A stretch of DNA of 62,550 nucleotides, the filler included, from Basidiobolus ranarum (Eukaryota), in assembly GCA_040143965.1 (NCBI GenBank). It is 38 parts of 38 records of this genome, joined end to end, with 100 filler letters (N's around TTAATTAATTAA, not from the genome) between each part and the next. Parts side by side here need not be neighbours in the genome. Positions count along the whole stretch, not along the records: positions 34,714 to 36,260 come from JASJQH010004868.1; 37 more parts are not named here. One strand, 5' to 3'. Below the pieces are notes generated by a model. That model was not told the DNA's origin, made no database searches, and saw nothing but the letters and a program-made list of their open reading frames with translations. Of this stretch, positions 1-62,550 are shown piece after piece. The position numbers and the translations under genes are program-made. The first letter of the stretch is position 1. Every line of letters begins with the position of its first letter.

Positions 1-195
1 TTGATCCATAGTTCTCTGAGATTTTAGCCAATCATTTGCAACTATTTTGCGAGATCTTGAAATTTCACTTCTGAAACTGAAAAAATTGATTAAAATCAAA
101 TCTAACTTGACAATTTTATGATGGTAAGTAAATGGTCAACCCCAAATGGATTAAAATTGCGATGGTTTTCCTAAGATAACAATCCTCAAAATTTC
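1..195 (-). mobile_element. CACTA family left subterminal fragment
   Basis: Reverse complement of the left-end sequence at 1250-1440. Confidence 0.8.
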
Positions 196-606
196 ACTTG
201 ATCTTGATTTGCCATCAAAATCCCATCAAGATTTGGGACAAAACTGATTTCTTACTATAAAAATTGATTTGCAGCTCTAATGGATTGTCCATCAATTATT
301 GTGTAAAAAACTCTATAAAAACTTCTCATTAATAATGGCATGATTTTCACAATAGGCAGTGAAACACATTGGTTTTTATCCATTAAATTCTGACCATATT
401 GAGCCATTTTCCATACTACACTGAGTTATGGTGAGAAAAGTTATAACTGCCTTGTTATATTGTATTAGCAGCTCAAAAAAAATCTGCCATCTTATGGGCA
501 CATTTCCTCTAAGTTTTTTTTCAAAAGTTGCAGTATTAGTACAGCTTCCTGACTGAATAGGCTCTGGAGCTCTATCTTCTTGTAGCTCATTTGAGGATGG
601 GACTTC

Positions 607-952
607 TGTTGAAATTAGGATTGCCCAATCACCTATATAGCAAATATAGCTTAGCTTTTACTTATCCATTATTTAACTAAGGCATTACCCATTACTCTCA
701 TGAGGAATTTACTTGGAATGCTCTTACTAACTTAGAATTCTCAGATTTATAGATTTTTCAAACTTATGCTAAAAGCCCCAAACTTTGCACAGATGTTCCT
801 GAGACCTTCCTTGATACATTCTACACACTGCTCTGGTTATATCCTGACAAATGTTCAAATGTCAACTTTCTACTCAATGATCAATAAGTGAAAACCACCA
901 AATTCTCTAAATATCCAAACCAACTTCAACAGACCTCCAAAATACTTTAACA
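607..952 (+). mobile_element. Copia LTR (family A), isolated copy
   Basis: TGTTGAAATTAG...TACTTTAACA termini; homologous to 3637-3984 and 25208-25555. Confidence 0.85.
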
Positions 953-1238
953 ATAAATAGCTTAGTATTTAGTTATGTTGGAGGATCTTGACATAATGGG
1001 AGTGGACATTGTGTATTAGAGGCAACTTGTGATAGTATTTTAGTTACTCTAATCATAAGAGAACATGGTGACTTTAATAGTAAAGAAGCAAGTCAATTTT
1101 TTGAGATATTCAAGAGTGTTTTTAATCAAATGTAGTAGATAAGTGAGTATAGTAAGGAATACTGGTTGTATAAAAAAAGACATATTCCTGATTAAAGAAC
1201 AGAGGCTACAGCTACATAGCTTTCTTCTTCTGATATAT

Positions 1239-1557
1239 CCCTAACAGAAATTTGATGACTCTTATTGTAGGAAAACTGTCACGATTTTAATCCATTTGGG
1301 ATTGACTGTTTACTTACCATCATAAAATTGTCAAGTTAGATTTGATTTTGAGCAATCTTTTCAGTTTCAGGAGTAAAATTTCAAGATCTTGCAAAATAGT
1401 TGCGCATGATTGGCTAAAATCTCAGAGAACTTTGGATCAACAAATGTGCAAAAAACGTAACTCAAATTTTACACAATTACCACTTGAACACTAATTTGTC
1501 ACCTTTGAAATCCCTAGTCTCTTTGATATATTCTCCTGAACATTTTTATAGAGTTCT
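1239..1557 (+). mobile_element. CACTA family left end with TIR CCCTAACAGAAATT
   Basis: Same terminus recurs at 12153(-), 19343, 20536(-), 24054, 33625, 47244(-) and 50540. Confidence 0.85.
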
Positions 1558-1657
1558 NNNNNNNNNNNNNNNNNNNNNNNNNNNNNNNNNNNNNNNNNNN
1601 NTTAATTAATTAANNNNNNNNNNNNNNNNNNNNNNNNNNNNNNNNNNNNNNNNNNNN
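1558..1657. other. Artificial contig spacer N44-TTAATTAATTAA-N44 (first of 37; repeats about every 1.65 kb)
   Basis: Identical 100-bp spacer with stops in all frames separates contigs of steadily decreasing length (1557 to 1540 bp). ORFs ending in XXX or LIN run into these spacers. Confidence 0.99.
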
Positions 1658-2154
1658 ATAACTTGTAGTTAGCCTCTTCAGCAGAGATTCTGTGAACAGT
1701 GAAACGACCCTTGGTGTCGTAATCAAGACGGAAGTGTTCACCAGTTTGTTCAATGCTGAGGACGTCCATGAATCCGGAAGGATAGGTGGTATCGGTTCTG
1801 ACCTTACCATCGACCTTGACGAGACGTTGCATAAGAATGCTTTGAACTTCCTTCTTGGTAAGAGCATACTTGAGTCTGTTTCTCAAGAAGATAACCAAAG
1901 GTAAACATTCGCGGAGCTTGTGGGGACCGCTGGAGGGTCTGGGAGCATAAGTACCGGTAAGTTTATCCAACATCCAATGCTTGGGAGCATTGAGACGCTT
2001 CAAGTGCTTCTTTGGTCCGCGAGCCTAAACAAATGACACGAACTGTTAATTCTGACCAAAGTTGAATATGTATCCGAAATCTTTATGCTATCCATCCATT
2101 CACATCAATTCACCGATTAAATCTTGAATAAAAAGCCTAAGGTATACATACCAT
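1658..2154 (-). CDS. RPS4: 40S ribosomal protein S4 (eS4), 5' part; exon 1 is the ATG only (2154-2152), intron 2151-2025, exon 2 2024-1658 (truncated by contig end)
   Basis: [50 protein letters not shown] donor and TTTAG acceptor. Confidence 0.97.
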
Positions 2155-2827
2155 GGTGGACAAATCAAAAATAGAACCAAGGGAAAAGGAAGGTTAGATC
2201 TCATGATGAGAAGACTTTTAAGCTTCGAAGATACAATTGGGATCTGACACCGTATCTATCATTTCATTGGCTCGCTCATCAATTTCTACTTTTTTTATGA
2301 TTCAATTTGTAGTCGAATTTTTTTACCTTCTTAACTTGATCAAGCACCAATTTCATTCTTGTGAGTGGTTATCAATGTAGTATAAATATAAGACATCAGT
2401 TGCCACCATTATTTATATTGACTACGTTATGATAACTATGACCGCTTGCAGTTAGCATACAATGAAGTGGAGCCAAAATATATCAGTTGACACAGCTTGA
2501 AGAATTGTAATATCCAAAGTGGAACGGTTTCACTTAGCATATACTCACCGCTTTCCAAATATAACCTAAATCTAGGGAATCTATCAAATAGGCTATTTGA
2601 GCAAAATATTATCGGCAATATTAATGCTAATTCTTTCAAAATATTATAGGTAATCATAGGCAAATTGGATCAGTGAAAATTTATTGTTAATAACTGATTG
2701 ACAGTAAATGAAAGTGGTGCGAGGAAAATTAAATAGAAGCTTGTATAATCGAGAATAGTGTAATGTCCATATGAGTCAAGTAATAAATGCGCATTGAATA
2801 GTTTTCTGTACTATGACTGGGAAGTAT

Positions 2828-3213
2828 TTACAAATCATGGAAGTCACCTCCTTGGATAGTAGCTTTAATGTACTTCTTACGAATAACAAAGTCTCCGAAT
2901 TTCTCCCCATCCTCACGTTCGAGAGCGTAGTGTTTGATAAGAGGGGTTAGTTCTTGGATGATTTCTTCTTCCTGAATGGATTCCTTATAGAGCTTATTAA
3001 GGCGTTGTCCTGCGTGGCCACCACCAAGGTATAAATTGTATGTTCCTGGTGCTTTGCCAACAAACGCGATCTCAGCAACGTAGGGACGAGCGCAACCATT
3101 TGGACATCCAGTCATACGAATTGTAATCGAATCATCACGAAGACCTGCTTCTTCAACTACTTGGTCGATCTTTGTGATCAAAGAAGGTAGGTAACGCTCA
3201 CTTTCAGCCATAG
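2828..3213 (-). CDS. MET5: Sulfite reductase beta (siroheme/4Fe-4S) subunit, C-terminal fragment
   Basis: [22 protein letters not shown] siroheme-FeS motif, YNLYLGG and [10 protein letters not shown]. Confidence 0.92.
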
Positions 3214-3636
3214 NNNNNNNNNNNNNNNNNNNNNNNNNNNNNNNNNNNNNNNNNNNNTTAATTAATTAANNNNNNNNNNNNNNNNNNNNNNNNNNNNNNN
3301 NNNNNNNNNNNNNTTTTACATATCCCATACAGTTATAGATACTGGAGCAATAAGTTTCTTTCAGCGGTGTATATATGTATATAAATACAAAATTGTCCCA
3401 ATAATAATAATGGTGCTCAATACATGGGTATATCAGTACTCATACAGGAATCAAATCAGCACATATGCAATATATAGAATATAGGGTTAGGGCTAGAGTA
3501 CAGCTGCTTCCATTTTTATATTTGACTAGTTCATACATCAGGAATATCTAGAAATGTTCTTTAAATATAATATAATTAAAAAATCCATATTTTTACCTTT
3601 TCTTTGTACATAGCCGAGTAACTGTGAATTCTTATC

Positions 3637-3984
3637 TGTTGAAATTAGCATTGCCTAAGCACCTATATAGTCATATATAACTTAGTACTTAGTTATCTTA
3701 TAACTCACTAAGATATTATCAATTATTCTCATGAGAAATTTACTTAGAATATTGACACCAACTTAGAAGTTCTAAGATATATAGATTTTTCAAACTTGTG
3801 CTAGAAGCCCCAAACTTTGCACACATGCTTCTGGAACCTTCCTTAACATATTATACATGTTAGTTTGCTTACATCTTGACAAAACTATAAATGTCAACTT
3901 TCTACTCAATAAATCAATAAGTGAAAACCATCAATTCCTCTAATTCTCCAAACCACTTCCAACAGGCTCCCAAATACTTTAACA
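3637..3984 (+). mobile_element. Solo copia LTR (family A)
   Basis: TGTTGAA...TTTAACA, flanked by TTATC/ATATC (near 5-bp TSD). Confidence 0.85.
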
Positions 3985-4731
3985 ATATCAACATCAATGT
4001 GAAATACATGAGAAGAATTAATATAATTGAAGTCCACTCTGGGTGCATCATAGGAGTGAACACTAATGTACTCTCAAGTAGCTTGAATGGCAACTGCTTC
4101 TTTTTGATATTGCGGAATATCCATTATTGAAGGAGTTTTTATGGTGGAATTGACTTGGAGATTGTTAAATCATGGTAGTATTTGGCGCTACTGCGTAAAG
4201 ACTTGGGATGTTTGCGAGAAGGAAAGAAACTCATTGCTTGGCTACATCTTGCTAATTGATCAAGCATATAGAATCTACAAGTTTATAAAAGCAACGATGT
4301 ATTTAGGAATTTTGAGGGAAAGTCTTACGTATTCTCGCGATTACCCGCTACATATATTCTATAGTCACGGGGCGTTAATATGCTCCTCAAAGCATTAGCT
4401 CATTTCTCTTAGATTGAGATGTATAGCTATCATACATTAAAAAGCATTTCGTCAATGTTAGCACTGGTAAATTCGCATTTAGCCTCTACAGATGGATGCG
4501 ATTTCAGACTAAAATCAACTATTGCATGCTATTTACACATGAAATGCCACTCAAATAACACGACAATGATCAGCAAATGCAACTCGCGATTAACGATTTA
4601 GTTAGTTTTTATATTCTTATTATTTAGAGTAGATGAAAGAGTAATTAAAAGACTACGCATTATAAATCTTATGCTGATTCGTTCAATTTTACTTTCTTTT
4701 TATCTATCACTGGGAATTACAATATTGCTCT

Positions 4732-4869
4732 TCAGCATGAAATACCCGAACAGAATAGATCACGCTCCGACTTACGTCTTCTAACTAGACCAGGAAGAAC
4801 CTTTCCTCCACCACGTACCCAGAGTCCAAATTCTGCAGCTGCCGCACCGTTGTTCCCTTGATTGATAAA
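4732..4869 (-). CDS. GH24 (phage-type) lysozyme, C-terminal 45 aa (5' part missing)
   Basis: Manual translation FINQGNNGAAAAEFGLWVRGGGKVLPGLVRRRKSERDLFCSGISC*; the W..GGKVLPGLVRRR..E..LF motif is typical of the GH24 muramidase C-terminal helix. Absent from the ORF track. Confidence 0.85.
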   Translation of the reverse strand, partial: FINQGNNGAAAAEFGLWVRGGGKVLPGLVRRRKSERDLFCSGISC

Positions 4870-5889
4870 NNNNNNNNNNNNNNNNNNNNNNNNNNNNNNN
4901 NNNNNNNNNNNNNTTAATTAATTAANNNNNNNNNNNNNNNNNNNNNNNNNNNNNNNNNNNNNNNNNNNNAAAAGTAACAGAGGCAAATCAGCATGTACTG
5001 CTTCAAACCTAGGCAACTGCTGAATACTCTTGTTAATACTTACATTATCCTATCTTTACTGTTTAGCGCATCATGCAAAAGTGATATGGATTGCAGTTAA
5101 ATATAGCATAAATTGCTTTAGTTTGATAACAATCACCTATGTGATTATGAAACACTGATAGCATGAAATTGTCATATATCAAAAAAGTCAATGATAGCCT
5201 ATTAATACAAGCAATTTCACTACAATCAAATGAAAAATGTCTGTCAATAAAAGCTTGCAAAGCCGTATTGGCTTGATATGGCTCAATCTATTCACATTTT
5301 CACCCAATTAGAAGCTTACATGATTGAATAAACAATTTGCTGATCTAAAAATGATGCATCAAGCGATCCTGATCACTACTATCATACCGCAGATTGGTCC
5401 ATCATTGAGTGCTGTGATTTGTCACCGGTGTGCCTAAACTACTGGTGTTTTGTAATGCAGAAGCTGTTGTGCCCAATTGACAAACAGGATACTGTGTTAA
5501 TGAGGGACAAATGATTGGCCTAAAAACATGTGAATGTCTTGGTTATACATTTGATTATGTCAGTTACAGTATATATTGTTTACGGTTACACATTCAGTAA
5601 TTTGTAAGTTACAAACTAGGGGATAAACTTACTTTGTCAGTTACCCAAAATTGTAATTTGGCAATACTAAATTGGGTAACTTGGTACGGGCTGGCATGAT
5701 ATCTCCAAAAGAATCACTGTGTCCAATTATGGTGGGATAGTGCCATATTGTTCCTTATAGTGTCCAATTGAGTGTTATAAGACCCAGCCATGGTAATTGA
5801 CAGATTGCGCCAGATGGTGTACTAGCAGGCTGGATTGAGCAGCATGATCTGACCTGGTCCAATGGGACAAGTCTAATGAGGGTTGATAC

Positions 5890-6525
5890 TATACAAATAT
5901 ATTAACAATATCCACAAATAACTCCCAATGTTGCCTATACTGATCAGGCAGAAATCTTTTCAAGATTCCTCTTCAATATATACAAATCCAATACTTCCAG
6001 TCTTTGCATTTGAATAAATACCCTGATGAGTGGAAATTAATGAGATTCCTGGTAAAGTATGATGGCATCCTGATGTTTTCAAGCATTTTCCAATTGATTC
6101 AAACTTTGATCCTATCTCAAATGGCTCATTCATATTGAATTTTCCACTATATAGCTGAGCAAGTATTATTGAAATGTTGTTGGATAGTAAGTGCATAGTG
6201 CCTGATGGGAAGCTTTGGCTCCAGATGATCCCCATTAGCAATATGATCTCTGGCTCATGGCTATGACAAAGTTTGAGGTTAGACTGACTTTGTGGTGAAT
6301 TGATATTGGTGAGCATGTGAAAATCTGACCAGGTTCTTGATATTGAGATCTTGGAGTTTGGCATTGTATTTGGATAGTAGTAATGCATGTGTCTGATTGG
6401 GTAACTTTGTTGATTTGACAAAATCTACAGCATGATAGTGCATTGCAGCTACCAGAACCTGCAAATTTACTGATGGCAGGAGTGGCACCAATTCATATAA
6501 TGATAGTAGCTTAAATAAGATATTC
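5890..6525 (-). pseudogene. Degenerate CACTA transposase fragment
   Basis: Homologous to 36382-37302 (WSQSFP.GTMHLL, YSGKFNMNEPFEIG) with frameshifts. Confidence 0.85.
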
Positions 6526-6625
6526 NNNNNNNNNNNNNNNNNNNNNNNNNNNNNNNNNNNNNNNNNNNNTTAATTAATTAANNNNNNNNNNNNNNNNNNN
6601 NNNNNNNNNNNNNNNNNNNNNNNNN

Positions 6626-8181
6626 CTAGAAGTCTGTCTGAGTGTACCCCTTATCAAGCTTGGTTTGGAGTTAAACCTGATGTAAAACATTTGCAGATCT
6701 TTGGATGCATTGCTTATGTCAAAATTATGACCAAAAGTTGGTCTAAATTTGATCCAAAAAGTGAGAAATGCATATTTCTGGGTTATTGTACTCAAACTAA
6801 GGCATACATACTCTTTGATACCAGAATTTCCAAGTTAATCAAGTTCAGGGATGTTTTGTTTCACAAAATTGAAAAATTTTCACAAAAAATGACCTCAGCT
6901 GATGACAAAAATCAATTTTCTCCTGATCCAAGCATTCAAATTGATTCAAATCAAGACAATGAGGAAAGTAGCATTCCTGTGGACCCTTCAACCAAAATTT
7001 TGCCTACTGAAGTGCCCAATAAAATGCCAGAAGTTGTAGTACCCTTATCCCAAACCAGGAGCTCAAATTGAATCAGATATAGCCCTGATTACTATATCAA
7101 TGAGTCCCAAAATTGGGCCTATGCCTGCACAGCTCAAATACATGAACCACAGACTGTAAAAGAGGCCCTAAATGCCCTCACACAAAATTTTGGAGATTGG
7201 CAATGGTAGATGAGTACCAGGCTTTGATGGATAATCAAACTTGGATTTTAACCAACTTACCTAATGATAGAAAATCAATTGGCTGCCAATGGGTGTTTAA
7301 AGTTAAATACAACTCTGATGGCAATATATAAAGATACAAGGCTAGACTAGTAGCCAAAGGCTATTCCCAAACACCAGGAATAGATTATACAGAAGCTTGT
7401 GCTCCTGTAGCAAACTTTAATTCAATAAGATTAATTTTAGCAATTTTAGCTAAATATCAGTTTATTTACACTAAATGGATACTAAAACTACTTTTTTGAA
7501 TGGCAAGCTTGCTGAGGAGATCTATATGTACCAGCCAGACAGATTCTTGGATCCAGAAAACTCTAAAAAGGTTTGCAGACTCCAGAAAACACTCTATGGC
7601 TTAGAATAATCTCCAAGAGATTGGAATAGCAAGATAGATGCTTTTTTGGAAGCACTCAAATTCCAAAAGAGTAATACAGACTATAGTATCTAATTCAGGC
7701 CAGATAAGCCAAGCCCAGTTTTATTAGTCTTATCTGTAGATGATCTGATTACAGCCACCAATGACTTGAAGACTATTGAGAAAACTAAATATAGCTTATC
7801 TGCCAAATTCAAATTGACTGATCTTGGTGAACTGACATACTATCTTGCAATCCAAATTAAAATAGATAGAACAACCAAAACAATAATTTTAAGCCAGTCT
7901 AAGTATATCCTAGATTTACTAAAGAAGTTTAAAATGGAAGAATGTTATCCAGTGTCTACCCCAATGGAGACAAATCTTAACTTGATCAAAAATGGCTCAA
8001 ATCAGATGTTTTTGGATTCAAATGAAAACAAGAAATTTCCTTATCAATCTATGATTGGTAGTTTGATATATATCATGGCTGGAACATGGCTAGACATTGC
8101 ATATTCTGTCTGAGTTATGTGGCATTATCTTCAAAATTTAGGATTTGATCAAATCATAGCAGTTAAGTGGATTTTCAGATA
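6626..8181 (+). mobile_element. Ty1/copia pol pseudogene: integrase C-terminus and reverse transcriptase
   Basis: [57 protein letters not shown]; multiple stops. Confidence 0.93.
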
Positions 8182-8281
8182 NNNNNNNNNNNNNNNNNNN
8201 NNNNNNNNNNNNNNNNNNNNNNNNNTTAATTAATTAANNNNNNNNNNNNNNNNNNNNNNNNNNNNNNNNNNNNNNNNNNNN

Positions 8282-9836
8282 TGTTGAACTTTGCTCAACT
8301 ATTGATTTACTATGTAATTGGGGGATTACAATCTCTTCACTTGCTCTATTACTGGAAAGGTACACATCTGGTAAATTGATCACCATTTTATCTTTACTTG
8401 AGTTAGGCTCTGGCATGTTAATGCCTTGCAAGGTGAATAGTGTATGCCTAGACTGCTTAGCATTTAAATCCTTTGCTCTAGCTGGTTTTTTTCCTTTTGT
8501 GCCAGCAGGCTCTTGCTTGAAAGCCAGTTTTGATTTAGAATTTGAATGCTTTTTGAATGGCATTTAAATTTTCAGATGTTAAACTTGTTGTAATGAAATT
8601 GCTAAGAATCAGCTTGTAATAAACAAAAATTGCCATCCATTACCAGAAATATCTTGTAAACCCCTGAAGACTCATCTGTGACACCATCTCAGAATCAGCT
8701 AATGATATTGATGGGCTATATCTAAAATACCACCCTTATGTAGGAGATGTTCTTGTTTCCATAACATCCATCTCATACTGCAACACAAACATTTAAAGAA
8801 GCCCTGTTATTAATGTCACAAATTCTAGTGCCACAAAAGCTGGTGGCTTCATAGAAAAAATAATCACAAGCATGGTCACTGTACAAAGCCACTTGCTGCT
8901 CAAAGCCTGGTGAATATCAACAGTAATAAGTGCAAAAAATGAACTTCAGTTTTGCTCACTGAGTCCACTGGCTGTGCTTTGGCTCAAAGTTTTGATAACA
9001 CTGCCAAAAGTCTAGATACCTTGGAGTTACCACAGTTATATGACCAGAGTGATGTAGGTAGATATGCAATTTTGATCAAACCAGTAAGTCTAGACAACTT
9101 TGAAGACCTGCTGTTAGATGTTGACCTTGGTTGTTGCTGTATGATGCTAGTATATCAGAATTCAAAGAAGAAGACAATGATTTTGTTACAGGCTCTTTGT
9201 TATTGTCAAGCATTAGTCCACTCATAACACTTACAGTAATGGAAGCAGCTTTGATTCTTGAAGAGTGGAGAGTTCAATCCAATCTTAGCAACCAGGCATT
9301 TATTGGTTTTCTCACACTTTTACCACAATTGATTGGCAACTGTTTCTTGCCACAGACCTGGTACAAGTGGGCAACACTTGTCAACTCCATTATGGACTTG
9401 TTCTCTGTGATAGTGCCAAATTGTGCTGTATATATCATATTGGTTAAAGTATTCTTAAATTTATGTGGCACAATTTGGCACTATCCAGCACCCTCTGGCA
9501 TGATCAATTTCAATCACATTAACTCTAATAAATTGATCCAAGGTCCATTAAATCCTGGCACAATGGAACAAGTCCAACTTATAATCCTTCAGTAATTAAA
9601 CTACCTACATGTCCAAATGGTTGTTTGGCTTTCATCAGTGACCTGAAAAACCTGAAGTCATGTACTGTTTGCACACAATTGGCAACCACTGAATCAGGTA
9701 AATAATGTGCATATTTGGCTTACATACCATTGATTCCCTGTCTTAAAGTTTTGATGAAATCATCCAAATGTAGTTCCTTGATCTAATACTAAAGTACTCC
9801 CTGCAAAGCTAATGGTATTACCAATATACTTGATGG
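8282..9836 (+). mobile_element. CACTA internal segment: divergent ORF2 start (8563, - strand) and transposase N-terminal region (+ strand)
   Basis: MPFKKHS.. ORF2 on minus; EWRVQSNLSNQ..LPQTWYKW..CPNGC..CTVC on plus. Same layout at 51163-52704 and 59370-60910. Confidence 0.82.
9393..9576. mobile_element. MITE-like insertion in the CACTA transposase
   Basis: TGGACTTGTTC / GAACAAGTCCA terminal inverted repeat and an internal perfect 18-bp inverted repeat (9409-9426 / 9468-9485). Absent from the homologous site near 52370. Confidence 0.75.
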
Positions 9837-10144
9837 NNNNNNNNNNNNNNNNNNNNNNNNNNNNNNNNNNNNNNNNNNNNTTAATTAATTAANNNNNNNN
9901 NNNNNNNNNNNNNNNNNNNNNNNNNNNNNNNNNNNNAATAGTTTTGTAGTAACAAAGCAAATTGACTAGCTGCTTTCTGGTAGGTATTGGAGTATATGAG
10001 CCACAGTATTTCTCAAATATAGCCTCTAGGGTGGTGATAGGAAAGCCCATAGTTGCTTTTGGATTAATGAGGAATGATCATTTAGAGTAGATGGAGAGCA
10101 TGATATTATTCTTGTATTGAGCTGGCATGATACTGATCAATCAG

Positions 10145-11458
10145 GTGCACTGTAGTGTAGGATAGGGGTGTTAACTTAAATAGTCAGTAATAAAGCTTAA
10201 TCCAACTACAAATCTCCAGCAAAGCTGAATTTTTTATTCTGGAAGCTTAAAAATGTCAATAGGAGATATTTTCTTCACTCTATCTTTGAAGGGTAAAGAC
10301 GCACTTCAGTATGTCAATACCTTCAAGACTTTATGAGAAAAGATTATTTCTGATAATAGAACTATCAAAATCCTCAATATTACAAGGGTAGATAAAACTC
10401 TGGAGGTTTCTCTAACTTGAAGTCTGAAGAAAAAGAATTAGTTCTATTGAGATTGGCAAAGACTTTGATTAAGAGTTGGATATATTCTATGACTGTAAAA
10501 GTGAAGATAAATATGAAAGAATCTGTACTGCAATCTTCAATAGTCAAGCCTAGCTGAGTTGCAATAGGAATCTTTATTATCTTACTATGATACAGGGTAT
10601 AATATCTAGTTAAGGAAAGGATAAAGAATATGGTGTAGTATGGATGGTGCTAAGGCTAGAAGCTTTTTCAATAGGGGGAAGGGTTGCTTATATATACAAA
10701 CAGCTTAGAATAAATGCTATGAGTGGGTGGCTTAGCATTGAAGTGCTAGTAAAATCACTAATAAAGCAGCTGTGGCTTTGAAACCTAGAACACATCAGCA
10801 TCAAGTACTGTTGCAGCTCTGTGCAAAATATGAAAGGAATCCATTGGCTGGCTCAAAAGTTAGCACTGATTTTGTGAGCATCCTGAGATCCTGAATCCCT
10901 GTGTTCTGAATATATGCTAGTATTAGTTTTTGTGTTGGCAATTTTGAAATGATTGTAGCTCCACTAATATTAGTTCAAATCTTATGATCCCTGCATGGTT
11001 GCAAAGCACTAATTCCGGAGTTTTGATTGCAGTTTGAATTATTGCAATCAGTTAAGTATTGATGTGACTATGAGCAATTTAATATTCTTGATCTGTATTA
11101 TATTTTAAGATAGCAATAGATAATATTCTTCCTGCTTATTATTTACAAGATATGACTGGAATATTTCCAACACTACAGCACGCAAGTTATTAATCTAAGA
11201 ATTTTAATTATTATGGTAAAATTCCCTACATTCTGTTTAATAAAATTTCTGTTTGCATTTATTATCCTAATTATTTCAATTATGTGTAATTGCATGGAAA
11301 CTAGATAATAAACTGCATCAGCAAAGTTGATCATAGTTCAATCCAAATCAATTCATTTGGCACATATATTGAAACGGCTGAAAGCGGAATGCATTATGCT
11401 TGATCACACTATAGGAAATTAACTTTGACATTTTAACCAATAATATAAAAAGATCCCT
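10145..11458. mobile_element. Non-autonomous element with a long (~275 bp) TIR: internal part plus one TIR
   Basis: 10150-11050 is colinear with 28745-29666, while 11184-11458 is the reverse complement of 28467-28742. Confidence 0.7.
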
Positions 11459-11591
11459 AATTCTGATTGAAACCAATAAAGTCTAACATCANNNNNNNNN
11501 NNNNNNNNNNNNNNNNNNNNNNNNNNNNNNNNNNNTTAATTAATTAANNNNNNNNNNNNNNNNNNNNNNNNNNNNNNNNNNNNNNNNNNNN

Positions 11592-12153
11592 GAAGGGAAA
11601 AACGCAGTGCAAGTATGCAGAAAGTGACTTCAGAAGAAGAACATTCAACTTGACATTCAGTCTGGTGTTGACCATGCAGATATCTGTGAAGAACATAATA
11701 CAGAGTGGCACAATATTGCGGGGTATCTGCCAGATAGCTGGAAGAATGTTGATTCAGCAACGTGTATACAATGGTGAGCTTTGATGGAGATATTGACACA
11801 AACTTGTGTTGGGTATGAGCTAAACCTTGAGTATGAAGAACTCTGTAAATATATTCAGGAGAATATATCAAAGACTAGGGATTTTGAAGGTGACAAATTA
11901 GCATTCAGGTGGTAATTGTGTAAAATTTGAGTTACATTCTTTGCACATGGGTTGATCCACAGTTCTCTGAGATTTTAGCCATTTATTTGCAACTATTTTG
12001 CAAGATCTTGAAATTTCACTCCTGAAACTGAAAAAATTGATTAAAATCAAATCTAACATGTTGATTTTATGATGGTGAGTAAACAGTCAATCCCAAATGG
12101 ATTAAAATTGTGACGGTTTTTCTACAATAATAATCCTCAAATTTCTGTTAGGG
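11592..12153 (-). mobile_element. CACTA left end (3' end of ORF2 plus TIR)
   Basis: Ends ATTTCTGTTAGGG at 12153; abuts the Harbinger-like transposase. Confidence 0.85.
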
Positions 12154-12595
12154 TAAAGTTCCAGGTTTTGACAGATTTGGAAGATACATCATGTGGTTTA
12201 GTGGGCTACACCCAGGGAGACACCATGACAAAAGGCTCTGGGTTGAGAAGCATCCACCAATTGTAAGATCTGAGAGGACTACGGCTGATGTGGCATATGT
12301 TGGGGAAGAATGCGCAAGACTAGGATGTGTCACAGCCTACAAGAGGCCCAGAGGAAGGATACTCACCAAGAGGCAAGTGCTTTTTAATGACATCTTTTCT
12401 AATTTCAGAGCAAGAGTAGAAAATAGCTTTGGCTTCCTAAAGAGATATAGCATTACAGAAGTAAAATATAGAGGAAAATCATTTTGTGGGTCTCAATCAA
12501 AGTTAGGCAAAGAAGTCAAAATCTTGATTAACTCTCAATATATGTATACTCAAACTTGTGCATTGAGAGCTCTGGACTTAAGACATTATGAATAG
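12154..12595 (+). mobile_element. PIF/Harbinger-ISL2-like DDE transposase (DDE_Tnp_4 type), C-terminal part
   Basis: GRHHD..ADVAYVG..KRPRGRILTKRQVLFNDIFSNFRARVENSFGFLKRY; second copy at 55217-55700(-). Confidence 0.85.
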
Positions 12596-12759
12596 AGCTT
12601 TTGTTTTCTTTTCAATGTGCAATAATGTCTAAAAGCACTTTTCCTAAATATACCACATAAGTAAAACTACTGTGTCTGATACAATAAATAATATCATACT
12701 GGATAGTGCCCAATTGTGCCAATTTGTGCTGGCATGCTTTTTAGCTGGCAAGATCTGGC

Positions 12760-13036
12760 TCAATAAAATGAAAGACCAACAGGACAACCATAGAACTGGT
12801 AAGATCTTGGAAAAATCCACAAAATTTGTCTCATTACTTCTAGTCAGAATCTGTTGCTACCGCTTCATACCTCACAGATAGGAGAATTACTAGAAGTCCA
12901 TCTAACTCTACACTATATCAAGCTTGGTTTGAAGGTTAGCATGGTGCAAAATGTTTTAGGTTCTTTGGATCATTGCTTTTATCAAAATCATGACCAAAGA
13001 TTGGTCTAAATTTGATCCAAAAAGTAAGAAATGCAA
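12760..13036 (+). mobile_element. Degenerate copia integrase fragment
   Basis: Homologous to 6626-6780 and 53090-53310. Confidence 0.7.
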
Positions 13037-13457
13037 TGTTAGGGTTAGGTCTTTTGAAGAGAACCTTCATTCTGAGTCCATTCTGGGTCCAATTCCTAAC
13101 CCTAACCCACTGGAACAGGCTCTGGTCTAGAATCAAGTTCCGATTCNNNNNNNNNNNNNNNNNNNNNNNNNNNNNNNNNNNNNNNNNNNNTTAATTAATT
13201 AANNNNNNNNNNNNNNNNNNNNNNNNNNNNNNNNNNNNNNNNNNNNCAAACATGCCTGTTAAGCATGGGTGAAAATTTGAGGTGATTTGGAGAAGTTTTG
13301 AGAAAATAGTGAAAATTGGTAAAAGTGATCTAATTGATATTTCTATCAATTAGAGCAGTAAACACACGTTTTTGAATAACAGATTTCAGTGCTAAATAAT
13401 CATAATCTGAATAAACTAACTACTAAATAATGAGTTGCTATTTACCTAATTTCAACA

Positions 13458-14800
13458 GTTAGACTAACTACTTGGTGAATTGATATCAATAATCATATTG
13501 AAATCTGACTAGGCTCTTGATGGTAAAATCATGAAGTTTAGTGTTGTATTTGGATAGTAGTAATGCAGATGCCTATTAGAGTAAACTCCTTTGATTTAAC
13601 CAAATCTACAGCAATATAGTGCATTGTGCCCATAAAAACCTCCAAGTTTACTGATGGTAGGAGTGTCACCAATGCATACAATGATACTAGCTTTTATATA
13701 ATACTCACCTCTCTGTACCCCATTAGATAACCATTCAAATTCCGCAATTAAAGGCTCCAAGAAGCTATCTACAAGCACTGGTGATTTAGATCCAGAAATA
13801 ATGGATTGTATCAATATTGCATGACTCTTATATCATTCAGAAGGAGGAAGATTTAAGTTGATTAAAATCATTGGCCAGCAAGCCTTTCCAACAATATATT
13901 TGTTTAGTGAGAAACCATTCAGAGGCAATCCAAATGCATGATCATATGTGTTCTCAAAGAAACCTTGCAATTTCAGATTCTGGTAGTGATTTCCATCAAG
14001 TTTATTAGCAATACCATCAGCTTTATGATGAGTACTTTGGTATTGGATCAATGCTCTATATTTGGGTATTTCATCAACACTTTAAGACAGGGAATCAATG
14101 GTATGTTAGCCACATGTGAACAATATATACCTGATTCAGTGATTGCCAATTGTGTGCAAACAGTACATGACTTCAGGTTTTTCAGGTCACTGGTGAAAGC
14201 CAAACAACCATTTAGATATAAAGGTAGTTTAATTACTGAAGGACTATGAGTCTGTAACAAAAATAAGATTGTTTTGATCCGGATTGAATCCATCCTCCAA
14301 AAGAGCAAAACTGTCAGAGAACTATCACAATATTGGTGGCTTGCATTCTGCCAGTGATTTTCATGGCATGACGGCAGTTTCTTGATGGTATTTTGATGCT
14401 ATTCATACATGTTAAAATATTGAACCTCAAATTGGGCTTGCATTATTCAATATCTGTCAGTTTTTGCAAAAATATAATTTTGAAATGGCAAATTACTGGG
14501 TTTACTGCTGTAGGAATTTGATATGCATGCCTTTATTTAGTTATTTTAGGCTTTGTATTCCAGCCAAAATGAGAATCAAAAAATACAAGAATCTCATTGT
14601 GTTTTTTTCCCTACATATGCCCATATTTGACTGATTAGGCATAGCTCAACAACATCAATATCCTTTACCAGCAAACTTACAGTTGAAACATTGCTTAACA
14701 TCTGAAATTTTGAATAGCACTGACACTTGGCAAAGAGCTGACTCTTGTTACCATTCACAATGAGAATGAGCTCTTGGATTTTGGCAAACTTCTATAAAGA
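13458..14800 (-). mobile_element. CACTA transposase fragment (13458-14250) interrupted by the right end of another copy (about 14252-14800)
   Basis: Tnp2-type motifs (INLNLPPSE, VCIGDTP..GGF.GHNA..CCRF); degenerate right TIR at 14252. Confidence 0.82.
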
Positions 14801-14900
14801 NNNNNNNNNNNNNNNNNNNNNNNNNNNNNNNNNNNNNNNNNNNNTTAATTAATTAANNNNNNNNNNNNNNNNNNNNNNNNNNNNNNNNNNNNNNNNNNNN

Positions 14901-15783
14901 GGGGAAGTTTTAAAACAACAAGTTTCTCTAGGAATGATAATCACAATGCAATGTCCAACTTTCTGTTGAAGAAATGATTGGTGCCTTGACAAAAGAATAT
15001 GCTGGTATCAACATCTTTTGATCTTGATCAAGTACTAAAGCTTCTTTGATCAAAGACAACTATAAACTCAACCAGTAGTATCTTGACAAGGATGCACTTG
15101 GAGCAATTTTCCAAATGTGGAAGGTACCTTTGCCTTAGTAGGGAAGCTTGGGAAAGATGGGGAATAACATGGAAGCCAACCTTGGGGGGCTTCAAGTTTG
15201 GAGAACAGGGATGGAGAGAAGTCTACAGGCAAATATAAGAAGTCTGATCAAACTGTCACCATTAGGAACTGAACAAGGACTGGGATCAACAATAAGAGGC
15301 TAGAAGGCAGGAGAGTACTTGTGTGTAGACCTCAAGACAAGACAAGACTGGACAAAGAAGATACTTTGGCAAGAATCTTTATTGATAACTGGCATTGATC
15401 AGACTGAGGTCTGATCAAGGAATACATGGGGCTTATATGGATATTGCAAGGTGAAACATAATATACTGAATAGGGAATATACTGTGGCAAGTTCAAGAGT
15501 CAGGGTGTTGGGGACTACAAGGACCAATGCAAAATGGGATGATGTAAGGATGATCAGGTGACCTTCCATGGAAGGCCTTGGCAGAAATACACTGTGTGTG
15601 GGATGACATGATTGGTTAGGTTTCATGGAATGTTCCAAAGAACATGACTTCCATATACGGTAATCTGGATGAACTAACAGAAGATTGCCAAGAAGGGATA
15701 GCACAGCAGATATGATGTCATAATCCAATAATAGAGGAGTTCTATTTGCAGTGGATCAGTATGCTGAGATCAGAATCATGACA
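14901..15783 (-). mobile_element. Gypsy family B 5' LTR (15783-15254), PBS (15251-15241) and leader
   Basis: TGTCATGA...GTGACA termini; homologous to 34036-34613. Confidence 0.82.
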
Positions 15784-16454
15784 GATAGTAGTAATGTGTA
15801 AGCCTCATTTGAGTAAACTCCATTGATTTGACAGAATCTATAGTAAGATGGTTCATTGTGCACAGAAAAACCTCCAAGTTTACTGATGTCAGGAGTGTCA
15901 CCAATAAATACATAATTTTAGCTTTAATAAAATATTCATCCATCTGAACCTCATTAGATAAATGTTCAAATTCAACAATCAAGGGCTCTACAAAGCTATG
16001 TATAAGCACTGGTGATTTAGGTCCAGCTATAATGGATAGATCAAAATATTATGAATCTTACATCATTCAGAAGAAAGAATAATTAAGTCATTTAAGATTG
16101 TTTCCCAGCAAGCCTTTCCAGTGGTATATTTGTTTTGCAAGCAATCATCCAGAGCCAATGCCCATGCATGATCATATGGGTTCTCAAAGAAACCTTGACT
16201 CTTAAGATTCTGGTATTGATATCCATCAAGTATATTGGTAATACCCTCAGCTTTATGGTGAGTACTTGATATTGGATCAAGAATCTGTATTTGGGTGATT
16301 TCTTCAAAACTTTCAGATGGGGAATCAATGGTATGTAAGCCAAATATGAGTGATATATACCTGATTCAGTGATTGCCAATTGTATGCAAACAGTACATGA
16401 CTTCAGTTTTTCAGATTACCAGAGAAAGCCAACCCACCATTTAGACAAGAAGGT
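15784..16454 (-). pseudogene. CACTA transposase fragment
   Basis: Homologous to 36900-37570. Confidence 0.82.
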
Positions 16455-18207
16455 NNNNNNNNNNNNNNNNNNNNNNNNNNNNNNNNNNNNNNNNNNNNTT
16501 AATTAATTAANNNNNNNNNNNNNNNNNNNNNNNNNNNNNNNNNNNNNNNNNNNNTTAGTGATCTGGTCTCACATTTCTTTACCCAGAAATTAGCTGCCGT
16601 AGATGAAACTCCGACGTGATGATTTGAACTACGGTACATGTGTAGCGCAGCTTATCCACAAACAAAATATGTGCAATAGTTGATAGAAAATACAATGCAC
16701 TGATTAATTTTTATTCATAGCAATATCACATTACCAGTAGGAGTAGAGGATGTGAAACTAAATGCTTCAAATCTATCTAGCACGGTTTCTATTCAAGGTT
16801 CACCTCAATTATTGTGTCAATCATCCAGAATTTTCCTTAACTGACGCCTATTTCCATGCGCTATAATTATAACCTTTATTAATTCCCTTACAGGATGTCC
16901 ATTTAATATATACTAGCAATCTATATAGATTTTTGATATTGTATCTCTTGCTTTATATACTACATCCTGATATTCACTCAACTATCTCCCATCAATCCAG
17001 CATCTTATTGTAGTAACCCCATTGTGTCTCAGTTGCTATCTTATCATTAGCATATGGTTGTAGACTTATGATAGCTTAGAACTGTAGCTGGAAGAATCTA
17101 AAAAAAGATAAAAGTGGTATTAGTTAGCGCTGGAGAGCACATATTTATTGAGTACAAAAGACTTACTTAAGAGCAATATACTCATCATATTAGTAAAGAA
17201 GCAGAATATTCAAGTGAATTTTATGTAACTTTTATTAAGGATTCACTAATAAATGTCTCTTTATTAGGTATTTAACCTGTCTATATCATTCCAGAGAACA
17301 ATGATGAAAACTTATGGACCTTACTTCACTAAGGAAACACTTAAGTTCAGAATCTTAGAGTTGTATATTTAGGTAATATTGAAGATCAGATCTAACTATC
17401 ATGTATTATGTGAATAGGAAAAGCTTGCTATGTTATGGATGAGAGTGAGTGGGTCACACAGCTAAACTTAGCCAGGTACACTAGGCTTTCAATGTAAGTG
17501 CCAATAAAATATCAGTTCATTTAGCCATACACTAATTTAAAAGAAATAACTGGCTCTATTTGCACTTTTCTTGCAAATACAAATCAGTAAGCAATCAGAA
17601 ATGCAATAAATAATTGAGTCAGATAGTGAGTTGAGTTGGGTTAGAAAATAAAATGTTGGTGGGCTTAGTCTGGGCAATAAATGAGCAAGTGGAACAGGAT
17701 ATTTGCTAACTATTAGATTGCTGCATGATAAAGTATTCCTGGTTCTTTCTACTCAATAAATCAATAAGTGAAAACCACCAACTCCTCTAATTCTCCAAAC
17801 CACATCCAACAGGCTCCCAAATATTTTAACAGAAATCAAGCTTTTTTGCCAGTACATCTGACTCTGGAATTACAGATCTTTGTAATTGTGTGAAGAATTT
17901 GGTTAGTGGGACAGTAGAGCCTAAACTCACTGGCACCTTTGCTTTTCCCTTGGGTTTACTAACTTCCAGCTCCTTTAGTACTTCTTTAGCTGCTTTTCTT
18001 TCTTTTTGAAGTCAATAATTGCATACATATTTGAGGTGTTTCATGAATAGGCCTATACTAGCACAATTGCCATTTGCTTGCAAAAACCCAGGATAAGCCA
18101 CATGAAANNNNNNNNNNNNNNNNNNNNNNNNNNNNNNNNNNNNNNNNNNNNTTAATTAATTAANNNNNNNNNNNNNNNNNNNNNNNNNNNNNNNNNNNNN
18201 NNNNNNN

Positions 18208-19320
18208 AAGGTATAGAAAGCCTTGGAAGGCACTTAACAAACAAGTACTGCTACCAACACGATGCTTCTAAGAAGACAATTCTTTGACTTAAAGCTGAAG
18301 CCAGGAGAAGACATTAAATCACTAATTAATAGAGTGACTATTTTAGTGGATGAAATGGAATGCATTGAAGTACCTACCACTGATCAAGATATCATAGTTA
18401 CAGTCCTGAATAGCCTGCCACACAGGTTTCAGAGCCTGGTAATGGCTCTAGAATCAAGAACTGATACTTTGACCTTATATCATGTATTTGGCAGACTTCT
18501 GGATGAAGATTTATGCAAATCAGGATCCAACCAAAAGAATGAAGAAAATGCTTGAAGAGGCTATGGGAAACCTTCCTATAAAAGTCAATAGCACTTTAAG
18601 AAGAAGGGTAACATAGTCTGCAATTATGGTAAATGCACTGGCCACTTAAGCCAAGATTGCTTTAAAAGAATTACACCAGAAGAAAAACATATGGAATCTG
18701 GAAATGTGGTTATAACAGAAAATCACTTGTTCATATCTGCTCTATCTATGACAACCAACAAGGATTCTCATATGTGATATATTGATTCTGGAGCCTCCCA
18801 ACAGTTTCCAATGAAAAACATTGGTTTGTGGATTATGAAGAAATCCCAATTAGAAAGGTTTTCATGTGAGATGACTGCACATTGGATGCCATTGGAATGA
18901 GAACAATTCAAGTCAACTTAACTGGAGCTTTTGAAGAGAAAATGTATACTTTTAAGGATGTACTAAATGTTCCAGATATTGCCAAGAATTTAATATCTGT
19001 ATGCAAGGCCACCTAAAAAGGGCTAAGATTGGATTTTGATAAGTCAGGATGCACCATCACTGATCTAAATGGGAATTATAAGGTTTGCTAGAAGAGTATC
19101 AAAACCTATAAAAACTTACATATAATCCAAGAGGTTCATTTGTAAATATGAGTTATTCCAGTTAAGATACTATTCAATTATGGCATAAGAGATCTCGCCA
19201 TATTAAATTTGAATATTTGAGCAAAATGATCAAAAATCATCTCATTTCTGATATTCAAATTACCCCTACAACCAAAATGAAAATTTGTGAGGGTTGTATA
19301 TATGGAAAGCAAGCCGGGCA
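18208..19320 (+). mobile_element. Ty1/copia gag, protease and pre-integrase pseudogene (family A)
   Basis: gag_2-like LNSLPHRFQSLVMALE; decayed Zn knuckle; YIDSGASQ protease; WHKR..H..CEGCIYGKQ. Confidence 0.88.
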
Positions 19321-19342
19321 GCTGTTCAAGAGCTCCGGTTTA

Positions 19343-19760
19343 CCCTAACAGAAATTGAAGGATTTTTATCATAGGAACATTGTAACAATTTTTGTCCATT
19401 TTGGATTGACTGTTTACTTACCATCATAAAATCATCAAGTTAGATTAGATTTTAATTAATTTTTTCAGTTTCAGGAGTGACATTTTGAGATCTCACAAAA
19501 TAGTTGCACATGATTGGCTAAAATCTCAGAGAGCCATTGATCCACACATGGGTGAAAAACATAACTCAAATTTTACACATTTACCACTTGAATGCTGATT
19601 TGTCACCTTTGAAATCCCAAGTTTCTTTGATATATTCGCCTGAATATTTTTATAGAGTTCTTCATACCCAAGGCTTAGCTCATGCCCAACACAAGTTTGT
19701 ATCAATATCTCTATCAAAGCCTACCATTGTATTAACATTGCTGAATCAACATTCTTCCAG
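19343..19760 (+). mobile_element. CACTA left end
   Basis: CCCTAACAGAAATT terminus followed by family sequence. Confidence 0.85.
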
Positions 19761-19860
19761 NNNNNNNNNNNNNNNNNNNNNNNNNNNNNNNNNNNNNNNN
19801 NNNNTTAATTAATTAANNNNNNNNNNNNNNNNNNNNNNNNNNNNNNNNNNNNNNNNNNNN

Positions 19861-21330
19861 CTCAAACAATGCAAAAATCCATGAGCACATTGAAAAGAGC
19901 CCTTTGTTGGCAGATTAATATACTCCGCAGTCTCCTTAACCCATTGCATTACATCCATCACCGATTTTGCTGATACATTGTTAATCAGATTAGCATATGG
20001 TAATATTGACTATTTCACATAGAGCATCATTTCACCACAGGTGCACTCCATTGGGAACTCCCAGTAAGTATAGCAAGGGCCTATAATCTCTAAGCATTGC
20101 AAAAGATGCAGCAGGGATTGTATTGAATACTGGCATATATTCAGTCTATCTTCTTTATACCTAAAATAAAGTTTTTCATATCCAATTACAAGATCTTAAG
20201 CTAAACCTTGGGTATGACAAACTCTATAAAAATATTCAGGAGAATATATCAAAGAGACTAGGGATTTCAAAGGTGAAAAATTAGCATTCAGGTGGTAATT
20301 GTGTAAAGTTTTAGTTATGTTTTTTGCACATGTGTTGATCCATAGTTCTCTGAGATTGTAGCCAATCATGCACAACTACTCTGCAAGATCTTGAAATATC
20401 ACTCCTGAATCTGAAAAAGTTGATTAAAATCAAATCTAACTTGACAATTTTATGATGGTAAGTAAAAGGTCAATCCCAAATGGATTAAAATTGTGACAGT
20501 TTTCCTACAATACCAATTCTCAAATTTCTGTTAGGGTTAAGCAAAGCTCAACAGAAAAACTATCAAGACCATCAACTTCCTAAATGCCTGAATAGACAAC
20601 TATTGAACACCCCTTTGTAGACAATTTGGACAGAATCATTGTGACAAGGGAATGTCAGGCACAACAGTATTAAAATGCCCCAATCAAATAGTAAATCATT
20701 AGTTATGCAAAGTTCAACAGAAACACTGTCAAGACCAACAACTTCCAAAATGACTACTTCACCAACTATTGAACTTATCTCCATAACCAAATTACATAGA
20801 ATCACTACAACATGGAAATCTCAGCAAAACACTATGATAATTGTATGCACTCATAAGTAAAAACTACCAAGTGGCTATACAAGCCATGAGAAGCAATAAT
20901 GCAGCAATATTGCGATTAATTCAGTGTTCTGAAGCAACTTGTCAACAGTTAAAGAGTTGCTCAAGAATGATGCAGGACCTTCAAAATGCTGTACTAGAGC
21001 TACAGCAATATGCTACTTCCTCCATCCATTCTCCTATGGGATTTCAATTAATCTTGACCCACACATATGAATATCTCCATGACAGTCAAGCTGAGCAGAA
21101 AATGTGCTGGACCATTATGCCTACAAGGTAACTCACAATTGCTCAGGCACATGAAAGTAGATGTCTTGCAGGCAAACCAGCAAACCAAAAGACTTGCAAT
21201 GTCTAAGCTGCTGCTGCTTGCTCTAATAATGAATGGTTTAACATTTTGGTAACTGTGTGAACACTTGCCCAAAATTACCTTGATTTGAGCCAATTGTAGA
21301 GAAACTAATGACCAGGCATTAATCCAAAGG
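19861..21330. mobile_element. Nested CACTA fragments: transposase (-), left end (TIR at 20536) and ORF2 region (+)
   Basis: Homology to 56620-56950, 11820-12153 and the reverse complement of 59450-60100. Confidence 0.75.
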
Positions 21331-21512
21331 TTATTGACTTATTTGACTTGTTCCATTTTATTTATTGTACCGTTGCTCTAAAATGGGAAAAAAAGTGATT
21401 ACAACGCTGTTTNNNNNNNNNNNNNNNNNNNNNNNNNNNNNNNNNNNNNNNNNNNNTTAATTAATTAANNNNNNNNNNNNNNNNNNNNNNNNNNNNNNNN
21501 NNNNNNNNNNNN

Positions 21513-22490
21513 CAGAACCACTGCTACTATCACCATTTCCATTACCACCCTTTCCAGCATCATAAGTGCTAGCGTCATTACCGACGTTGCATTGCCATTG
21601 TCTCCTCCGTTCGCAGCACCACCGTTACCATTTTCGTTGCCATTATCACCCTTTCCAGTATCATAAGTGCAAGCTCCATTGCCAGTATCACCGTTACCAT
21701 AACACTTTTCATTAGGATGTTTTCCAATATCATAAGATCCAGCTATGTTGCCACCGTTGCCAGTACCATTGTCTCCTCCATTACTCGCACAACTGTTTCC
21801 ATCTCTGGCACCACTATAACCATCTCCACGCTTTCCAGCCTTATAAGCTCTATCTCCATTGCTGTTATCCCTTCCATTACCAGAATCACCGTTTTCATCC
21901 CCTTTCCTCCTCCAACCTTTCCAGTATCATAGGCACCAGCTCCATTACCGTTGTTGCCATTGTCTCCTCCAGCTCCGGAACCACCGCTACCATCTCCGTT
22001 GCCATTATCACCATTTCCAGTATCATAAGCGTGCGCTCCATTGCCAGCACCATTTCCACCATCATAAGCGCGAGCTCCATGCCGCCACCATTTTCAGCCT
22101 TTCTAGCACCATAAGTACTATCTCCATTACCAGAACCACCGTTGTCATCATCCTTTCCATTTCCACCCTTTCCAGTATCATAAATGTCAGCTTCATTGCC
22201 GCCGTTGTCATTGCCATTGTCTTCTCCATTGTCAGCACCACTGTTATCATTTCCATTTCCACGCTTTCTAGCATTATAAGCGCTAGCTCAATTGCCATTA
22301 TCCCCTTCATTACCAGAACCGCCGTTACCATCACCATTTCCATTTCCATCCGTTCCAGTATTGTAAGTACCAGCTACATTGTCTCAACTATTTCAACAGT
22401 CATATTCCTTCTCCGTAGTTATCATCGCTATTATCTCCTCTGTTGCGGAACACACCATTTCCAGCACTGCTTCCACTACCACACTTTCCA
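21513..22490 (-). pseudogene. Gly/Asn/Asp-rich repeat protein with periodic Tyr motif, disrupted
   Basis: Minus frame reads GNEADIYDTGKGGNGKDDDNGGSGNGDSTYGARK..NGARAYDGGNGAGNGAHAYDTGNG; in-frame TGA codons at Gly positions and frameshifts. Confidence 0.7.
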
Positions 22491-22629
22491 CCCTACACAC
22501 TGGATATGGTAGAAAAAAATCCATTTGCAAACCTATTTTGGACCATTTTTCCCATTTTGGAAGATTCTGCGGAGTTCACTTCCAGGATTTTCCACCATAC
22601 CTGAATTGGTGCTGGCTTAATGAGTTGGC

Positions 22630-23064
22630 ATGAGAAGGGACTTTGAGCGCGAGATTATCCCCATGGCATGTCACTTTGGCATGGCTCTGGCACCTTGGGA
22701 TGTTCTTGGTGGTGGCACATTGAAGACTAAAGCAGAAATTGCTGAACGCAAGAAGAAGCGAGAAGGCCTTCGAAGCATATTCCGCAAAGAGCAGAGCGAA
22801 GAAGGGGCAAGAATTAGTGAGGCACTAGAAAAAGTGGCATTGGAACAAGGAGTCAAGTCGATAACTCCCATTGCTATTGCGTACGTTATGGCCAAAGCAC
22901 CACACGTGTTCCCCCTAGTTGGTGAGAGAAGAGTAGAGCTACTTGAGGGCAAGATTGAGGCATTGAATATCAAGCTGACAAGTGAACAAATTGAGTATTT
23001 GGAGAGCATCAATTCATTTGACGTAGGCTTTCCTAATGAGTTCGTTGGGCCAGATCCAAAGATA
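22630..23064 (+). pseudogene. Aldo-keto reductase of the aryl-alcohol dehydrogenase (AAD-like) family, C-terminal half only
   Basis: RDFEREIIPMACHFGMALAPWDVLGGG..IAIAYVMAKAPHVFPLVG..LTSEQIEYLES..FDVGFP; no AKR N-terminal half upstream in this contig. Confidence 0.85.
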
Positions 23065-23164
23065 NNNNNNNNNNNNNNNNNNNNNNNNNNNNNNNNNNNN
23101 NNNNNNNNTTAATTAATTAANNNNNNNNNNNNNNNNNNNNNNNNNNNNNNNNNNNNNNNNNNNN

Positions 23165-23284
23165 TCACACCATCAAAATCCCTGGCAGAATGCAAGCCAG
23201 CAATATTGTGATGGTTCTCTGACGGTTTTGCTATTTTGGAGGGTGGATCCAATCCGGATCAAATTGATTTTATTTTTGTTAGGG
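23165..23284 (+). mobile_element. CACTA right end with TIR ATTTTTGTTAGGG
   Basis: Same end at 30774(-), 41615, 49797 and 55958(-). Confidence 0.85.
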
Positions 23285-23670
23285 TTTGCTAGCAAAAAGT
23301 CTAGATTAAATTTGACTTAGTGTGTGTCTCAGTAAAATCAGGAATTCAGAACTTCATAATGTATCTCAACAAATGCTAGTTTCTAATTATCTGTTGTTTG
23401 CTCTTCAACAATGGGCATATTTTTATTCTAATTTTCTGTCTAAGATTAGAATCTACTAGTATGTTCAGAACACCAAGCTTAGCTGCCTAGCAAACCTGCT
23501 CTCTACTATTACATAGCAAGCACTTGCTATTCCCAAGACCCATATTAGTTAGATCTGCTCTGCAAATATCTCCATCTTAAATAGTTCTAAGATTTTGCAC
23601 CTTACTGCTTGCTTTGCTTGGTAGAGTTCTGTTAAAATTAGCATTGCCTTAGTGCATATACAGTCATATA

Positions 23671-24018
23671 TGTTAAAGTATTTGGGAGCCTGTTGGAGGT
23701 GGCTTGGAGAACTAGAGGAATTGATGACTTTCATTTATTGATTTATTGAGTAGAAAGTTGCCATTTATAGTTTGGTCAAGATGTAAACAAACTAATAGGT
23801 AGAATGTGTTACGGATGGTCCCAGGAACATGTATGCAAAGTTTGGGGCTTCTAGCAAAAGTTTGAAAAATATATATATCTGAGAACTTCTAAGTTGGTAA
23901 AAATACTCTAAGTAAATTTCAATTACCAATAATTGAAAATATCTTAGTGAATTATAAGATAAATAAGTAGTTAGCTATATATGACTTTATAGATGTTTAA
24001 GCAATGCTAATTTCAGCA
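23671..24018 (-). mobile_element. Copia family A LTR, inverted, abutting a 41-bp LTR head (23630-23670, +)
   Basis: Reverse complement of 3637-3984. Confidence 0.82.
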
Positions 24019-24053
24019 GTCTCTCTCATTTAAAGGATCATATAAACCAATCC

Positions 24054-24715
24054 CCCTAACAGAAATTGGAGGATTGTTATCATAGGAAAACCATCACAAT
24101 TTTAATCCATTTGGGAGTGACCGTTTACTTACTGTCATATACTTGTCAAGTGAGATTTGATTTTAATCAATTTTTTCAGTTTCAAGAGTGAAATTTCAAG
24201 ATCTTGCAAAATAGTTGTGCATGATCAGCTACAATCTCAGAGAGCTACGGAACAACACATGTGCAAAAAACATAACTCAAATTTTACACAATTACCACTT
24301 GTACACTAATTTGTCACCTCTGAAATCCCTGGTCTCTTTGATATAATCTCCTGGATGTTTTCATATAGTTCTTCATACCCAAGGTTTAGCTCACACCCAA
24401 CACAAGTTTGTGTCAATATCTCCATCAAAGCCCACCATTGTATTAATGTTGCTAAATTAACATTCTTCCAGCTATCTGGCAGATACCCTGTGATATTGTG
24501 CCACTCTGTATTAAGTTCTTCCCAGATATCTGCACAGTCAACACCAGACTAAATGTCAGGTTGAATGTTCTTCTTCTGAAGCCACTTTCTGCATACTTGC
24601 ACCGTGTTTTCCCCTTCATACTTTTGAAAATACTCCTCAAGCACTGTGACTATTTTTGTACATCCTTGTAGTGTGACACTACTGAGGGTGCTTTGTGATG
24701 TTTGTGTGGCTTTGT
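24054..24715 (+). mobile_element. CACTA left end
   Basis: CCCTAACAGAAATT terminus. Confidence 0.85.
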
Positions 24716-24815
24716 NNNNNNNNNNNNNNNNNNNNNNNNNNNNNNNNNNNNNNNNNNNNTTAATTAATTAANNNNNNNNNNNNNNNNNNNNNNNNNNNNN
24801 NNNNNNNNNNNNNNN

Positions 24816-25207
24816 CCAAGAATGCATGGGAAATCCTAGTGGAACATCATGAGCAAAAAGGGCTTGCTCACTTGATGATGCTACAAAGAAAATTCTTAAA
24901 CTCTTGTATGTCTGAGGATTCAGATAATATGACATATGTAAATGGTGTCAACAAACTAGCCCAACAACTGGAATCAGTGAGTTATGAAGTACCTGAAATG
25001 GAAATAATTCTTACCATAATCAATGGTCTCCCTGAATCATATTCAGCCCTTGAACTCACTTTGGAAGCAATTGGGGATAAGCTTACTCAGCATTATCCAA
25101 TCTCTCATCTATGTCAAGAAGAATTTAAAAGGAAAGACAAAAGTCAGCTCACAGATGAAATAAAAACTACACAAGCATTGTATTCGCAAAATAGTCAACC
25201 AGAAAGG
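24816..25207 (+). mobile_element. Copia gag fragment (second family), interrupted by a family A insertion
   Basis: IILTIINGLPESYSALELTLE gag_2-like motif. Confidence 0.75.
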
Positions 25208-26366
25208 TGTTGAAATTAGCATTGCCTAAACACCTATATAGTCATACATAACTTAGTAATTAGTTATCTTATAGCTCACTAAGATATTATCAATTATTCT
25301 CAATTGGAATTTATTTAGAATATTTTCACCAACTTAGAAGTTCTCAGATATATAGATTTTTCAAACTTGTGCTAGAAGCCCCAAACTTTGCACACATGTT
25401 CCTGGGACCTTCCTTAGCATATCCTACATGTTAGCTTATTTACATCTTGACAAAACTATAAATGTCAACTTTCTACTCAATTAATCAATAAGTGAAAACC
25501 ACCAATTCCTCTAATACTCCAAACCACTTCCAACAGGCTCCCAAATACTTTAACAGGCTATGAGCCCCAAGCTTGCACTCTCTGTAATGTCTACTTCTCA
25601 AATTTATGGAACTTTTCCCTCTTCCAAAAAATTGGATGGAACCAATTACCAAGTTTGGAAAATTAAAACAAAAATGCTGCTGCAAGAAAAAGGACTTTGG
25701 GACACTATTGTAGGAGAGGAAAATAATGCAAAACTATCTGAAACCAAAGCTTTACTCCCGGTTAAAAAAGAACCAAGTCCCTTCAACACAATTTGTCTTA
25801 ATGTTAAAGACAAATTGCTAATTCAATGTTCAAGAGCTAAAACTGCCAAGAAGGTATGAAAAGCCTTGGAAGACATATACCACACAAGTTCTGCTGCTAA
25901 CAAGATGTTTCTAAGAAGACAATTTTTTAACTTAAGGATGAAGCCAGGAGAAGACATTAAATCACTAATTAATAGAGTCACCATTTTTGTGGATGAAATG
26001 TAATGCATTGGAGTACCTACTACTGATCAAGATATCATAGTTACAGTCTTGAATAGCCTGCCACACAAGTTTCAGAGCCTATTAAAGGCTCTAGAATCAA
26101 GAACTGAATATTTAACCTTAAATTATGTATTTTGCAGACTTCTGGATAAAGATTTACACAAATCAGGACTCAACCAAAAGAATGAAGAAAATGCTTTAAT
26201 AGGCTATGGGAGACCTTCCTATAAAGGTCAAAAGCACTTTACAAAGAAAAGTAACACATTCTGTGATTACTGTAAAAGAACTGGCCATTTAAGCAAAGAT
26301 TGCTTTAAAAGAATTGCAAAAGAAGAAAAACATACTGAATCTGGAAATGTGGTTACAACAGAAGAT
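25208..26366 (+). mobile_element. Copia family A 5' end: LTR 25208-25555, PBS 25556-25567, gag with CCHC knuckle
   Basis: LTR followed directly by GGCTATGAGCCC; KLDGTNYQVWKIK..KGLW; CDYCKRTGHLSKDC. Confidence 0.92.
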
Positions 26367-27254
26367 NNNNNNNNNNNNNNNNNNNNNNNNNNNNNNNNNN
26401 NNNNNNNNNNTTAATTAATTAANNNNNNNNNNNNNNNNNNNNNNNNNNNNNNNNNNNNNNNNNNNNATTGCTTTTATTATATGTATGAGAAATAATTTCT
26501 TGTATAGAGTGGCTTTTATTATATGTATTTCTGCATAAAATCAACTCAATACATTCAAATTTCACACTACTTATCATGATACTGGGATGTACCTCAATCT
26601 AATGTGATCATTGTTCAATCCATCATTACATTCATTGCCGTCACTCCCATTATCATCCCTATACAACCATCCTAGACGTCCTTCATTAGCGGCTCTGAAC
26701 AGCTCAACCGTATCGGTAGTCTTGTTCTAGTCATTGTTATCACTACATTTGTCACCCGATTATTGCGAAGAATGGGTTGCGGATTAGGCCCTGCCATGAG
26801 AATTACCGTCATCGCCACTTCATCTTTGCCACTGTTCTTCGATTGCAAGTATATAAGACCAGGCCTCACTACTATTTCACTGCCTGAAGTAACCTGCCGG
26901 CAAATGATATTTCCTTCTGGTAGCAGATCATTCCATTTAATGGTCTCTCGATCTCGGAAATTTTCGCTTGAACTTGAATTCGCAAACGGCACCATAAATC
27001 AAATCATTCCCTGCTTTGTACTTGTTCGACAGTTGTGGTGGTAGTTTGATCGGGCTAATCTTGGCTGTTTGAAGTTGATGTGATGATCCCAACTTTGTCT
27101 ATATATTCAAACAGGATTGATGGGGATCATGATGGAGATATGTGACACTCCAGTGACTGGTCGCACTTGATAAGCAAAATGTATACTTTAGTAATTAGCA
27201 CAATTAGTGACGTGCTCTCAGAAATATTACAAAACCAAAACTTTGCCTGGTAAT

Positions 27255-27785
27255 ATGTCTAACGTACTAGAGGAAATGAACTCACTTGCAAGTCAATTTA
27301 AAGCCAACGATCAACCTGCCACTGATCAAGATTTCACTGCCTTCGTCAGTGAAATGAGCGGATATGGTGTTTCCAATCCAGCTATACCTGACCATTTAAA
27401 AACTTTATGGAAAATCGCTTCTGAATGGCATCTCATTGAAGATAATTACAATGTGTTTGGTTTCAACATTTACGGTCCCAAGAACATTGTACAGGTCACC
27501 AAGAATGTGTTTGGAGATGAGGACATTAGAAAGGAATGGGCCACGGATAACGGTAATGAATCTTGTGGCGGCACAGACTGGCTTTGCTTGGCGGGGTATG
27601 ATGAATACAATTATATTTTTATGAACTTCAATAAGCAATCGGACTTGTTTGGTTCTACTAGGCACATGGTCAATAATTGTAATGAAGACAACGATTTAAC
27701 AAAACCTCCATTCTCTAATTTCATTGAATATGTGAAAGGTCATATCGAGAACTTTAAAGAAAACTCTGAAGAAGAGGATTTATAG
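27255..27785 (+). CDS. Intronless 176-aa protein, SUKH/SMI1-KNR4-like
   Basis: Complete ORF followed by AATAAA. PATDQDF..G..P..LKTLW..FGFNIYGP..WLCLA..YIFM..G..FSNFIE resembles the SUKH pattern (by eye). Confidence 0.6.
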   Translation: MSNVLEEMNSLASQFKANDQPATDQDFTAFVSEMSGYGVSNPAIPDHLKTLWKIASEWHLIEDNYNVFGFNIYGPKNIVQVTKNVFGDEDIRKEWATDNGNESCGGTDWLCLAGYDEYNYIFMNFNKQSDLFGSTRHMVNNCNEDNDLTKPPFSNFIEYVKGHIENFKENSEEEDL

Positions 27786-28116
27786 TCCTTATCATTGAAT
27801 AAAAATATCCACTTCAAACTGAGCAATTATAAGTTGTATTATCCTTATTCATTTATTGGATCTATATACTAAAAGCAATGAAGTACACCGTGTTGGACAG
27901 TATCAATATGTGACTTTGGGAGTTTAAATGCTCAATATTATTGAATTTCTGTTTGTAGTCCCAAGTCCTCTTCGATGTTCTCTTGTTACCAATATCAATA
28001 CTTACACAATCAGAGTNNNNNNNNNNNNNNNNNNNNNNNNNNNNNNNNNNNNNNNNNNNNTTAATTAATTAANNNNNNNNNNNNNNNNNNNNNNNNNNNN
28101 NNNNNNNNNNNNNNNN

Positions 28117-28460
28117 ACCAATGGAAAACTGCCTTTCAAACTTGCTATGGACACTTTGAATACAATGTCATGCCATTTGGACTTACTAATGCCCCTGCAG
28201 TCTTTCAACACATGATGAATGATATCTCTAGAGAGTATCTCAACCAGTTTGTGGTAATCTACCTTGATGATATCTTGGTCTTCTCAAGCTCTCAAGAAGA
28301 ACATAATATTCATGTTTCCAAAGTGCTAGAAAAGTTGAAAACCTCTAGGCTCTATGCTAAACTTGAGATATATGAATTTGATCAAGCTCAAGTTGAATTC
28401 CTTGGATATAACATCAGCCCATCAGGCATCTCCATGGACCCTAAGAAGGTCGAATCTGTT
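28117..28460 (+). mobile_element. Ty3/gypsy reverse transcriptase fragment
   Basis: WKTAF.T.YGHFEYNVMPFGLTNAPAVFQ..VVIYLDDILVFS. Confidence 0.95.
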
Positions 28461-28466
28461 CTGTCT

Positions 28467-29666
28467 AGGGTTCTTTTTATATTATTGGTTAAAATGTCAA
28501 AGTTAATGTTGTATAGTGTGATCAAGCATAATGCATTCAACTTTGAGCCGTTTCAATATGAACGCTAAGTAAATTGATTTGGATCAAACTTTGGTTAACT
28601 TTGCTGATGCAGTTTATTATATAATTTCCATGCAATTACACATATTTGAAATAATTAGGATAATAAAGGCAAACAGAAATTTTATTATACAGAATGTAGG
28701 CAATTTTACCATGATACTTGAAATTCTTAGATAAATAACTTACATTGTACTGTGGGATAGGGGTGTTAACTTAAATACTCAGTAATAAAGCTTTATCCCA
28801 CTACAAATCTCCAGCAAAGCTGAATTTTTAATACTGGAAGCTTAAAAATATCAAAAGGAGATATATTCTTCACTCTATCTTTAAAGGGTAAAGACACACT
28901 TTAGTATGTCAATAGCTTGAAGACTTTATGAGAAAAGAATATTTCTGATAATAGAACTATCAAAAATCCTCAATACTACAAGGGTAGATAAAACTCTGGT
29001 GGTTTTTCTAACTTGAAGTCCAAAGAAAAAGATATAGTTCTTTTGAGATTGGCAAAGACTTTGATTAAAAGTTGGATATATTCTATGACTATAAAAGTTA
29101 AGATAACTATGAAAGAATCTGTACTGCAATCTTCAATAGTCAAGCCTAGTTGAGTTGCAATAGGAAACTTTATTATCTTAATGTGATACAGGGTAGATTA
29201 TCTAGTTAAGGAAAGAATAAAAAATATGGTGCAGTTTTGGATGGTGCTAAGGCTAGCTTTTTCAATAGGGGGAAGGGTTGCTTATATAGAAAAACAGCTT
29301 AGAATAAATGCTATGAATTGGTGGCTGAGAATAAATGCTATGAGTGGGTGGCTTTGCAATGAAGTTTTAATAAGATCACTAATAAAGCATCTGTGGCTTT
29401 AAACCTCAAAACACATCAGCATCAAGTACTGTCACAGCTCTGTGCAAAATTTGAAGAGAATCTGTTTGCTGGTTCAAAAGTTAGCACTAATTTTGTGAGC
29501 ATCTAGAGGTCTTGAATTCCTGTGTTCTGAATATATGCTAGTGTTGATTTTTGTGTTGGCAATTTTGAAATGGTTGTAGCTCCACCAATATTTGGTCAAA
29601 TCTTATGATTATTGCATGTTTGCAAAGCTCAAAATCAGGAGATCTTGATTGTTGCTTGACTTATTG
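28467..29666. mobile_element. Long-TIR non-autonomous element inserted in the gypsy RT
   Basis: RT similarity stops at about 28460; AGGGTTCTTTTTATATT terminus mirrors the 11458 end. Confidence 0.7.
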
Positions 29667-29797
29667 NNNNNNNNNNNNNNNNNNNNNNNNNNNNNNNNNN
29701 NNNNNNNNNNTTAATTAATTAANNNNNNNNNNNNNNNNNNNNNNNNNNNNNNNNNNNNNNNNNNNNAAAACATCCCCCTCCCAAAATAGTAAGTATT

Positions 29798-30772
29798 ATG
29801 TCTATACCAGCCCCCACAATGGAAGATATTATGCAAGCTCTTACTCAGCTTCAGCAAGGAAATCAAGAACTTTGTACTTCTATTGCTCAAGTATAGAATC
29901 CAGCTCCACCCTACTACACTGCAATTCCAACTCCTGAACCCAAAATCTCCTTACCAAATAAGTTTGATGGCACTCACCAAACCTATTGTGGTTTTATCAA
30001 CCAAGTAAAGCTCTTCATCCAGTTAAATCCCCATCACTACCCCTCTGACCAAACAAAAGTAGGCTTAGTGGGAACACTATTATCAGGAACCGCTCTATCG
30101 TGGTTTGCTCCATTGATGGAAAGTCAATCTCCAGTTCTTTCAAACTTCCTTGCCTTTCTTGTTGAACTGGATGACCTTGACTGATAGTATCCATCAGCCA
30201 GTTAAATGTGACGACCAGTTGCTTGAAAGACAACAACAAAGAAATAAGGCTCCTTTGTTCTCTCCTTCACCATCTACTTTCAGACCCCCCTTCCATCAAA
30301 CACCAAATGCAGCTCAAGCTGATTACCCAATGCAAATTGATGGAACTTACTTCAGAAAGCTTAGCCCTGAGAGGAAATATCAATGCCAACAAGAGAATCT
30401 TTGCCTCTATTGTGGAGCTCCTGGACATATAGCAAGAACCTGTCTAAAGAAGAATCTTGGATTTAAGATCGACAATATGAAAGTACAAGAGAACTCTTCC
30501 CAACCCTTGGAAAACTTCAATGCCCAGCTGCAATAATGGGCCAGCAGTTGGGCAAACCATATTCAAAAATGTATCTTCACCACACATTGCAATCTCTCCA
30601 GTCATATGAATCATTAGAGCTGCCCATTGCACTCCTGCTACCAAATTCCAAGTCAATAAAAACAACTGCACTTCTTCATTCAGGTGCTTCCTCCTGTTTT
30701 ATAGACTCTGCCTTTGTAAAATCCCACTCTATGCCAACAACCAAGAAATCTAGTACAGTCCTTGTAGAAGTA
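29798..30772 (+). mobile_element. Tf1/sushi-like gypsy gag and protease pseudogene
   Basis: PEPKISLPNKFDG..TLLSGTALSWF; CLYCGAPGHIARTC; protease ALLHSGASSCFID in the -1 frame. Confidence 0.88.
30509..30560 (+). promoter_or_regulatory. Candidate -1 ribosomal frameshift signal
   Basis: G GAA AAC (30509-30515), then an 11-bp stem TGCCCAGCTGC / GCAGTTGGGCA (one G-U); pol lies in the -1 frame. Confidence 0.7.
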
Positions 30773-30773
30773 A

Positions 30774-31315
30774 CCCTAACAAAAATAAAATCGATTTGAT
30801 CCGGATTGGATCCACCCTCTGAAATAGCAAAACTGTCAGAGAACCTTCACAATATTGCTGGCTTGCATTCTGCCAGGGATTTTGATGGTATGATAGCAGT
30901 TTCTTGAAGGTATCTTAACGGTATTCATACATGTTAAAATATTGATCCTCAAATTTGGCATGTGTTATTCAATAACCAGCAATTTTTGCAAAAATATACT
31001 TTTTGAATGGCAAATTACTGGGCTTACTGCTGTAGGAATTCAAATTAATATGCATGCCTTTATTTAGATATATTAGGCTTTGTATTCCAGCCATAATGAG
31101 AATCAAAAAATACAAGAATCTCATTATGTTTAGTCCCTACATATGCACATATTTGACTGATTAGACATAATTTACCAGCATCAATGTGCTTTACCAGCAA
31201 ACTGACGGTGGAAAAATTGCTAAACATCTGAAATTTTGAATAGCACTGACACTTGGCAAATAGCTGACTCTTGTTACAATTCACAATGAGAATAAGCTCT
31301 TGGATTTTGGCAAAT
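30774..31315 (-). mobile_element. CACTA right end inserted in gypsy pol
   Basis: CCCTAACAAAAAT at 30774; transposase C-terminus ..FFDSHYGWNTKP.ISK*. Confidence 0.85.
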
Positions 31316-31415
31316 NNNNNNNNNNNNNNNNNNNNNNNNNNNNNNNNNNNNNNNNNNNNTTAATTAATTAANNNNNNNNNNNNNNNNNNNNNNNNNNNNN
31401 NNNNNNNNNNNNNNN

Positions 31416-31936
31416 TGTGAAAATGAAAAACTGCTTCACATCCACTATGTATGCTGAAACTCACTAAGAATGTGAAGCCAAAGACCTCCAAAGATATTGA
31501 AATCACGAAACATGTTTCTTAGCATAGTGCAGTTGCAAGTTTGATATATGCCACAACTGGTACTAGGCCTGACATTGCAACAGCAGTATGCAAAATACGC
31601 AAATATATGGAAAATGCTGCAATGGAACATTCAATTGCTGTGAAACCAATAATACACTATCAGAAAAGAACAGTACATCATGGAATTCAATATAGCTAGC
31701 AGTACAACATGTCACTCTTTTTGGAAGGATATGCTGATGTAGTCAGGACTAACAATACAGAAGACTGTAAGTCAAGAACTGGATGTGTGTTTAAGCTAGC
31801 AGATGGGCCACTATGATGGATTAGTATGACACAACAAACTGTTGCAATATCAACTACAGAAGTAGAATATACGGCAAGCTCTATGGCTGTTCAAGAAACT
31901 AAATGGCTAAGGAGTCCTCTGTGGGAACTAGGATAT
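31416..31936 (+). mobile_element. Copia RT end and RNase H pseudogene
   Basis: LEGYAD..KSRTGCVF..QQTVAISTTEVEY. Confidence 0.8.
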
Positions 31937-32964
31937 TGTCACAATTCTGATCTCAGCATACTCATACACCACAAATAGAACTCTTCTATTATTAGATTAT
32001 GAGATCATATCTGCTGTGCGATACCTTCCTGGAAATGTTGTGTTAGTTCATCCAGGTAATTGTATATGGAACTCATTTTCCTTGGAACATTCATGAACCC
32101 TAACAATTCATATCACCCAACACATAGTGTATTTGAACTAAGACCTTCCATGGAAGGTCACCTGATCATCCTTACATTATCCATACATTGTCAATCTTTG
32201 CATTGGTCCTTGTAGTCCCCAATACCCTGATATTGGAACCTGCCTCAGTATATTATATTTCACCTTGCAATATTTATATAAGCTCCATGTATTCCTTGAT
32301 CAAACCTTAGTCTGATCAACACCAGTTTGCAATAAAGAGTCTTGTCAAAGTATCTTCCCTCTCCAGTCTTATCTTGTCTTGTCTTGTGGTCTACACCCAA
32401 GTCCGTAACAAAAACAAAACAATCTGATCCAGATTGGATCTACCCTTCTAAATTGCACAACTGTCAAAGAACCATCATAATATTGGTGGCTTGCATTCTG
32501 CCAGGTATTTTGATGGTTTGATGGTGTTTTCTGGATGGTATTACAATGGTATTCATACATGTTAAAATATTGATCCTGATATTTGGCATGCATTATTAAT
32601 TTCTGGCAGTTTTAGCCAAGTATAATTTTTGAATAACAAAATATTGGTTTTAATGCAGTAGGAACTTGAAATAATATGCATGCCTTTATTTAGATATTTC
32701 AGGCTTTGTATTCCAGCCATAATGAGAATCAAAAATACAAGAATCTTGTTGTGTTTAGTCTATACATATGTGCATACATGAATGATCAGACATAACTCAA
32801 CAACGTCAATATGCTTTACCAGCAAACTAATGGTGGAAAAATTGCTTAGCATCTGAAATTTTGAAAAGCACTGACACTTGGCAAATAGCTGACTCTTGTT
32901 AACATTCACAATGAGAATAAGCTCTTGGATTTTGGCAAATATCCGTAAAGAATTGAGCCAACAG
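31937..32964. mobile_element. Gypsy B LTR (31937-32400, +) truncated by a CACTA right end (32403-32964, -)
   Basis: TGTCACAAT start; CCGTAACAAAAAC degenerate TIR. Confidence 0.78.
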
Positions 32965-33624
32965 NNNNNNNNNNNNNNNNNNNNNNNNNNNNNNNNNNNN
33001 NNNNNNNNTTAATTAATTAANNNNNNNNNNNNNNNNNNNNNNNNNNNNNNNNNNNNNNNNNNNNGTAGTAAACGAGAATAGATGAGGTAAAAGGGAGTGG
33101 TAATGACAGAGCAATATATAAGAATTTAGTGCGGCTTTACTTTGGTGTGAATGAGTAGCATCTGCTTTCTCTCTTCCTCCGTCAACATGTAAGAATTCTG
33201 CGTGCCAATTTGCCTACCATACTGTGCTGCTCTCCAATTGCCCACATTAAGCTTAGTGCTCTGTTATCTTCCCCCCAAGCTCTGTCTCTCATAGTTTCCA
33301 GCTCTCTGCCACAAAATTCAGCAATTTCAACTCTCTTTATTTGTTCTCACAATCCTGCTTGGAGACTTCAATATTCCTCACCCTATAGGCAATATTATCA
33401 TATTTGCAAGAGCTAAGCCTAGATCCAAATTCCTGCTGAGGTTGCTGAGGCAATGCCACCTACTCTCTCTTGGTGCTTAAACTGAGAAGAGATGTGTTGA
33501 TTGGATCTGTCTTTCTGCTGCTGCTCTCTATTTGATCAATGAAGTCAAGCTATTCTCAGGTTTTGAATTAGGATCCTTTAGAGCTTCTGATCACTCAACC
33601 TGGTCTCTCTCCTTGCAACCCATA

Positions 33625-34035
33625 CCCTGACAGAAATTTGAGGATGGTTATCATAGGAAAACTGTCACAATTTTAATCAATTTGGGATTGACCATTTACT
33701 TACCTTCATAAAGTTGGCTAGTTGGATTTGATTATAATCAATTTTTCAGTTTCAGGCGTGCAATTGCCAGATCTTGCAAAATTGTTACACATGATTAGCT
33801 ACAATCTCAGAGAACTATGGATCAACATATGTGCAAAAAACATAACTCAAATTTTACACCGGTACCACTTGATCACTAGTTTGTCACCTTTGAAATCCCT
33901 AGTCTCTTTGATATATTCTCCTGAATGTTTGTATAGAGTACTTCATACCCAGGATTTAGCTCATACCTGACACAAGTTTGTATCAATATCTTCATCAAAG
34001 CCCAAAATTGTATCAATGTTGCTGAATCAACATTC
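33625..34035 (+). mobile_element. CACTA left end
   Basis: CCCTGACAGAAATTT terminus. Confidence 0.82.
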
Positions 34036-34613
34036 TGTCATGATTCTGATCTTGGCATACTGATCCACTGCAAATAGAACTCTTCTATTACTAAACTATG
34101 ACATCACATCTGCTGTGCCATCCCTTCTTGGCAATCTTGTGTTAGTTCATACAGTTTACCTTATATGGAAGTCATATACCTTGGAGCATTCAATGAAACC
34201 TAACCAATCATGTCAACCCACACATAGTGTATCTTGACCAAGACCTTCCATGCAGGTCACCTGATCATCCTTACATCATCTTTACAGCATTTCTCTTTGT
34301 ATTGGTCCTTGTATTCCCCAACACCCCAATGCCTGAACTGCCTGCAGTATGTTCCCTATTCAGTATATTATGTTTCACCCTGCATAAGCTATATAGGCCC
34401 CATGTATTCCTTGATCAGACCTCAGTCTGATCAACACTAGTTATCAATAAAGATTCTTGCCAAAGTATCTTCCTTGTTCAGTGTTGTCTTATGGTCTACA
34501 CTCAAGTACTCTCCTGCCTTCTAGCCTCTTGTTGTTGTTTCCAGTCCTTGTCCAGTTCCTTATTGTGACAGTTTGATCAGACTACTTATACTTGCCTGTA
34601 GACTTCTCTCCAT
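34036..34613 (+). mobile_element. Gypsy family B 5' LTR (34036-34570) with self-priming-type PBS (34573-34583)
   Basis: TGTCA...TGACA; PBS TTGATCAGACT is complementary to AGTCTGATCAA at 34424-34434. Confidence 0.85.
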
Positions 34614-34714
34614 NNNNNNNNNNNNNNNNNNNNNNNNNNNNNNNNNNNNNNNNNNNNTTAATTAATTAANNNNNNNNNNNNNNNNNNNNNNNNNNNNNNN
34701 NNNNNNNNNNNNNG

Positions 34715-35218
34715 TGTTCTATTCAGGGGTATAAGAAGGATGGGACGCCATTTACGGCGGATGAGGAGATATTTGGTATTAGAGATGATGCGGAATATGT
34801 GTACGATGGGATGTATGGGAATATGGTACAGGATCCTGTGTCGGTAGGAGTGGTATATTATTTGGCGTTAAAGCATCAGGTCAAGGATAAGATTCATGTT
34901 AGGATGCCATCTGGTCCTAAGAGTTCGTTTAGTGGGCAACCTGTATCGGGAAGAGCCAAGGGTGGTGGGTTAAGATTTGGGGAGATGGAGATGGATTGTT
35001 TGATTGCTCATGGTGCGTCAGATACGATGCATAATATTATTGCGCAGAGTGATATGGAAAGGGTTGGGTGGTGTGAGAAGTGTGAGATAATGGTTCCGGT
35101 GTCGAATATAATATGTCCTATATGTGAGGGACAGACAAAGGGCAGGGATGTTTCACATTCGTTGATATCTTTTTCGCATATAATGGCATCTATGAATGTT
35201 GGTATGAAGTTAAAATAG
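34715..35218 (+). CDS. Divergent multisubunit RNA polymerase second-largest subunit (Rpb2/beta-like), C-terminal fragment; virus- or plasmid-like
   Basis: Open from the contig edge: DGTPFT..EYVYDG.YG..YYLALKHQVKDKIHVR..GQPVSGRAKGGGLRFGEMEMDCLIAHGA..CEKC..CPIC..MASMNV; intronless. Confidence 0.92.
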   Translation, partial: CSIQGYKKDGTPFTADEEIFGIRDDAEYVYDGMYGNMVQDPVSVGVVYYLALKHQVKDKIHVRMPSGPKSSFSGQPVSGRAKGGGLRFGEMEMDCLIAHGASDTMHNIIAQSDMERVGWCEKCEIMVPVSNIICPICEGQTKGRDVSHSLISFSHIMASMNVGMKLK

Positions 35219-35329
35219 ATATGGGACGGGGGGTTGGTGTTTAGGATGAAAAGGTTTAGTTTGGAGAAAAGTTTGGGATTAAGGTAAGGAGAAAGTTTCG
35301 AACCAAGATTTAAAATGGGTTTGGAAAAA

Positions 35330-36260
35330 TAGTTTTAAAAAGTTTTAAATCGGGTCTGTGAGAGAGTTCTAAGTTAGATCATAATTAGGGTTCTAGATAA
35401 TATTTTGCGAAATAAATTTAGAAAGTTTTAAATTGGGTTTGTGAGAGAGTTCTAAGTTAGATCATAATTAGGGTTCTAGATAATATTTTGCGAAATAAAT
35501 TTAGAAAGTTTTAAATTGGGTCTGTGAGAGAGTTCTAAGTTAGATTCGAATTAAGGTTTTAAAATAAGACTTGTTGCGAAATAAATTTAGAAAGTTTTTA
35601 ATTAAGTTCTAAGTTAGATTTGAATTAGGGTTACGGTGAGAGGTAAAGGAAAAAAAACTTGTTGCGAAATAATTTTAAAAAGTTTTAAATCGGGTCTGTG
35701 AGAGAGTTCTAAATTAAGTTTGTTGCGAAATAATTTTTAAAAAGTTTTAAATTAAGATCCGAATTTAGTTTTTAATTAAGTTCTAGTTTAGATTCTAATT
35801 AGGGTTTAAAAGAAATATTTTGCGAAATAAATTTAGAAAGTTTTAAATTAAGATTCGGATTTGGTCTTGAATTAGATTCCCATTTAAGCTCCTAATTAGG
35901 TTCTAATTAAAGTTTGTTGCGAAGATAATTTTAAAAAAATTTAAATTAAGATCCGAATTATGTTTCTAATTAAGTTCTAGTTTAGATTCTAATTAGGGTT
36001 TAAAAGAAATATTTTACGAAGAAAGTTTTAAATTAAGATTCGGATTTGGTCTTGAATTAGATTCCCGTTTAAGCTCCTAATTAGGTTCTAATTAAAGTTT
36101 GTTGCGAAATAATTTTAAAAAATTTAAATTAAGATCCGAATTTAGTTTTTAATTAAGTTCTAGTTTAGATTCTAATTAGGGTTACGGTGAGAGGTAAAGG
36201 AAAATAAATATTTTACGAAGAAATTTTAAATTAAGATTCGAATTAGATTCCCGTTTAAGC
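35330..36260. repeat. AT-rich hierarchical tandem array, truncated by contig end
   Basis: TT(G/A)CGAA core at 35405, 35488, 35574, 35662, 35723, 35820, 35917, 36014, 36102 and 36213; 11-12 bp sub-repeats lie between cores. Confidence 0.93.
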
Positions 36261-36360
36261 NNNNNNNNNNNNNNNNNNNNNNNNNNNNNNNNNNNNNNNN
36301 NNNNTTAATTAATTAANNNNNNNNNNNNNNNNNNNNNNNNNNNNNNNNNNNNNNNNNNNN

Positions 36361-37907
36361 AATTACAAAATCTTTGCACAGTCACTGTATCTGCCTGAGA
36401 TCTGCCAATGTGAGTTGATACCATAAGAATATATTAACTATATCAACAAACAACTCCCAATGGTGGCAATACTTATCAGGCAGAAAACTTTTCAAGATTC
36501 CACTTGAATACATACAAATCCAATACTTCCAGTCTTTGCATTTGAATAAATGCCTAGGTGAGTGGATATTGCTGGGAGTCCCAGTAAAATATGATGGTAT
36601 CTTGACACTTTCAAGCATTTTCCCAATCAATTCAAACTTTAATCCTGCCTCAATTGGCTCATTCATATTGAATTTTCCACTATATAGCGGAGTAAGTAGT
36701 ATTGGAATGTTGTTGAATAGTAGGTGCATAGTGCCTAATGGGAAGTACTGGCTCCAGCTGAGCCCCTTTAGCAATATAATCTTAGGCTTATTGCTGATAC
36801 CAAGTTTGATGTTAAACTGACTATTTGGTGAATTGATATCAGTGATCATGTCAAAATCTGACCGGGCTCTTGATGGTAAAATCATGGAGTTTAGTGTTGT
36901 ATTTAGATAGTAATAATGAATATGCCTGATAGAGTAAACTCCATTGGTTTGACAAAATCTACAGCAAGATAGTGCATTGTGCCCACAAACACCTCCAAGT
37001 TTACTGATGGCAGGAGTGTCACCAATACATACAATGATATTTGATTTAACAAAATATTCACCCATCTGAATCCCATTAGAAAACCATTCAGATTCCACAA
37101 TCAAAGGCTTCAAGAAGCTATCTACAAGCACTGGTGATTTAGGTCCAGATATGATGGATAGTATCAAAATATTGTGACTCTTATACCGTTCAGAAGGAGC
37201 AAGATCTAAGTTAATTAAAATTATCAGCCAGCAAGCCTTTCCAATGGTATATTTGTATAGTGAGAAACCATCCAGAGCCAATGCAAATGCATGATCATAC
37301 ATGCTCTCAAAGAAACCTTGACTTTTCAGATTCTGGTAGTATATCCATCAAGTATATTGGTAATACCATCAGCTTTACAGTGAGTACTTTGATATTGGAT
37401 CAATGATCTATATTTGGGTGATTACTTCAAAACTTTAAGATGAGGAATCAATGGTATGTAAGCCAAAGGTGAACAATATTTACATGATTCAGTGATTGCC
37501 AATTGTGTGCAAACAGTACATGACTTCAGGTTTTTCAGATCACTGGTGAAAGCCAAACAACCATTAGGACATGAAGATAGTTTAGTTACTGAATGATCAT
37601 AAGTCATATGATTGACAAATGTTTTCCACTTGTACCAGGTCTGTGGCAAGCAACAGTTGCCAATCAACTTTGGTAAAAGTGTAAGAAATCCAATAAACAC
37701 CTGGATGCTAAGATTGGATTGAACTCTCCACTCCTCAATAATCAAATCTGCTTCCTGTACAGTATGTGTTATGAGTGGACTAATGTTTGCCAATAACAAA
37801 GAGTCTGTAACAAAACCATTGTCTTCTTCTTCAACTTCTGATATACTACCATTGGTAATGGAATAACAAAGGTCAATATCTAGCAGCAAGTCCTCAAAGT
37901 TTTCTGG
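36361..37907 (-). mobile_element. CACTA/En-Spm transposase (Tnp2/Transposase_21 type), partly decayed
   Basis: ALALDGFSL..CW.IILINL.L.PSERY..IISGPKSP..DSFLKPLI..IGDTPAISKLGG..GHNA..CCRFC. Confidence 0.92.
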
Positions 37908-38007
37908 NNNNNNNNNNNNNNNNNNNNNNNNNNNNNNNNNNNNNNNNNNNNTTAATTAATTAANNNNNNNNNNNNNNNNNNNNNNNNNNNNNNNNNNNNN
38001 NNNNNNN

Positions 38008-38230
38008 GCAGAAGCTAGAGAAGAGTTTTGGGATATATTCCCATCCATTATCAGTATGGATAATCTTAATCTTTAGACCTGTTTCAGTCTCCACCATTGC
38101 TTTGAATTTCTTGAAGGTATCAAAGGCTTGATCCTTACTGGCTGGAAAGTGCACCCAAGTATACTTTGTCCTATCATCAATAAAGGTCATATAATACCTT
38201 TTTCTGCCTAAAGATTTTGTCTGCATTGGG
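38008..38230 (-). mobile_element. Copia integrase core fragment
   Basis: GPMQTKSLG..YYMTFIDD.T..KIKIIHTDNG.EY. Confidence 0.9.
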
Positions 38231-39553
38231 CCCAAACATAAGTAAAATCAACTTCATCCGCATTGGATTCACCCTCCAAAAGAGCAAAACCATCAGAAAA
38301 CTATCACAATATTGGTGGCTTGCATTCTGCCAGGGGTTTTGATGGTGTGACAATGATTTCTTGATGGTATTTTGATGGTTTTCATACATGTTAAAATATT
38401 GATCCTCAAATTTGGCATCCATTATTCAAAATTTGGCAATATTTGCAAAAATATAATTATTGAAAGGCAAATTACTGGGTTTACTGCTATAGGAATTTGA
38501 ATTAATATGCATGCCTTTATTTAGTTATTGTAGGGTTTGTATTCTAGCCATAATGAGAATCAAAAAAAGCAAGAATCTTATTGTGTTTAGTCTCCACATA
38601 TGCACATACTTGACTGTTTAGACATAACTCAACAGCATCAATATGCTTTGCCAGCAAACTAACAGTGGAGAAATTGCTAAACATCTGAAATTTTGAATAG
38701 CACTGACACTCGGCAAAGAGCTGACTTTTGTTACCACTCACAACAAGAATAAGCTCTTGGATTTTGGCAAATTTCCATCAATGATCCAGCCAATATATCC
38801 CCAACTTGCAGTCAACAAATGTCCTGCCACAAGTGAATGTGTCATTGTTGAAATTGATTACCCCATGGCTAAATCAATAATACTGCATATCTTGATCTAT
38901 CTCACCAAGAAGTCTGTCTTGCAGCTTTCCTAAAAATAACATTAGATTATCACACAAGCAAATTGGTTTGGTTATAGAGGTATTTACTCTTTGTCCATGA
39001 ATTGGGCTTTGTTGCTGTTATTGTGCTCAAACAATGCAAAAACCTGTGAGGACATTGAAAAGAGCCCTTTGTTGGCAGGTTTATATACTCTGGAGTCTGC
39101 TTAACCCATCACATTACATCCATCATTGATTTTGCTGATACATGATTAATCATATTAGCATATGGTAATACTGATGATTTCACATGTAGCATCATTTCAC
39201 ACAGGTATGCTCCATTGGGAACTCCCAGAATGTATAGTAAGGGCCTATAATCTCTAAGCATTGGGAAAGATGTAGCAGAGAATGTATTGAATACTGGCAT
39301 GGATTCAATCTATTTTCTTTAAACCTGTAATAAAGTTTTTCATATCCAATTACAGAATCTTTGCTCAGTGGCTATATCTGCCTGAAATCTGCCAATGTGA
39401 GTTAATGCCATAAGAATATATTAACAATATTGACAAACAACTCCCAATGTTACCATTACTTATCAGGCAGACATCTTTTCAAAATTCCACTTGAATATAT
39501 AAAAATCCAATACTTCCAGTCTTTGAATTTGAAGAAATGCGTAGATGAGTGGA
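38231..39553 (-). mobile_element. CACTA transposase 3' region and right end
   Basis: Homologous to 56088-57150; degenerate TIR CCCAAACA at 38231. Confidence 0.85.
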
Positions 39554-39653
39554 NNNNNNNNNNNNNNNNNNNNNNNNNNNNNNNNNNNNNNNNNNNNTTA
39601 ATTAATTAANNNNNNNNNNNNNNNNNNNNNNNNNNNNNNNNNNNNNNNNNNNN

Positions 39654-41199
39654 TGCTCAACAGTTACTACTTCTTCAACCATGGTGGAATCTTCATCTCT
39701 TTCAACTGGCCATGACCGCGGTTGCATGGCAGTATGTGTTGGAGCAAGTTGTCTACCTTGTGGTTTGTGTTTGGCAGTTCTTGCCTCTTCAACCATGGTA
39801 GAAGCTTCATCTCTTTTGACTGGCCATGGCCATGGTTGCATGGCAGTATGTGTTGGAGTGAGTTGTCTACCTTGTGGTTCATGTTCTGTGGTTATTGCTT
39901 CTTCGACCACAGTGGAAGCGGCATCTCTTTTGACTGGCCATTGCTGTGGTTGCATTCCAGTACATGTTGGAGCAAGTTGTACACCTTGAGGTTTGCATTT
40001 GGCAGTTCTTGCCTCTTCAACCATGGTAGAAGCTTCTTCTCTTTTGACTGGCCACCATGACCTCTGTTGCATGGCAGAATGTTTTGGAGCATATCATCTA
40101 CCTTTTTGTTTGTGTTTGTCTGTTGTGGCTTCTTCAAGCTCAGTAAGAGCTTCACTATCTCTCTCAAACACCCATTGTCTTGGTCTTGTTGGGGTACATG
40201 TTGTGACAGATTCTGTCTTAATAGATTGCTCTTAGGTGTCAGATCTTTATCCAACAAAGTGGAAGGTCCAAAAATTCTTGTGGTTGGCCTTTGTTGCTGT
40301 TGCGTGGTTGTATACATTAAACCGGTATTTCTTTCCGGTGGCATGCTCCTTGGAGCTGACTCTTCTCCAGATGTAAAAAGCTCACTGGTTGGTTTGGCTG
40401 AATCAGGTAAATCATGTGCTACAATGTGTGAAAATGTGGGCTATCCTCATTCTGGTTCTTCATTGACTGCTTGCTCTTCATCAAAAACGGGAGAAACATT
40501 CCGGACTCTTCCAAGCTGGCATTGCCATCTGTGTGTACTACTGGCTGATGAATCAACTTGTTGGGCTCCTGCCCTTGTTGGAGGTATTACCTCAATCCTA
40601 GTGGTGAGTTGTGTAGATTGTTCTTGTAAAATAGATACCTTGTCATAAGTCTCTTCAATTTGGAGTGATCTAGTACATCTCTGCAACAGTCTAGACTGCT
40701 CCAATTTGCCTTTGGGAATATCTTCTGATTCAATAAATTGTCTTGCTTTTTCTTTACACCTCTGTTTATAACTCTTGCCCTAGTGTCCTGAAATGTTGTT
40801 TTGAACTCTACAACCTCCATCAACAGTTGCTGCAAAGTCTCATTCAGTAGGGGTAGATATCTATTTAGTACATCTTTAGTCTCCAAAGTTGAGGCTGCAA
40901 TGGTTGCTTCCAGTCCATACAGGCAAAAACATGATTGGAATCATGTCTTTGCAGACTCAAAATCAAAATTCCTATTTCTCAATTCACACTTTCTATCCTC
41001 ATGAGTCTTATTGTATATTTTCTTGCAGACTTCTGAAGGCATGAAGATATAGTATTCTCTCCCAAGCAGAGTCAATTGTTGCTTCGACTTTTTTCTAATT
41101 GCCGCTTCCCCTGGTTCTGTCAAGTTTATCAATTTCTCCCTTATTTGCATGCAAGTATTCATAGTGTTTAGCTGGGCTTCTGTAAATTCTTTAGGCACG
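39654..41199 (-). pseudogene. Decayed ORF with 114-bp (38-aa) tandem repeats; probable second ORF of the Harbinger-like element
   Basis: Repeat units at about 39677, 39791, 39905 and 40019; homologous repeats at 54560-54850 lie tail-to-tail with the Harbinger-like transposase. Confidence 0.6.
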
Positions 41200-41299
41200 N
41201 NNNNNNNNNNNNNNNNNNNNNNNNNNNNNNNNNNNNNNNNNNNTTAATTAATTAANNNNNNNNNNNNNNNNNNNNNNNNNNNNNNNNNNNNNNNNNNNN

Positions 41300-42845
41300 C
41301 TGGAATACAAAGCCTAAAATATCTCAATAAAGGCATGCATATTAATTCGAATTCCTACAGCAGTAAACCCAGTAATTTGCCATTCGAAAATTATATTTTT
41401 GCTAAAATTGTGGATATTGAATACTGCATGCCAAATTTGAGGATCAATATTTTAACATGTGTGAATACCACCAAGATACCATCAAGAAACCGCCATCACA
41501 TCATCAAAATCCCTGGCAGAATGCAAGCCAATCATATTGTGACGGTTCTCTGATGGTTTTGCTATTTTGGAGTGTGGATCTGATCTGGATCAAATCAATT
41601 TTATTTTTGTTAGGGGAATACTGGAATGGATTTAGTATATCTTCTTTAATCCTTTAATAAAGTTTTTCATAGCCAATTACAAGATCTTCACATAGTTGCT
41701 GTATTGGCATGAGATCTGCTAATAGGAGTTGATGTCATAAGAACATATTAATAATATCCACAAACATCTCCCAATGTTTCCAATACTTATCAGGCTGATA
41801 TCTTTTGAATATCTCTTTCATATTGAATTTTCCACTATAAAGCTGAGCAAGTAGTATGGGAATGTTCTGGATTAGTATGTGAATAGTGCCTAATGGGAAG
41901 CTCTGGCTCCAGCTGATCCCTTTGGCAATATAATCTTAGGCATATGGGTAATACCAAGTTTGATGCAAGACTGATTGTTTTGTGAATTGATATCAGTGAG
42001 AATGCAGAAATCTGACCAGGCTGTTGATGGTAAAATCATGCAGTTTAGTTTTGTAAATGTATATTAGTAATGCATAAGCCTGATAGAGTAAACGCCATCA
42101 ATTTGACAAAATCGACAACTTGATATTATATTGTGCCAACAAAAACTTTTGAGTTTACTGATGGCAGGAGTGTCACGAATTGATACAATAGTGTAAGCTT
42201 TAATAAAATATTCTCCCATATGAACCCCAATAGATAACCATTCAAAATCTGCAATCAAAGGCTTCAAGAAGCTATCTATATGTATTGGTGATTAAGGTCC
42301 AGATATGATGGATAGTATCAAGCTATTAATACTCTTATACCTTTCAGAAGGACAAAAATTTAATTTAATTAAAATTATTGGCCAGCAAGCCTTTCCAATG
42401 GTATATTTCTTTAGTGAGAAACCATCCAGAACCAATGCAAATGAATGATCATATATGTTCTCAAAGAAACCTTGACTTTTCAGATTCTGGTAGTGGTATC
42501 CATCAAGTATATTGGTAATACCATATGCCTTACAGTTAGTACTTTAGTATTGGATCAATGCTCTACTTTTGCTCAATTTCATCAAAACTTAAAGATGGGG
42601 AATCAACTGTATATAAGCCTAAGTGGGAAGTCTTTGCATATTGAATATTCACATGTTGTGAATCCTTCAAACTTTGACAAATGACATTAAAGGCCTTCTT
42701 GTCTCTGTTTTTGTGAGCTTTGAATAAAGAAGGGTCAGAAGGTTCCTTTTCTTCTCCAGAGACTCCATCCCAAAGCTCCCTGTCTTCCAGCATGATTTGC
42801 ATCTTGAACTTCCAGAAATTGTAATTTTCTCCATCAAGCTTTTCA
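41300..42845. mobile_element. CACTA right end (41300-41615, +), CACTA transposase fragment (41616-42620, -) and copia gag N-terminus (42625-42845, -)
   Basis: TTTTTGTTAGGG TIR; KLDGENYNFWKFKMQIMLEDRELW gag motif. Confidence 0.8.
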
Positions 42846-42945
42846 NNNNNNNNNNNNNNNNNNNNNNNNNNNNNNNNNNNNNNNNNNNNTTAATTAATTA
42901 ANNNNNNNNNNNNNNNNNNNNNNNNNNNNNNNNNNNNNNNNNNNN

Positions 42946-43907
42946 AACAAGGAGCTATTTCGACATATTCACGTTCTACCTGTTTTGATGTAATACCATT
43001 AAATTGAACCAGACGTCTGACGATTTACGAGGACGTAATATTTTCACCTTCTTTTGAATGAATGTACGATGAAGTCTCTCGTCTCTTATGTTTCCCAGTC
43101 CGTATAGAGCCAATCTGCTATTTCCTTTACGAAGCAAGATGGGGCTAATTGTAATCTCATCTACCTCTTTAGCTCTTCCAAAATAATTCACTAGTCCTGA
43201 GACTGAGAGGAGATCTAAGGCTGCTAGATTACCATCCTATAATAAGGAATTGATGAGTTTTTCTGCAAGCTATTCCTTTTTCCCTTCAAGTAGGTCGAAC
43301 TTACTCCAGAAGGATCATCGTGATTTCCATGAATGGAAAAGACCGGAATGCTAACATTATAGTTGGGATCCTGATAATTCACTGAGGCAAACCTTGAAAT
43401 GATGATTTTATGTTCAGAAGGTTACTAATGAATGACTGAAAATCACCACTACAAATGTTTCATAAATAGTACATGGTGGTAAAAAAACCAACCTGTCAGG
43501 AAAATTAACTGATTGGTCGCTAAGATACTCCATCTTACAAGGTTTATCTCCCATACAATATTCACGAAGTAGGGCCATTGTTTGATACAAAGTTTTTCTT
43601 GAAGGTTTGTTCTCATGAAATAAGTCACCACCCAGTAAAATAAAGTCCACCTTTTTTCGGTTTAGAAGGAAATAGAGAAAGGTTTTTTAATATGTGAAAA
43701 GTGTCCATTAATAATGGAAGTCTCAAAAAAGGTACTTCGCATTGAAAAATATATATGTATGTATCCAACCTCCTCCCTACGTGCTAACTTCAATATCTCT
43801 TCAAAAGCAATAAACGAATCTTTTCCACGTATTGGATCCTTTTCCATATAACCAAGATGGTTATCAGTGGCAATCAATATACGAAAGGTGTCTTCTGGCG
43901 GTAACAT
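42946..43907 (-). CDS. MRE11: Double-strand break repair nuclease MRE11, 5' part; exons about 43907-43770, 43650-43493, 43392-43305, 43236-42979
   Basis: [48 protein letters not shown] and VLHQNR motifs; GT..AG introns. An upstream exon cannot be excluded. Confidence 0.96.
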
Positions 43908-44591
43908 ATTATTGGTATAAGTTACAAATAACGTTGACGCTGTCGTTAACTAGTTAGAGTATATTATTGAAGTAATATGGGGAAATTGTAATCGAATCAA
44001 GTTAATTGTTCATAATAAAAAATTCAATTATCCAAAAAATATCCATCCATTATTCTCCCAGTGCTTGTTTATTTACCATCCACCGACACGTGACTTGGAA
44101 TGGTTTTTTGTTAATGGCATAAACAACATAGGAATTCAGGTTTGTTTGGTATACTTACTAGTGTAAATAAACCGAGGAGGTTACCTGAGCTTGAAAGGAA
44201 AAGAATAATACATTTATCTTGAATATTCCCTTTTTTTCTTATAGAAGAAATAGCATTCATCGCAACTGAACATGACTCAAGCTTTGATTCGAGAACAATT
44301 ACGAGAGGGAGTAAGACGTTGCAGCGACAGAGGACTATTTCACAGTACAAAATGGTATGTACAGAGCAATAGCATTTCTTGATATATAGACCCGTGAGTG
44401 ACGTTCGTTTTCGACCATCTTCTAGGGTTTCTGAAGCTTTAAGTGGTCTTGAAACCGAATCCATCAATATAGGAGATTTTCCTTTTCTTGNNNNNNNNNN
44501 NNNNNNNNNNNNNNNNNNNNNNNNNNNNNNNNNNTTAATTAATTAANNNNNNNNNNNNNNNNNNNNNNNNNNNNNNNNNNNNNNNNNNNNG

Positions 44592-45203
44592 CCACTTGAA
44601 AATCAACCTGATGAACAGTCACCACCCGAACAAGGACATGATGAGCAAAGCCCTAGCGAAGAGGATGAGGCTGAAATAGATCCAACTCCAGAGGAGTCCC
44701 CAGATAACCAACCTGAGGAGCAGTCACCACCTGATCAAGGCCAAGATGAGCAAAACCCTAGTGACGAGGGTGGGGCAGTTACAGATCCAACTACAATAAC
44801 TCCAGATGAGTCCCTTGAGAGTCCACCTGAAAATACACCTGGTCAGGCTGATGAGGAACAAATGGGGTCTGAACAGGGCCAGTCTGAGTTGTCGCCCTCT
44901 GAAGATCAACAATCTTCCCCCTTACTTTCCTCTGCACCGGGAAGTTTAAATATTGCACAGCTACACCCCGATCAAGCCTTGTTAGATCAAGTGAATGGGG
45001 AGTCATCAAGTAACAGCAATGCACTATCTGACTCGAATCAATTTGACCAAGCTCAAATCATCGATCAAACCTTGTATCAAACTCAACCAAAGACAACCTA
45101 TATTCAACCGGCAATTCGCCAACGTAGTGGACGGTATAAGAAATACAGAAAATACCGTCATCACTATATCAGGCTCGGATATCTTAGTGGTAACAGATAT
45201 TAA
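44592..45203 (+). CDS. Acidic Pro/Glu/Gln-rich repeat protein with basic Tyr-rich tail (5' partial)
   Basis: Frame open from the contig edge; ENQPDEQSPPEQGHDEQSPS / DNQPEEQSPPDQGQDEQNPS repeats; ends RQRSGRYKKYRKYRHHYIRLGYLSGNRY*. Confidence 0.7.
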   Translation, partial: PLENQPDEQSPPEQGHDEQSPSEEDEAEIDPTPEESPDNQPEEQSPPDQGQDEQNPSDEGGAVTDPTTITPDESLESPPENTPGQADEEQMGSEQGQSELSPSEDQQSSPLLSSAPGSLNIAQLHPDQALLDQVNGESSSNSNALSDSNQFDQAQIIDQTLYQTQPKTTYIQPAIRQRSGRYKKYRKYRHHYIRLGYLSGNRY

Positions 45204-45603
45204 CCCATACCATCTACTTCATAAGACATGTCTTGTTGACCTATTCAAATCCTTAACCATATACTGATAAGAATAAATAATTACTTTTCAATCAAGAGAT
45301 AATTACTAGCAATACAATTTAAATGCTACGTTTACTGTTCATATTAATTCTGATAGAACAGTTATGCTGCAGTATTCAATACTCATCCCGCGTTAAAGGG
45401 AATACTGGTTGTAGACCCAAACACCTATGTTCAGATTCGAGACTAGATATTTGGTGTATAGCATCTTTCATGGTCAGCAACTGTCTGAGTCAAATACCAT
45501 ACATCAGTCAATGGTATCGCTCAATCTCCAAGATAGAAATTCAATGTGATCAATTTCTATGCCTGCTTTGACTGAACTGTTAGTTAATATTTCTGTAAAA
45601 TAA

Positions 45604-45675
45604 TGCCTACTGCCGGGATTGAACTGGCGACCTTCAGTTTACGAGACTGACGCGCTACCACTGCGCTAAGCAGGC
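45604..45675 (-). tRNA. tRNA-Thr (anticodon CGU)
   Basis: GCCTGCT-TA-GCGC AGTGGTA GCGC-G-TCAGT CTCGTAA ACTGA-AGGTC-GCCAG TTCAATC CCGGC-AGTAGGC-A cloverleaf with one T-stem mismatch; T-run downstream. Confidence 0.93.
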
Positions 45676-46234
45676 TGTAGTAGAGATTTCAATGAGGAAA
45701 AATTCAGAATCCCAATTGTTACAGGGGATTTATTTTTTATCATTGATGCAAAACCCGACTAAGGCTAAGAGAAGCTATTTGACAGATAAAGGGCCTTCTT
45801 CATCGCAAGCATATACTTGGATTCACTAAAAATCAAGAGTTAGAATATATCTATAGCACTTCGTATGTCTGATTTATTACTAAACTTGCGTCACCTGTGA
45901 TGTTATTCCAGGACAAAGCATTTTCCATTTACAGATGCAGGTGATCTTCATTGAACTCATCATACGCTAACGCAGTGCAAATAAGGTAGATAATATGATT
46001 GTCGTTATTTCAAACTCGAATAACAAACCTCACTCTAAGTTGCTTAGGAAGCCACTTTACACTATTGTTGGCAATGTAGCACAAATGTATACTTTCATAT
46101 AATATAAAGAGGACCTAATGCCATCATGCCCCATNNNNNNNNNNNNNNNNNNNNNNNNNNNNNNNNNNNNNNNNNNNNTTAATTAATTAANNNNNNNNNN
46201 NNNNNNNNNNNNNNNNNNNNNNNNNNNNNNNNNN

Positions 46235-47777
46235 GTGGTGGGGACTACAAGGACCAATACAAATAGGGATGATGGAAGGAGGATCTGGTGACCTTCCATG
46301 GAAGGTCTTGGTGGAAATACACTATGTGTGGGATGAAATGATTGGTTAGGTTTCATGGAATGTTCCAAAGAACACAACTTCCATGTAAGGTAATCTGGAT
46401 GAACTGACACCAGATTGCCAAGAAGGGATGGCACAGCGGATATGATGCCATAATCTAATAATAGAAGAGTTCTATTTGCAGTGGATCAGTATGCCAAGAT
46501 CAGAATCATGACAGTGCATTGGGAACCTCAACTGGTACTTTTCAAAATGTTGAAATAAGCCCCAAAGTTAAAGGCAAGCAAAAAGCTGCACAAACACTGC
46601 AAAGAACCCTCAGTATTGGCCCACTACAAGGATTTACAAAAATAGTCAAAGTGCTTGAGGAGTATTTTCAAAAGTATGAAGGGAAAAATGCAGTGCAAGT
46701 ATGTGGAAAGTGGCTTCACAAGAAGAGCATTCAACTTGAAATTCAGTCTGGTGTTGACTGTGCAGATATCTTGGAAGAACTTGATACAGTGTGGCATAAT
46801 ATTGCAGGATATCCACCAGATAGCCTGAAAAATGTTGATTCAGCAATGTGAATACAATGCTAGGCTTTGATGGAGTTATTGATACAAACTCATGTTGGGT
46901 ATGAGCTAAACCTTGGGTCTGAAGAACTCTATAAAAATATTCCGGAGAATATATCAAGGAGACAGGAGATTTTGAAGGTGACAAATTAAGATTCAAGTGG
47001 TAATTGTGTAATATTTGAGTTATGTTTTTTGCACATGTGTTGATCTATAGTTCTTTGAGATTGTAGCTAATCATATGCAACTGTTTTGCAAGATCTTGAA
47101 CTTTCACTCCTGAAACTGAAAAAATTTATTAAAAATATCAAATCTAACCTGACAATTTTATGATGGTAAGCAAATGGTCAACCCCAAATGGATTAAAATT
47201 GTGATGGTTTTCCGACAATAACAATGCTCAAATTTCTGTTAGGGATCATGCATTTGCATTGACTCTGGATGGTTTCTCACTAAACAAATATACCATTGGA
47301 AAGGCTTACTGGCCAATAATTTTAATCAACTTAAATCTTCCTCCTTCTGAACAGTATAAGAGTCATATTATTTTGATACTATCCATCATATCTGGACCTA
47401 AATTGCCAGTGCTTATAGATAGCTTCTGGAAGCCTTTGATTGTGGAATTTGAATGGTTATCAAATGGGGTGCAGATGGGGAAATATTCTATTAAAGCTAA
47501 TATCATTGTATGTATTGGTGACACCCCTGCCATCAGTAAAGTTGAAGGTTTTTGCAGGCACAATGCACTATTGTGCTGTAGATTTTGTTAAATCAATGGA
47601 GTTTACTCTAACAGGTATATGCATTACTATTTTCCAAAAACAACACTAATTTATGACTTTACCATTAGGAGCCCAGTCAGATTTGAATATGATCAGTGAG
47701 ATCAATTCACCAAAAAGTCAGTCTAACATCAAACTTCGTATTTGCTGGAAGCCTAATATTATATTGCTAAAGGGGAT
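46235..47777. mobile_element. Gypsy B LTR head (46235-46513, -), CACTA left end (46514-47244, -) and CACTA transposase fragment (47245-47777, +)
   Basis: CAGAATCATGACA LTR start; TTTCTGTTAGGG TIR; LDGFSL..CCRFC. Confidence 0.85.
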
Positions 47778-47877
47778 NNNNNNNNNNNNNNNNNNNNNNN
47801 NNNNNNNNNNNNNNNNNNNNNTTAATTAATTAANNNNNNNNNNNNNNNNNNNNNNNNNNNNNNNNNNNNNNNNNNNN

Positions 47878-49420
47878 GTCGAGTATATGCTTGGAAAATA
47901 ACTGTCGATAGCTTGAGTTTACGATAATATTTACGTGCTAAGAGCCCTCGGACTTGAGTTTGGATTATACAAGCAGAATTGGCCAATTTATCTGAACGAA
48001 GTTTCTCAAGGTAGGCTAACTGGCCAGCTCTGAAGAACACCTTGGTAGAGCCGAGTTGATATTTATCGGGGTTATTAATGGTATGTTGCAGTATTGACAT
48101 GGTGAATTTGGACAAATCCTGTCGGCTCCATTGAGATGGAGGCAACAGTAGGTAGTATCTGTCAACAAATTCTTCAATGGATCTTCTTGAAGGGTATCCT
48201 TCACAACTGATACGAATTGTCTCGAGCACGCCGCAAGCTCTTAATTGAGAAATTACCATCTGGGAATCAAATGACCAAGGTTTCTTTTCCTCATTGGGTT
48301 TGATACAACGGATGTAATGGACGTTTGTTGAATTAACTGTATCCATTAAGCTGATCAAAGAGCTCTTAAAAGATGACCCAAGAGTTTTCTTCTTTAAGGC
48401 TACTCCCATGCTACGCCTAGCTGAACTAGGGTTGATAGGCTGTTCATCAACAGGCGTAGGTAGAATATCCTTCAAGAAGTCGAATTCGGAGTTAGACAAA
48501 ACACTGGATAGCTCGTCTGAAATAGTATCTTTGTTTTTATCCAAAAATCCCTCGCCTTCATAAGCAACATCATGGGCATAATGACAAATTGTAAATGCAG
48601 TATTGGAGAACTTCGGTTTCTTGAAAAAGCCAGTGTTTTCGGGGCTTTCATATTGTTTGTATAGCTTGCTAATGAATGAGCTGTCAGTCCCGGAAGGTAA
48701 TCTGCTCTCTTCATCTAAAAGTGCCAAAATACCGAGCCTTCCTTCGATCAGATCAATACAAGGCTGGTTGTCACTGAAGTCTATAAAGTTCCAAGCAATC
48801 TGCTCTTTGACGTACTCTTCTTGCTCCAATTTGAAGACATGCTTATTGAATTCTTGTTGAAGTTTTTCATTGGCATAATTGATGCAAAACTGTTCAAAAG
48901 AATTTCTCTCGAAATGCTCGAAGCCATAAATATCCAACACGCCTATAAATGAATTGGCAGTCTTGGAGATCTCTTCAGTGCATAAACTCTTGTTTATAAT
49001 CCTAATCAGCCAATCAAATAAATTGGCATACACAAACTTAGCGACAGCATCTCTTGCAGCAACCGCTTCAGCAGGTTTTAAATTTGAGAGGATACTTTCG
49101 GTTCGCGCTACTATTTGCCTCTTCACCAACCATTTACGGAAATTGTTAGGATTGAGCTCCAAGAGACTTGTAACGATCTTGAACGAGGCATCAGTCTCGT
49201 CTATCATAGCACCTAATTTATCCGATCCACCGATGTTAATGTTACCAAGGTGGAGCAATGCGGCTAGAATTCTGAATATCTTCTTCTGTACATCCACAGA
49301 TACTCCTATCAGAGTCAACGATTTCCTGGTCAGTTCGAGTTCTTCACGATCATCAACATCAGGGATAATCCCCAGTCCGCCTTGATTTAAATAATTAAAA
49401 TCAGAATATTCTCCAATTGC
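47878..49420 (-). CDS. MYO2: Class V myosin, motor domain to first IQ motifs (internal fragment)
   Basis: IGVLDIYGFEHF, NSFEQFCINYANEKLQQEFN, HYIRCIKPN, QLRACGVLETIRISC, IQTQVRG; frame open across the contig. Confidence 0.95.
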
Positions 49421-49520
49421 NNNNNNNNNNNNNNNNNNNNNNNNNNNNNNNNNNNNNNNNNNNNTTAATTAATTAANNNNNNNNNNNNNNNNNNNNNNNN
49501 NNNNNNNNNNNNNNNNNNNN

Positions 49521-51062
49521 TATTAATTTGAATTCCTACAGCAGTAAACCCAGTAATTTGCCATTCAGAAATTATATATTTGCAAAATTTGCTATATATT
49601 GAATAACCCATGCCAAATTTGAGGATCAATGTTTTAACATGTATAAATACCGTTAAGATACCATCAAGAAACCGCCATCACACCATCAAAATCCCTTGCA
49701 GAATGCAAGCCCACAAAATTGTGACAGTTCTCTGATGGTTTGGCTATTTTGGAGGGTGAATCCAATCCAGATCAAATTGATTTTATTTTTGTTAGGGCTT
49801 ATCTATTATAACTTACTACACAAACTTCTGAATATCTCATACCATTGACTTACTTTTCTACTATATAAGTCACCACATACTCTTAAGAATAAAGTAACTA
49901 AAACACACTATCATAAGTTGCATCTAATACCAAAGGTCTACCCCCATTATGTCAAGATCCTCCAACAAATTATCAAAACCACTTCCAACAGGCTCCCACA
50001 TACTTTAACAATGAGTACTCCATTGTATTCCATTTCATCCACTAAAATAGTTACTCTATTAATTAGTGATTTAATGTCTTCTACTAGCTTCATCTTTAAG
50101 TTAAAGAATTGTCTTCTTTGAGACATCTGGTTGGCAGCAGATCATGTTTGGTTGGTGTCTTCCATGGTTTCCACACCTTCAATAAATCATGTATAGAAGG
50201 AGGGAAGGATGGGGTTGTTGAAGTTAGCATTGCCTAAAAACCTATATAGTCATATATAACATAGTATTTAGTTACTCTATATTGAGCTAAGATATTACCC
50301 ATTATTCTCATAGGGAATTCACTACGAATATTGTTACCACTGTAGAGGTTCTCAGATAGGTGGCTGTTTCAAACTTGTGCTAGAAGCCCCAAGCTCTGCA
50401 CACATGTTTCTGTGACCTTCCTTAACATATTCTACATGTTGGCTTGCTTACTTCTTGACAAAACTCTGAATGTCAACTTCCTGCTCAATAAATCAAGAAG
50501 TTAAAACCACCAATATCTCTAATTTGCCAAACCACTTTCCCCTAACAGAAGTTTGAGAATTGCCATCATAGAAAAACTTTCACAATTTTAATGCAATTAG
50601 CCCCAAACTTAAAGGCAAGCAAAAAGCCACACCAACACCACAAAGCACCCTGAGTAGCATCACACTACAAGGACATACCAAAATAGTCAAAGTGCTTGAG
50701 GAGGATTTTGAAAATTATGAGGGAAAAAACACAGTGCAAGTATGCAGAAAGTGGCTTCAGAAGAAGAACATTCAACTTGACATTCAGTCTGGGGTTTACT
50801 GTGCAGATATCTGGGAAGAACCTAATACAACATGACACAATATCCAGGGTATCCACCAGATAGCTGGATAACTGTTGATTCAGCAATGTTAATACAATGG
50901 TGAGCTTTGATGGAGACATTGACACAAACTTGTGTTGGGTATGTGCCAAACCTTGGGTATGAAGAACTCTATAAAAATATTCAGGAGAATATATCAAAGA
51001 GACTAGGGATTTTGAAGGTGACAAATTAGCATTCAAGTGGTAATTGTGTAAAATTTGAGTTA
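49521..51062. mobile_element. CACTA right end (to 49797), variant LTR end (49798-50009), copia gag fragment (-), family A LTR (50216-50539) and CACTA left-end fragments (from 50540)
   Basis: TIRs at 49797 and 50540; purine-rich tract 50196-50214 precedes TGTTGAAG. Confidence 0.75.
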
Positions 51063-51162
51063 NNNNNNNNNNNNNNNNNNNNNNNNNNNNNNNNNNNNNN
51101 NNNNNNTTAATTAATTAANNNNNNNNNNNNNNNNNNNNNNNNNNNNNNNNNNNNNNNNNNNN

Positions 51163-52704
51163 CAAATTTCTTAGAGAGGGTTGTTTAATAGTGGGCAAAG
51201 TAGACATTTTGGAAGTTGATGGTATTGACAGTGTTTTGGTTGAACTTTACTCAACTATTGATTTGCTATATAATTGAAGGATAATAATCTCTTCACTTGT
51301 ACTATTGCTGGAAAGGAACACATCATGTAAATTGTTTAATGCTTCATCATTACCCAAGTTAGTTTTAGGTATGTTAATGCCATCCAAATTGGATAGTGGA
51401 TTGCTAGACTGCTCATCAATGAAGTCCTCTGTCTTACTGGTTTTTTTCCTTTTGTGCCAGCATGCTTTAGCTTGGAAGCCAATATTGATCTAGATTTTGA
51501 ATGCTTTTTGAATGGCAGTGAAATTTTCAGATGGTAAACTTGGTGTAATGAAATTGCTTAGAAATAGCTCATAATAAACTAAAATTGCCATTGATTGCCG
51601 GAAATATCTTCTAAATCTCCTGATGACTCATCTGTGACACCATCTCAGAATCAACTGATGATATCAATGGGTTATACCTAAAAACCACCCTTTTGTAGGA
51701 GGTGTTTGTTTTTCTACAATATCCTTCTCATGACACAACACTAACATTCAAAGAAGCCTTGCTATTATTGTCACAAATTCTTGTTCTATGAGAGCCAGGG
51801 CCTTCATAGAAAGAATAATCACAAGAATGGTCACTGTACAAAGCCACCAGCTGTACAAAGCCTGGTGTACAACAACAGTATTAAGTGCACCATGTTGACT
51901 TTTATTTTGGCCATTGAGTCCACTGACTATATTTTGCCTCCAAGTTTTGGTAACACTGCCAATAGTCAAGAAACCATAGAGTTACTCCAGTTTTATGACC
52001 AGAATAATGGAGGTAGAAATGCAACTTTGGTCAAACCAGTAAGTCCAGACAACTTTGATAACTTGCTGCTAGATGTTGACCTTGGTTATTCCATTAACAA
52101 TGGTAGTATATCAGAAGTTGAAGAAGAAGGCAATGGCTTTGTTACATTGAAGGAGAAGACAATGGTTTTGTTATGGACTCTGTGTTATTGGCAAATATTA
52201 GTGCACTGATAACACTTACTGTAAAGGAAGCAGCTTGGATTATTGATGAGTGGAGAGTTCAATCCAATCTTAGCAACCAGGTATTTATTGATTTTCTTAC
52301 ACTTTTAGCACAGTTCTTTGGCAAATGTTGCTTGCCACAGACCTGGTACAAGTGGAAAACACTTGTCAATTGTATGACTTATAATCCTTCAGTAATTAAA
52401 CTACCTTCATGTCCAAATTGTTGTTTGGCTTTCACCAGTGATCTGAACAACCTGCAGTCACATATTGTTTGCACACAATTGGCAATCACTGAATCAGGTA
52501 AATAGTGTACATATTTGACTTACATACTGTTGATTCCCTGACTTAAAGTTTTGATGAAATCACTCAAATTTAGATCATTAATCTAATACCAAAGTACTCA
52601 CTGAAAGCTGATGGTATTACCAATATATATGATGCATATCACTACCAGAATCTGAAACGTCAAGGTTACTTTAAGACCATGTACAATCATGCATTTACAT
52701 TGGC
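51163..52704 (+). mobile_element. CACTA internal segment (divergent ORF2 start and transposase N-terminus)
   Basis: Colinear with 8282-9836. Confidence 0.82.
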
Positions 52705-52804
52705 NNNNNNNNNNNNNNNNNNNNNNNNNNNNNNNNNNNNNNNNNNNNTTAATTAATTAANNNNNNNNNNNNNNNNNNNNNNNNNNNNNNNNNNNNNNNN
52801 NNNN

Positions 52805-53049
52805 ATATATATTTGAATAATGTGAGAATTAGCAATTCCATATTGGAAATTTCAAACTTGTCCAAATTGCCCCTAAGATAGCTCATTTTACTCCCACATA
52901 TATTCTGAAAACAGCCTCAGTGTTAGTTTTTGGTATTCCCACCAAAATGTCTAAATGTCTATTTCTGGACAATAAATAATTATCTCTGAAAAGCTATTCA
53001 AAACTCCACTTTTCTAAAGTTCCTCCAAACAGCCCATATTTTCCCAATA
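52805..53049. mobile_element. Unclassified repeat terminus ending CAGCCCATATTTTCCCAATA
   Basis: Second copy at 61011-61264 ends at the same base, next to different flanking elements. Confidence 0.65.
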
Positions 53050-54346
53050 TTATCAGGACTATATTAGAAATGGCAAGAGCTAAGCTAAATGTACAAAATT
53101 TGTCTCATAACTTTTGGGCAGAATCTGTTGCTTGAGCTATATATCTGAAGAATAATAGTTTTACCAGAACTCTCTCTAACTCTACACCATGTCAAGCTTG
53201 GTTTGGAGTCAAACCTGATGAAAAACATTTGCGGATATTTGGATGCATTGCTTATGTCAAAATTATGACCAAATCAGTCTAAATTTCATCCAATAAGTAA
53301 GAAATGGACATTTCTGCGTTATTTTACTCAAACTAAGGCCTACAGACTCTATGATACCCAAATTTTCAAGTTAATCAAGTCCAGGGATGTTTTGTGCAAT
53401 GAAAATGAAGACATTCACCCAATATGACCTCAAAGGATGCTAAAAATCAATTTTCCCCTGTTCCAATCATTCAAATTGATTAAAACCAAAACAATGAAGA
53501 AAAAAGCATTACTATGGATCCTTCAACAAAGATTATATCCATTGAAGCTCCTAATACAGTATCAAAAGTTGTAGCATCCTTATCCCACACCAGGAGATCA
53601 AATTGGATCAGAAATAGCCCTGATTACTATCTAATGAGTCCCAAAATTTGGCCTAGGCCTGCACAGCTCAAATACATGAACCCTTGACTGTAAAAGAGGC
53701 CTTGAATGGTTCTCACACAAAATTTGGAGATCTTCAATTGCTGGTGAATACCAGTCTTTGATTGATTATCAAACTTGGATTTTAACCAGCTTGTCTGATG
53801 ATGGAAAATCAATAGGCTGCCAATGGGTTTTTAAAGTTAAATACAACATTGATGGCAATATAGAAAGATACAAGGCTAGATTAGTAGCCAAAGGCTATCC
53901 CAAACACCAGGAATATATTGTACAGAAACTTTTACACCTGTAGCAAAGTATAATTCAATTAGTTTGATTTTAGTAATTTTTGCTAAATATCAGTGTCTTT
54001 TACATCAAATGGATGTTAAAGCTGCTTTTTTAAATGATGAGGTTGCTGAGGAGTTCTATATGGACCAGTCTGATGGATTGGGAACCCAGAAAACTCTAAA
54101 AAAGCTTACACACTCCAGAAAACACTCAATGGCTTAAAACAATTTCCATGAGCTTTGAATGGCAAGTTAGATGCTTTTTTGAAAACACTCAAATTCCATA
54201 GAGTAATGATGACTACAGTATCTACATCAGGCCCAATAAGACAAGTCCAGTTTTATTAGCCCTATATGTAGATGACCCTACTATAGCAACCAATTACTGA
54301 ATGACTTTGGAAAAAACCAAATCCAGCTTATCTGCCAAATTCAAAA
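53050..54346 (+). mobile_element. Copia integrase and RT pseudogene
   Basis: Colinear with 6626-7810; [26 protein letters not shown]. Confidence 0.9.
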
Positions 54347-54558
54347 NNNNNNNNNNNNNNNNNNNNNNNNNNNNNNNNNNNNNNNNNNNNTTAATTAATT
54401 AANNNNNNNNNNNNNNNNNNNNNNNNNNNNNNNNNNNNNNNNNNNNGAAATGTGGTTACAACAGAAGATCACTTGTTCATATCTGCTCTATCTATGACTA
54501 CCAACAAGGATTCTCAGACGTGGTATATTGATTCTGGAGCTTCCCAACATTTCACAAT

Positions 54559-55700
54559 GCTTGTACCACAAGTCACCAGACTTTCAACAGGTTGAAGCAT
54601 TAACCACCAAACAAAACCCACAAGATAAATGACCTGCTTCAACATGTACCACCATTTGACCTTGGCCATGGCTAGTTGAAAGTGATGATGCCCCTACTGT
54701 GGTAGAAGAAGCAATAATTGCCAAGCATGAAGCACAAGGTAGACAACTTGCGCTAATATGTACTGCCTTGAGACTGCTGCCACAGCCAGTTGAAAGAGAT
54801 GAAGCTTCTACCATGGTCAAATCCTCAATAGCTGTCAAGCACAAACCTTGAGTGAGACATTCCAGGTGGATGAATGGGACTGTTTACCTATAGCAATAGC
54901 TGGTTGACCCATTAAGTGAAGGCTTCTCATCCGAAGAGGAGACTGTAGAAGCAAACAAACCTGAAACTTGACCAGGTGAGCCAAAGCAAGCCACAGCACA
55001 TTGACCCCAGGCCACAACTCATGCTGGCCAAGGTAAAGGTACTCCAGTAGGATCAAACAAACCAACCCAGTGCAGAGGCTCAAGCAAAGTTCCTTCCATG
55101 TAAATATCAAGGAAACAACAAAGATAACAAAACCAAATCAGCATGTACTGCTTCATACATGGCCAATTGCTGAATGCTTTTAGACATTATTGCATATTCA
55201 AAAGACAATGAAAGCTTTATTCATAGTGTCTTAAGTATGGAGCTCTCAATGGATATCTTTGAGTATGAATGTATTGAAAGTTGATCAAGATTTGACCTAC
55301 TTTGCCTAACTTTGATTGAGGCCTACAAAATGATTGTCCTGCATACTTTCCTGCAGCAATGCTATATATTTTTAGGAAACCAAAGCTATGTTTTACTCTA
55401 GCTCTAAAATGGGACAAAGTGTCATTATAAAGCTTTTGCCTCTCTGTGAGTATCTCTCCTCCAGGCCTCTTGTTAGCTGTGACACATCATAGCTATCTGC
55501 ATTCTTTCCCAACATATGCCAAATCAGCCATAATCTCCTCATGTCTTACAAATGGTACATGCCTCTCAGCCCTAAGCCTTTTGTCACGGTTTCTCACTTG
55601 ATGTGGCCCATTAAACTAAATGATATATCCATCCAAATTTGTCAAAGCCTGGAACTTTATATAGTGAGCTTTTATACTTGCCAGAAGAGAACAGTTTTTG
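54559..55700. mobile_element. Harbinger-like element: 38-aa-repeat ORF (+) convergent with DDE transposase (-, ends 55217)
   Basis: FRARVKHSFGFLK..LRHYE* matches 12191-12595; VERDEASTMV repeat matches 39654-40070. Confidence 0.72.
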
Positions 55701-56087
55701 CTTGCTTTTGGGCCCAATTATTCTGACAGGAAATGTGTTAAGAATACATCTGATATGAACTCCATTGCAAAATACTCCAGGAAATGGAAGGAAATTACAG
55801 TCTCTCAATCTGTGGTCTCTGGCACCTTCACCATTATTCATTACTGAAGCTGGATAATTCTCACTTATTTGAAGCCTGGTAACAAAGCTTCTCCCACTTT
55901 TACTACAATTAATAGTGCACTTAATTTTGATTGGACAATACTTATTGAAGTAACAAACCCTAACAAAAATAAAATTTATTTGATCTGNNNNNNNNNNNNN
56001 NNNNNNNNNNNNNNNNNNNNNNNNNNNNNNNTTAATTAATTAANNNNNNNNNNNNNNNNNNNNNNNNNNNNNNNNNNNNNNNNNNNN

Positions 56088-57628
56088 GTGAATTAATATG
56101 CATGCCTTTATTTAGATATTTAAGGCTTTGTATTTCAGTCATAATGAGAATCAAAAAATACAAGAATCTTGTTTTGTTTAGTCTCTACATATGCACATAT
56201 TTGACTGATTAGACATCTCAACAACATCAATATGCTTTACTAGCAAACTAATAGTGGGAAAATTGCTAAACATCTGAAATTTCAAATAGCACTAACACTT
56301 GGCAAATGGCTGACTCTTGTTACCATTCACAATGAGAATAAGCCCTTGGATTTTGGCAAATTTCCGTAAAGAATTCAGCCAATATATCCCCAACTTGTAA
56401 TCAACAAATGTCCTGCCACAAGTAGATGTTTCATTACTTGAACAGATTACCCCATGGCTAAAACAATAAAACTGCATATCTCCATCTATCTCACCAAGAA
56501 GTGTGTCTTGCAGCTTTCCTAAAAATACCTTCAGATTATCACACAAGCAAATTATTCCAAATATGAAGATACTTACTCTGTGTCCATGAATTGGGCTTTG
56601 TTGCTGTTATTGTGCTCAAACAATGCAAAAACCCATGAGCACATTGATAAGAGCCCTTTGCTGGCAGGTTAATATACTCTGGAGTCTGCTGAACCCATTG
56701 CATTACATCCATCACTGATTTTGCTGATACATTGTTAATCAGATTAGCATACGGTAATACTGACGATTTCACACGGAGCATCATTTCACCGCAGGTGCGC
56801 TCCATTGGGAACTCCCAGAATGTATAGCAAGGGCCTATAATCTCTAAGCATTGTGAAAGATGCAGCAGGGAATGTATTGAATACCGGCATAGATTCAGTC
56901 TATCTTCTTTAAACCTGTAATAAAGTTTTTCATATCCAATTACAAAATCTTCGCACAGTCGCTGTATCTGCCTGAGATCTGCCAATGTGAGTTGATGCCG
57001 TAAGAATATATTAACAATATCGACAAACAACTCCCAATGTTGCCAATACTTATCAGGCAGAAATCTTTTCAAAATTCCACTTGAATATATACAAATCCAA
57101 TACTTCCAGTCTTTGCATTTGAATAAATGCCTAGATGAGTGGATATTGATGGGAGTCCTGGTAAAATATGATGGTATCTTGACGTTTTCAAGCATTTTCC
57201 CAATCAATTCAAACTTTGATCCTATCTCAAATGGCTCATTCATATTGAATTTTCCACTGTATAGCTGAGTAAGTAGTATCGGAATGTTGTTGAATAGTAA
57301 GTGCATGGTGCCTAATGGGAAGCTCTGGCTCCAGCTGATCCCCTTTAGCAATATAATCTTAGGCTTACGGCTAATACCAAGTTTGATGTTAGACTGACTA
57401 TTTGGTGAATTGATATCAGTGATCATGTTGAAATCTGACCGGGCTCTTGATGGTAAAATCATGGAGTTTAGTGTTGTATTTGGATAGTAGTAATGCGTAT
57501 GCCTGTTAGAGTAAACTCCATTGATTTGACAAAATCTACAGCAAGATAGTGCATTGTGCCCGCGAAAACCTCCAAGTTTACTGATGGCAGGAGTGTCACC
57601 AATACATACAATGATATTAGCTTTAATA
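56088..57628 (-). mobile_element. Least-decayed CACTA transposase copy: frame open 57627-56577, intron 56576-56519, 3' exon
   Basis: SIHSLLHL..GP..FWEFPMER motif; GTAAGT..TTTTAG intron restores the frame; CpGs retained. Confidence 0.9.
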
Positions 57629-58469
57629 NNNNNNNNNNNNNNNNNNNNNNNNNNNNNNNNNNNNNNNNNNNNTTAATTAATTAANNNNNNNNNNNNNNNN
57701 NNNNNNNNNNNNNNNNNNNNNNNNNNNNGTATTTATCCAATGAACTTACGGAACCTGATCAAAGTGAATCCTTTGGAACAGACTTTCAATCCAGTTATCT
57801 TCAGTTCCCGATCGCTCATACCACATATGGGAATATGGTTAAATATGGTAAGGCCTGTTGTCTGAATTCTTGTTAAGATATTTGTTTATAGTGGTAGTCA
57901 CGAATATAGTCTATTGAATATTGGAACAAATAAATCATATCTAGTGATTCTTACTCTCCATTGTGACTGGAGACCATTTAACTCCCAGCAGTCTAGATCG
58001 GTTCAGATTAAATTTACTTCATATTTTTGGTTAGAGAATTCCATAGTATCTTGGAATCAGCACATGGGAATTTTTTCAATGTGGGATAGGTTGAATTTGA
58101 AAAATCACTAGTAACTCCTGAACTTGTATAAACTACGGAATTTTCATGATTAAAAAGATGATCAATAAGAATACTAATACATTATGACACTACATCACAC
58201 TTGAATGTCTCTTTATTGATTAGGAAACTTAGTTAAGAATAGATGGTGCAATGAAGGTTCTATTATCGGAAATAAGCCAGCTCGTTTTTCTACGGTTGAT
58301 TTAGTGTATCTAGTTTGATGATAGAAATTATGAGTAAGCTACTTTTGTAGTTAACAGGAATCGAAACTGATAGTGGATGGACTGTTTCTACTAAAAAAAA
58401 TCCGACGTTAGTAGGGAACTATATCATAGTACTCCTACGTCACTTAGACACACGATACCTGTTAACAAC

Positions 58470-59000
58470 AAATCCAGGACATGTCTCTCTCTGGTTTCCA
58501 CAAGTAAGAAGGATAGAGCGAGAAATAAAGAGCACAATTAGTTAGCGTGAAAGCAGTCTTTTGGCAATGGCCTTAGATTACATAATTTTCACTATCATTC
58601 TAGAGAGGTTAGCGGAATGATTCTGCTAATTTTTCAAAAAAATCAGTGAAGTTCTAGAAATAAATATTCAACCTGATAAATACTTCATTAAACACATATT
58701 TATTTTGTATTCAGTACATGCTAATTATTCTATATAAATCCAGGACATGTCTCTCAGTGGTTACAACAAGTGAGAAGGATAGAGCAAGAAGCACAAAGTG
58801 AAACCAATATCTTGGTAATAGTCTTACACTGCATGCTTTTTAATACATTTCCAGAGATTTTGAAAAAATAATTTGGCTAATTTGTTCATGAACCTCAGAC
58901 TAAAGTTCTGGAAATAAATATTTCACGTGGCAAGTACTTCATTACTGGTATATATATTTTACTTTCAATACTTTCTGATTATTCTATATCAAAAATATGC
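58470..59000. repeat. Diverged tandem duplication, period about 260 bp
   Basis: AATCCAGGACATGTCTCTC at 58471 and 58737; AAGTTCT.GAAATAAATATT at about 58649 and 58904. Confidence 0.7.
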
Positions 59001-59070
59001 AGAGGGAATAAGAAACAAAAGATGGCTAGTTGCGTTATCTATTGCAGGTATCTATGACCAGAAGTGGTAT

Positions 59071-59268
59071 CTACTCATACCAGATGAATGATACTCCTTC
59101 ACCAGTATTAAAGGTGACGTAGGTGGTGATATAAGGTCCTCCCTCTCCATTAACTATATAGTTCCAGTTACTCGTATACACACTTCCGTCATCGTTGATG
59201 CTTTCGACTACGGCAACGTGGCCATATGAGTCACATCCTTGATATCCTGGCTGGATGGCAATGATAGA
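59071..59268 (-). CDS. CHAP-domain peptidoglycan amidase/endopeptidase, C-terminal 65 aa (5' part missing)
   Basis: Manual translation SIIAIQPGYQGCDSYGHVAVVESINDDGSVYTSNWNYIVNGEGGPYITTYVTFNTGEGVSFIWYE*; contains the GHVAVVE catalytic-His strand. Absent from the ORF track. Confidence 0.85.
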   Translation of the reverse strand, partial: SIIAIQPGYQGCDSYGHVAVVESINDDGSVYTSNWNYIVNGEGGPYITTYVTFNTGEGVSFIWYE

Positions 59269-59369
59269 ANNNNNNNNNNNNNNNNNNNNNNNNNNNNNNN
59301 NNNNNNNNNNNNNTTAATTAATTAANNNNNNNNNNNNNNNNNNNNNNNNNNNNNNNNNNNNNNNNNNNN

Positions 59370-60910
59370 TAGGCCTATACTAGCCCAATTGCCATTTGCT
59401 TGCAAAAACCCAGGATAAGCCACATGAAATAAGTCAAGAACCTTCAGAGTAACACCTGGTTTTTGGTTTTTCCATGATTGGCTCAAATCCTGGTGATTTT
59501 GGGCAAGATTCTGCACAGCTTCCAAAATGTTAAACCACTCATCATCAGAGCAAGTGATGGCAGCTCTGACATTCAGAGTCTTCTGCTTTGCCAGTTTTCC
59601 TATGAGATTCCTACTTTCACATGCCCAAGCAATTTTGGATCATTGTGTAGGCTTAATGGTCCAACACATATTCTGCTCTGCATGACTGTCATGGTGATGT
59701 TCATATGAATGGTGTGGGATTGATTGAAATCCCCTATGAGAATGGACAGAGGAAGCAGCATGTTGCTGAAGCTCAAGTACAGGATTCTCAAGGTCTTGTT
59801 TCATTGTTAGGTGACTCTCTAACTATTACCTAGTTGCTTCTGGACACTGCATTAATTGCAATATTGCAGTATTATTACCTGTCATGGTCTGTATAGCAAC
59901 TTTGTAGTTTTTACTTATGATTGCTTACAAATCATTATGATGTTCTGCCTGCAACTCCCTTGTTGTAACAATTATATCCAAATTTTCTATGGAGGGTTGT
60001 TCAATAGTGAGCAAAGTAGCCATTTTGGAAGCTAATGGTCTTGATGATGTTTTGGTTGAACTTTGCTACGTAATTGGGGGATTACAATCTCTTCACTTGC
60101 ACTATTGCTGGATAGGAACACATCTGGAAAATTGATTAATACTTGATCATTACCTAAGTTAGTTTCCAGCTTATTAATGCCTTTGAAAGTGGTTAGTGGA
60201 TTGCTAGACTGCCCATCAATTAAATCCCCTGTTCTTGCTGGTTTTCTTTGTTTTGTGCCAGCAAGCTTTGGCTTGGAAGCTGATTTTGATTTATATTTTG
60301 AATGCTTTTTGAATGGCACTGAAATTTTCAGATGGGAAACTTGGAGTAATGAAATTGCTTAGAAACAGCTTATTATAAGCCTAAATTGGCATTGATTACA
60401 GGAAATATCTTGTCAATCCCTTGATGACTCATCTGTGACACTGTCTCAGAATCAGCTGATGATATTGATGGGCTATACCTAAAGTACCACCCTCCCCTAG
60501 GAGGTATTCTTCTTTCTACACTATCCTTCTCATGCTGCAACACAAACATTTAAAGCAGCCCTGTTATTATTGCCACAGATTCTTGTGCTATGAAAGCCAG
60601 AGGCTTCATAAAAATATAATCACAAGCATGGTCACTGTACAAAGCCACCAGCTGAACCAAGCCTGGTGTATAACAACTGTAATAAGTGCACTAAATTAAC
60701 TTTAGTTTTGCCCATTGAGTCTACTAACTGTACTTTGTCTCAAAGTTTCATTAACACTGCCAAAAGTCAAGATACCATGGAGTTACCACAGTTATATGAC
60801 CAAATAATGTGGGTAGAAATGCAACTTTGGCATACCAGTAAGTCCAGACAACTTTGAGGACTTGTTGCTAGATGTTGACCTTGGTTATTCCAGTACCAAT
60901 GGTAGTATAT
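59370..60910 (+). mobile_element. CACTA internal segment with ORF2 (-, starts 60319) and transposase 5' region
   Basis: MPFKKHSKYK..; overlaps 18049-18107 and 20540-21300. Confidence 0.8.
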
Positions 60911-61264
60911 NNNNNNNNNNNNNNNNNNNNNNNNNNNNNNNNNNNNNNNNNNNNTTAATTAATTAANNNNNNNNNNNNNNNNNNNNNNNNNNNNNNNNNN
61001 NNNNNNNNNNATATATTATATATGTATGTGAATAATGTGAGAATTAGCAATTCCATATTGGAAATTTCAAACTCATCCAAATTGCCCCAAAGATGGCTCA
61101 TTTTACTCCCACAGATGTTCTTAACACAACCCCAGTGTTAGTTTTCTGTATTTCCACCAAAATGTATAAATGCTTTATTTCTTGATAATAAATAATTATC
61201 TTACAAAGCAATTCATAACTCCACTTTTCTAAAGTTCCTCCAAACAGCCCATATTTTCCCAATA

Positions 61265-62550
61265 GACACTCCTGCCATCAGTAAACTTGGAGGTTTTTGC
61301 AGGCACAATGTACTATCCTGCTGTAGAGCGTGTCAAGTCAATGGAGTCTACTCTATTGGGCATATGCATTACTACTATCCAAATACTAAACTAAACTCCA
61401 TGACTTTACCATCAAGCGCCCAGTCAGATTTTAACACAATAACTGATATCAATTCACCAAATACTCAGTCTAACATCAAACTTGGTATTAGCTATAAGCC
61501 TAAGATTATATTGCTAAAGAGGATCAGCTGGAGCCAGAGCTACCTATTAGGCACTCTGCACTTACTATTCAACAACATTCCAATACTACTAACTCAGCTA
61601 TATAGTGGAAAATTCAATATGATGAGCCATTTGAGATAGGATCAAAGTTTGAATCAATTGAGAAAACGCTAGAAAACAGCAACATACCATCATATTTTAC
61701 TGGGACTCCCATCAATATCCACTCATCTATGTATTTATTCCAATTCAAAGACTGGAAGTATTGGATTTGTATATATTCAAGTGGAATCTTGAAAATATTT
61801 CTGCCTGATAAGTATTGGCAACAATGGGAGTTTTTTGTGGATGTTATTAATATATTCTTATAGCATCAACTCACATTGGCAGATCTCTGGCAGATACAGC
61901 AACTGTGCAAAGTTTTTTTAATTGGATATGAAAAAACTTTATTACAGGTTTAAAGAAGATCAACTGAATCTATGCCAGTATTTGATACATTCCCTGCTGC
62001 ATCTTTCACAATGCTTTGAGATTATAGGCCCTTGCTATACATTCTGGGAGTTTCCATTGGAGTATACCTGTGGTTAAATGATGCTCCATGTGAAGTTGTC
62101 AGTATTACCATATGCTAATCTGATTAATAATATATCAGCAAAATCAGTGATGCATATAATGTGATGGGTTAAGGAGACTCCAGAGTATATTAACCTTCCA
62201 ACAAAGGGCTCTTTCAATGTGCTCACAGGTTTTTGCATTGTTTGAGCACAATAACAGCAACAAAGCCTAATCCATGGACATAGAGTAAGTACCTCTATAA
62301 TTTGGACTAATTTGTTTATGTAATAATCAGATGGTATTTCTAGGTAAGCTGCAAGACAGATTTCCTGGTGGGATTGATTGAGATATGCAGTATTATTGTT
62401 TTAGCCATGGGTTAATCAATTCAAGCAATGACACATCTTCTTGTGGTAGGACATTTGTTGACTGCAAGTTGGGGATATTTTGGCTGAATTCTTTATGGAA
62501 ATTTGCCAAAATCCAAGAGCTTATTCTCATTATGAATGGTAACAAGAGTC
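61265..62550 (+). pseudogene. CACTA transposase, decayed copy
   Basis: Colinear with the reverse complement of 56320-57600; intron signals kept near 62285-62343. Confidence 0.88.

Follow-up and report, generated by a model that had tools for sequence, protein, structure and literature searches.

The genome assembly of Basidiobolus ranarum (GCA_040143965.1) contains a short contig that encodes the C-terminal end of an Rpb2/beta-like RNA polymerase subunit, and the question raised by this locus is whether the gene belongs to a cellular polymerase, to a linear plasmid or to a virus and, in the latter case, whether the copy is a relic or part of an element that still replicates. The window analyzed here is a stretch of 62,550 nucleotides that consists of 38 unrelated contigs of this assembly (1540-1557 bp each, approximately 1.55 kb) joined via N44-TTAATTAATTAA-N44 linkers. 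The contig of interest (34714..36260; 1547 bp) has such a linker on either side, and its RPB2 portion is limited to 167 codons. The coding sequence runs without interruption from 34715 to 35215 on the plus strand and is followed by a TAG codon (35216-35218); the ORF (34715..35218) is open at the 5' end only because the contig begins at 34714, inside the gene, so that the 5' part is lost at the contig edge. The RPB2 tail is the sole gene on this contig, no second viral gene being found there, and neither Rfam nor a tRNA scan gave a match on it.

The product covers the last part of Rpb2 domain 6 and domain 7 in full. The C-terminal end of the hybrid-binding domain 6 (34784..34960, plus strand; aa 24-82, positions 316-373 of the 373 in the PF00562 profile) scores 54.7 bits against a Pfam gathering cut-off of 23.4 (E 1.2e-14), and the clamp/anchor domain 7 (34964..35212, plus strand; aa 84-166, positions 1-84 of the 87 in PF04560) scores 59.8 bits against 32.1 (E 3.7e-16); the stop codon lies two codons past the latter match. 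The preliminary description of this locus had recognized an intronless Rpb2/beta C-terminus with the GGLRFGEME switch motif and a zinc ribbon, and the uninterrupted ORF and the two domain matches bear this out. The GGLRFGEME motif maps to aa 84-92 (34964-34990) and falls within invariant columns of the compact RPB2 family defined below, and the zinc ribbon CEKC...CPIC (35072..35125, plus strand) comprises Cys120, Cys123, Cys134 and Cys137, all four in columns that are invariant in a 14-sequence alignment of this family; both motif and ribbon are of the archaeal/eukaryotic type. Altogether, the fragment retains 45 of the 45 invariant columns of that alignment. The departures from cellular enzymes that had been pointed out are also evident upon alignment to Komagataella Pol II, where YYLALKHQVKDK, GEMEMDC and GPKSSFSGQP of the fragment correspond to yyqrlrhmvddk, gemerdc and gpvqvltrqp, respectively, and the distance between DGTPFT and EYVYDG, previously put at about 12 residues, is exactly 12.

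Approximately 100 bp past the stop codon, an array of degenerate direct repeats begins and extends to the end of the contig (35320..36260, plus strand; units of 83-97 bp, AT-rich and C-poor, with a GC content of 23-27%). The array is the probable cause of the assembly break at the contig end. It is non-coding, with no ORF of at least 50 aa wholly inside it, and contains no inverted repeats. A telomeric nature of these repeats was considered and rejected: TTAGGG occurs just once per repeat unit, and its count across the window is that of chance.

The best match of the fragment is a protein of Basidiobolus meristosporus (ORX98269.1), with 84% identity (140 of 167 residues; E 7.8e-94), 94% positives, no gaps and a C-terminus identical in position. 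The gene for this protein sits on a 164-kb contig; its model covers only the C-terminal 485 aa, so the B. meristosporus copy may be truncated. A myosin V fragment encoded on another contig of the window (47878-49420) is 84% identical to its B. meristosporus counterpart and 82% identical to that of B. ranarum; judged by such sequence matches, the assembly is fungal and the host is a Basidiobolus species. When protein P0001 was used as the query, 94 of the 95 best matches were proteins of 850-1101 aa without an Rpb2_2 match, the exception being an arthropod POLR2B. The named members of this compact clade come from Mortierella sp., Podila clonocystis and Linnemannia elongata (Mortierellaceae) and from a streptophyte alga, Closterium sp.; the clade is also represented on many metagenome contigs of up to approximately 137 kb.

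Phylogenetic analysis places the fragment firmly within this clade. The rows were hand-picked and included 27 compact-clade proteins, 3 compact-clade loci and 30 IMG/VR loci, along with 10 of 80 archaeal loci, 2 named Pol II subunits and 40 unlabelled proteins. In the FastTree tree (113 sequences, 532 columns), the grouping of the fragment with P0001, the group that these form with P0002 and P0095, and the compact clade of 31 tips all have a support of 1.0, and the same three groups received 100, 99 and 100 in a quick-mode IQ-TREE run on 47 rows. The compact clade has a long stem and excludes the 10 named archaeal RpoB, two microsporidian RPB2 and the clade with PDB-labelled Pol III. Its deep position cannot be read from these trees, which include neither labelled Pol I nor family-labelled NCLDV and in which the deep FastTree supports are 0.74-0.84 and the IQ-TREE forks are open. 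The rows nearest to the clade from the outside are unlabelled and Pol II-like (P0158 and P0230 score 952 and 603 bits, respectively, against mammalian RPB2).

The gene context of the relatives points to the kind of element from which the fragment could derive. In one relative (L081), RPB2 is accompanied by a DUF5757 protein, a capping enzyme and two helicases. A 51.7-kb IMG/VR contig encodes PolB, a D5 primase-helicase, RPB1-N (610 aa), RPB1-C (416 aa), an SNF2 helicase, an N7-methyltransferase protein, UDG, XPG and MutS-HNH, as well as a DUF5757 protein followed by RPB2. Thus, the earlier suggestion of a virus-type polymerase holds: members of the clade adjoin viral genes for replication and transcription. 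It is these genes that justify the virus label; there was no Pfam match to a capsid protein or a packaging ATPase in 46.1 of the 51.7 kb of the IMG/VR contig, which also carries several ORFs of 300-840 aa without a Pfam match. The DUF5757 protein had no meaningful match among PDB sequences, and no main-text passage on DUF5757 (PF19061) was found in the literature. Because the fragment comprises 167 codons, with no second viral gene on the contig and no like composition in the other 37 contigs, its linkage to a viral genome is drawn solely from these relatives.

The clade placement and the gene set of the relatives, taken together, imply a viral origin that is neither cellular nor of the pGKL2 type. 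We consider it probable, at approximately 0.85, that the gene of which this contig retains the 3' end derives from a virus, encodes the second-largest (Rpb2/beta-like) subunit of a multisubunit DNA-dependent RNA polymerase and belongs to the compact clade, which typifies an NCLDV-like lineage. The clade comprises RPB2 proteins of approximately 850-1100 aa without a Pfam lobe-domain match, and on this reading the lineage would be represented by insertions in early-diverging fungi (Basidiobolus and Mortierellaceae) and in a streptophyte alga as well as by metagenome contigs. Judging from the gene content of the relatives, the subunit would, in an intact element, pair with an RPB1 split into two genes, and the virus-encoded polymerase would act alongside a capping/methyltransferase enzyme and SNF2-type helicases of the element itself.

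Such elements have been described: Gong, Zhang and Han (2020; Virus Evol 6:veaa008; PMC7017919) reported endogenous NCLDV-like "fundsalphaviruses" in 14 fungal host species, among them B. meristosporus and B. heterosporus, with RPB2, RPB5, split RPB1, D5, SNF2 helicase and a methyltransferase; RPB2 is among the six shared genes that they list. The likeness lies in the described gene set, which includes RPB2, and in the shared host genus; D5, SNF2 helicase, methyltransferase and the split of RPB1 into N- and C-terminal parts are all found in relatives of the window gene, beside PolB. Because the genes of the relatives match this set, the lineage has in all likelihood already been described, and the possibility, raised in the preliminary description, that it was an undescribed one finds no support. 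The screen in that paper was made with PolB only and then covered its flanks, so a 1.5-kb contig that carries just an RPB2 tail would have escaped. The contig is one more trace of the known NCLDV-like elements of Basidiobolus and early-diverging fungi, with no new gene or mechanism.

Two alternatives would assign the gene to a different kind of polymerase. A cellular Pol I, II, III or archaeal subunit, from the host or from a contaminating organism, is the least probable of the explanations that we weighed. The fragment does match archaeal chains and Pol I, II and III chains of known structure (E 1e-17 to 5e-23), and the closest outside rows in the tree are of the Pol II kind, but the scores against the solved chains are only 70-85 bits, compared with 330 bits for the homologue from Basidiobolus and 114-157 bits for proteins of the compact clade; against Rpb2 of yeast, Komagataella and Schizosaccharomyces pombe, the fragment scores 77-84 bits, and both YYQRLRHMVDDK and GEMERDC, which nearly all cellular enzymes have, are altered. 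The fully supported monophyly of the compact clade, to which neither the archaea nor the Pol III clade nor either named Pol II subunit belongs, speaks against this explanation as well, as does the viral gene neighborhood of the relatives, and a random contaminant is disfavoured because the closest relative comes from a second Basidiobolus genome. The homology search and the trees, checks of the kind that had been proposed, support the earlier claim that the fragment departs from Pol I, II and III. An RNA polymerase of a cytoplasmic linear plasmid of the yeast type, i.e., a pGKL2-like virus-like element, is also very improbable. These elements, reported in 2026 in Zoopagomycota and Mucoromycota (PMC13348850), carry RNA polymerase, helicase and capping genes derived from NCLDV; the contig is AT-rich with repeats at its end; and a replicon copied by strand displacement could produce a strand asymmetry. 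However, K2ORF6p, the defining large subunit, is described as one polypeptide of 974 aa whose beta part is fused to beta' regions located after it (PMC6211774), whereas in the contig the beta clamp domain is directly followed by a TAG codon, and non-coding repeats lie beyond it. The full-length relatives, too, terminate with Rpb2_7, and the two relatives with a readable context (contigs of 19-52 kb) encode RPB1-N and RPB1-C separately and have a PolB of 826 aa that is not of the terminal-protein type; Basidiobolus does not appear in the available text of PMC13348850. The beta-beta' fusion, the defining architecture of these polymerases in the published description of K2ORF6p, is thus missing here, and the plasmid option of the preliminary description is set aside. 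K2ORF6p/K2ORF7p do resemble the viral polymerase considered here in forming a reduced multisubunit-type enzyme that descends from NCLDV, occurs in fungi and works with a capping enzyme and a helicase of its own.

The base composition of the contig is distinct from that of the rest of the window. The contig contains 8% C and 24% G, with a GC skew of +0.50 and a CpG observed/expected ratio of 1.39, whereas the largest absolute GC skew among the other 37 contigs is 0.25 and their CpG ratio is below 0.25 in 28 and 0.34-0.82 in the remaining 9; none of the 37 shares its composition. Within the ORF, C occupies 19, 31 and 4 of the 167 first, second and third codon positions, respectively; 66 codons end in T and 4 in C, and there are no CTN codons for Leu and no CGN codons for Arg. 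The resulting third-position C content of 2%, against 23-34% in host genes on other contigs, agrees with the earlier statement that the coding strand is G/T-skewed in a manner unlike host genes; such a value was not seen in the three compact-clade relatives whose DNA was read. The bias continues into the downstream non-coding repeats. The earlier remark on retained CpG stands with respect to the ratios themselves; the repeats referred to as neighbouring are other contigs of the same assembly and not flanking DNA, because the window is a concatenation.

The residues that require C (P, H, Q, T and A) number 31 in the fragment versus 32 in the B. meristosporus copy. With C depleted at synonymous sites only, the pattern shows that the ORF was under selection while mutation pressure acted on one strand. 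The copy probably evolved under purifying selection while one strand lost much of its C and strongly gained G and T, and it has not been through the CpG decay that marks the repeats of the assembly. Retention of CpG together with a conserved protein under strand bias suggests either an insertion that is recent or unmethylated or a replicating element as the source of the DNA; foreign codon usage, kept CpG and a loss of C confined to synonymous sites are not a combination expected of a dead insertion. Two sources of the bias were rejected. Of the 122 C residues, 41 are in CpG and the remaining 81 precede T, A or C, which is incompatible with a bisulfite-like artefact, and decay of the RIP type or by an unselected deaminase is contradicted by the 50 C residues at positions 1 and 2, the 6 of 6 Gln and 7 of 7 Pro codons that are intact, and the over-representation of CpG.

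How the copy acquired this composition bears on whether large DNA viruses persist in non-zoosporic fungi today, and three explanations are to be compared. It appears very improbable that the composition is an artefact or the trace of a one-off hypermutation, such as editing by a deaminase after the copy had died, and not a trait that a functional gene has had over the long term. The loss of C and gain of G on one strand, reaching into non-coding DNA, would fit, as would a terminal branch approximately 6 times as long as that of the B. meristosporus copy (0.16 vs 0.025 in IQ-TREE) and the directional amino acid changes (9 ANN to GNN vs 1 in reverse), but editing that left only 4 of 167 third-position C should also have stripped most C from the first two positions and converted Gln codons to stops, and the CpG excess is the opposite of the expected depletion. 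An old endogenous viral element, vertically inherited and domesticated under purifying selection at the level of the host, with no present-day virus or episome, is a real though minority possibility. The fragment and the conserved host myosin motor are equally (84%) identical to their B. meristosporus counterparts, which fits co-divergence; the B. meristosporus copy resides on a 164-kb contig; endogenous status is the reading of Gong et al. (PMC7017919); and the protein is conserved, with 94% positives, no indel and all invariant columns retained. The myosin comparison is, however, possibly paralogous (three B. meristosporus myosins match at 84, 79 and 65%), and the codon usage wholly unlike that of the host, the undepleted CpG and the lone RNA polymerase subunit without an obvious use for the host all weigh against domestication, as does the strand bias of the non-coding repeats, which is unexpected around a host gene in a host chromosome. 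We put forward, more tentatively and as rather unlikely, that the contig is no fossil but belongs to an element that still replicates in association with Basidiobolus, is part of the compact-RPB2, fundsalphavirus-like lineage and undergoes strongly strand-asymmetric copying or transcription. Under this scenario, one strand would be single-stranded for long periods, e.g., during strand-displacement replication of a linear genome, and the exposure would push the coding strand toward C-to-T and A-to-G changes, with selection preserving a functional polymerase. If correct, the contig would give the first indication that a large DNA virus or episome persists in a non-zoosporic fungus, and it would show extreme codon usage. 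The description of fundsalphaviruses in section 4 of PMC7017919 makes no mention of strand-biased composition or retained CpG.

The viral subunit inferred here also invites comparison with other Nucleocytoviricota. Typical members of this group (IMG/VR GVMAG) share with it the subunit itself, the Rpb2_6 and Rpb2_7 domains and a neighborhood of viral transcription and replication genes, but the RPB2 ORFs of the giant-virus IMG/VR loci in the tree are 1072-1307 aa long, in contrast to the compact clade, which lacks a Pfam lobe-domain match. The best 80 IMG/VR matches share only 27-34% identity with the compact family over their top tblastn segment; a single IMG/VR contig matches the family motif, and P0017 as a lone query found no relative in IMG/VR. 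The compact-RPB2 clade is thus large, with members from fungi, from an alga and on many metagenome contigs, but nearly absent from IMG/VR. The literature search found no text that names Basidiobolus together with Nucleocytoviricota, and the available text of PMC13533422 includes neither Basidiobolus nor Mortierellaceae nor Pithoviridae. The Mycodnaviridae/Mycodnavirales (PMC13533422, PMC13524828) are likewise Nucleocytoviricota of early-diverging fungi but are set apart by their description, being close to Algavirales and Imitervirales and found via the capsid gene in zoosporic fungi. In the Mycodnaviridae study, hmmsearch gave no NCLDV capsid match in 40 non-zoosporic lineages, and a wider Mycocosm capsid search yielded one non-zoosporic match, in Dimargaris (PMC13533422).

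The window is divided by 76 runs of 44 N, which flank TTAATTAATTAA in pairs, into 38 parts of 1540-1557 bp each, arranged from the longest to the shortest. Given that the linker N44-TTAATTAATTAA-N44 (e.g., 34614-34713) is an artificial joint and the window a chain of small contigs, the 'neighbours' of the fragment are other contigs of the same assembly rather than flanking DNA, and readings that rely on adjacency across a linker are invalid. The part that carries the fragment (34714-36260, 1547 bp) is open on the plus strand from its first full codon (34715) to a TAG at 35216-35218, yielding 167 codons. In Pfam, aa 24-82 of the translation match the terminal part of Rpb2 domain 6 with 54.7 bits and aa 84-166 match Rpb2 domain 7 with 59.8 bits, each score exceeding its curated cut-off. 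Every motif named in the preliminary description was recovered: GGLRFGEME (34964-34990, plus strand), the CEKC...CPIC zinc ribbon (35072-35125, plus strand), YYLALKHQVKDK, GEMEMDC and GPKSSFSGQP (aligned with yyqrlrhmvddk, gemerdc and gpvqvltrqp, respectively, in Komagataella Pol II), and the spacing of 12 residues between DGTPFT and EYVYDG.

A word-indexed search of longer proteins with the fragment returned 80 of 150 candidates at E 0.001, with a Basidiobolus meristosporus protein at the top (ORX98269.1, hereafter P0001; 485 aa, 164-kb contig; 84% identity, E 7.8e-94), followed by proteins of about 830-960 aa with 42-49% identity. In the pairwise alignment, the fragment and P0001 have 140 of 167 identities, 94% positives, no gaps and the same C-terminal residues. 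In its closest full-length relatives, P0002 and P0095, the protein has about 960 aa, of which the gene model of P0001 spans just the C-terminal 485; this copy may be truncated or mis-modelled. Of the 7207 proteins that passed E 0.001 in an exhaustive search of cluster representatives, only 7 reached E 1e-30 or better. When P0001 was the query, 94 of the 95 best matches were proteins of 850-1101 aa with the Pfam domains Rpb2_3, Rpb2_6 and Rpb2_7 and no Pfam match to Rpb2_2, the lobe (hereafter the compact clade); the sole exception among the 95 was an arthropod POLR2B. The organisms named among the compact members are Mortierella sp. GBA30, Podila clonocystis, Linnemannia elongata and Closterium sp. 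NIES-64, a charophyte alga; all other members are metagenome proteins without a name, encoded on contigs whose length reaches 137 kb. Comparison of the fragment with solved structures gave low scores, namely 70-85 bits for the chains of archaeal polymerase and of Pol I, II and III, and 65.6 bits for the subunit of vaccinia.

For phylogenetic analysis, 113 sequences were aligned and the 532 columns spanning P0001 were kept. The set comprised the fragment, 27 compact proteins, 3 compact loci, 30 RPB2 ORFs of IMG/VR giant-virus contigs, 10 named archaeal RpoB loci, 2 named microsporidian RPB2 and 40 unlabelled proteins; it lacked labelled Pol I as well as giant-virus sequences labelled by family. 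FastTree gave support of 1.0 to the pair of the fragment and P0001, to the grouping of this pair with P0002 and P0095, and to the compact clade (31 tips, stem 0.61); in a short IQ-TREE search on 47 of the sequences, these groups had SH-aLRT values of 100, 99 and 100, respectively. The compact clade was placed outside archaea, outside the Pol III clade (labelled through PDB by the 1047 bits of P0241 to human RPC2) and separately from both named Pol II sequences; a cellular polymerase was rejected. Its nearest neighbours in the tree are unlabelled Pol II-like proteins (P0158, P0230 and P0185, with 952, 603 and 683 bits to Pol II chains); the supports for its deep position are only 0.74-0.84 in FastTree, and the forks are open in IQ-TREE. 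According to the trees, the fragment is a member of the compact clade and not a host polymerase, the point of attachment of the clade not being given by them.

The compact clade is nearly absent from IMG/VR: a profile scan there retrieved only typical giant-virus RPB2 (27-34% identity in the best tblastn segment), and a family-specific motif pattern matched a single contig of 51.7 kb. In the stretch of this contig examined with Pfam (5563-51666, 46.1 of 51.7 kb), the compact RPB2 (891 aa) is accompanied by a family B DNA polymerase (826 aa), a D5-type primase-helicase, a SNF2-type helicase, separate RPB1 N-terminal (610 aa) and C-terminal (416 aa) genes, a protein with an mRNA N7-methyltransferase domain, an XPG-type nuclease, a MutS-HNH protein (917 aa), a GNAT acetyltransferase, a phage-type lysozyme with a peptidoglycan-binding domain and a uracil-DNA glycosylase-like protein (a weak match, below the Pfam cut-off). 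No capsid or packaging ATPase was matched by Pfam in these 46.1 kb, and ORFs of 837, 572, 493, 476 and 384 aa on the contig gave only chance-level Pfam matches (E 0.01 or worse). Directly upstream of the compact RPB2 lies a DUF5757-domain protein (625-725 aa) both here (locus L162, 6895-8769) and on a JGI contig (L081, 1-2178) that also encodes a capping enzyme and two helicases; the DUF5757-RPB2 order is conserved synteny. The DUF5757 protein had no meaningful match among PDB sequences (best E 0.54). Membership in the compact clade, together with relatives located beside PolB, D5, split RPB1 and SNF2 helicase genes, supports the viral origin initially proposed for the fragment.

The further suggestion of a possibly undescribed lineage is not supported, since this lineage is already in print for Basidiobolus. 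From a PolB screen of 1,006 fungal genomes, Gong, Zhang and Han (2020; PMC7017919) describe NCLDV-like elements, named 'fundsalphaviruses', that are endogenous in 14 fungal species belonging to six phyla; two species of Mortierella are among the hosts, as are B. meristosporus and B. heterosporus. Their shared genes are D5, a D6/D11-like SNF2 helicase, a SAM methyltransferase, RPB2, RPB5 and RPB1 split into N- and C-terminal genes; this set is the one found around the compact RPB2 here, the host list agrees with our named matches, and we infer that the RPB2 of that study is the same gene. The viral lineage of the fragment is, then, known for this genus, and the fragment is a further member of it. 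The name fundsalphavirus was found by full-text search only in PMC7017919, where the PolB tree places the group near Pithovirus with moss NCLDV-like sequences inside it. The Closterium protein P0094 (CAI6006202.1, 152.9-kb contig), a 455-aa model with five stretches matching the fragment and three Rpb2_7 pieces, has the appearance of an inserted copy of the same viral gene, duplicated or scrambled, in a streptophyte alga, which fits that placing of the moss sequences. Mycodnaviridae, the subject of PMC13533422, are a different clade, found in zoosporic fungi; that paper reports no NCLDV capsid match by hmmsearch in its 40 non-zoosporic lineages and a single non-zoosporic match, in Dimargaris, in a wider search of Mycocosm genomes. 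A pGKL2-type plasmid polymerase had also been listed as an option, and yeast-type linear plasmids were reported in 2026 from Zoopagomycota and Mucoromycota (PMC13348850). The polymerase of such plasmids, K2ORF6p, is described in PMC6211774 as a beta-beta' fusion, whereas the fragment has its stop two codons past the beta clamp domain and the relatives carry separate RPB1 genes, which excludes this option.

The contig with the fragment differs from the rest of the window in composition (C 8%, G 24%, GC skew +0.50, CpG o/e 1.39): absolute GC skew is at most 0.25 in all 37 other contigs, 28 of which have CpG o/e below 0.25 and nine 0.34-0.82. The G/T skew and retained CpGs noted at the outset are confirmed by these values, and so is the CpG loss elsewhere, but the CpG-poor contigs do not adjoin the fragment. 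Within the ORF, C occupies 19, 31 and 4 of 167 first, second and third codon positions; third positions are 40% G, 39-40% T and 18% A, codons end in T 66 times vs C 4 times and (ATG and TGG left out) in G 55 vs A 30 times, all six Leu codons are TTR and all six Arg codons AGR. The 1,042 non-coding bases past the stop are likewise C-poor (C 7%, G 20%). Third-position C is 18-34% in the same gene of three relatives and 23-34% in three host-type ORFs on other contigs. One of these is the myosin described below; by their translations, the other two are probably a piece of ribosomal protein S4 and a sulfite reductase-like ORF. The 27 amino acid differences from P0001 are directional (9 of the ANN->GNN type vs 1 reverse; K->R 3 vs R->K 1), and the terminal branch of the fragment in IQ-TREE is 0.16 vs 0.025 for P0001.

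The protein itself is intact: none of the six Gln codons has become a stop, each of the 45 columns that are invariant in the family alignment is preserved, and there are 31 residues (P, H, Q, T, A) whose codons require C, vs 32 in the B. meristosporus copy. The counts exclude unselected editing of a dead copy as well as a bisulfite-like artefact. The biased third positions, directional changes and kept protein together indicate one-strand loss of C and gain of G and T under selection, and part of this pressure, if not all, acted on the coding strand after the B. meristosporus copy had diverged. In mitochondrial genomes, deamination of C and A on the strand long exposed as single-stranded DNA yields such a pattern, and single-strand deamination would most likely be the kind of cause here. 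Only the composition adds to what the descriptions consulted report; it leaves room for a live element, the presence of which we consider unlikely.

Downstream of the ORF, from 35320 to the contig end, lies a degenerate direct-repeat array (units of 83-97 bp, GC 23-27%) that probably accounts for the stop of the assembly. The array contains no inverted repeats, no ORF of at least 50 aa wholly inside and no Rfam or tRNA match, and has one 14-mer in common with one other contig of the window. TTAGGG occurs once per unit in six units (35385-36181, plus strand), always on the G-rich strand; its count in the whole window is 27 vs 24.8 +/- 5.3 by chance, with no telomere-like array.

In most contigs CpG o/e is 0.00-0.20 (e.g., 6626-8181, 8282-9836 and 59370-60910). 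Many of the CpG-poor contigs contain ORFs of retrotransposon type, with translations like reverse transcriptase and integrase, or members of an ORF family that recurs at 36385-37347, 56542-57627, 61196-61636 and 5963-6424, bears a GDTPAISKLGG...CCRFC motif and may be of the KDZ/Plavaka transposase type. The pattern suggests that repeats of this fungus have lost CpG heavily through methylation. Another contig encodes an intron-free class V myosin motor piece (47879-49420, minus strand, 514 aa), which shares 84% identity with Myo2 of B. meristosporus, 82% with a myosin of B. ranarum and at most 59% with those of the next genera, and by which the assembly is assigned to a Basidiobolus species; B. 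meristosporus has at least three myosin paralogues, 84, 79 and 65% identical to this piece.
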